Under the pieces are notes generated by a model. That model was not told the DNA's origin. It saw only the letters and a program-made list of their open reading frames with translations, and did not search any database. A stretch of 24,461 bases of DNA. Source: Minisyncoccia bacterium. GTDB lineage: Bacteria; Patescibacteriota; Minisyncoccia; UBA6257; JAAZHW01. This document shows positions 1 to 24,461 of this stretch, piece by piece. Made by a program: the position numbers and the translations under genes. Where the stretch lies: the NCBI GenBank assembly GCA_041559835.1, contig JBFFCO010000001.1, positions 1 to 24,461 on the forward strand, written 5' to 3'. Positions within the stretch are counted from its first letter, which is position 1; each line of letters begins with the position of its first letter.

Positions 1-11
1 ATTTTTAAAGA

Positions 12-20
12 TGTTAGAAT
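12..20 (+). promoter_or_regulatory. Extended -10 element (TG-t-TAGAAT) upstream of the nuclease-mod-res operon
   Basis: TGTTAGAAT lies 36 nt before the ATG at 57. Any -35 would fall outside the window. Confidence 0.4.
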
Positions 21-56
21 GGTAAAAATAAGGCATTATTAAATATAGAAATTAAA

Positions 57-497
57 ATGAAAAAAGAAATTAAGAAATTATCAGAAGAATTTGTAAAAAG
101 ATCTATTATTCAATGGCTTTCAAGAAATAAATATGGTAGAAATTTAAAATTTGGAGGATTGAGAGATAAGGGGGTGGATATAAGAGTTCAACATAATAAT
201 TATGGCAGATATTTTTTAATTGAAACAAAGGGAGAATCTAAAATAGCACAAGGACAAGAAGTGGCATTTGTTTATTCATTGGGACAAATAATAACAAGAA
301 TGAATGTTAAAGAAAAAACAAAATATAAATATGGATTAGGATTGCCCGAATCAAGTGCTAAAATTGCTATTAGAAGAATACCTTATCAAATAGCAAAACA
401 GCTTTATTTAAATGTTTTTTCTGTAAATAATAAAGGGGTAGTTAAATTATATACCCCCGAAGATTTAAAAAAATATCAAAATGAAAAAAGAAGATAA
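57..497 (+). CDS. Small PD-(D/E)XK restriction-endonuclease-fold protein
   Basis: 146 aa with GVDI...FLIETKG (D...ExK spacing), followed by the helix SLGQIITRM. Overlaps mod by 17 nt. Confidence 0.55.
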   Translation: MKKEIKKLSEEFVKRSIIQWLSRNKYGRNLKFGGLRDKGVDIRVQHNNYGRYFLIETKGESKIAQGQEVAFVYSLGQIITRMNVKEKTKYKYGLGLPESSAKIAIRRIPYQIAKQLYLNVFSVNNKGVVKLYTPEDLKKYQNEKRR

Positions 498-2250
498 AAA
501 AGACAAAAAAATATTCCGATTGGAAAAGGAAATTGAGAAATTAAAGAAAAGTATTAAAAGGCAAAAATATGGTTTAGTTTGGGCTGATATTCCAGAAAAA
601 TTTGAAGACGATGTTGAAAACAAATTGCCTATATTAAAAGAAATTCCAAGATTGGCTATTTCAAGTAAAGACGATAAGCCAACTCATATTTTAATTGAAG
701 GCGATAATTATCATTCTTTAACTTGTTTGAATTATACCCACAAGGGAAAAATTGATATTATTTATATTGATCCACCTTACAATACTGGAAGTGATGGTTT
801 CAAATATAATGACAAAAGAATTGCTGATAAATACCCTGATGGTGTTTTAGTTGAAAAAGATAATCCTTACAGGCATAGCTATTGGCTTTCTTTTATGGCT
901 AAAAGATTGGAATTGACAGAAAGTTTATTGAGTAAAAGGGGGGTTGTTTTTATAAGTGTTGGAGAAGATGAATTAGCACAATTAAAGTTTCTTTGCGATG
1001 AAGTGTTTGGAAAAGATAATTTCGTTTCAATTGTTGCAAGAGTGGCTAAAACAGCGAGCGATAAAGGAAATTTCTTTGCTCCGTCAATTGATTTCGTTGT
1101 TTGCTATGCAAAAAATATAAAATACTTGAAACCATTTATTGGTAAGGTGGATATAAAATTATACAAAAAGAAAGATAAGAATGGATTTTATAGAGATGAT
1201 GTTGCTTTATATCAGTCATCTTTGGATCCTATGAGGGGATGCTCAAATCAAAGATATTATATTTTATGCCCTGATAATTCTTTGGTAATCCCACGGGGTA
1301 ATGTTTTTCCAAAGATAAAAAAAGAGGCTGAAAATATAAAGCCCAAAACAAAAGAAGACAAGGTTTGGCGATGGACTTATAAAACTTATTTAGAGAAAAA
1401 AGACTTTTTGGTTTTCAAAAAATCAAAAAGGTCTCCTCTTCTTGATGAAAAAGGGGAACAAGCAAAATGGAATATTTATACAAAAAGTTATTTGAGAGAT
1501 AGAGAAGAAAAAGGAACAAAGCCAAGAAATTATTTAGATAGATTTATAAACAGAAAAGGTGCTGATTTTCTAAAAACAATTGATATAGATTTTAGATATT
1601 CAAAACCAACAGAATTGATTAAATATTTATTGGAAATAACACAATTAAAAAAAGCTATTATTCTTGATTTTTTTGCTGGCTCTGGAACAACGGCCCAAGC
1701 AGTTTTAGAATTAAACAGAGAAGATAAGGGAAAAAGGCAGTTCATTTTAGCCACTAATAATGACGAGGTTGTTAACGGCACAAAACACAAAATAATGACT
1801 GATATTTGTTATCCGAGAATAGAAAGAATTATAAAAGGTTATAGGGAATATTCAGCATTAGGAAATTCAATTAAATATTATAAAACTGATTTTGTCGGGA
1901 AAAATAATATTCTTAATGCTGATGATAGAGATAAATCGGAATTAGCACATAAAGCGGGGACTTTATTAGCAATAGCAGAGAATACCCTTGATCTAAAAAA
2001 GGAAAATAGATTTTATCAGATTTTTGAGAATAAAAATCAATATACAGCCGTGTATTTTCGAGAAGAAGCTAAAAAATTTGATGATTTTATCAAAGAAATT
2101 TTGAAATTAGAAAAAGATGTTTCGGTTTATATTTTTAATTGGGAAGATGATATTGAAATTCAAGAATTTGAAGAAGCTAAAAATATTAAAGTAAAAACTA
2201 TTCCAAAGCCGATTTTGGAAATATACAAAAGAATTTATAATTTAATTTAA
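481..2250 (+). CDS. mod: Type III restriction-modification DNA adenine methyltransferase (Mod)
   Basis: Catalytic motif IV DIIYIDPPYNTG precedes SAM-binding motif I ILDFFAGSGTT (beta-class order). Also has the N-terminal LIEGDN motif and lies 4 nt upstream of a Res-like helicase. Confidence 0.93.
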   Translation: MKKEDKKDKKIFRLEKEIEKLKKSIKRQKYGLVWADIPEKFEDDVENKLPILKEIPRLAISSKDDKPTHILIEGDNYHSLTCLNYTHKGKIDIIYIDPPYNTGSDGFKYNDKRIADKYPDGVLVEKDNPYRHSYWLSFMAKRLELTESLLSKRGVVFISVGEDELAQLKFLCDEVFGKDNFVSIVARVAKTASDKGNFFAPSIDFVVCYAKNIKYLKPFIGKVDIKLYKKKDKNGFYRDDVALYQSSLDPMRGCSNQRYYILCPDNSLVIPRGNVFPKIKKEAENIKPKTKEDKVWRWTYKTYLEKKDFLVFKKSKRSPLLDEKGEQAKWNIYTKSYLRDREEKGTKPRNYLDRFINRKGADFLKTIDIDFRYSKPTELIKYLLEITQLKKAIILDFFAGSGTTAQAVLELNREDKGKRQFILATNNDEVVNGTKHKIMTDICYPRIERIIKGYREYSALGNSIKYYKTDFVGKNNILNADDRDKSELAHKAGTLLAIAENTLDLKKENRFYQIFENKNQYTAVYFREEAKKFDDFIKEILKLEKDVSVYIFNWEDDIEIQEFEEAKNIKVKTIPKPILEIYKRIYNLI

Positions 2251-2254
2251 CTTT

Positions 2255-4627
2255 ATGATTTTATTTAATCCATTAGATTTTCAAAAAGAAGCAGTCAGGG
2301 AATTGACTAATGCTTTTGTTAAAATTTGGAAAAGAAAAGAAGGGCAGTTGCCGATTGTTTTCAAATCTCCGACTGGAAGCGGAAAAACTTTTATGATTGC
2401 TAATTTTATTAGGCGATTAAACCATCTTCCTCAATGGCAAGAAGATAAGGCATTTATTTGGATTACTTTTTCTGATGATTTAGCAATACAAAGCAGGGAT
2501 AAATTCAAAGAGTATTTTGAAAATCAATTAGAAAACGAACTTCTAACCATTGAGAATATCAATCAAGGTAGATTATTGGAAAATGATATTATATTTTTGA
2601 ATTGGCAAAAGATTGTTTCGAGAAGTGCTGAAAATAGAATTTTACGAAGACCCGATGATGAGTTAATGAGAAAAGAACAAGGTAAGTATTGGGAAGATTT
2701 GATTGACGGCACAAAGGAAGAAAAACGAGAAATTATTTTGGTTATTGATGAGGCTCATAAAAATAAAAGCACTATACTCGCTCAAGAAATTATTGATTAT
2801 ATTGATCCAAAAATAATTTTACATATTACGGCTACTCCTAATGAAAAAGATGAATTAGGGTCGCGAAGAATAGGAGGTTTTATTGAAACAGAAAGGGAAA
2901 AAATTATTGATGAGGGCTTAATTAAAGAGAAGATTGTCGTCCAAACAGAAGAGGATTTAAGAAAACATAAGGGAGAAGATTTAGATAAAATTCTTCTTGA
3001 TTTGGGAATTGAAAAAAGAAATGAATTGATAGAAGAATACAAAAAAATTGGCAAAAAAATAAATCCTCTAATGTTAATTCAATTACCTAATGACGACAAA
3101 AAATTGATTGAAACTGGTAGGGAAACAAAAGAAATGGTGGTTTGTGATTATTTTAAGAAAATTAGAATAAACAAAAATAAAATTGCTAAGTGGTTTGATG
3201 GTAGAAAAGAAAATATGGAAAGAATAACTGAAAATGATGATGATGTTGATTTTATGCTTTTTAAACAAGCCGCTGGAACTGGCTGGGATTGTCCCCGTGC
3301 TTCTATTTTGGTTATGTTTAGGGAAATAAAATCAAATAAATTCTATACTCAAACAATTGGCAGAATTTTAAGAATGCCCGAACCACAATTAAAAGAAGAT
3401 TATAAAGATAGTGAAAAATTAAGAATTGGGTATTTGTTTACTAATTATAAGAGAAGTGAAATAGAAATACCCGACCAAAACGGAAAAAATAAACCATATA
3501 CAAAATTCGCTTACAAGAAAAAAGGAATGAAAAATATTTCTTTAAAATCCGCTTATGTCCCCCGTCTTGATTATGGAGATATCCCGCAATCTTGGAAATT
3601 TCAAGAAAGTTTTAAGCAATCAATGGATAAATATTTTAAAATTACAAAAAATGATATTTTGGGAAAGGCGAAGGAAAAATTAAAAAAGGCGGGTGTTAAT
3701 CTTTTAAGTGAATTAACTAATCAAATTATTGTTAATGCTGAATTTGAAGATTTTGATAATTTAAATTTTGAATTTAAAGAAAAAGGAGATGACTTAGATT
3801 TAGAAATGTCTTCTAATGATGTTGAAAAATATTTTAATTATATTTGTTATCAATTATTACAAGAACAAACAGATGACGAGGCAAAAATAAGCAATATAGC
3901 AAGATCTTGGAGTAGATTAAAATCAGCAATTAGGGTTTGGTTTAAGGGAGTGTTAGGTGAAAATAGTGATTATTATTACAGGGTTTTTATAAAAGATATA
4001 CAAAAAGGTGAAGAAAGTAAATTTAGACCAGCTATAACTCAAGCCATAAAAGATTTTAGACCAATGGCTGAAAAATTATTGAAAGAGAAGAAAAAGAAAC
4101 AGGAAGAAAAAGAAGCCCCTATTTTTGAAATAAAAGATGTTTATCATTTTACTGATGATTATGTTGAAGAACCTCAAAAATTGTGTGTTTTGGATAAATT
4201 CTTTGTCTTAAAAGAATATGATGGGAAGGAAAATGAAATGAAATTTAAGGATTATTTAGAAAAGAAAGGAAATAATATTGAATGGTGGTTTAAGAATAGA
4301 GATTACGGAAAAAATTATTTTGGTATTAAATATTTCAATACTGCCGACAAAAAAGAATCCTTATTCTACCCCGACTGGATTATTAAATTCAAAAATGGCA
4401 AGTTTGGAATTTTTGATACAAAAAAAGGAAATACTGCTAAAAATACAGAAGGCAGAGCCGAAGGATTAGCGGAAAAATTAAAAGAGTTGGGGAGTAAGTA
4501 TATTGGCGGAATAGTTGTTTTGGAAAATGGAGTTTGGTATTACAATAATTCTTTAAAATACAAATACGAAAAAGGGAAAATTGGAAGTGATAAAAATTGG
4601 AAAAAATTAGAGGAATTATTTAATTAA
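2255..4627 (+). CDS. res: Type III restriction enzyme Res subunit (SF2 helicase plus C-terminal nuclease)
   Basis: Walker A SPTGSGKT, Walker B IDEAH, GWDCPRA, QTIGRILR, and a C-terminal FYPDWII...IFDTKKG nuclease motif. Confidence 0.9.
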   Translation: MILFNPLDFQKEAVRELTNAFVKIWKRKEGQLPIVFKSPTGSGKTFMIANFIRRLNHLPQWQEDKAFIWITFSDDLAIQSRDKFKEYFENQLENELLTIENINQGRLLENDIIFLNWQKIVSRSAENRILRRPDDELMRKEQGKYWEDLIDGTKEEKREIILVIDEAHKNKSTILAQEIIDYIDPKIILHITATPNEKDELGSRRIGGFIETEREKIIDEGLIKEKIVVQTEEDLRKHKGEDLDKILLDLGIEKRNELIEEYKKIGKKINPLMLIQLPNDDKKLIETGRETKEMVVCDYFKKIRINKNKIAKWFDGRKENMERITENDDDVDFMLFKQAAGTGWDCPRASILVMFREIKSNKFYTQTIGRILRMPEPQLKEDYKDSEKLRIGYLFTNYKRSEIEIPDQNGKNKPYTKFAYKKKGMKNISLKSAYVPRLDYGDIPQSWKFQESFKQSMDKYFKITKNDILGKAKEKLKKAGVNLLSELTNQIIVNAEFEDFDNLNFEFKEKGDDLDLEMSSNDVEKYFNYICYQLLQEQTDDEAKISNIARSWSRLKSAIRVWFKGVLGENSDYYYRVFIKDIQKGEESKFRPAITQAIKDFRPMAEKLLKEKKKKQEEKEAPIFEIKDVYHFTDDYVEEPQKLCVLDKFFVLKEYDGKENEMKFKDYLEKKGNNIEWWFKNRDYGKNYFGIKYFNTADKKESLFYPDWIIKFKNGKFGIFDTKKGNTAKNTEGRAEGLAEKLKELGSKYIGGIVVLENGVWYYNNSLKYKYEKGKIGSDKNWKKLEELFN

Positions 4628-4656
4628 ACAAAAAAATAGTGTATAATAATATCAAA

Positions 4657-4936
4657 ATGAAATATCTCAAAAAATTGGTTAGTGAGCCCAGTTCTTATCA
4701 GAAAACATTTTTAATCTATCTATTAGTTAATGAAAGGTATAGAAAATAAATCTATTAGATCTATGAGCTGGTTTAGGATTGGACATATCGGCGAAAGATA
4801 TTTGCACACAGGCAATCATTCCTTGGGTTGTATTACAATGACCGAAGTTGAGAGATGGGATGAAATATATGATAAATTAATCAAAGCACGCAAGGGAGAT
4901 TTTTTGAGTGTGGGCATGCTTGAGATTGTGGATTGA
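4657..4936 (+). pseudogene. Probable broken gene: a 30-codon ORF (4657-4749) overlapped in the +1 frame by a 68-codon ORF (4730-4936) with an L,D-transpeptidase/Tlde1-like His-Cys motif
   Basis: The 68-aa ORF contains YLHTGNHSLGCIT but is too short for a full domain. TATAAT lies just upstream of the ATG at 4657. Confidence 0.45.
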
Positions 4937-4938
4937 TT

Positions 4939-5589
4939 ATGAATCTTATAATAAAAAATATTAGCAAATCAGGGCTTATAATTATTTTTATGATATTAAT
5001 TATATTAGTATCAGTTTTTTTAGTCTCAAAAAATAAAAATAAAATTTTGAAAGAAGAAAGAATTTTGTCAAAAACTGATTATAGAATATTCCATTGTGGC
5101 GAAGAGATTTTTCTGAAAGCAGATAGAGAATCATTAATTACAAAAAGAAACGGCTTGTTTGCAAGAAGCAAAAAAGGGAGCATTATTGTTGACGGCACAC
5201 CCTTAAATAACGAAGACATTTTATTAACTTCATTTTTTGATGCAGCCGGTGGGACTCTTAAATTTTCAGATGAGTATGGGGATATATTTCGCATACCAAC
5301 TGAAACTGGCATTCGTGAGTTTCGGTTTGGCGATCTATGTAATGGAAAAGAAGCAAATCTTTATGTATTGCATCACAGGATTGAAACATCGACGAAGCCA
5401 TGGTCTATTTACTCTCGAATTATGTGGAAATATTTTGATCATGTTTTAACAAATAATTATGGCAAAGTCCCCCCTGGAGATTGTATTGTATTTATCTTTG
5501 ACTCGGAAGATATTTTAGGACATCCATGGCCATACTGCACTTCTCATGAAGATGCAATAATTGCTGGAAAATTAATTTTAGAAAATTAA
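4939..5589 (+). CDS. Hypothetical membrane-anchored extracytoplasmic protein
   Basis: N-terminal hydrophobic helix GLIIIFMILIILVSVFLV followed by a soluble region with four Cys. First ATG is at 4939. Confidence 0.75.
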   Translation: MNLIIKNISKSGLIIIFMILIILVSVFLVSKNKNKILKEERILSKTDYRIFHCGEEIFLKADRESLITKRNGLFARSKKGSIIVDGTPLNNEDILLTSFFDAAGGTLKFSDEYGDIFRIPTETGIREFRFGDLCNGKEANLYVLHHRIETSTKPWSIYSRIMWKYFDHVLTNNYGKVPPGDCIVFIFDSEDILGHPWPYCTSHEDAIIAGKLILEN

Positions 5590-5630
5590 TTTTCTTTTTT
5601 TGAATTAAATCTAATTATTATCTTTTGTGA

Positions 5631-5750
5631 ATAAAATAAGCATACCCAAAATTAGAGGAAGAATATAAAAGGTTAGAACTGGGAGAAGCATTGATGAATA
5701 AAGAAAAAACAGAGGCGATTACCTCCATTCATTCACGGTGGGGTGGCTGA
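5631..5750 (+). pseudogene. Possible C-terminal remnant of a tRNA-targeting site-specific recombinase
   Basis: The frame reads IK*AYPKLEEEYKRLELGEALMNKEKTEAITSIHSRWGG*, and its Trp codon is the reverse complement of the tRNA-His CCA. The resemblance to CPR serine recombinase tails is from memory and unverified. Confidence 0.4.
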
Positions 5751-5815
5751 CGGGCTTCGATCCCGCAACCTTCGCTGCCACAGAGCGACGCTCTACCAAT
5801 TGAGCTACAGCCACC
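5739..5815 (-). tRNA. tRNA-His (GUG), with G-1 and encoded CCA
   Basis: Cloverleaf G-GTGGCTG / GCTC..GAGC / TCGCT-CTGTGGC-AGCGA / GCGGG-ATCGAAG-CCCGT / CAGCCAC-C-CCA. The G-1:C73 His identity pair is present. Confidence 0.96.
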
Positions 5816-5834
5816 ATGATTATCTATTGTCTTA

Positions 5835-5863
5835 ATTCTACTTATTTCTGTCCCTCATGTCAA
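5835..5863 (-). promoter_or_regulatory. Sigma70 promoter for tRNA-His
   Basis: TTGACA-17 nt-TAGAAT on the minus strand, about 20 nt upstream of the tRNA. Confidence 0.75.
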
Positions 5864-5951
5864 AGTTGAGATTATCCACTTTTGCTTCAAAAGTGATTAT
5901 TTTTTTGTGGTATAATTTTAATGTAGTTAAAAAATCTCGGGTGTTTTTAAA

Positions 5952-6278
5952 ATGCCACAGGATAAAGGTCGTAGAATTATTAATAAAGCCAAAAATAATC
6001 TTATGAAAAATTGGAGTGTTTTCGCATTAGCAATCATAATTATTGCCGTTGTTGCTATTTTGGTCATTGGTCAGATTGACATCTATCCAAGGTTTGCAAA
6101 GGAATCAGAAGTTCCAGAGGCAACCGGTGATGTTGATACAGCCGTTGATGCTCTTTTGATAATGGCAGAAAATGAGGTGGTAAATATTGAAGGCGAAGAT
6201 TTAGGATTAGACCTTCTTGAAGATGAATTGTTGTCAATTGATGAATTTGGCGAAGTTTTAAACGAATATGAATTATAA
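5952..6278 (+). CDS. Small hypothetical protein with one N-terminal TM helix and an acidic C-terminus (alternative start 6003)
   Basis: Hydrophobic segment VFALAIIIIAVVAILVIG. Overlaps the next gene by 11 nt. TG-g-TATAAT at 5908-5916. Confidence 0.7.
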   Translation: MPQDKGRRIINKAKNNLMKNWSVFALAIIIIAVVAILVIGQIDIYPRFAKESEVPEATGDVDTAVDALLIMAENEVVNIEGEDLGLDLLEDELLSIDEFGEVLNEYEL

Positions 6279-7302
6279 GGAATTAATAAAAAGTATTTTT
6301 GTTTTTGTTTTAGTTGTTGGATTATTATTGCCTGTTATTTCTCTTGCTAAGCAAGATGGTAAGGGCTTTGGTCCCGGTATGTCAAATAATGGAAATGGGA
6401 GTGATAATGGAAATGGAAATGGTGAGGGTAATGGCGATGGGAGTGATAATGGAAATGGTGATGATAATGGCATGAATGGAAATGGTGATGGGGAGAATGG
6501 TATGAACGATGATGAATCAAATCAAGGATTAAGAAAATCCACCAAAAGAGGTGGTAAAGATTTTTGTAATAGAATTGATTTGCTAATTCAAAATAGAAAT
6601 AGAATAAATGAGAGGTGGGAAGAATTTGGACAAAAGAAGCAAGAAAGAAAAATGGGAATAGCCAATAAGAAGTCTGAAAATGAATTGAGGAGAAGTGAAA
6701 AAAACGAAGAAAGGAATATCAAAAAGAATGAGCATTTTGAAAAAATGCTTGAGTTAGCCCAAGACAATGAGCAAAGATTAGCGATTTTAGAATTTCAACA
6801 AGCAGTTGATCAAGCAATTCAATCGCGAAGTCAGAAAGTTGAATTAGCTAAAGATGAATTTCGCCAAGCATTAGAAGAGATGATACAAAATAGGCAACAA
6901 GAAATGGAAATGGTTGCCTTGAATTATCGCCAGCAAGTTCAATCTTCAATAGAGAATGCAAAAACTGCTTGCGAGGAAGAGGGGGCTGATTCAGAATTGA
7001 TTTGGAAAAATCTTTTGGAAGAGACGAGGCAATTAAAGGAGCAATTTCAATTAGCAAGGCAATCAATGGGTGAGATTGAGAAAGATGTTAGACCATTGGT
7101 TGAGGCAAGAAGGACTCTCTTTAAAGAAGCATTGGATTCTTTCAAGGAAGAATTAGAGCAAGCAAGGGATAATTTGAAATTGGCTCTTAGTGGTCAAGAA
7201 GAATCTCCTGAACCAACTGAGACTCCTGAGCCAACAGAGACTCCTGAACCAACAGAGACTCCTGAATCTACTGAAACCCCTGAGCCAACTGAGACACCGT
7301 AG
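6268..7302 (+). CDS. Secreted hypothetical protein: signal peptide, Gly/Asn/Asp-rich linker, long coiled coil, C-terminal PEPTET repeats
   Basis: Signal-like MNYKELIKSIFVFVLVVGLLLPVISLA, a GNGSDNGNG tract, an E/Q/K/R-rich helical region and five (T/S)PE(P/S)TE units. Confidence 0.8.
   Translation: MNYKELIKSIFVFVLVVGLLLPVISLAKQDGKGFGPGMSNNGNGSDNGNGNGEGNGDGSDNGNGDDNGMNGNGDGENGMNDDESNQGLRKSTKRGGKDFCNRIDLLIQNRNRINERWEEFGQKKQERKMGIANKKSENELRRSEKNEERNIKKNEHFEKMLELAQDNEQRLAILEFQQAVDQAIQSRSQKVELAKDEFRQALEEMIQNRQQEMEMVALNYRQQVQSSIENAKTACEEEGADSELIWKNLLEETRQLKEQFQLARQSMGEIEKDVRPLVEARRTLFKEALDSFKEELEQARDNLKLALSGQEESPEPTETPEPTETPEPTETPESTETPEPTETP
7204..7299 (+). repeat. In-frame 18-bp tandem repeat (about 5 units) encoding PEPTET
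   Basis: ACTCCTGAACCAACAGAG-like units with synonymous variation. Confidence 0.9.
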
Positions 7303-7317
7303 CAAATCTTGATTTCT

Positions 7318-7344
7318 AAAATACCCGCTTGGCGGGTATTTTTT
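7318..7344 (+). terminator. Intrinsic terminator
   Basis: AAAATACCCGC-TTG-GCGGGTATTTTTT, 15 nt after the stop at 7302. Confidence 0.8.
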
Positions 7345-7393
7345 ATCATCCTGTATTTGATTTTGAGGGGGAATTGGAATAGACTAATAATAT

Positions 7394-7465
7394 GCTCCTG
7401 TGGTGAAATGGATATCACGCCGGTCTTCGGAACCGTCGTTGGGGGTTCGAATCCTCCCGGGAGCA
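7394..7465 (+). tRNA. tRNA-Arg (UCG), CCA not encoded
   Basis: GCTCCTG/CGGGAGC acceptor stem, D-loop with A20 (Arg identity element), anticodon loop CT-TCG-GA, GGGGG-TTCGAAT-CCTCC T arm. Confidence 0.92.
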
Positions 7466-7481
7466 CGATTATTTGGGGTTC

Positions 7482-7542
7482 TCCGCCAGAGGCGGACATT
7501 TCTGTCCGCCAAGGGTGGCACATCCGCCTCAGGCGGACGGAT
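7482..7542. repeat. Cluster of three CCGCC-N3-GG(C/T)GG palindromes
   Basis: TCCGCC-AGA-GGCGGA, TCCGCC-AAG-GGTGG and TCCGCC-TCA-GGCGGA. Segment 7502-7542 matches 17377-17417 at 38/41 nt. Confidence 0.85.
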
Positions 7543-7654
7543 TCTCAAAAAATAAATAAAATAAAATATTTTATATTTTAAAGGCGCGGGGGTAGAAACC
7601 AAAAACTTTGAAAAAATAAAAAGTGTGGTAGAATGGTAAAAAATTAGAATTATT

Positions 7655-8248
7655 ATGAAATCAAAGGCAGTAAAAATATCAATAGGAGTAGTTGTGGCAA
7701 TAATAATTATCGCAAGTGCATGGCTATTGACTATGGCAGACAACAAGGAAAATGTAGAAAGAACTGGGGAAAGAATCCAGAATCAAATACAACAAATTAG
7801 CTTACTCACAAGCCAGAGTTTAATTCAATTTCAAAATATATCTCAAAAACAAGAAGAGGGCGACCTGAAGTCAGCCCTTGATTTAGTAACAGAAGAAAAA
7901 GAGAGAAATAAGGAAATAAATAATTTAGCGATGGCTCTCACTGAAGAATTAAAAGAGTTGGCAAAATTATCAATAAGATTAAATAGTGAAAAAGAAAGAA
8001 ATATCACAGAAGAAGCTATCCAATACCAAATTGAAGCAATAAGCCATCTTTTAAATTATGGTAGCGGAGTTGATACCATACTCCAAGAATTAGCAAAAAA
8101 ATATGAAGATAGCATTGAAGGAAGGGAGACGAGTATTAAGAGAGATATGGGGCAATTAATTGGATTGATTCAAGATGAGATAAGAATCGCTGAAGAAAAA
8201 AGCCAAGAATTTATTAAAGCAATAAGTTTAATATCCGAGGAAAAATAA
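7655..8248 (+). CDS. Hypothetical membrane-anchored coiled-coil protein
   Basis: N-terminal TM ISIGVVVAIIIIASAWLL, then an E/Q/K-rich helical sequence. TG-g-TAGAAT at 7626-7634. Confidence 0.8.
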   Translation: MKSKAVKISIGVVVAIIIIASAWLLTMADNKENVERTGERIQNQIQQISLLTSQSLIQFQNISQKQEEGDLKSALDLVTEEKERNKEINNLAMALTEELKELAKLSIRLNSEKERNITEEAIQYQIEAISHLLNYGSGVDTILQELAKKYEDSIEGRETSIKRDMGQLIGLIQDEIRIAEEKSQEFIKAISLISEEK

Positions 8249-8262
8249 TAATAAATTATTTT

Positions 8263-8300
8263 AAAAAAACCCCGCCGAATTTCCGTCGGCGGGGTTTTTT
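8263..8300. terminator. Bidirectional intrinsic terminator between convergent genes
   Basis: A7-CCCCGCCGA-ATTTCCG-TCGGCGGGG-T6. Confidence 0.88.
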
Positions 8301-8307
8301 CTTTTCC

Positions 8308-10098
8308 TTAATTCTTCCTACCCGCTTTTTTTCTATCATTTTCAGTAAGATGTTTTTTCCTTAGACGAATATTTTTCGGGGTTATCTCTAAATATTCATC
8401 GTCCTTTATTATTCCCAAACCTCTTTCCAGACTTAATTCCCAAGGAGGAGTGAGATAAACCCCCTCATCAGACCCTGATGCCCTCATATTCGTAAGATGC
8501 TTCCCCTTTATAGGATTAACAGCCATATCCAACCCCTTAGAAGTGTTTCCAATAACCATCCCTTCATAAACATTATTGTTTGGACTAATATATAGAACCC
8601 CTCTGTCCTGCAAGTTCCAAAGAGAGAAGGCTAATGCCTTGCCGGTCATCATTGAAATCATTGACCCCAATTCAGAAGACTCAATATCGCCAACAAAAGG
8701 TCTAAAGTCCAAAAAGTGAGAGCATAAAATACCCTGTCCCTTTGTATCAACCATAAATTCATTTCTATATCCCAAAATACCCCTCGTCGGAATTTCAAAA
8801 ATCATCCGAACTTGTTTATTCTCATTCTTTAAATTAACCATCTGCCCCTTTCTTTTGGAAAGTTTCTCTATTACTACTCCCGAAAACTCCTCAGGAATAT
8901 CTATTGTTATTTCTTCAAATGGTTCTAATTTTTTTCCATCTTCTTCCTTAATAATAACACTGGGTTTTGAAACTTGAAGTTCATATCCTTCTCTTCTCAT
9001 ATTTTCCAATAAAATGGCAATATGAAGTTCCCCTCTCCCATATACACGATAAGAGATGGCATCAGAAAAATCAACTCGCAAACCAACATTTACCTCTAAT
9101 TCTTTTTCTAACCTCTCCTTTATTTGGCGGATATTTACAAATTTTCCCTCATTTCCAGCAAATGGAGAATTATTTACTAAAAAATTAAGAGCAATGGTTG
9201 GCTCGTCAATCCTAATAGATGGCAATAATTCTTGATTATCGCTTTCAGAAATAGTTTCTCCAATATATACATCTGTTAAACCGGCAATCATAACAATATC
9301 GCCCGCCTCCGCTTCATCAACCTCTTGTCTATTAATACCACTAAAAGTAAAAAGTTTTGCAACTCTAAATTTCCTTGGCTCACCATCTCCCCCTCTCACA
9401 AAAACATCTTGCCCATTCTTTATTTTGCCCTGATATATTCGAGAAACAGCAATTCTCCCCAAAAAATTATCATAGGCGAGATTAAAGGGCTGGGCAGAAA
9501 GTGGTTTTTCTATCATTTCTGAATTAGATGCGGTCTCCACTTTCTCCAAAATAATGTCCAATAGCGGGGTTAAATCTTTTGATTCGTCATCTAAATTTAT
9601 TTTTGCTATTCCTTCCTTAGAGGAGGAATAGACGACAGGAAAATCAAGTTGCTCTTCATTTGCTCCTAAATCAAGGAACAACTCAAAAACCATTTCCTTT
9701 ACTTCCTCAATTCTTGCTGCTGGCTTATCTATTTTATTTATTACCACTATTGGCTTTATCCCTAATTCCAAAGATTTTTTCAAAACAAATTTTGTTTGGG
9801 GCATTGGTCCTTCTTGAGCATCAACTAAAAGAAGGACATTATCAATAGACCTCAAAATTCTCTCAACTTCTGAGCTGAAATCGGCATGACCGGGGGTGTC
9901 AACGATATTTATTTTTGTGCCCCTGTAAATCACTGATGTATTTTTTGAATAAATGGTAATGCCTCTTTCCTGCTCTAAATCGTTGCTATCCATACTCACT
10001 CCCTCATCAGACATCCCTGTTTGTCGCATTAAACCATCAGTCAAAGTTGTTTTGCCGTGATCAACATGAGCAATAATTGCAATATTTCGTATTTCCAT
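8308..10098 (-). CDS. typA: Translational GTPase TypA/BipA
   Basis: IRNIAIIAHVDHGKTTL (G1), RGITI, DTPGHADF, NKID, GRGELH and C-terminal EITPKNIRLRK. The start is placed at MEIRN (10098). Confidence 0.97.
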   Translation of the reverse strand: MEIRNIAIIAHVDHGKTTLTDGLMRQTGMSDEGVSMDSNDLEQERGITIYSKNTSVIYRGTKINIVDTPGHADFSSEVERILRSIDNVLLLVDAQEGPMPQTKFVLKKSLELGIKPIVVINKIDKPAARIEEVKEMVFELFLDLGANEEQLDFPVVYSSSKEGIAKINLDDESKDLTPLLDIILEKVETASNSEMIEKPLSAQPFNLAYDNFLGRIAVSRIYQGKIKNGQDVFVRGGDGEPRKFRVAKLFTFSGINRQEVDEAEAGDIVMIAGLTDVYIGETISESDNQELLPSIRIDEPTIALNFLVNNSPFAGNEGKFVNIRQIKERLEKELEVNVGLRVDFSDAISYRVYGRGELHIAILLENMRREGYELQVSKPSVIIKEEDGKKLEPFEEITIDIPEEFSGVVIEKLSKRKGQMVNLKNENKQVRMIFEIPTRGILGYRNEFMVDTKGQGILCSHFLDFRPFVGDIESSELGSMISMMTGKALAFSLWNLQDRGVLYISPNNNVYEGMVIGNTSKGLDMAVNPIKGKHLTNMRASGSDEGVYLTPPWELSLERGLGIIKDDEYLEITPKNIRLRKKHLTENDRKKAGRKN

Positions 10099-10276
10099 AT
10101 GTTTAGTAAAAAAATCGCTCTTACCCACATTTATTTGCTAACTAACGACAAGAAATGGGCTAGCGAAATTTAATAAGCCAAATATTACCATAAATTATTT
10201 AAAAGGCAAGTCGGCGAGGGGTGCTTTCTCTAATTTATTTAAAAACAATCTAAATCTACTCAAATCAAAGAATGCT

Positions 10277-10305
10277 TGGATATTCAGGAAAAATAAAGTA
10301 GAATA
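10277..10305 (+). promoter_or_regulatory. Probable promoter for tRNA-Ser
   Basis: TTGGAT-17 nt-TAGAAT ending 9 nt before the tRNA. Confidence 0.55.
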
Positions 10306-10314
10306 AAAATATAT

Positions 10315-10402
10315 GGAGGTGTGGCCGAGTGGTTTATGGCGCTGGTCTTGAAAACCAGTTGGGGGCAACCCCTCGGAGGTTCGAATCCTCCCACCTCCGC
10401 CA
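10315..10402 (+). tRNA. tRNA-Ser (UGA), long variable arm, encoded CCA
   Basis: GGAGGTG/CACCTCC acceptor, CTGGT-CTTGAAA-ACCAG anticodon arm, long variable arm, GGAGG-TTCGAAT-CCTCC, G73-CCA. Confidence 0.97.
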
Positions 10403-10583
10403 CGTAAAAAATTGCTTCGCAATTTCAACGTGGCTGGGACGTTTAAATCCTGAAAAGATTTATTACGTCCCGCCCTTGCCTCGCCGAAGTCCGCCTCTGG
10501 CGGACGAAGGCGGGCTTCACCTCGCCGAAGTCCGCCATGCAAGAAGTTGTCTTGCGATTTCAATATGGTTGGAATATTTGAAT
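10399..10583. repeat. Stacked palindrome and repeat cluster in the tRNA-Ser trailer
   Basis: Hairpin GCCACGT..ACGTGGC (10399-10434), hairpin GGGACGT..ACGTCCC (10436-10471), a module at 10474-10514 containing TCCGCC-TCT-GGCGGA, and a degenerate direct repeat 10396-10448 / 10531-10583. Confidence 0.8.
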
Positions 10584-10629
10584 TTGCTTTATAAAATTTA
10601 TCATACTCAATCACCCTGTAATCTAAAAT

Positions 10630-11799
10630 ATGAAAATTGCTATATTTACAAATAAAGACCAAGATATTATAAACTTTCGGATTGGATTGATAAATGAATT
10701 GATAAAGAGGGGTCATCAGGTATTCGCCTGCACAACAAAAACAAGCGATGATTTTGTTTCAAAAATAGAAAAAACAGGGGCAAAATTCATAGATTTAAAA
10801 TTAAAAAGGGGGTTAAAATTATTCTCCTCTTTTCTTTATATTTTAGAGGTTTATCAAGTATCAAGAAAAAACAAATTCAATCTTTGTCATAATTTCTCAT
10901 TTAAGCCAGTTTTTTTAGCGACAATAGGGCAAAGACTTTCAGGGATAAAAAAAATAATATGCACAATTACAGGATTAGGAATAGTTTTTTCAGTAAATAA
11001 TAAAAATTTAAAAATATTTATATTAAGAAAGTTGGCCCTTATTGGATATAAAATATCCGGACTATTAGCAGAAAAAATTATCTTTCAAAACAAAGAAGAC
11101 AAAAAACTTCTTATTCAAAAAAGAATAATCCCTGAAAAAAAATCAGAAATAATAGTTGGGTCTGGTGTAGATTCAAATTATTTTTCTATTGATAAAATAG
11201 ACAATGATAGATTGGAAAAATTAAGAGAAGAATTAAAAATAAAAGAAGGTGAAAAAATTGCTCTTATGGTATCGCGAATATTAAAAGAAAAAGGCATCTA
11301 TCAATTTGTAGAGGTGGCAAAAAATTTGAGAGAAAAAAGCAAGAATTGGAAATTTATATTAATTGGGGAAATAGATAAAGGCAATCCGATGTTTATATCA
11401 GAAAAAGAGATAGAAATATGGCAAAATAATGACTATATAATTTATTTGGGCGGGAAAGACAAGAATTCTGTGAGAGATATTTTAGGACTAACTAATGTTT
11501 TTGTATTCCCCTCATATTATCGCGAGGGTGCCCCCAAAGTTGTTTTAGAAGCAATGTCTATGGGATTACCAATTGTAGGATTTGAAAATGTTGGGACAAG
11601 TGAATTAGTAGAAAATGGGGTTAATGGATTTTTAGTAAAAGAAAAAAATGTCAAAGAATTATCTTTAGCAACAGAAAAAGTATTAAATGATGATTTTTTG
11701 GCAAAGAAATTGGGAGAAGAAGGAAGAAAAATGATAATTAATTTATTCAGTGATGAGATTGTTGTTAATAAGACAATAGATGTTTACAATTTAGATTAA
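10630..11799 (+). CDS. Glycosyltransferase family 4 (GT-B fold)
   Basis: FVFPSYYREGAPKVVLEAMSMGLPIVG (E-x7-E motif), GSGVD, SRILKEKGI. Confidence 0.92.
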   Translation: MKIAIFTNKDQDIINFRIGLINELIKRGHQVFACTTKTSDDFVSKIEKTGAKFIDLKLKRGLKLFSSFLYILEVYQVSRKNKFNLCHNFSFKPVFLATIGQRLSGIKKIICTITGLGIVFSVNNKNLKIFILRKLALIGYKISGLLAEKIIFQNKEDKKLLIQKRIIPEKKSEIIVGSGVDSNYFSIDKIDNDRLEKLREELKIKEGEKIALMVSRILKEKGIYQFVEVAKNLREKSKNWKFILIGEIDKGNPMFISEKEIEIWQNNDYIIYLGGKDKNSVRDILGLTNVFVFPSYYREGAPKVVLEAMSMGLPIVGFENVGTSELVENGVNGFLVKEKNVKELSLATEKVLNDDFLAKKLGEEGRKMIINLFSDEIVVNKTIDVYNLD

Positions 11800-11817
11800 T
11801 TTTTGTTTATCAAAAAT

Positions 11818-13644
11818 CTACTCATATCCTTTTGCTTGGAGATTGAATAATCGGGCATATGTCTTATTCGCCTTAATGAGTTCTGGATGACTTCCCAATT
11901 CCGATAATCTCCCCTTCTCAATAACTGCAATCCTATTTGCCCTCCTCACGGTGGAAAAACGATGGGATATCAAAATAACCGTCCTGTCTTTTGGCAATGA
12001 CTCCAATTTCTTAAATATCTTCTCCTCTGCCTCGGCATCAATTGATGATGTCGGCTCATCTAAAATCAAAACCTGTGGGTCGCGATAAAATGTCCTCGCT
12101 AATGCCAATTTTTGCCATTGCCCAATTGACGGCTCAATTCCACCCTTGAATCTCTTACCCAACATCTGCTCATATCTATCCTCCCACTCTTCAATAAATA
12201 TATCTGCCTCACTTGCTTTGGCGGCCATCTTAATTTTCTCAATCTTGCTTTTCTTATCAGTCCTTCCAACAGAAATTGCCTCCCTCACAACAAGATGATA
12301 TCTGTCATAATCTTGAAAAAGAACCCCCATTATTTTATACCAACTCCCCAAATCTATATCCTTCAAATCATTTCCATCAATTAAGATTTTGCCCTCATCG
12401 GGATCATAAAAACGACAAAGTAATTTAACAAATGTTGTTTTTCCCGAACCATTAATTCCAACGAGGGCAATCTTCTCTCCCGGAGCAATCCTAATAGAAA
12501 AATCTTTAAGCACAAATCTTTCCGTCCCCGGATATTTAAAATTAACATTTTCAAAAACTATTTCCGGAGTTTCCTTGCTTGATAAAACTATTCCCTTTTT
12601 TGGCCTTTCCACTACTGGCTTAATATCTAAAAATTCAAAAAAATCATTAACAAATAATGCATCCTCATATTGTTTACCGAGGGATCCAAATAATCCCATA
12701 AATGAACTCCTTAAATTCCCCAGTGAAGAAATAATAAATGTTAATGTTCCAACTAATATTAATCCATTAGCCGCCCCATAAACAAACCATGCCACCGTAA
12801 AGCCCATTGACAGAGCCGATAGAATAAAGGCAATTGATTTTTGCTTCAATCTTTTTTTCTCAGCTTTTTTCTCTTCATTTTGGAATTCTATAAAAAGATC
12901 TCTGATTATTGAAAGAAAGTACTTTATATTTTGAAATAATTTTAATTCAGTCAAAGATGATATTCCAAAGAAATGTTGGCGAAAATTATAAAATTTTCTT
13001 TTTGTTTCTGCCTTCGCTCCTTGAATTGCCCAGGTTTGATAACCATATTTTGATGAAATAATAAATTCCGGGATAGAGAAAACCAAAATTATAATCAATA
13101 TCCACCATTCATAAGAAATAATTATTATGCTCGCGAAAATTACCCCAATAATATCCCTAAATATATCAAACTGCCTCACGAAAGAATTATTTATCATATA
13201 TGTCCCTCTATCTGATATTTTATTAAATAAGTCATTCATTTTGGGATCTTCGTGGATGGCGATATCAATATCTCCTCTCTTTTTCAATGTTAAAATTTCA
13301 AATTTTTCACTTAGGTAAAAATATAAAAATCTTTCAAAATACATTTGAAGTGTGAAAAATATTGACGGTAGCCATGTGGAGACAATTAAGGCGGATAAGT
13401 AAATGATGGTCCCTGATGATATTCCTGCTCCGCCTACCAATACTAATTCATCAATCAAAAGCCCTCTGAAAAAAGCGATTAAGAATGGTGATATTGATAT
13501 TCCGAAGTAAATAAAGAATATGCCAATAATTTGACCTTTCTTTTGTCTCCAAATCATTTTTGTGATTCGGATATTATTTTTTAGAAACTGAGATATTATT
13601 TTCCACGATATCTCCTGTTTCCCTTGTTCATCATCAATATTCAT
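11818..13644 (-). CDS. ABC exporter, fused permease and ATP-binding domains
   Basis: Several N-terminal TM helices, Walker A GINGSGKTT, signature-like PSIGQWQ, Walker B ILDEPT, ISHR switch. Confidence 0.93.
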   Translation of the reverse strand: MNIDDEQGKQEISWKIISQFLKNNIRITKMIWRQKKGQIIGIFFIYFGISISPFLIAFFRGLLIDELVLVGGAGISSGTIIYLSALIVSTWLPSIFFTLQMYFERFLYFYLSEKFEILTLKKRGDIDIAIHEDPKMNDLFNKISDRGTYMINNSFVRQFDIFRDIIGVIFASIIIISYEWWILIIILVFSIPEFIISSKYGYQTWAIQGAKAETKRKFYNFRQHFFGISSLTELKLFQNIKYFLSIIRDLFIEFQNEEKKAEKKRLKQKSIAFILSALSMGFTVAWFVYGAANGLILVGTLTFIISSLGNLRSSFMGLFGSLGKQYEDALFVNDFFEFLDIKPVVERPKKGIVLSSKETPEIVFENVNFKYPGTERFVLKDFSIRIAPGEKIALVGINGSGKTTFVKLLCRFYDPDEGKILIDGNDLKDIDLGSWYKIMGVLFQDYDRYHLVVREAISVGRTDKKSKIEKIKMAAKASEADIFIEEWEDRYEQMLGKRFKGGIEPSIGQWQKLALARTFYRDPQVLILDEPTSSIDAEAEEKIFKKLESLPKDRTVILISHRFSTVRRANRIAVIEKGRLSELGSHPELIKANKTYARLFNLQAKGYE

Positions 13645-13669
13645 ATGTTTTGCTTGTGGATAATTTTAT

Positions 13670-13697
13670 TTGACTTTTACCGAGCGGTCGGTATAAT
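13670..13697 (+). promoter_or_regulatory. Sigma70 promoter convergent on the NYN gene, with a palindromic operator-like site in its spacer
   Basis: TTGACT (13670-13675)-16 nt-TATAAT (13692-13697); TACCGA-GCGG-TCGGTA at 13678-13693. Confidence 0.65.
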
Positions 13698-13701
13698 ACA
13701 A

Positions 13702-14598
13702 TTAATCGCGCTCAATGGATTCGTCCATTGAGATACTCATGGACATGGAAGATTCTTCTTCCACGTCCATTTTTTCTAATTCCTTTCTTAAATTATCAAC
13801 AGAACAAGCATAAAAAAGACTACCCCTTATCTTGTTATACTCTTTCCCCTTACACCCAGAACCAAAAACTAAAACTACTTTCTTGCCTTTTTCAATTAGA
13901 TATTCAGCTAAAGCCGAATAATCTCCATCTCCGCTAAAAAGCAAAAGAGTTTCATAATCATCCAAAAAATTAAAAGCATCTCTTGTTATTTCTACATCAA
14001 AATCACATTTTCTAATAGGACAGGGTTCTTTTAATGATTTTTGCAATCCGTCAATATTAAAGTTTAATCCACTCAATTCAGAGTCTAAATTCTCAACAAA
14101 CTGATAAATTTGATTATAAATATTCATATTCTTTCTTGATATTAGATAATATTTCTTTTCTTCTCCATTTTCGTCAACAGAAGACTCCTCTCTTTCTATC
14201 ATCCCGTTTTTTACCTTGTTATTAAATTCATATAATTTATTTGAGATTTCAGAATTTGTTTTTGTGATCCCATCTAACATATTAAATAATTTTTTTATTA
14301 TTTTTCTAAAATGATTCTGCTCCTTTAAATATACGGGCATCCATTTTACTTCCTTAAAAATTGGGCTATATCCAATTTTCTCAATATCCATTCTAAAATT
14401 TTTTGATTTTTTATTTTTGATATCCTCCCCATAATAAAATCTTTTATCAATAATCCTTGGGTATCTGCTCAAAAAAGAAAATAATTTTTTAGGACAAACT
14501 TCCCACTTTAATTTCTTTCTCCAACCATAAACATTAGCCCAATCAATCAGGGCTAATGTCTCCTTTTTTATCTTCAATTTGAATTTCTTTTTCTGCAT
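13702..14598 (-). CDS. NYN (LabA/DUF88, PIN-like) domain putative RNase with a ~110-aa helical insertion
   Basis: ALIDWANVY, RFYYG, RKCDFDVEI, LFSGDGDYSALAEYL...GKKV: the acidic catalytic set of NYN/PIN-like folds. Confidence 0.85.
   Translation of the reverse strand: MQKKKFKLKIKKETLALIDWANVYGWRKKLKWEVCPKKLFSFLSRYPRIIDKRFYYGEDIKNKKSKNFRMDIEKIGYSPIFKEVKWMPVYLKEQNHFRKIIKKLFNMLDGITKTNSEISNKLYEFNNKVKNGMIEREESSVDENGEEKKYYLISRKNMNIYNQIYQFVENLDSELSGLNFNIDGLQKSLKEPCPIRKCDFDVEITRDAFNFLDDYETLLLFSGDGDYSALAEYLIEKGKKVVLVFGSGCKGKEYNKIRGSLFYACSVDNLRKELEKMDVEEESSMSMSISMDESIERD
13704..13775 (+). ncRNA. Putative ~72-nt small RNA antisense to the 3' end of the NYN gene
   Basis: Follows the promoter. Hairpin CTCAATGGA-TTCG-TCCATTGAG (13711-13732), then a 13-bp interrupted hairpin (13739-13770) followed by a T-run to 13775. 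There is no expression evidence. Confidence 0.45.
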
Positions 14599-14599
14599 A

Positions 14600-14857
14600 T
14601 TAAATTTCTATTGGGTATCTTATATCATATAATTTTTCTGTGATTTCTATATCGCTAATTCTATCAAGAGAGAATCTCCTTATTCCATTTTTATTTTGAT
14701 CCCAAGCGAAAAGACCAATCTCGCCATCATCGTGGCTAAAACTATATGGCTCAATATATCGCCAACCCTCACTTGTCCCATCTTTTTCAAGATAAATAAT
14801 TTTCAAAACTTTTCTTTCTTGGGCTGATTTTTTAATTATTTCAATTATATTTTCCAT
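14600..14857 (-). CDS. Stand-alone WYL-domain protein (85 aa, no HTH)
   Basis: LKIIY...WRYIEPYSF...LFAWD...IRRFSLDRISDI matches the WYL pattern Y..R.vePy..l.a...R.FrldRI. The ATG is 7 nt after the leuS stop. Confidence 0.8.
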   Translation of the reverse strand: MENIIEIIKKSAQERKVLKIIYLEKDGTSEGWRYIEPYSFSHDDGEIGLFAWDQNKNGIRRFSLDRISDIEITEKLYDIRYPIEI

Positions 14858-14864
14858 AAAATTA

Positions 14865-17279
14865 TTATCCAACAACGATATTTATTAGTTTGTCTTTGAT
14901 GAATATTATTTTTTTGATTTTTTTGTCAGAAATTAACTTCTTAATCTTGCCATCCTCAAAAGCCAATTTTTTTGCTTCATCTTCGCTGATACCAATAGGA
15001 GTAGGCGATTTTGAGCGGACTTTCCCATTGACTTGAATTACCAAATCAAAATTTTTTCTTGAAATGATCTTCTCACTATACTTTGGCCACTTTTCCAAAT
15101 GAATAGATTTCTTATTTCCCATTGCTTGCCATAATTCCTCAGCCATATGAGGGGCAAGAGGGGAGAGGATTCTTAGGAAATTCTCTAAATCAATTTTTTT
15201 GAATTTTCCTTCAACTTTTTGCCAAGAATTTAAACATTCCATAAGAGAGCTAATTGCAGTATTAAATTCTAAATTCTCAATATCTTCTCCTATTTTTTTA
15301 ATTGACAAATGGAGGGATTTTTTTATTTCTTCTTCATCTTTTTTGCTTATTGGCTTTTGCCCTTCTTGAATTTGCTCTTGATAGAAATTCCAAATTCTAT
15401 TCAAAAACCTGCTAATTCCATTTAATCCTTGTGGATTCCATGAACCACCCTGACTAAATGGACCAATAAATCCAAAATACATTCTTATTGAATCAGCCCC
15501 ACTTTTTTTGACTTCCTCGTCTGGGTCTATCACATTACCCTTTGATTTTGACATTTTTTGATTGTCGGGACCAAGTATCATTCCGTGAGCTCTCCTTGCC
15601 AAAAATGGCTCATCAAAATCCAAATAGCCCATATAATTAAGGGCTTTAATTATGAATCGAGAATAAATAAGATGCATTGTGTTATGCTCTGACCCGCCGA
15701 CATAAAGAGGGATGGGCATCCATTTTTTTATTTTTTTATTATCAGCAAATTTATTTTTGTTTTTAGGGTCGGCATATCTTAAGAAATACCATGATGAATC
15801 TACGAATGTATCCATCGTGTCGGTTTCTCTTTCTGCTGGCTCATTGCAATTAGGACATTTTATATTCTTCCAATTTTCTGCTCTATCTAATGGTGATTTT
15901 CCTTCATCTGTGGGTAGATAGTTTTTCAAATCAGGCAATTTAATTGGCAAATTCTTTTCTTTTTCCGGAAGCCAACCGCATTTTGAACAAAAAATCATAG
16001 GAATAGGAGTCCCCCAATATCTTTGCCTTGATATTATCCAATCTCTTAGGCGATAGTCAGTTGATTTTTTGCCGGATATAAATAATGAAATTTTTTCCAT
16101 CGCTATTTTATTTTCTAATCCAGAAAAACTGCCCGAATTTATTAATTGCCCTTCTCCGAGAAATGGCTTATTTCTTGGCAATTCTTCATCTTTTGGTTGA
16201 ATGACTGGGATTATTTCTAATCCAAATTTTTTGGCGAAATCCCAATCTCTTTGATCATGAGCAGGCACGGCCATGATTGCCCCTGTCCCATATGAAGAAA
16301 GGACATAGTCAGCTATCCAAATAGGTATTTTTTTTCTATTTGCTGGATTTATTGCATATGAGCCAGTGAATATTCCAGTTTTGTTGTTTATCTCTTGCTG
16401 CCTTTCTAAATCGGTTTTTCTTTTTGCTTCTTGGATATACTTTTTTATTGCTTGCCTTCTTCCATCGCTTGTTATTTTTTCTACCATTGGGTGTTCGGGC
16501 GATAAGACCAAATAAGTGGCTCCGAATATTGTGTCAGCCCTTGTTGTGAATACTTCAATTTTATCATTTATATTTTCAACTGAAAAATTTATCAAAAATC
16601 CATCTGATTTTCCAATCCAATTTCTTTGGGCTATTTTTGCTGGACGAGGCCAATCTAATTGATTTACTCCTTCAAAAAGTTCATCAGCGAATTTTGTTAT
16701 TTTCATCATCCACTGCTCTATATTTCTTTGCTCCACTCTTTCTCCGCATCTTTCACAGCAACCATTTACCACCTGCTCATTTGCGAGAACCGTTTTATCC
16801 TTTGGGCACCAGTTTGCTTTTGTTTTATCTCTATAAACTAATCCATTCTCATACATTTTTAAGAAAATCCATTGATTCCATTTATAGTATTGTGGATTTA
16901 TTGTTTGGACTTCTCTATTCCAATCAAATGTTGCCCCAATTCTTTTGAGTTGCTCTTTCATATATGAAATATTTTTTTTCGTCCAGTCTGATGGGTGGAG
17001 ATTATTTTTAATAGCGGCATTTTCAGCGGGCAATCCAAAGGCATCGAATCCAATAGGATATGAAACATTTTTCCCAGTCATTCTTAAGTATCTTGCTAAA
17101 ATGTCTGACAATGAATAAGTATACCAGTGTCCGACATGGAGGTTGCCTGATGAGTAGGGAAATTCAACTAATAACATAAAGTTTTTTTTGCCCTTGACTT
17201 CGTCTTTTGCACTATTTATTTTTATTTTTTCCCAGTGCTTTTGCCACTTTTTTTCAATTTTTGATGGATTATATTTCAT
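14865..17279 (-). CDS. leuS: Leucine--tRNA ligase
   Basis: MKYNPSKIEKKWQ start, PYSSGNLHVGH (HIGH), an editing domain with GTGAIMAVPAHDQRD, SRQRYWGTPIP, KMSKSKGN. Confidence 0.98.
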   Translation of the reverse strand: MKYNPSKIEKKWQKHWEKIKINSAKDEVKGKKNFMLLVEFPYSSGNLHVGHWYTYSLSDILARYLRMTGKNVSYPIGFDAFGLPAENAAIKNNLHPSDWTKKNISYMKEQLKRIGATFDWNREVQTINPQYYKWNQWIFLKMYENGLVYRDKTKANWCPKDKTVLANEQVVNGCCERCGERVEQRNIEQWMMKITKFADELFEGVNQLDWPRPAKIAQRNWIGKSDGFLINFSVENINDKIEVFTTRADTIFGATYLVLSPEHPMVEKITSDGRRQAIKKYIQEAKRKTDLERQQEINNKTGIFTGSYAINPANRKKIPIWIADYVLSSYGTGAIMAVPAHDQRDWDFAKKFGLEIIPVIQPKDEELPRNKPFLGEGQLINSGSFSGLENKIAMEKISLFISGKKSTDYRLRDWIISRQRYWGTPIPMIFCSKCGWLPEKEKNLPIKLPDLKNYLPTDEGKSPLDRAENWKNIKCPNCNEPAERETDTMDTFVDSSWYFLRYADPKNKNKFADNKKIKKWMPIPLYVGGSEHNTMHLIYSRFIIKALNYMGYLDFDEPFLARRAHGMILGPDNQKMSKSKGNVIDPDEEVKKSGADSIRMYFGFIGPFSQGGSWNPQGLNGISRFLNRIWNFYQEQIQEGQKPISKKDEEEIKKSLHLSIKKIGEDIENLEFNTAISSLMECLNSWQKVEGKFKKIDLENFLRILSPLAPHMAEELWQAMGNKKSIHLEKWPKYSEKIISRKNFDLVIQVNGKVRSKSPTPIGISEDEAKKLAFEDGKIKKLISDKKIKKIIFIKDKLINIVVG

Positions 17280-17368
17280 ATTATTGTTTTGTTTTTTAAT
17301 TCTAGATTGCGAAATATTTTTTAATAATCTTATTTTTTTCCTTTCTACTGCTTCAGCATTTCTATTCC

Positions 17369-17517
17369 TGTCACCCCTGTCCGCCAGAGGTGGCACATCC
17401 GCCTCAGGCGGGCGGATAATACTCCGGCAGCCTGCCCGCCTATGGCGGAGGGTCTAAAAACCATGGCAAGCAAGTGGTAATAGCGAGGCAGAGATTCCCG
17501 CCTTCGCGGGAATGACA
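17369..17517. repeat. Inverted doublet of TGTC-tagged palindromes; the left copy is interrupted by CCGCC-N3-GGCGG modules
   Basis: TGTCACCCCTG[insert]AGGGTCTAAAAACCATGGCAA...AGATTCCCGCCTTCGCGGGAATGACA. The flanks are collinear with the intact doublet at 20683-20766. Confidence 0.8.
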
Positions 17518-17686
17518 AGAGAGATATCTCAAATTTTGATTTTTTTATTGTTTTTTTATACCTTGCTAATTGTTCCATTTTACCCCAATGATAACTTTTT
17601 ATCAAATATAGCACATCCTCAATATTTCTTAATAAAATAAAACAAGGAAGCCGGATTGATCCAAACTTCCTCATTTTGTTTTGAAT

Positions 17687-18211
17687 TTAAAAGGGGAAAC
17701 CAGCATGATGCTCACCACTTTTTATTCTTATTTTTTCCATCATTTCCATAAGTTGTCTTTCTCTATAAGACTTATTTTCAAGTTCTTCTTGTTGAGATGG
17801 AAGCAATGCGCTAAATTGAACTGGTCGTGTTGCCGAAATTCGAGACTCTGAAAAATTATTTTGATCACTTCTAATCCTCTCAATATCTATAGGAAAATTA
17901 ACTCTCTCCATCAATTTTTCAGTCTCATTCAAATCCAGGATGACTTTGATTGCTGTTTTTGATCCTTTTTCATCAAGAAGCCCAATTTTATTAGGGTCTC
18001 TTATTACAGTCGACACCCTAAAGCCACTAGTTTCGAGTGCTTCTTCGACCATTTTCTTTAATGATGCTGGACAGGTGTGCTTATTACTAAATACACACAC
18101 CTCTCTGTATCCTGTATGGGAATGACTAGTTATTTCGCCTATTTTAATGTACCATGGCAATGCTGTCTCAAGGCATTGCAAAAACTTTGAAATCATCTCT
18201 TCTTTATTCAT
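17687..18211 (-). CDS. Orphan hypothetical protein
   Basis: 174-aa ORF with GGAGGT 5 nt before the ATG and a consensus promoter upstream. No motif recognised. Confidence 0.75.
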   Translation of the reverse strand: MNKEEMISKFLQCLETALPWYIKIGEITSHSHTGYREVCVFSNKHTCPASLKKMVEEALETSGFRVSTVIRDPNKIGLLDEKGSKTAIKVILDLNETEKLMERVNFPIDIERIRSDQNNFSESRISATRPVQFSALLPSQQEELENKSYRERQLMEMMEKIRIKSGEHHAGFPF

Positions 18212-18307
18212 GCTGTACCTCCCTCGGTTGATTTATTAGATCAAGCCGATTTTTTATTTTTTTATTTTAATTTTTTAAATTTATGTCATAACATCATGAC
18301 TACCACC

Positions 18308-18336
18308 ATTATACCAAATCTTTTTAGATTTGTCAA
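18308..18336 (-). promoter_or_regulatory. Consensus sigma70 promoter with an overlapping palindrome
   Basis: TTGACA-17 nt-TATAAT with extended TG; CAAATCT-N4-AGATTTG at 18315-18332. Confidence 0.8.
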
Positions 18337-18482
18337 TTCTGACCTATATTTAAAAATCAGTGCTCATATTGATTATATTTTTAAAAAGAATTAAAATATT
18401 ATTTGTCGATGGCTAACAAGTATAAAGATTAAAATTTTTTAAAAAAAAATAATAAAATAAATTAAAATTTAAATAAAATATT

Positions 18483-19067
18483 ATGGATATATATAAACCA
18501 AAATTTAAGATTTGTGTTTCAGGGGCCGCCGAAACAGGGCATTGCTCACCCACTGCTTTTGAAAATGCAATGGAATTAGGAAGGGAAATCGCAAGGCATG
18601 ATTGTATTTGTGTAACAGGGGCAACCACGGGTGTGCCTTATTGGGCAGCAAAGGGAGCAAAAGAAGAGGGGGGAATAGTTATTGGACTATCTCCAGCCGC
18701 TAGCTACAATCATCATATCAATTCTTACAAATTGCCAATTGATTATCACGACTTAATAATTTACACTGGCTTTAATTATTCTGGCAGAAACCTATTATTG
18801 GTTCGTTCTTCTGATGCAACCATTACCGTTTGCGGCAGAATTGGAACACTTAATGAATTCACAATTGCCTTTGAAGATAATCAGGTGATAGGTGTTTTGG
18901 TGGGCAGTGGGGGAACAGCAGACCAAGTGAGAGGGATTGTTGAGAAGGGGCATAGGGGTCCCGGAAAAATAATTTTCAATGGCAATCCTAAGGAATTAGT
19001 AGAGAAAGTAATTGAAATGATAAAGAAGGAATACGGAGAAATAGAAAATAAAAATTCTATTTACTAA
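18483..19067 (+). CDS. LOG/SLOG-family nucleotide-binding protein (TIGR00725-like)
   Basis: VSGAA..., GREIA...VTGATTGVP..AAKGAKEEGG.VIGLSP, GRNLLLVRSSD, CGRIGTLNEF (PGGxGTxxE-like). Confidence 0.85.
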   Translation: MDIYKPKFKICVSGAAETGHCSPTAFENAMELGREIARHDCICVTGATTGVPYWAAKGAKEEGGIVIGLSPAASYNHHINSYKLPIDYHDLIIYTGFNYSGRNLLLVRSSDATITVCGRIGTLNEFTIAFEDNQVIGVLVGSGGTADQVRGIVEKGHRGPGKIIFNGNPKELVEKVIEMIKKEYGEIENKNSIY

Positions 19068-19077
19068 CTTATTTAAA

Positions 19078-20238
19078 ATGAGTAAAAAGATAGGAACTTA
19101 TATCACATCATCAGCCATTTTAGCCGGCACAATATTAGGGGTCGGCATTTTTGGACTGCCTAATGTGATATCAAGAGCAGGTTTTTTACCGGGAATCATT
19201 TTTTTAGTAATCGCCTGCCTTTTGAATATTTGGGCTCATTTAATTTATGGGGAAGCATTGATGAGGACAGACGGAGATTTGAGAGGTCCCGGATTGGCTA
19301 AAATTTATTTAGGGAAGAAGGGATTTATCGTCTCTATTGTTGAATCGGCAATAAGTTCATCGGGGGTAATGCTTGCCTACCTTATTTTAGGCAGTCAATT
19401 TACTCACAACTTATTTCATATTCTTGGATGGCCAATAAGCTTGATATCGGCAACAATGATATTTTGGTTTTTGGGAGTTGTTGGAATGAGTTTTGGAATT
19501 AAATTTGTGGGTATTAGCGAAATTATTGGATTGGTTTTGATAACAATTTTAATTTTTGTATTTTTTGGAATAGGATTGCCGGGAATAGAATCAAGCCAAT
19601 TAAAGGAAATAAATTTTTCTGAATTTTTCTTGCCTTATGGAATATTGCTTTTTGCTTTATCAAGTTTTTCTGCTATTCCGGAAATTTTAAGTTATTTCAA
19701 AAAGAAAAAGGTTTCATTTTTAGATATAAATTTTAAACTGCCTTTTATTATCGGGACTATAATTCCAGCAGTGCTATCTTTGTTTTTTATATTAGGAATT
19801 TTAGGGATATTCAATGGTAGTATCATCGCGGCTAATCCAGTGCCTGATTTATTAGCCATCAATCCAACTCTTGGATTATTTACCAGTATATTAGGAATAG
19901 TTCTTATCATCACATCATTTTTTATAAATGGGTTGAATATTAAAAATACTATAATTTTTGATTTTAAGGCTTCAAAATTTTTTGGCTGGTCTTTTGCTAT
20001 TTTCTTGCCTCTTATTCTTTATCTTTTGGGAATAAGCGATTTTATAGCGGTTATTGGTTTTTTAGGCGCAGTGATGCTTGGAATAAAGATAATTCTTTTA
20101 GTGATGATTCATCATCAAAGCCAAAAATTCGGCAAATCAAAAACTGGTTTTTCTATCAGACTTCCTCTATGGCTTAAGATAGTTCTCACGATTGTTTTAT
20201 TGACTGGCATAATTATGGAAATTGTTTATATATTTTAA
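19078..20238 (+). CDS. Amino-acid permease (TyrP/Mtr-like aromatic amino acid transporter family)
   Basis: GTILGVGIFGLP N-terminal motif and about 11 hydrophobic helices. Confidence 0.8.
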   Translation: MSKKIGTYITSSAILAGTILGVGIFGLPNVISRAGFLPGIIFLVIACLLNIWAHLIYGEALMRTDGDLRGPGLAKIYLGKKGFIVSIVESAISSSGVMLAYLILGSQFTHNLFHILGWPISLISATMIFWFLGVVGMSFGIKFVGISEIIGLVLITILIFVFFGIGLPGIESSQLKEINFSEFFLPYGILLFALSSFSAIPEILSYFKKKKVSFLDINFKLPFIIGTIIPAVLSLFFILGILGIFNGSIIAANPVPDLLAINPTLGLFTSILGIVLIITSFFINGLNIKNTIIFDFKASKFFGWSFAIFLPLILYLLGISDFIAVIGFLGAVMLGIKIILLVMIHHQSQKFGKSKTGFSIRLPLWLKIVLTIVLLTGIIMEIVYIF

Positions 20239-20304
20239 TCTGCTTTTTCCTATTATACTCGCTTTTGGAAGGCATTTGTATGGAGGGGGTAAAATATAAA
20301 AATC

Positions 20305-20377
20305 GCCGAAGTAGCTCAGTTGGTAGAGCAATGCTTTCGTAAAGCAGAGGTCGCGAGTTCAATTCTCGCCTTCGGCT
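20305..20377 (+). tRNA. tRNA-Thr (CGU), CCA not encoded
   Basis: GCCGAAG/CTTCGGC acceptor, GCTC-AGTTGGTA-GAGC, loop TT-CGT-AA, GCGAG-TTCAATT-CTCGC. Confidence 0.94.
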
Positions 20378-20397
20378 CATCAATCATTATTGTGTTA

Positions 20398-20553
20398 TTA
20401 ATTACTACATTGCTGAAAGATAATTGGAGTCTTTATTATCATCCTTGAAGCGACAATAAATCCTAATCCGAAACTTATTGATACAATCAAAAAAATAAAG
20501 ATGCCGGAGATTATCTCCTTTTTATTTTTTTTAATAATATTTCTCATTGGCAT
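20398..20553 (-). CDS. Small single-TM hypothetical protein (~50 aa; start 20553 or 20547)
   Basis: A basic N-terminus, then IISGIFIFLIVSISFGLGFIVA. Confidence 0.55.
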   Translation of the reverse strand: MPMRNIIKKNKKEIISGIFIFLIVSISFGLGFIVASRMIIKTPIIFQQCSN

Positions 20554-20585
20554 ATGTTTTAATAATACAAAAAAGTAATGATGGT

Positions 20586-20618
20586 AATACTTCCCCCGCC
20601 GTAGGCGGGGGAAGTATT
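20586..20618. repeat. Perfect 15-bp hairpin with a CCGCC-GTA-GGCGG core
   Basis: AATACTTCCCCCGCC-GTA-GGCGGGGGAAGTATT. Confidence 0.85.
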
Positions 20619-20682
20619 TATGTTGTTTCAATAATATTTTTTAATGGCATATTAAGTTAAATTGTGGTTCAAAATCCTCTCC

Positions 20683-20766
20683 TGTCACCCCTGCGAAGGC
20701 AGGGGTCTAAAATCCATGGCAAAATAAAATTACATGATATAGATTCCTGCTTTCGCAGGAATGACA
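20683..20766. repeat. Intact inverted doublet of TGTC-tagged palindromes (REP/REPIN-like)
   Basis: TGTC-ACCCCTGC-GAAG-GCAGGGGT-CT and, inverted, TGTC-ATTCCTGC-GAAA-GCAGGAAT-CT. Confidence 0.85.
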
Positions 20767-20804
20767 AAGAAAAAAATAAAGATGATAAAAAATATTGTGC
20801 ACCC

Positions 20805-20837
20805 ATCCCTCCCCGCCCCGAAGGGGCGGGGAGGGAT
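20805..20837. repeat. Perfect 15-bp GC-rich hairpin downstream of recA (possible terminator)
   Basis: ATCCCTCCCCGCCCC-GAA-GGGGCGGGGAGGGAT. Confidence 0.8.
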
Positions 20838-20895
20838 TTTAATAATATTTAAAAAAAATTTTTAATGGCATAATTGAAATAAATAATCAAGCAAA

Positions 20896-21924
20896 CTACT
20901 TCGCCAATTCCTTCGCCTTCTTTAATATCAATTTTTCTATTTCTCTTGAAATTTTTTGATTTTCCTTTAGAAATCTCCTTGCATTATCCGCTCCAACTCC
21001 CAATTTCTCTCCCTCAAATGAATAAGTATTACCCGACTTTGATATAATTTCCAACTTCGCACTAAGACCTAAAATTTCACCATCTCTTGATATGCCTTCA
21101 TTATAATATAAATCAAACTCAGCAACTTTGAATGGAGCCGCCACCTTGTTTTTCACAACCTTCACCTTTGTTCGAGAACCAATTATCTCCTCGCCCTTCT
21201 TTATTTGAGCCGTCTTTCTAATATCTAATCGCACTGATGAATAAAATCTCAATGCTCTTCCTCCCGATGTTGTTTCGGGATTTCCAAACATTACTCCAAT
21301 CTTCATTCTTATTTGATTGATAAAAATAATTGTCGTCTTTGTTTTTTGAGCCAATGCAGTTATTTTTCTTAATGCTTGAGACATTAATCGTGCTTGAAGT
21401 CCAACATGATGAGCGCCCATCTCCCCCTCTATTTCTGCTCTTGGGGTGAGAGCGGCCACTGAATCAACTACTATCACATCCAATGAACCTGACCTCACTA
21501 AGTTTTCCATTATTGCCATTGCCTCCTCTCCGTTGTCCGGCTGAGAAATAAATAATTCCTTTATTTCTACTCCAATTCTTTTGGCATATTCTGGGTCAAG
21601 AGCATGCTCAGCATCAATAAAGGCGGCCTTACCTCCCTTTTTTTGTGCTGATGCAATAATATGTAGAGCAAGGGTTGTTTTCCCACTTGATTCTGGTCCA
21701 AATATCTCAATTATTCTTCCTCTTGGAATACCGCCTACTCCTAATGCGAGGTCTAATGATAATGAGCCGGTTGGTATAACCTCAACATCAACTTTTGGGG
21801 CTTCGCCCAATTTCATTATTGAGCCCTCGCCATATTTTGATTGAATATTTTTAATTGCCTCATCAAGAGCAATATCTTTTTGATTTACTTCTTCTTTTGA
21901 AGAACTTTCTTTTGTTTTTGCCAT
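20896..21924 (-). CDS. recA: Recombinase RecA
   Basis: [72 protein letters not shown]. Confidence 0.99.
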
Positions 21925-21935
21925 ATTAATTGTAT

Positions 21936-22069
21936 TATAATTCCCCTCTTATAGAGGGGTGGCTCGCCTCATGCGAGACGGGCATTGCCCTGCCGAAGCC
22001 CCTTGCCCTGCCGTAGCTTTAGCGGAGGCGGGTTGGCGAAGGCGGGGTGTTTTCCCCGCCAAAGGCGGG
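21936..22069. repeat. Nested palindromic repeat cluster upstream of recA
   Basis: A CCCCTCT..AGAGGGG-family element carries a 32-nt module, which carries a second 32-nt module. CCCGCC-AAA-GGCGGG follows. Confidence 0.8.
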
Positions 22070-22123
22070 ATTTCCCCCTCTTCTTCATTACCCTCCCATT
22101 ATAAAACAAAAAAAATCCATCTA

Positions 22124-22152
22124 TTGACAAATAGATTTATATATGCCAAATT
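22124..22152 (+). promoter_or_regulatory. Probable promoter of the orphan gene at 22202
   Basis: TTGACA-17 nt (ending TGC)-CAAATT (weak -10). Palindrome ATCTATT-GACA-AATAGAT (22119-22136) covers the -35. Confidence 0.5.
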
Positions 22153-22201
22153 GATATTAGATATTTTGTTGTAAAAAATTTAAAAATAGGAGGTATTGAA
22201 A

Positions 22202-22870
22202 ATGAGAGACGAAACATTTCTTGAAAGAATATATCCATCCGTTTATCCCTCTTTTTGGCCAATTTGGTTGGCGGTTGCCCTTTCGATTTTTTCCGCCCTT
22301 GCTCTTTCATTAGAAAACTATGTCTTGGGAATTACCTGTATTTTAATCATTGTTTTGTCTGTTGTCCTGTTTGTTTCGGCAATAGATAAATTTGTATACT
22401 CTTCGAAAAAATTAATTTTAGCCAAAAATAATGGCAATTTAGAATTAATGAAGAAGATTCTCCAGAGGAAAGAGCATGTTGCCCTTGTGCTTGATAAGGA
22501 AAGAGAATTTCAAATAGAAATCCCTTTATCGGCGAGCCAAAATGGTCTAATGGCAATTATTCGTTGCAAAACATGGCTTCAACCGAAATTAAATTGGCTT
22601 GATTTTTTAGAATTGGAAGAAATCTTTGAGGTATGGCAAAAAGGCAAAGAAAATGAATATCTGCCTCTGATTGAAAAATTCGCCATTCAACCCATTAAAG
22701 AAGCAATTGAGAAATCTGGAATGTCATCTCTGCTTGTTAAGGGTTTTATTGAACAAAGAATTAATGAAAGTGATCTCAAAGAGGGATTATCAAGGCAACT
22801 GAGCGAAATAAAACATTCCAAAAATTTCATATTTTTGCCTAAAATTGAAGAAGGGGTTTTGATTAAGTAA
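22202..22870 (+). CDS. Orphan hypothetical protein with two N-terminal TM helices
   Basis: GGAGGT 7 nt before the ATG at 22202; two hydrophobic segments followed by a soluble helical region. Confidence 0.75.
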   Translation: MRDETFLERIYPSVYPSFWPIWLAVALSIFSALALSLENYVLGITCILIIVLSVVLFVSAIDKFVYSSKKLILAKNNGNLELMKKILQRKEHVALVLDKEREFQIEIPLSASQNGLMAIIRCKTWLQPKLNWLDFLELEEIFEVWQKGKENEYLPLIEKFAIQPIKEAIEKSGMSSLLVKGFIEQRINESDLKEGLSRQLSEIKHSKNFIFLPKIEEGVLIK

Positions 22871-22875
22871 AAACA

Positions 22876-22910
22876 AGGGTGGGTTGAAAAACCTACCCTG
22901 CTGTTTTTTT
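22876..22910 (+). terminator. Intrinsic terminator
   Basis: AGGGTGGGTT-GAAA-AACCTACCCT followed by GCTG-T7. Confidence 0.7.
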
Positions 22911-23110
22911 ATTTTCCAAAAACTGCTTAATAATAAATTCATGGATTGAGTATATAATTAATTATAGATTTAATTCTATAATTAATCTTTTCCATTATTT
23001 AAAAAAAATTGTTTAAAGATAATAATAATGATAGAATAATAGAGTCGGATAAATAATCAATTCTGTTTTTGCTAAAACTAATCGCACTAACAAAAGCAGA
23101 CAAATCAATT

Positions 23111-23662
23111 ATGGCTTTAATATATATAATTCTGATAATATTAGGCATTATTATTATTTGGCTCATCTCCATATATAATTCTCTAATTTTAAATAGAAAT
23201 CGAGCTAAAGAAGCAATGTCTGATATTGATGTTCAACTCAAAAGAAGGTACGACTTGATACCAAACTTGGTAAATACCGTTAAGGGCTATGCCGCCCACG
23301 AAAAAGAACTTTTTGAAAAAGTAACAGAGGCGAGGTCTAATGCAGTTTCTGCAGAAGGAATTGAGAATAAGGCAGAGGCAGAAAATATCTTATCAGGAAC
23401 ATTGAAAACTCTTTTTGCCGTGGCAGAAAATTATCCCGACTTGAAGGCGAACGAAAACTTTTTAGAACTTCAAAGAGAATTATCTGATACGGAAAATAAG
23501 ATTCAGGCGGCAAGGAGATTTTACAATAATAATGTTTTGAAGTTGAATACAAAGATTGAGATTTTTCCAATCAATATAATTGCTAATATGTTTAATTTTG
23601 AGAAGATGAGTTTCTTTGAGGCGAAAGGAGAAGAAAAAGAGAATGTCCGAGTTAGTTTTTAA
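23111..23662 (+). CDS. lemA: LemA family protein
   Basis: N-terminal TM, IDVQLKRRYDLIPNLVNTVKGYAAHE, AVAENYPDLKANENF, ENKIQAARRFYN. Confidence 0.95.
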   Translation: MALIYIILIILGIIIIWLISIYNSLILNRNRAKEAMSDIDVQLKRRYDLIPNLVNTVKGYAAHEKELFEKVTEARSNAVSAEGIENKAEAENILSGTLKTLFAVAENYPDLKANENFLELQRELSDTENKIQAARRFYNNNVLKLNTKIEIFPINIIANMFNFEKMSFFEAKGEEKENVRVSF

Positions 23663-23690
23663 TTTGTTAGAAATTGATTGTCTTATCTTA

Positions 23691-23742
23691 TAATTCCCCT
23701 CTATTAAAGGGGAATTAGATTCCTGCCTTCGCAGGAATGACA
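23691..23742. repeat. CCCCTCT..A(A/G)AGGGG hairpin fused to a TGTC-tagged palindrome
   Basis: TAATTCCCCTCT-ATT-AAAGGGGAATTA followed by GATTCCTGCCTTCGCAGGAATGACA. Confidence 0.85.
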
Positions 23743-23794
23743 AAGACGGGGCGATTATTCTATTTCATAATTCAAAGTTATTGAAATAAAAAGC

Positions 23795-23833
23795 AACTGC
23801 CACCATAAAATATATTTTTATGGTGGCAGTTTT
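23795..23833. terminator. 16-bp hairpin, probable bidirectional terminator
   Basis: AACTGCCACCATAAAA-TATAT-TTTTATGGTGGCAGTT between convergent genes, with A and T runs on either side. Confidence 0.75.
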
Positions 23834-23839
23834 ATTAAA

Positions 23840-24100
23840 CTAAATCATATTCTCAATGCTTTTCGCCATCTCTACAATTTCACTTAAAACAGTGCTTTTA
23901 ATAAGACTTCCATCCGGACAAATTAACTCAAATAGATGCAGTTCGCTAAATTTAATATTATATTTTCCATAACCAATCATATAGCCAACTCCATGAAGGC
24001 TATTGGGCTTACCTGAATAATCTTTCTTGATTTCAACAGGGATACCATTTTCAATCCCTCTTAAAATATAAAGGTCATCATCCTTTTCTTTTATAGTCAT
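23840..24100 (-). CDS. Small orphan hypothetical protein
   Basis: 86-aa ORF with GAGGTG 5 nt before the ATG, its own promoter upstream and a terminator downstream. Confidence 0.7.
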   Translation of the reverse strand: MTIKEKDDDLYILRGIENGIPVEIKKDYSGKPNSLHGVGYMIGYGKYNIKFSELHLFELICPDGSLIKSTVLSEIVEMAKSIENMI

Positions 24101-24157
24101 TTTATCACCTCTTTCTTAAATTTTTAATTTAGGATTTTATACCGAAAATCCGAATAC

Positions 24158-24186
24158 ATTATGGCATATATAAATATAAATGTCAA
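24158..24186 (-). promoter_or_regulatory. Sigma70 promoter of the orphan gene at 24100
   Basis: TTGACA-17 nt-CATAAT with extended TG. Confidence 0.7.
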
Positions 24187-24232
24187 TGATGGGTGATAAT
24201 TGGTGGTATAGTATAATAATAAGGTGGAAAAA

Positions 24233-24309
24233 CACCCCGTCTCAGCCACGTTGAAATTGCGAAGCAATTTCTTTCGTGGCGAGCCACCCCTCTATTAGAG
24301 GGGAATTAG
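24233..24309. repeat. CACCCCGTCTC..GAGCCACCCCTCTATTAGAGGGG element carrying the tRNA-Ser-trailer hairpin in its loop
   Basis: The flanks match the reverse complement of the element at 21940-21982. Segment 24238-24281 matches the reverse complement of 10398-10441 at 41/44 nt. Confidence 0.85.
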
Positions 24310-24461
24310 CAACCCCAAAGAAAATCAAAATTTCGAATATCTAGAGAGTAAATAGAAACAAATTAAGGAATGGGGAGCGATGATCTATATATTCAAATGT
24401 TTGAGTTTTGCCGACTTTCAAATAGAGGCAAAACGAGTTTTTGAATTAATCATCGCGGAGA

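Follow-up and report, generated by a model that had tools for sequence, protein, structure and literature searches.

In the type I toxin-antitoxin pairs txpA/RatA and bsrG/SR4 of Bacillus subtilis the gene for the toxin and the gene for the RNA that controls it are convergent and overlap at their 3' ends, and latent ribonucleases embedded in restriction-modification loci are represented by PrrC (the EcoprrI locus) and RloC, PrrC being held latent by restriction-modification proteins and not by an RNA. To our knowledge almost no small RNAs, and almost no toxin-antitoxin or defence biology, have been characterised in the Patescibacteria, which are episymbionts with tiny genomes. The RNA gene of a type III system (ToxIN, CptIN, TenpIN, AbiQ) lies upstream of the toxin gene on the same strand, behind a leaky terminator. 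A type I toxin is described as a small, usually hydrophobic peptide (PMC6563280), and a type III antitoxin as a tandem array of RNA repeats that is processed by the toxin (PMC8860590).

The locus described here lies in a 24,461-nt stretch of DNA (referred to below as the window), which is contig C1 of a 760-kb Patescibacteria assembly (138 contigs, about 32% G+C). In this window a gene for an NYN (LabA-like) nuclease is met at its 3' end by a predicted gene for a small RNA on the opposite strand. The features to which the text refers are as follows.

11818-13644, minus strand: ABC transporter gene
13655-13663, plus strand: TGTGGATAA box (DnaA-box-like), 6 nt upstream of the -35 element
13669-14859, no strand assigned: WYL-NYN-small-RNA cassette, approximate extent; missing from sister genome G001
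13670-13697, plus strand: small-RNA promoter TTGACT-16-TATAAT (11 of 12 matches)
13678-13693, no strand assigned: GC-rich palindrome TACCGA-GCGG-TCGGTA in the promoter spacer (inverted repeat I1)
13702-14598, minus strand: NYN (LabA-like) nuclease gene, 298 aa (protein P0001; PF01936)
13704-13775, plus strand: predicted small RNA, about 72 nt (from the fold and covariance model R1)
13705-13711, plus strand: single-stranded 5' motif, AUCGCGC in the window and AUCACGC in the family
13711-13732, plus strand: hairpin 1, the core helix of the RNA family, 9 bp with a UUCG loop
13733-13736, plus strand: conserved 3' flank AUAC (AUAY in the family)
13739-13775, plus strand: hairpin 2 and U-run (terminator scan; inverted repeat I2)
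14600-14857, minus strand: stand-alone WYL-domain gene, 85 aa from ATG (PF13280, E = 2.8e-12)
14865-17396, minus strand: leuS

Comparison with known systems

The original prediction, which was made from the sequence of the window, likened this arrangement to both type I and type III toxin-antitoxin systems. The part of the analogy that stands is the cis-antisense geometry; the part that does not is the defining features of the two types, since there is no peptide toxin, no repeat array and no upstream RNA gene, and the locus is therefore best described as one that would work like types I and III while being a member of neither. As in txpA/RatA and bsrG/SR4, the small RNA is convergent with the protein gene, has a strong promoter and a terminator of its own and overlaps the 3' end of the gene, which makes it a cis-encoded antisense RNA by geometry alone, and RNase III, which the type I mechanism requires, is encoded in the source genome. 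Unlike the partners in those pairs, NYN proteins are soluble and of 200-330 aa (298 aa here) and are not small membrane peptides; the linked RNA is only 35-74 nt long and has invariant single-stranded motifs that antisense pairing leaves unexplained, and the pair is spread phylum-wide as a cassette.

With type III systems the locus shares the combination of an endoribonuclease-type protein and a structured RNA (about 36-70 nt), the RNA apparently being recognised by sequence and shape, and a context that is mobile and linked to defence. It differs from them in that there is a single RNA unit per NYN locus and no tandem repeat array, in that every locus has its RNA gene downstream of the protein gene and convergent with it, and in that the protein has the NYN/LabA fold and not that of ToxN/AbiQ. 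The likeness to PrrC and RloC lies in the position of the predicted RNase cassette, which at 28 of 127 loci, the window not among them, is flanked by the mod and res genes of a Type III system, and in the AAA_21 and RloB pair that occupies the corresponding slot of a sister genome; unlike PrrC and RloC, NYN has no ABC-ATPase domain, the NYN domain alone having been found. With the LabA-like NYN proteins (PF01936; PDB entry 2qip) it has the fold and the catalytic aspartates in common, but most lineages of the present family have a helical insert of about 100 residues, and a dedicated RNA gene has not been reported for LabA-like proteins.

The pairing of an NYN RNase with a small RNA had been put forward as one not known to be described, and this was borne out by a full-text search of the literature, in which neither an NYN-plus-RNA pairing nor a WYL-NYN module was found described, and by Rfam 15. 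At the gathering score Rfam 15 identifies only tRNAs in the window, and the top match within 13600-13850 has 17.7 bits against a gathering score of 41.2.

Anatomy of the predicted RNA gene

The gap of 57 nt between the NYN and ABC transporter genes holds the plus-strand promoter TTGACT-16-TATAAT, which was present where the original prediction had placed it, pointing into NYN, and which is the top-scoring promoter site within 12500-15000. It should be noted that a promoter match by itself is weak evidence, because the genome contains 142 sites with at least 11 of 12 matches compared with 49-63 (about 56) in shuffled sequence, so that chance produces such sites at about 40% of the rate observed genome-wide. 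The TGTGGATAA box just upstream is a promoter-upstream element that is common in the source genome: it has 35 copies against 9.7 expected, 28 of them outside ORFs of at least 90 aa and at least 20 at a distance of 4-10 nt from a -35 element of the form TTGAC or TTGAT, and it adjoins the small-RNA promoter in many orthologous loci too. The palindrome in the promoter spacer has a single copy in the genome and was not found in the promoter spacers of orthologous loci, which makes it specific to the window.

The predicted start of the RNA at about 13704, seven bases past the -10 element, coincides as had been claimed with the NYN stop codon (TTA on the plus strand, 13702-13704), of which it is the last base, and the predicted RNA is wholly antisense to the final 22 codons of NYN and the stop codon. 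Hairpin 1 has the perfect 9-bp helix expected of it (arms 13711-13719 and 13724-13732, with the loop TTCG in the DNA). The 13-bp hairpin that was said to follow proved to have 14-nt arms (13739-13752 and 13757-13770) forming 13 pairs around one A.C mismatch, and after it come T6 and then CT; this second hairpin with its U-run is a predicted intrinsic terminator of the two-hairpin class. The fold of 13704-13780 (77 nt) has a free energy of -31.0 kcal/mol (z = -6.4), and 0 of 200 shuffled sequences were as stable. The copy in the window departs from the rest of the family in the G at the fourth position of the 5' motif, which it shares with only one other among 77 distinct RNAs, in the A.C mismatch of hairpin 2 and in the spacer palindrome. 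No tandem repeats were found within 13500-14000. A dispersed repeat of the REP or MITE kind was considered and rejected, as covariance model R1 has one match in the source genome (13702-13740, 47.8 bits, E = 1.5e-7); the sole part of the region that recurs in the genome is a 26-nt stretch upstream of the promoter, on contig C95.

The two strands of the hairpin region can be told apart across 44 predicted RNAs. In 36 of these the strand antisense to NYN folds better, with a mean gain of 3.9 kcal/mol, and this strand has 55 G.U pairs compared with 28 on the other. Its loops are GNRA in 37 cases and UUCG in nine, that is in 46 of 77 distinct RNAs, as against none of 77 when the other strand is read, and the positions of the promoter and the U-run agree with the same assignment. 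The window is an exception, since its hairpin 2 gains slightly in stability when the NYN-sense strand is folded and the A.C mismatch turns into a G.U pair. As regards a protein encoded on the plus strand, a 32-codon frame starting with ATG (13715-13813) and a 69-codon frame starting with TTG (13728-13937) were both rejected because they cross the terminator and because the region evolves by compensatory changes in the stem and not by codons; no conserved plus-strand protein was found, in line with the earlier view that there is no credible one.

Conservation of the RNA unit

Loci with NYN relatives were compared, 47 of them from species-representative genomes and 80 from metagenomes; one metagenome scan gave about 214 relatives. 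It had been proposed that the 3' flanks of NYN homologues be examined for a conserved reverse promoter and covarying hairpins, and both were found. An RNA unit antisense to NYN is present at 42 of the 47 genome loci and at all 78 assessable metagenome loci (the remaining two end at a contig edge). The family unit begins with TTGAC(T/A), a spacer of about 17 nt, an extended -10 element (TGnTAnnAT) and a further 6-7 nt, and continues with (A)AUCACGC, a hairpin (9 bp in most loci), AUAY and a U-run with or without hairpin 2. In 37 of 44 loci TTGAC and the extended -10 element are followed, after 6-7 nt, by the conserved start of the RNA, and the spacing of the promoter is kept even where it falls within the NYN coding tail. 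A second hairpin with a U-run occurs in about a third of orthologous loci, the U-run otherwise following directly upon hairpin 1, and the predicted RNAs range from 35 to 74 nt in loci other than the window, where the length is 72 nt.

Hairpin 1 shows extensive covariation. In a seed alignment of 20 sequences (A2) 100% of cells are paired and eight of the nine pairs have changed on both sides; the covariation score was reached by 0 of 500 shuffles, and sliding the partner column by one lowers pairing to 51-57%. A larger, model-fitted alignment of 39 sequences (A3) has 96.4% of cells paired and 80 double-change cells. Across 77 distinct RNAs the interior of the stem has been replaced many times, while the bases of the 5' AUCACG and the first C of the stem are each kept in 74-77 and those of the 3' flank in 77 (A), 72 (U) and 70 (A), although it should be noted that these 77 RNAs are matches of a model built from the same motifs and that the loci are mutually related, so that the counts overstate the independent support. 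It is this comparative conservation, more than the promoter match, that leads us to judge the predicted RNA gene very probably real.

Distribution of the RNA

Model R1 has matches at 37 of 47 loci from genomes and at 73 of 80 from metagenomes, and ten further loci have variants of the RNA that are recognisable by eye. Each full-length match is antisense to NYN and directly behind it, with one match per locus. The five genome loci that have no RNA represent a separate NYN subfamily with basic tails, and at one RNA-less locus NYN runs on, as judged by eye, into a miaB-like gene. When 151 genomes were sampled evenly across the phylum the RNA was found in only two, the source genome and G063, which are also the two that carry the NYN orthologue; in both the RNA adjoins it. 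At the Peregrinibacteria loci the RNA is kept together with an NYN protein of 198 aa that has no helical insert and without a WYL gene, which identifies NYN as the constant partner of the RNA. Viral contigs in IMG/VR gave distant NYN domains only, and the cassette was not found among them.

The NYN protein and its C-terminal tail

NYN matches PF01936 with 52.9 bits (cut-off 24.2, E = 7.3e-14), and residues D19, N22, D199, D201, D224 and D226 are invariant in 19 aligned NYN sequences (alignment A1). Its best match in the PDB is 2qip (VPA0982, an uncharacterised LabA-like protein), with E = 6.8e-7 and a target TM-score of 0.75. No PADLOC defence model and no NCBIfam model matched NYN, and the WYL protein gave only generic WYL matches in the same searches.

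The sequence of the NYN tail had been thought to be dictated by the hairpins and not by the protein, and the homologues uphold this. Residues 277-298 (13705-13770) form a tail that is not conserved and whose codons run through the RNA gene; the nearest homologues (55-62% identity) stop at ..KK, one codon before hairpin 2, the 22-residue tail of the window protein has no counterpart in the closest homologues in alignment A1, and residues 281-298 have an AlphaFold pLDDT below 50. More distant homologues have a different tail, NIPxDFSxGRD, which is a reverse-complement reading of the RNA hairpin and its flanks. This was considered as a conserved protein motif and rejected, the RNA being equally conserved where NYN ends before it. 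The NYN frame, including the stop codon, overlaps the predicted 3' end of the RNA in 40 of 44 loci and has no overlap in the other four (extremes -23 and +137 nt). About half of the 44 have a coding overlap of 10 nt or less, with the stop codon alone lying in the U-run, and in 12, the window among them, the NYN frame covers the whole RNA. The tail being non-conserved and the overlap varied, it is the nucleic acid, and not the protein, that is under constraint in this region.

A mobile cassette and its restriction-modification context

The WYL gene is placed 1 nt upstream of NYN in the window; of the 28 loci L033-L060, 26 have WYL immediately before NYN (52-72% identity), as does L061 (37% identity). 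The genes for leuS and the ABC transporter are not conserved as neighbours of NYN orthologues. Genome G001, from the same genus, has a leuS that is 95-97% identical and a glycosyltransferase-ABC block that is 93% identical, and the similarity reaches as far as the end of leuS (14860) in one direction and the start of the ABC gene with the box (13651/13668) in the other, which leaves some 1.2 kb, running from the promoter of the small RNA to WYL inclusive, that the source genome has and G001 lacks. In G001 an AAA_21 ATPase and an RloB-like protein are encoded after leuS and a RhuM gene precedes the ABC gene. As judged from this comparison the leuS-ABC site is a variable slot for defence-type genes, and the WYL-NYN-small-RNA unit is a mobile cassette in most lineages.

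Type III Mod or Res genes are present in the fetched flanks of 41 of the 127 loci, and the 28 loci referred to above have mod upstream and res downstream of the cassette on the NYN strand. Around the closest relative of the window protein (P0002, 62% identity) the order is mod, a gene for a 194-aa protein, WYL, NYN, RNA and res. The cassette in the window, behind leuS, is outside any restriction-modification operon, the nearest being about 9 kb off. At five genome loci NYN is disrupted, by an in-frame TAA (L053, L057 and L059) or a frameshift (L060 and L079), and in all five the RNA and its promoter are intact; in L057 WYL and the N-terminus of NYN have been lost as well. Three further metagenome loci were flagged as possibly disrupted in NYN. 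The occurrence of NYN lesions beside an intact RNA provides modest evidence that NYN is costly to carry.

Possible roles of the RNA

The strict linkage of the RNA to NYN, the mobility of the cassette, its restriction-modification context and the decay of some NYN genes together suggest a toxin-like or defence-like nuclease with an RNA controller, and the small RNA probably restrains NYN in the manner of an antitoxin. The near-consensus promoter would give rise to a 72-nt RNA that opens with a single-stranded 5' tail of 7 nt, continues with the covarying 9-bp tetraloop hairpin and its AUA flank, and closes with the second hairpin and U-run as terminator. By the main route that we prefer, NYN itself would bind the folded RNA sequence-specifically, as a pseudo-substrate or an inhibitor. 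The invariant AUCACGC and AUA flanks are beyond the reach of antisense pairing, so something must read the RNA, and these flanks together with the tetraloops favour direct, type III-like recognition by NYN. As a second layer the RNA, a perfect complement of the NYN mRNA at its 3' end, would form a duplex with this mRNA to be cut by RNase III, or else the converging polymerases would collide. The universal convergent overlap favours such an antisense, type I-like layer; the convergent layout could also stem from common descent of a compact cassette and not from any need for antisense. To this combination of an NYN-binding RNA inhibitor with an antisense second layer we would give, on the comparative data, a little under an even chance of being correct.

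A simpler proposal is that the RNA acts purely as a cis-antisense regulator of the type I kind, pairing with the NYN mRNA at its 3' end and so setting off RNase III cleavage and decay, with no protein reading the RNA. It gains from the convergence seen at about 120 of 120 loci, from the 40 of 44 loci in which the NYN frame runs into the RNA at its 3' end, from a window RNA that is complementary along its whole length to the end of NYN (22 codons and stop), from the RNase III gene of the source genome, and from the fact that no intrinsic terminator for NYN was found ahead of the RNA gene in the window. Pairing imposes no constraint on sequence, however, whereas 70-77 of 77 RNAs retain the bases of AUCACGC and AUA; nor does pure antisense fit well with the preference for stable tetraloops, with a coding overlap that is no more than 10 nt in about half of the loci and lacking in four, or with a soluble partner of 200-330 aa when type I toxins are usually small hydrophobic peptides (PMC6563280), and we regard it as unlikely. 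The specific RNA-protein contact that the invariant flanks imply, and the strict linkage to NYN, would be compatible too with an RNA that is a positive partner of NYN in a ribonucleoprotein (a cofactor, scaffold, specificity element or infection sensor) and not its inhibitor, and the cassette also encodes WYL, a ligand-binding domain often tied to the regulation of defence (PMC4012209). We nevertheless consider a positive role quite improbable: the 5' tail is constant across the family and so provides no programmable guide, a conserved second GCGTGAT site, as a trans target complementary to this tail, was not found in the WYL-NYN operon, and NYN genes disrupted beside an intact RNA are better accounted for if a costly enzyme was lost and its antidote kept.

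It might also be supposed that there is no RNA gene, the hairpins being a terminator or a site that acts at the DNA level (for recombination or as an operator) and the promoter match being fortuitous. The chance rate of 11-of-12 sites given above, the marginally greater stability of hairpin 2 on the NYN-sense strand in the window and a cassette boundary that falls near the -35 element could all be read in this way. Against this, 37 of 44 loci preserve the position and spacing of the promoter, also where it falls within coding sequence; the features that set one strand apart (U-run, G.U pairs, GNRA or UUCG loops) are all specific to the one antisense to NYN; and the hairpin is set back from the cassette junction by about 35 nt. 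All of this makes the absence of an RNA gene very hard to credit.

To return to an RNA that restrains NYN, we suggest tentatively, and as a possibility less likely than not, that NYN and its dedicated hairpin RNA may represent an undescribed class of RNA-protein conflict module that is widespread in Patescibacteria. In such a module a single, non-repeated, convergent RNA, recognised sequence-specifically, would keep its own NYN latent, the unit often serving as a back-up weapon in Type III restriction-modification operons, with several orthogonal pairs per 0.76-Mb genome. In the Patescibacteria a family of small RNAs that is strongly conserved, covaries and is tied to a single nuclease family offers a rare concrete handle. 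If the RNA neutralises NYN, it would be an RNA antitoxin of a design outside both type I and type III and would give bacterial LabA-like NYN proteins their first functional context. That the cassette is so often inserted between mod and res suggests that defence is layered, restriction being backed by a latent RNase, and at about 1.2 kb the cassette is directly testable in E. coli.

Other NYN genes of the source genome

The source genome has four other NYN paralogues, three of which face a convergent unit of their own consisting of a promoter, a hairpin and a U-run. The RNAs predicted from these units are not matched by model R1; they are about 45-70 nt long and have a short 5' tail, one hairpin and a U-run. 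The promoter beside the paralogue on contig C16 is TTGACT-16-TATACT, that on C46 is TTGACA-16-TAGAAT preceded by a TGTGGATAA box, and that on C24 is a perfect TTGACA-16-TATAAT, the unit in this last case ending in a 12-bp terminator hairpin.

NYN genes and their convergent RNA units

At five of the loci with NYN relatives the nuclease gene is interrupted, by an in-frame TAA (L053, L057 and L059) or by a frameshift (L060 and L079); in every case the RNA gene next to it, promoter included, is intact. At L057 the WYL gene and the N-terminus of NYN are also gone, yet this locus gives the best score with the RNA model. In the genome to which the window belongs, three of the four other NYN paralogues also meet, at their 3′ end, a strong promoter that points towards them, followed by a hairpin and a U-run:

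L214 351–448 (contig C16): convergent unit at NYN paralogue
L215 772–668, minus strand (contig C46): convergent unit at NYN paralogue
L216 312–390 (contig C24): convergent unit at NYN paralogue, with a perfect promoter (12/12)

None of the three predicted RNAs matches R1, the covariance model of the main small-RNA family; two of the three have ACG right before the stem, resembling the main family. A separate NYN subfamily (L072, L074, L075, L077 and L078), found in Peribacteria and Gracilibacteria-type genomes, lacks both the RNA and the WYL gene, and its proteins end in a basic C-terminal tail. As a miaB-like gene, judged by eye, follows one copy, this subfamily is probably a housekeeping paralogue.

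Sequences around the small-RNA promoter

Three elements lie upstream of, or within, the promoter of the small RNA:

13654–13679: 26-nt exact repeat comprising the box, the −35 hexamer and 4 nt; second copy in the same genome at contig C95 39–64 (L002)
13655–13663: TGTGGATAA box, the reverse complement of the DnaA-box consensus TTATCCACA
13678–13693: GC-rich palindrome with 6-bp arms and a GCGG loop, occupying the promoter spacer

The genome holds 35 copies of TGTGGATAA, where 9.7 would be expected; 28 of the 35 are outside long ORFs, and a −35 hexamer (TTGAC or TTGAT) lies 4–10 nt from at least 20 of them, in either orientation. The box also adjoins the small-RNA promoter at many orthologous loci of other lineages; it may serve these bacteria as a general promoter-upstream element or as a regulator site. 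In the C95 copy of the 26-nt repeat TATAAT likewise follows at 16 nt, the contig ending 39 nt further on. Stretches of about 30 nt resembling the repeat are present in the sister genome (G001, contigs C2 and C6). The spacer palindrome is single-copy in its genome, and the promoters of orthologous loci lack it; it may represent an operator or a very small insertion.

Expression and neighbours of the cassette

Upstream of WYL–NYN a single promoter-like site was found:

14902–14929, minus strand: CTGACA-16-AATATT (9/12), inside the leuS 3′ end

The cassette lacks a promoter of its own for the WYL and NYN proteins, whose expression probably relies on read-through from the host gene, as inside restriction-modification operons. 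The Type III restriction-modification locus of the closest relative holds one further gene:

L131 1569–2153 (also L132 and L133): 194-aa gene between mod and WYL

The L131 gene has no Pfam match, and the other loci yielded no counterpart beyond a fragment in L147. In G001, the same-genus sister genome that lacks the cassette, other genes follow leuS and precede the ABC transporter gene:

L124 459–2250 (contig C17): AAA_21 ATPase and RloB-like protein genes, in the slot behind leuS
L125 504–1502: RhuM-family gene, preceding the ABC transporter gene

In G001 the same variable sites are occupied instead by the AAA_21–RloB-like pair and the RhuM-family gene.

Follow-up and report, generated by a model that had tools for sequence, protein, structure and literature searches.

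The window, a 24,461-nt stretch (positions 1 to 24,461, forward strand) of contig JBFFCO010000001.1 in GenBank assembly GCA_041559835.1 of a Minisyncoccia bacterium, carries on its minus strand leuS, encoding leucyl-tRNA synthetase (14865..17396, TAA stop at 14865-14867), a WYL-only gene encoding 85 aa (14600..14857, ATG at 14857, stop at 14600-14602), and an NYN gene encoding 298 aa (13702..14598, ATG at 14598, stop at 13702-13704). Facing the last of these, on the plus strand, is a predicted convergent small RNA of ~72 nt (13704..13776), identified by its fold and by a covariance model. An earlier note on this DNA had described the gene order, the shared orientation, and the gaps of 7 nt between the leuS stop and the WYL start (14858-14864) and of 1 nt between the WYL stop and the NYN start (14599), all of which the coordinates bear out. 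Its remark that neither a terminator nor a separate promoter is visible also holds: no terminator-like site was found on the minus strand between 13300 and 17800, and promoter-like matches occur at chance level (21 observed, 19.4 expected). The sole nearby minus-strand match, at 14871-14844, was ruled out as a WYL promoter because its -10 element falls within the WYL ORF and the match counts are those of chance. The WYL-NYN pair probably rides on the transcript of the upstream leuS. Both WYL and NYN are conserved and confidently folded, and can thus be taken as real genes rather than chance ORFs.

The position directly behind leuS, which headed the earlier description, turned out to be incidental. 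Among 80 related loci there is not one with leuS as a neighbour, and because the related cassettes are all without a flanking leuS or ABC-transporter homologue, the linkage was rejected as part of the system.

The WYL ORF matches Pfam WYL (PF13280) over residues 4-72 of 85 (E 2.3e-12; 47.2 bits, cut-off 21.8), and a domain search of the protein found nothing besides WYL. The AF2 model (pLDDT 93.6) predicts an N-terminal helix followed by a five-stranded Sm-like (SH3) barrel, which Foldseek aligns with the WYL domains of PafBC, BrxR, CapW and DriD at TM 0.76-0.83, a probability of 1.0 and an rmsd of 1.6-2 Å. The domain fills nearly the whole protein, and both the N-terminal winged HTH and the C-terminal WCX are absent, so that the lack of an HTH pointed out earlier extends to the WCX, in what is nonetheless by its model a true WYL fold. 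This compact form is general, with a size range of 68-100 aa in all 137 clusters of the family. As it has neither wHTH nor WCX the protein cannot be a transcription factor, and its output must therefore be directed at a partner protein or RNA rather than at a promoter.

What such a domain might bind was considered by comparison with CapW, whose ssDNA contacts in the Rl protein are S144, R164, R168 and R184. By sequence alignment alone, as opposed to superposition, one of these four aligns with a conserved WYL residue: in a profile alignment to BrxR and CapW, the equivalent of R184 is the invariant R60 of the WYL family, while E and F50 stand opposite the arginines of the RWHVR motif and E24 opposite the contact serine. 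A single aligned contact means that ssDNA bound in the manner of CapW cannot be assumed. The nearest WYL relatives include a TIR-WYL fusion as well as the PADLOC models for AbiEii-WYL and Cas-associated WYL; relatives fused to effectors fit a sensor role. A natural WYL-NYN fusion was sought among the best 150 WYL representatives and none was found, the long C-terminal parts having no NYN match or Pfam domain and one being a TIR-WYL protein, so a physical partnership between the two proteins is without Rosetta-stone support.

The NYN ORF matches Pfam NYN (PF01936; E 7e-14; 52.9 bits, cut-off 24.2) in two stretches, with an insert lying between them. Its AF2 model (pLDDT 86.4) has a single significant PDB match in Foldseek at E <= 0.001, namely 2qip (E 1e-6; TM 0.75 by target), and the protein is accordingly predicted to be a LabA-like RNase of the PIN fold. 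The core retains an SGDGD-type acidic motif, and the invariant acidic and signature residues include D19, N22, D199, D201, E203, D207 and S222-D226. Among 25 sequences, the window's included, D19, D199, D201, E203, D207, D224 and D226 are invariant, and D199, D201, E203 and D224 remain so across 120. All 504 homologues found come from Patescibacteria or metagenomes. Neither PADLOC nor NCBIfam defence models match the protein, and HEC-09, an NYN candidate of a different architecture, gave no phage defence when tested (bioRxiv 10.1101/2024.01.29.577857).

The insert (14029..14316, minus strand; residues ~95-190) is predicted from the AF2 secondary structure to form a coiled-coil hairpin of two helices, 95-132 and 155-190, with conserved residues on both. 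At ~100 aa, it is missing from 2qip and from short NYN relatives, and marks a long NYN form that WYL accompanies in all intact loci except one (L013). A fold search with the insert against the PDB and AFDB clusters gave no informative match. The C-terminal tail (13705..13770, minus strand; residues 277-298, ending in SMDESIERD) has a pLDDT of 52-58, is missing from the nearest homologues, and consists of codons that are the reverse complement of the RNA core, the ORF here reading through the small-RNA gene of the opposite strand. This read-through is the only lineage-specific feature of the region. A lineage-specific palindromic insertion, considered as a source of the hairpins at the NYN 3' end, was ruled out by the alignment and covariance-model search that follow, which identify a conserved RNA gene.

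The RNA gene is preceded by a sigma-70-type promoter (13670..13697, plus strand) consisting of TTGACT, a 16-nt spacer and TATAAT, with 11 of 12 consensus matches. The transcript would begin with 5'-AAUCGCG, followed by a hairpin of 9 bp capped by a UUCG loop (13711-13732), GAUAC, and a terminator formed by a 13-bp hairpin (13739-13770) and a U-run (13771-13776); it has a predicted folding energy of -31 kcal/mol (z = -7). It is wholly antisense to the NYN 3' end, falling within codons 275-298 plus the stop. A search of Rfam yielded tRNAs alone at the gathering threshold, and with the limit relaxed to E <= 1 there was no meaningful match around 13600-13850. Just upstream of the promoter -35 lies a DnaA-box 9-mer, TGTGGATAA (TTATCCACA on the other strand; 13655..13663, plus strand), which recurs exactly and in the same relative place at 8 of 29 loci, the background expectation being 0.003 per 90 nt per strand.

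The antisense RNA that the earlier note had drawn attention to proves to be a conserved and covarying RNA gene. It was found in 29 of 32 aligned sources of long-form or related NYN genes, including the window, and follows a common plan of promoter, 5'-AAUCACG, 9-bp hairpin, AUAY and U-run. In the alignment of these 29 copies UC.CGC is invariant, 94.3% of cells are paired, and compensatory change is seen at eight of the nine hairpin pairs, giving a covariation score of 0.66 compared with 0.29 in shuffles (0/500 reach it) and at most 0.24 when slid. A covariance model (R1) matches the window at 13704-13746 (43 bits; E 6e-6) and nowhere else in its own genome. It also matches three of six independently sampled genomes and, in all, 68 of 81 sources, WYL-less loci among them, always on the strand opposite NYN and, in those matches that were checked, at the NYN 3' end. 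Promoters are conserved with it: 25 of 29 loci score at least 9/12, against 6% of control positions, and in 26 of 29 the -10 element ends 7-8 nt ahead of the U of UCACG. The RNA ends at the NYN stop codon in 18 relatives and lies inside the CDS in nine. Its single-stranded motifs stay invariant even where it sits in non-coding DNA, which is more than antisense pairing alone would require.

The cassette is rare. The close WYL family occurs in none of 400 other sampled Patescibacteria genomes, and the broader NYN family in six of 400 sampled genomes of the phylum (~1.5% or less), while near-identical cassettes are present in different candidate classes. This combination of rarity and patchiness across classes marks the cassette as accessory and mobile. 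A phage origin was rejected, 2.9 million viral contigs having yielded one weak NYN match and no cassette. No published description of a WYL-NYN-RNA module was found.

Restriction-modification operons contain or adjoin the cassette in about half of the relatives. Within two genes of the cassette are N6_N4_Mtase (5), N6_Mtase (3), Eco57I (3) and ResIII (6), together with Type ISP, GmrSD, parts of HsdR and HsdS, HNH and Fic, the association comprising roughly 15 loci with some relatedness among them. In a control set of short NYN loci, the families that two or more of 139 neighbours share include none of restriction-modification. It is this company of restriction-modification and defence genes, not seen in the control set, that makes a role in a conflict system reasonable. 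The other half of the loci, that of the window included, have housekeeping neighbours, and the window's copy stands outside any such operon, 9 kb from a type III restriction-modification operon of small nuclease, mod and res (57..4627, plus strand). The Res of that operon scores 1184 bits against the Res of a related locus (L012), where res lies two small genes upstream of the WYL-NYN pair. Taken as a whole, the interpretation of the earlier note is partly supported, its allosteric WYL sensor and abortive anti-phage defence standing as proposals.

A role in RNA metabolism outside any conflict can be weighed against this pattern. The NYN protein would mature or degrade specific cellular RNAs, possibly including the convergent RNA, with the WYL protein serving as an adaptor in the manner of Hfq and Sm proteins and the RNA acting in trans. 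The Sm-like barrel, which Foldseek matches weakly to Hfq and Sm proteins, accords with such a role, as do the proposal that bacterial NYN proteins are tRNA- or rRNA-processing enzymes (PMC5499597), the place of the window's cassette behind an aminoacyl-tRNA synthetase gene, and the housekeeping neighbours at half of the loci. However, the low prevalence and patchy distribution argue against a housekeeping function, the leuS linkage is unique to the window, and the restriction-modification enrichment is missing from the control; we consider this explanation unlikely.

The pairing of the two protein genes, when examined across neighbourhoods, is almost obligate. An 85-88-aa WYL gene lies directly upstream of long NYN in 26-27 of ~29 usable related loci, and translational coupling is kept, the junctions ranging from -10 to +12 nt and including seven ATGA overlaps. 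Short-form NYN genes are a different case. WYL is absent from 48 of their 49 loci (the exception being L049), and apart from that one WYL no conserved partner protein was found at any of the 49; approximately 37 of these genes, all without WYL, carry the RNA at their 3' end. Since the RNA is also found with WYL-less short NYN genes, the core of the system is NYN plus RNA, to which WYL and the coiled-coil insert are a clade-specific addition. Of the three-part module proposed earlier, then, the RNA has stood as a real and conserved component, whereas WYL is an add-on to the NYN-RNA core and not an equal part.

These observations bear on a further possibility, that of a type II pair of the VapBC kind, with WYL as the antitoxin blocking a PIN-like NYN toxin and the RNA as merely a terminator or minor antisense regulator. 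The layout, a small upstream gene translationally coupled to a gene for a PIN-fold nuclease, is that expected of such a pair, and the patchy, mobile distribution and restriction-modification company are also in keeping with it. Yet the WYL protein lacks a DNA-binding domain with which to autoregulate, lacks a disordered tail that could wrap a toxin, and is more conserved than the nuclease (mean column identity of 69% in the WYL family alignment, A4, vs 57% in that of NYN), where antitoxins usually show the reverse. In L013 an intact long NYN gene and its RNA persist without WYL, nearly all short NYN relatives do without WYL or any other conserved protein partner, and the RNA that most of them carry has conserved single-stranded motifs. 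Judged by the gene content of L013 and of the 48 WYL-less short NYN loci, the WYL protein is unlikely to be the antitoxin, and a type II arrangement seems rather improbable.

The closest physical ties to restriction-modification are seen in five loci with the order mod-WYL-NYN-res and tight junctions (L010, L011, L020, L023, L033), which fall in at least two NYN clades; in three loci the cassette is directly behind genes for type IIG enzymes, and in L023, L033 and L020 the RNA lies inside the NYN 3' coding region with res immediately after. Such placements might point to a restriction-modification controller, in which RNase, RNA and WYL would together adjust when, or in what ratio, Mod and Res are expressed, as an RNA-level analogue of a C-protein, copies outside such operons being remnants, but this is very unlikely given that many loci, the window included, keep an intact and conserved cassette without any restriction-modification gene within two genes of it, that the several unrelated types involved (III, IIG, I, ISP and IV) fit a hitch-hiker better, and that the short NYN-RNA core shows no such linkage.

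The reading we prefer, with confidence evenly balanced for and against, is that of a mobile Patescibacteria cassette in which an NYN effector is restrained by a convergent RNA, tuned by a WYL protein, and tied to restriction-modification. The NYN-family endoribonuclease would act as effector or toxin, and the strongly promoted RNA would hold it in check as an RNA antitoxin or regulator, whether through base-pairing to the 3' end of the NYN mRNA, through contact of its conserved single-stranded flanks with the enzyme, or through both. In the clade to which the window belongs, the nuclease would have acquired the long coiled-coil hairpin together with an obligate, translationally coupled 85-aa WYL-only partner. 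The WYL barrel most likely binds a single-stranded nucleic acid or a nucleotide cue and, docked on the coiled coil, may tune or release the RNase. The protein genes would usually have no promoter of their own, riding on leuS here and on mod or a type IIG enzyme gene in many relatives. Linked to restriction-modification systems, the whole probably works as a second line of the abortive or addiction type, and for the copies embedded in such systems a latency of the type known for PrrC is a plausible working model.

A bolder form of this preferred reading, which we put forward tentatively and regard as somewhat doubtful, would make the cassette the founding case of a new class of RNA-restrained RNases. 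Its single convergent RNA would attach to the enzyme by the conserved single-stranded flanks, in the manner of type III antitoxins but within a type I layout, and the bare, detachable WYL on the coiled coil would sense single-stranded nucleic acid, releasing the RNase when restriction fails or DNA is damaged. Restriction-modification operons would thereby gain a built-in abortive back-up, and the DnaA box beside the RNA promoter would couple the supply of antitoxin to replication status.

Patescibacteria have tiny genomes with few recognised defence or toxin-antitoxin systems, and an RNase cassette nesting in restriction-modification operons would, if the preferred reading is true, extend their immune repertoire. 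To our knowledge, in no earlier case has a WYL protein without a DNA-binding part been found together with both an NYN nuclease and a dedicated small RNA. The cassette therefore offers a compact system in which to ask how the signal of a bound ligand is relayed by WYL to an enzyme instead of a promoter, and by what means an RNA might restrain a PIN-fold RNase, with parts (85 aa, about 270 aa and about 40-70 nt) that are small and easily tested.

Several known systems resemble the cassette in part. The cassette WYL is predicted to share its barrel fold with CapW, BrxR, DriD and PafBC, and wHTH-WYL-WCX regulators associate, as the cassette does, with defence and restriction-modification loci (PMC11662680). 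Those regulators carry a wHTH and a WCX, whereas the cassette WYL has neither. A nearer parallel in arrangement is WYL1 of Cas13d, a separate WYL protein encoded beside an RNase that it is thought to modulate. The cassette WYL is likewise separate and encoded next to a predicted RNase, and WYL1 (PDB 6oaw) is a weak fold match to it (TM 0.61). However, WYL1 is a protein of ~390 aa with an added RHH domain, encoded in a CRISPR locus beside an RNase of the HEPN type, whereas the cassette comprises a bare 85-aa WYL and an NYN protein, with no CRISPR.

The RNA invites comparison with two types of toxin-antitoxin system. Convergent antisense RNAs that overlap the toxin gene at its 3' end are found in the type I systems txpA/RatA and bsrG/SR4 of Bacillus subtilis, with SymE/SymR as a further system for comparison. 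The cassette is similar in having a strongly promoted convergent RNA complementary to the 3' end of a putative toxin mRNA, over its whole ~72 nt in the window. It differs in that type I toxins are small hydrophobic membrane peptides, whereas its own putative toxin is a soluble enzyme of 260-300 aa predicted to have the PIN fold, and in that its RNA, beyond antisense pairing, keeps invariant single-stranded motifs in non-coding DNA. Like ToxIN, CptIN and TenpIN, of type III, it combines a (predicted) endoribonuclease with a structured RNA (~36-70 nt) that might bind the enzyme and inhibit it, and has a mobile and patchy distribution. In type III systems the antitoxin RNA precedes the toxin gene on its own strand as a series of tandem repeats and is processed by the toxin, whereas the cassette RNA is single-copy, downstream, on the opposite strand and under its own promoter, and the partner enzyme has the ToxN fold in ToxIN and the NYN/PIN fold in the cassette.

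In the EcoprrI type Ic locus, the gene for the anticodon nuclease PrrC, an RNase, lies between restriction-modification genes, as the cassette does in the five mod-WYL-NYN-res relatives, and PrrC is held latent by the restriction-modification enzyme until a phage inhibits that enzyme (PMC1484252, PMC3458546). PrrC, in contrast, combines an ABC-ATPase with an ACNase domain, bears no relation to NYN in sequence or fold, has neither an RNA partner nor a WYL protein, and is embedded in a restriction-modification locus, as the window's copy of the cassette is not. The nuclease itself is closest to the LabA-like NYN proteins (2qip; NYN.COG1432 group), with which it shares the PIN-like core and the SGDGD-type acidic motif. 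The paper that classified that group (PMC5499597) describes no insert, WYL partner or convergent RNA gene, whereas the cassette has all three.

The two genes lie on the minus strand behind leuS, whose stop codon (TAA) occupies 14865–14867. A WYL-only ORF of 85 aa (ATG at 14857, stop at 14600–14602; Pfam PF13280) follows after 7 nt, and a 298-aa NYN ORF (ATG at 14598, stop at 13702–13704; Pfam PF01936) starts 1 nt beyond the WYL stop, confirming the closely spaced, co-oriented layout described in an earlier note on this DNA. PF13280 matches residues 4–72 of the WYL protein with 47 bits against a cut-off of 21.8, and the PF01936 match to the NYN protein (53 bits) falls in two stretches ~110 residues apart. 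NCBIfam has no match for either protein; in PADLOC the WYL protein matches Cas-associated WYL models and the WYL end of the AbiEii model, and no model matches the NYN protein. The earlier claim that the pair lacks a terminator or separate promoter also held: no terminator-like site was found on the minus strand between 13300 and 17800, and the -10 of the sole promoter-like site close to the leuS end falls within the WYL ORF, such sites occurring in the WYL/leuS-end region at chance frequency. The WYL and NYN genes are promoterless. The host genome, a Patescibacteria assembly of 760 kb in 138 contigs that is 93% complete, has a single WYL gene alongside six NYN genes. A few kb from the pair, adjoining a Trp/Tyr permease-like gene, is a gene for a SLOG cluster-4 (LOG/lysine-decarboxylase-like) protein (18483–19067, plus strand; Pfam E 2.5e-35); SLOG domains are often nucleotide-sensing or nucleotide-processing components in conflict systems.

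Of 504 homologues of the NYN protein at E ≤ 0.001, those with names among the matches listed all come from Patescibacteria or metagenomes, with lengths of 235–330 aa. A scan of related loci at one genome per species gave 80 loci in two groups, these being species representatives that are partly interrelated, so that counts overstate independence. The first group (L008–L038; 31 loci, ~29 usable) mostly has the long form, a NYN protein of 260–316 aa with a coiled-coil insert, and the second (L039–L087) the short form of ~180–220 aa without it. An 85–88-aa WYL-only ORF lies immediately upstream on the same strand in 26–27 of the ~29 usable long-form loci, bearing out the co-occurrence that the earlier note had proposed to check. 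The exceptions are L013, with an intact NYN gene and no WYL; L016, cut by a contig end; L032, where NYN is truncated N-terminally; and L036, with a divergent, stop-interrupted NYN lacking the insert. For 23 loci in which both start codons were assignable, the distance from WYL stop to NYN start is -10 to +12 nt, with ATGA overlaps in seven, and mean column identity is 69% for the WYL family and 57% for the NYN family. The pair is a conserved cassette. Its position directly behind leuS is real in the window but does not extend to a conserved link, as the flanks of related cassettes (80 loci) contain no leuS or ABC-transporter homologue; the leuS linkage is incidental. In ~14 of 23 loci the end of a co-oriented upstream gene, of any kind, is no more than 15 nt from the WYL start. 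Most copies probably depend on the transcript of a foreign gene, as here behind leuS.

The coiled-coil insert accompanies WYL, and short-form NYN genes have no conserved protein partner, with L049 as the sole exception. There, a WYL gene (1555–1881; WYL profile E 1.7e-14) lies directly upstream of a short NYN gene (1854–2417; 188 aa, without insert), and the predicted small RNA described below is also present; this locus may represent an intermediate stage, or WYL may have been recruited here independently.

A near-consensus promoter on the plus strand (TTGACT, 16 nt, TATAAT; 13670–13697) is directed into the 3′ end of the NYN gene. The predicted transcript comprises a 9-bp UUCG hairpin, a 13-bp hairpin and then six U, with a predicted fold of -31 kcal/mol (z = -7). 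By motif search, the window and 28 of the 31 loci L008–L038 each have a single copy of the RNA motif, located at the 3′ end of NYN and encoded on the other strand; L034 has a longer-stemmed version that was left out of the alignment, L038 a variant (AUCUCG) outside the search pattern, and L035 is cut by a contig end. The 29 aligned copies share A-A-U-C-A-C-G, nine base pairs around a 4-nt loop (a few longer) and A-U-A-Y, with 94.3% of cells paired and compensatory change at eight of the nine pairs. The covariation score is 0.66, as against 0.29 for shuffled alignments (0/500 reaching 0.66) and at most 0.24 with partners slid. The alternative that the hairpins are a lineage-specific palindrome, suggested by the unmatched NYN residues 277–298, was rejected, as the aligned loci show a conserved, covarying RNA.

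A promoter matching at least 9 of 12 positions precedes the RNA motif in 25/29 loci, compared with 6% at control positions. The end of the -10 lies 7–8 nt upstream of the U of UCACG in 26/29, and because of this fixed spacing the RNA 5′ end is placed at the conserved AAUCACG. Two types can be distinguished, with one hairpin (U-run at +28; ~35–40 nt) or two (U-run at +55–61; ~65–72 nt). In 18 loci the end of the RNA coincides with the NYN stop codon, and in nine loci and the window the RNA lies within the coding region. The window reads UCGCG where the family has UCACG (13706–13711); the same A-to-G change recurs in an unrelated short-form locus (L104:1742-1789), so this position tolerates a purine swap.

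A covariance model found matches in 68 of 81 sources, all on the opposite strand and each checked match at the NYN 3′ end, and in an independent genome sample it matched the three closest of six short-form genes. The window's own genome has a single match, with none at the five other NYN paralogues, and Rfam has no family for this RNA. As the matches include ~37 short-form loci without WYL, the RNA belongs to the whole NYN family; WYL and the coiled coil are a later addition in one clade. The earlier proposal of a three-part module of sensor, RNase and antisense RNA thus stands in that the RNA is conserved and covarying, and gives way in that the RNA also accompanies short NYN genes lacking WYL.

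Just upstream of the -35 of the RNA promoter is a DnaA-box 9-mer, TGTGGATAA (TTATCCACA on the other strand; 13655–13663, plus), 48–55 nt before UCACG and in the same relative place in L021, L022, L024, L027, L029, L031 and L032. It is exact at the RNA promoter in 8/29 loci, with one mismatch in about six more, against a background of 0.003 per 90 nt per strand; of the exact copies in 365 kb of loci, about half lie at this site. The box may make the promoter subject to DnaA or another factor. The surrounding 26 nt (13654–13679) is 100% identical on another contig of the genome (G000:C95:39-64), with a 14–18-nt core on at least seven more contigs of the 760 kb, which suggests that the motif is regulatory and dispersed; in this window it also precedes the ABC-transporter start (13644) by 12 nt.

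The NYN model (pLDDT 86.4) has a PIN-like core with an inserted hairpin of two ~37-residue helices (95–132 and 155–190), the tip of which is poorly predicted. Its only significant PDB match (E ≤ 0.001) is 2qip, a LabA-like NYN protein, and matching AFDB clusters hold only "NYN domain" or unnamed proteins; in the PIN-superfamily classification, none of the LabA-like NYN proteins had been studied as a nuclease (PMC5499597). D19, D199, D201, E203, D207, D224 and D226 are invariant, window included, and judged by its residues the gene is catalytically intact. Residues 277–298 have no counterpart in the nearest homologues, and the tail is predicted to be disordered. IPxDFSxGRD, the C-terminal peptide conserved in long-tailed NYN proteins, and the SMDESIERD tail of the window's protein read as reverse-strand translation of the small-RNA gene.

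The WYL model (pLDDT 93.6) combines an N-terminal helix with a five-strand barrel, the latter superposing on the WYL domains of PafBC, BrxR, CapW and DriD with TM 0.76–0.83 and rmsd 1.4–3.5 Å (mostly ~2 Å); Sm and Hfq proteins are weak matches. The nearest solved relatives by sequence (PafBC, BrxR, PafC and CapW) have a wHTH and a WCX, whereas PF13280 is the sole Pfam domain here, with neither, in agreement with the earlier description of an HTH-less WYL. Rhizobium leguminosarum CapW contacts ssDNA through S144, R164, R168 and R184 (PMC11662680); by profile alignment rather than superposition, only R184 maps to a conserved residue (R60), and in place of both RWHVR-motif arginines the family has E and F. 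K25, R33, K56, R60, R61, R66 and R80 are near-invariant basic residues of the family's own, and from this composition the ligand is likely charged; it should not be taken for granted that binding follows CapW.

Several nucleases appear among the WYL fusion partners listed by Makarova et al. (2014), but NYN does not. Among homologous proteins found here, P0248 is a 350-aa TIR–WYL fusion (TIR_2 119–239, WYL 271–336, no HTH) whose WYL ranks with the nearest relatives of the WYL-only family (E 3e-15), another design of effector plus bare WYL. P0319, P0325, P0359, P0365 and P0380 (350–580 aa) carry a WYL of this type N-terminally, followed by 250–480 residues with no Pfam match or NYN-profile similarity, which may be uncharacterised effector domains. 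The TIR and AbiEii fusions of WYL relatives fit a sensor-on-effector logic.

Clustering of neighbours showed that large flanking genes recur: type III Mod (N6_N4_Mtase), type III Res (ResIII plus endonuclease), Eco57I-like type IIG enzymes, and ResIII/SNF2 Res followed by T5orf172. The 96 neighbours within two genes of the cassette include ResIII (six), N6_N4_Mtase (five), TnsA-like endonuclease (four), N6_Mtase and Eco57I (three each), HSDR_N, GmrSD_N, HNH, RadC and DUF2130 (two each), and Type_ISP_C, EcoEI_R_C, Methylase_S and Fic (one each), the others being housekeeping genes. In a control of 139 short-form NYN neighbours from the same phylum, no restriction-modification (R-M) family was among those found in at least two proteins. 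Five loci have the order mod-WYL-NYN-res, with mod–WYL gaps of 2–4 nt in L010, L011, L023 and L033 and one extra gene between in L020; the NYN–res gap is 5–18 nt in three and 144 nt in L011, and res is absent from the L010 contig. In three further loci a type IIG gene ends -4 to +10 nt from the WYL start. These arrangements span at least two NYN clades, and probably four. The window has its own type III R-M operon (146-aa ORF, mod, res; 57–4627, plus strand), 9 kb from the cassette with a strand switch between. Its Res is closely homologous (1184 bits) to that of L012 (Magasanikbacteria), a protein encoded two small genes upstream of the L012 cassette, and a homologue of the 146-aa ORF occurs close to the L021 cassette.

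Among 400 other genomes spread evenly over the phylum, the close WYL-only family was absent (0/400, with three weak WYL matches only) and the broader NYN family occurred in six (1.5%), all short form. A large protein collection holds 137 WYL-only clusters of 68–100 aa, many sharing their longest contig with NYN clusters. The NYN tree places together sister cassettes from different candidate classes, which include Buchananbacteria, Magasanikbacteria, Falkowbacteria, Azambacteria, Vogelbacteria and Nomurabacteria; the window's NYN forms a long branch within a clade of six that is well supported and also contains L008, L009, L011, L012 and L019. No cassette was found in 2.9 million viral contigs. 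The cassette is thus a rare and patchily distributed element of cells, spread by horizontal movement, and not a housekeeping one. Full-text literature searches (WYL with NYN; NYN with R-M, defence, antisense RNA, toxin-antitoxin or Patescibacteria) yielded no account of the pair or the RNA, and an unrelated HTH-NYN candidate embedded in Hma systems gave no defence (Payne et al. 2024; bioRxiv 10.1101/2024.01.29.577857).

We consider it about evenly balanced that the cassette belongs to the class of RNA-restrained RNase toxins or effectors, with WYL as a cue-sensing modulator. The putative RNase would be restrained by the dedicated small RNA, which has a strong predicted promoter, through antisense pairing with the mRNA 3′ end, direct binding to the enzyme, or both; the single-stranded ends of the RNA are conserved even in non-coding DNA, which favours some protein recognition. 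WYL, docked on the coiled-coil insert, would sense a nucleic-acid or nucleotide cue and modulate the enzyme. That WYL is instead a plain protein antitoxin is less likely, given that it has no DNA-binding domain, is more conserved than the nuclease, and is dispensable in L013 and throughout the short-form group. By analogy, the R-M-embedded copies of this putative RNase could work in the manner of PrrC, which is kept within EcoprrI as a latent RNase and becomes active once restriction is defeated (PMC1484252, PMC3458546).

Follow-up and report, generated by a model that had tools for sequence, protein, structure and literature searches.

The nesting of three tiny hairpin repeats in the window, i.e. 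the whole 24,461-nt stretch of DNA analysed here, is real, and these mini-elements are recently mobile: in the genome of a sister species this site is present but lacks the inner 64 bases, and the 64-nt block, which consists of one M unit inside another (M[M]), is present or absent as a single piece at GACGGG^GTGTT between sister lineages. The window is a whole contig of a Minisyncoccia bacterium genome (G000; 760 kb, 33% GC, 138 contigs, 92.9% complete), and the sister-species genome from the same genus (G001) is 97% complete and ~93% identical to G000 over 513 kb. Three families of mini-element are involved, all of which have proliferated, namely H (~50 nt), which is restricted to the genus, M (30–32 nt), which is found across phyla, and the CCGCC-N3-GGCGG mini-hairpins (13–22 nt).

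The positions of the elements are collected in Table 1. The M unit is an imperfect hairpin with a 6-bp stem of the CCCGCC/GGCGGG type, a purine internal loop of the GAA/GAA type and a short apex. On direct reading, removal of the 32-nt M unit at 22001–22032 joins 21983–22000 to 22033–22046 and gives a sibling M of 32 nt, and excision of both units leaves GAGACGGG|GTGTTTTCC, which matches the reverse complement of 24225–24243. The host of the pair is a two-hairpin H of ~50 nt (21940–21982 plus 22047–22053), entered at GACGGG^GTGTT. The pair also parses as the duplication of an 18-nt and a 14-nt arm, for which two events are needed as against one. An earlier, sequence-only reading of the window had proposed three levels of palindromic modules that can be removed to restore their host, and both the direct reading and the orthologous empty site described below bear this out; it had also correctly placed a tRNA-Ser hairpin, the 36-nt T hairpin at 24245–24280, in the loop of the H copy near 24233. 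Its third module, at 10474–10514, does have M arms around TCCGCC-TCT-GGCGGA, but the mini-hairpin substitutes for the 6-nt apex of M, i.e. it is a replacement and not a clean insertion.

Table 1. Coordinates and strands of the repeat elements discussed, numbered from the first nucleotide of the window.
Feature	Position	Strand	Remarks
H element, left part	21940..21982	+	hairpin 1, hairpin 2 and GGG of the target CGGG
H hairpins 1 and 2	within 21940..21982	+	hairpin 1, CCCCTCT-TAT-AGAGGGG; hairpin 2, GGCTCGCC-TCAT-GCGAGAC
Outer M, 5' half	21983..22000	+	CATT-headed subfamily
Inner M	22001..22032	+	CCTT-headed, 32 nt; in outer-M apex, GAAGCC / TTGG, junction ambiguity zero
Outer M, 3' half	22033..22046	+	TTGGCGAAGGCGGG
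H element, right end	22047..22053	+	GTGTTTT
Mini-hairpin	22055..22069	.	CCCGCC-AAA-GGCGGG; adjoins H; also present in G001
Second H copy	24228..24307	-	CGGG^G site empty; hairpin-2 loop replaced by 36-nt T hairpin (24245–24280)
T hairpin	10398..10441	+	overlaps 3' GCCA of tRNA-Ser(TGA); 93% complementary to 24238–24281
M unit with occupied apex	10474..10514	+	apex occupied by TCCGCC-TCT-GGCGGA mini-hairpin
Truncated MITE copy	24322..24461	-	MITE of ~270 nt with 21-nt terminal inverted repeats; adjoins H; contig ends in MITE

The T hairpin (36–44 nt, GCCACG...GAAATTGC-TTC-GCAATTTC...CGTGGC) begins inside the GCCA 3' end of tRNA-Ser and takes the place of the hairpin-2 loop in about 14 H copies of G000. 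A scan of the window with Rfam returned four tRNAs and nothing else. The whole nested region was also considered as one long coaxial hairpin and this was rejected, since its folding as ssDNA reaches a z-score of only -2.4, which is weak because the GAA/GAA internal loops remain unpaired.

The clearest evidence for mobility comes from the alleles of this site. In the orthologous intergenic region of G001 the flanks are 98–100% identical and exactly the 64 nt are missing; the ambiguity of the indel junction is 4 nt (CGGG), so that 21979–22042 is equivalent to 21983–22046. The search for filled and empty alleles in metagenomes that the sequence-only reading had suggested found both: Logan contigs of the probable source run (X1) span 21941–22400 with zero differences and represent the filled form, and contigs from run X2 (a second sample, G001-like) and run X3 (a different study and a third lineage) skip exactly 21979–22042. 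The filled and the empty alleles have the same rare hairpin-2 loop, TCATGC, so homologous exchange would be left with at most 6 nt of homology on the left, and gene conversion from a paralogous H[M[M]] was judged unlikely on these grounds. Of the three lineages only one has the filled state, so that on parsimony insertion fares no worse than loss; a hairpin-promoted precise deletion between CGGG repeats would yield identical alleles, and the polarity of insertion is not proven.

The sequence-only reading had implied a stepwise nesting at this site, for which the composites of G001 suggest a different history. At one CGGG site of G001 (C19) there is an M[M] composite that is 97% identical to the 64-mer of the window, and at another (C2:52003) the composite holds an extra 22-nt unit, resulting in four levels. 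Since near-identical composites are found at two other CGGG sites, a ready-made 64-nt M[M] composite with intact outer ends probably landed in this H as one unit, both M levels arriving together.

For both the 22-nt mini-hairpin units and M, precise gain or loss is seen at apices and within stems of other repeats. Comparison of G000 with G001 gave at least 19 non-redundant GC-rich indels, and about 11 of these ~19 fall within a further repeat or hairpin, whereas only 14% of the genome consists of GC islands. A 22-nt unit, which consists of CCGCC-N3-GGCGG and a 9-nt tail, is recurrently present or absent between the two genomes, its sites being the apex of M (C6, C18), H hairpin 1 (C15), a mini-hairpin carried by a MITE (C51) and a unique hairpin loop (C74); other indels comprise a 28-nt M, an extra 32-nt M and a 68-nt M[M] immediately before a start codon. 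Searching for filled and empty pairs within genomes turned up 411 GC-rich events that look like insertions, their lengths peaking at 22 nt (n = 49), 31–32 nt (n = 44) and 64 nt (n = 8).

Copies of the H pattern number 51 in G000 and 15 in G001, and none was found in 39 other genomes of the family and order; at least 12 stem variants with compensatory changes are seen in its hairpin 2, and an H ancestor without hairpin 2 was sought and none was found. M cores number 39 in G000 and 38 in G001, with 1–3 copies in 14 of 39 other genomes, and the TCCGCC-N3-GGCGGA mini-hairpin is present in 63 and 56 copies, respectively, with up to 24 elsewhere, both M and the mini-hairpin being spread across the order. 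H and the NTS-like family TGTCATTCCCGCGAAGGCGGGAATCT (about 80 copies in G000, 24 in G001) are thus each ~3-fold more numerous in G000, while M and mini-hairpin counts are similar, indicating that the families expanded at different times.

The MITE is non-coding, ~270 nt long with 21-nt terminal inverted repeats (CCCAAAAAAATCTAAAATTTC / GAAATTTTGATTTTCTTTGGG), and has about 14 copies in G000. Many G000 contigs, the window included, end within it (e.g. C70, C65 and C69), and H often abuts its ends. A double mini-hairpin of 30 nt is inserted in the MITE copy on C51 and in the majority of those in G001. A 30-nt head-to-tail pair, i.e. two TCCGCC-N3-GGCGGA hairpins exactly 15 nt apart, is frequent in other genomes of the order, among them G028 and G030, and this pair, which is the same as the insertion in the MITE copies, may be a unit in itself.

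The junctions are specific, yet they are made without fixed-length duplications. CATT-headed M is specific to CGGG^ sites, and the 3' end of M itself reads CGGG: 22 of the 26 CATT-headed copies stand directly after CGGG, which belongs either to H (GACGGG^G) or to the 3' end of another M, giving tandem arrays. Of the H copies, 5 of 68 in G000 and 6 of 28 in G001 have a filled CGGG site, and the hairpin-2 sequences differ among the filled copies. Units found in M apices are CCTT- or CCCT-headed and come after GAAG(C/T)C with an ambiguity of zero, the inner-M junction of the window (GAAGCC / TTGG) recurring in at least 15 other M-in-M nests of the two genomes, and CTT(C/T)-headed M come after T runs. 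Microhomology at 22-nt units is 0–6 nt and is longest in hosts with CCCGCC. M and the 22-nt units do not behave as MITEs of DDE transposases, given a junction ambiguity anywhere between 0 and 6 nt, with none at all for M-in-M. The earlier rejection of DDE transposition is upheld by the lack of DDE-type features.

Random junctions, or nested forms no commoner than side-by-side ones, had been named by the sequence-only reading as outcomes that would speak against it, and neither is seen. The CGGG^ preference of CATT-headed M has been described above; by an approximate, regex-based count, there are 16 nested M openings in each genome, and 14 (G000) and 27 (G001) M units with a mini-hairpin in the apex like that at 10474–10514, as against 8 and 5 side-by-side junctions. 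Of the 22-nt units, 85% are located within hairpins and 37% in loops, a modest enrichment over the 21% for neighbouring positions, and M-like events fall in loops in 32% of cases against 34% of neighbouring positions, i.e. there is no loop enrichment for M, in an event set inflated by alternative parses of tandem and nested arrays. The proposal that units insert precisely into hairpins is hence supported by filled and empty orthologous sites but proved too narrow, as insertions are also found in stems and beside units, M is not enriched in loops and tandem arrays are common.

M is not confined to these two genomes. The pattern GCCGAAG-NN-TT-NN-CGAAGGCGGG was found at 120 or more loci in genomes labelled as many phyla, including the isolates Bradyrhizobium hereditatis and Reyranella soli, a few of the matches being chance coding matches. 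Among the matches listed, positions outside the search pattern are also conserved, with the head CTTGCCC or CCTGCCC, and the apex covaries, both pairs being formed in 101 of the 119 copies listed compared with a shuffle mean of 71.5 and a maximum of 81. A repeat of at least 3 nt between the flank and the M 3' end is present in 21 of the 119 copies listed versus 3 in the control, so that the CGGG rule is a trait of a subfamily. M-type units of 30 nt in other phyla (loci L077, L079, L122, L116, L135 and L109) have tRNA, RNase P RNA and ORF settings: at tRNA 5' ends GCGGG stands on both sides of M, so that the tRNA is intact, and M is also found inside RNase P RNA genes and once in frame, as 10 codons, in a glycosyltransferase-like ORF. 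Searching the literature for M by its exact sequence led to no paper.

Considering which enzymes might move these units, Y1_Tnp (PF01797), TnpB (PF07282) and RVT_1 had no match in either G000 (92.9% complete) or G001 (97%), and control genomes did give matches in the PF01797 search. The gene family that is associated with the hairpins is instead that of single-domain GIY-YIG proteins, and the HUH-like option of the sequence-only reading gives way to it. Single-domain GIY-YIG ORFs of 78–121 aa, beside tRNAs and flanked by hairpins, number 2 in G000 and 3–4 in G001; for five of them Pfam gives PF01541 alone, covering nearly the whole length, and NCBIfam gives nothing above its cut-off. As judged from their sequences, they appear to conform to the Ssn description of a single GIY-YIG domain of about 90–130 aa with no extra DNA-binding domain.

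The linkage between such genes and M is seen at G001:C8, where the GIY-YIG gene is flanked by inverted M cores. Of 401 genomes surveyed in the phylum, 198 have a homologue of this gene, and the best 30 homologue loci across the phylum contain 11 M-core hairpins versus 1 in a reversed-sequence control (background 3.2 M cores per 100 kb; Poisson p = 2e-4 for these 30 loci). Ten of the 11 are within 150 nt of the GIY-YIG ORF ends, and at two loci (L196 and L200) they stand on both sides and inverted, so that repeats on both sides of a single-domain GIY-YIG gene, the arrangement described for SRMs, are found at G001:C8 and at these two homologues. The outer stem takes in the CCA end of a neighbouring tRNA, with a duplicated fragment of a tRNA 3' end at the other side. 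Another GIY-YIG cassette, at G001:C10:23452–23817, is located inside a partial tRNA-Gln duplication, is bordered by TCCGCC-N3-GGCGGA hairpins and is polymorphic between the sisters, being absent at the intact tRNA-Gln of G000 (C37). Genes of the G001:C8 and C10 types are both absent from the G000 assembly (93% complete, 138 contigs).

The correlation with enzyme genes called for by the sequence-only reading gave a divided answer across 41 genomes: the mini-hairpin count rises with the count of small GIY-YIG genes (rho 0.51, with no phylogenetic correction), but there is no correlation for M (rho 0.12). A GIY-YIG gene is present within 4 kb in 3 of the 120 cross-phylum M loci listed, and in two of these three the gene sits in tRNA genes without M cores; this neighbourhood count is uninformative because the element would be trans-acting.

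On balance, and from sequence comparison, we lean towards hairpin mini-elements that would be moved in trans via ssDNA, in dependence on GIY-YIG nucleases of the Ssn kind and with joining by the host or by template switching. SsnA itself is a 94-aa GIY-YIG protein which binds a hairpin and cuts ssDNA upstream of it (PMC11893778). Mobilisation would take place on single-stranded, folded DNA, where small single-domain nucleases of this kind would bind the hairpin and nick beside it, and the joining may be carried out by host replication and repair or by template switching at 3–6-nt microhomology. The hairpin of each element would carry the short motifs used by the next insertion, so that a nest forms, and a nested composite with intact outer ends would then move as one unit. 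The GIY-YIG cassettes at tRNA 3' ends, flanked by the same hairpins, would be the autonomous partners. What the comparisons show directly is that units are gained and lost precisely, that their sites are specific, that stems and apices covary and that nuclease genes are linked to hairpins; the cutting, the single-stranded intermediate and the joining are what we infer. A single-strand or hairpin-guided process, as the sequence-only reading had supposed, is the best fit. Several points count against a nuclease-dependent route: a nuclease by itself does not transpose DNA, the inner-M junction GAAGCC^TTGG is outside the CGGG rule, microhomology ranges from 0 to 6 nt, M has neither loop enrichment nor a correlation with GIY-YIG counts, few of the cross-phylum M loci listed (3 of 120) have a GIY-YIG gene within 4 kb, and the C8- and C10-type genes are missing from G000.

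Among the alternatives the strongest is spread with no dedicated enzyme, through template switching during replication (copy choice), which we regard as rather unlikely. A nascent strand ending in CGGG or another motif would stall at a hairpin, re-anneal beside a donor, copy the unit and return, and such a route would be in keeping with the variable microhomology of 0–6 nt, the flank/3'-end direct repeat in only 21 of the 119 cross-phylum copies listed, the commonness of tandem arrays and arm duplications and the fact that no transposase was found in G000 or G001. It leaves unexplained, however, why a near-identical 30-nt M with a conserved GAA/GAA loop occurs across phyla, why M has a fixed orientation relative to genes and why M cores form inverted repeats around GIY-YIG genes, and many of the junctions have zero microhomology.

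The orientation of M relative to genes also bears on its function. In the orientation CCCGCCTTCG...CTTCGGCG(A/G)G(G)CGAAG, 42 of 77 copies end 5–8 nt short of the ATG that opens an ORF of 60 aa or more, compared with 0 of 60 copies in the opposite orientation (G000 and G001 together). Examples are found in G000 at C11:8234, C18:8671 and on C41, and two of the indels between the sister genomes put M at just this position. M may provide the translation-start region or affect its form, and a function as RNA or DNA, in addition to mobility, is likely. A stronger version, in which the modules are mainly functional RNA or DNA (5'-UTR, translation-start region, terminators) under selection and their mobility is a matter of recombination or gene conversion, seems improbable to us; the orientation bias and the covarying stems do argue for it, whereas in other phyla M is also found within genes for tRNA and RNase P RNA and as an in-frame part of ORFs, copy number differs ~3-fold between the sister genomes, filled and empty orthologous sites leave at most 6 nt of flanking homology to an exchange, Rfam has no match and a function is in any case compatible with mobility.

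HUH-type single-strand transposition of REP-like hairpins (Y1, RAYT or IS200/IS605-type) is very doubtful. The insertion point of M is on the 3' side of one fixed tetranucleotide, the same that M has at its own 3' end, and no duplication of constant length accompanies it; this pattern resembles the left and right cleavage sites of IS200/IS605, but the PF01797 search, to which control genomes respond, found no match in G000 or G001, and TnpB was likewise not found in them. An assembly artefact, a concern raised in the sequence-only reading and a natural one in a genome heavily fragmented at repeats (138 contigs), is in effect ruled out by the independent Logan contig of the source run, which spans 21941–22400 unchanged, and by the restriction of the empty form to diverged lineages.

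More tentatively, and going beyond the nuclease-dependent movement favoured above, M, the mini-hairpins and H could be the non-autonomous partners of GIY-YIG cassettes that target tRNA 3' ends, in a transposase-free movement of 13–64-nt hairpins via ssDNA which would operate in many phyla and lead to self-nesting; here M stands 5–8 nt upstream of about 40 start codons, where it may belong to the translation-start region. If hairpin-specific ssDNA nucleases, and not transposases, spread units of 13–64 nt, this would explain ultra-small repeats from cyanobacteria to Neisseria to CPR, a class whose mobility has so far been without a mechanism. The question can be tested in the present genomes, which offer clean gains and losses between sisters, a defined CGGG^ target and candidate nuclease genes adjoining hairpins. 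The repeats also break up the assemblies of these small genomes, and about half of the sites are directly before start codons, so the repeats may affect gene expression.

The kind of element described here is already known, from the SRM/Ssn system, SDRs, REP/RAYT and RPEs. The sequence-only reading knew of no formal description of such a hierarchy; SDRs (Elhai et al. 2008, cited in PMC5861425 and PMC4390886) and Ssn-related motifs (PMC11893778) are, however, comparable systems already described. The Ssn-related motifs (NTS/SRM) are, like the families here, directional hairpin repeats of 20–50 nt in tens to hundreds of copies, and the NTS-ssnA-NTS arrangement, whose IS-like look and possible expansion of repeats were remarked on by Chenal et al. 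2025 (PMC11893778), likewise places hairpins on both sides of a small (~80–120 aa) single-domain GIY-YIG gene. One family of G000, TGTCATTCCCGCGAAGGCGGGAATC, is almost exactly the published Neisseria NTS (PMC11893778). The full SRM description (a directional hairpin of 20–50 nt in many copies with the consensus CGTCATTCCCGCGMAVGCGGGAATCYRG) applies to the TGTCATTCCCGCGAAGGCGGGAATCT family only, and not to M, H or the mini-hairpins. In the window, NTS-like hairpins lie at 17491–17521, 20683–20710, 20740–20770 and 23716–23746; their form, TGTCA-(8-bp stem)-GAAG-(stem)-TCT, matches the Neisseria NTS/dRS3 consensus (ATTCCC-N8-GGGAAT, with GTCA upstream), and compensated stem variants include CCCCCGC, TTCCTGC and TGCCCGC. 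The Ssn study covers ssDNA cleavage and the effect on transformation, and not repeat mobility or nesting (PMC11893778). Compared with the Ssn system, the genomes analysed here have other hairpin families (M, mini-hairpin and H) and cassettes at tRNA 3' ends with a duplicated tRNA fragment, and it is precise gain and loss and nesting that are documented.

SDR4–6 of the Nostocaceae (Elhai et al. 2008, Genome Res 18:1484) are repeats of 21–27 nt with features of mobility, and SDR5 inserts between nucleotides 3 and 4 of HIP1 (PMC4390886, PMC5861425); SDRs were reported from Nostocaceae only (PMC5861425). Tiny repeats inserted precisely at a fixed position of another short motif are common to SDRs and the elements here, the likeness being one of behaviour only, as in the 22-nt unit with its 49 filled/empty pairs and in M at CGGG^; H was found in the genus only. 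SDRs also nest within one another, and we know of no enzyme for them. The phylum and the sequences differ from those of SDRs, M is found in many phyla and a candidate nuclease is associated with the elements here.

REP/BIME and REPIN elements with their RAYT (Y1) transposases have in common with the present families that they are extragenic palindromes with a conserved tetranucleotide at the foot of the hairpin; both gather into mosaics, and for both a mobilisation in trans, as ssDNA, is assumed (PMC3116915). The Y1 HUH transposase gene that defines REP/RAYT was not found in G000 or G001, and compared with REP/RAYT the units are smaller and nested in one another. Rickettsia palindromic elements (RPEs, 100–150 nt) and the GC clusters of yeast mitochondria are GC-rich palindromic mini-insertions of AT-rich genomes, sometimes in frame in genes or inside one another. 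To our knowledge their mechanisms are also without an explanation, and their likeness to the elements here is one of description. To these systems the present analysis adds a clean empty site for a nested composite in a sister genome, the CGGG^ rule, evidence for the movement of composites as units, the linkage of M cores to GIY-YIG genes and the association of M with start codons.
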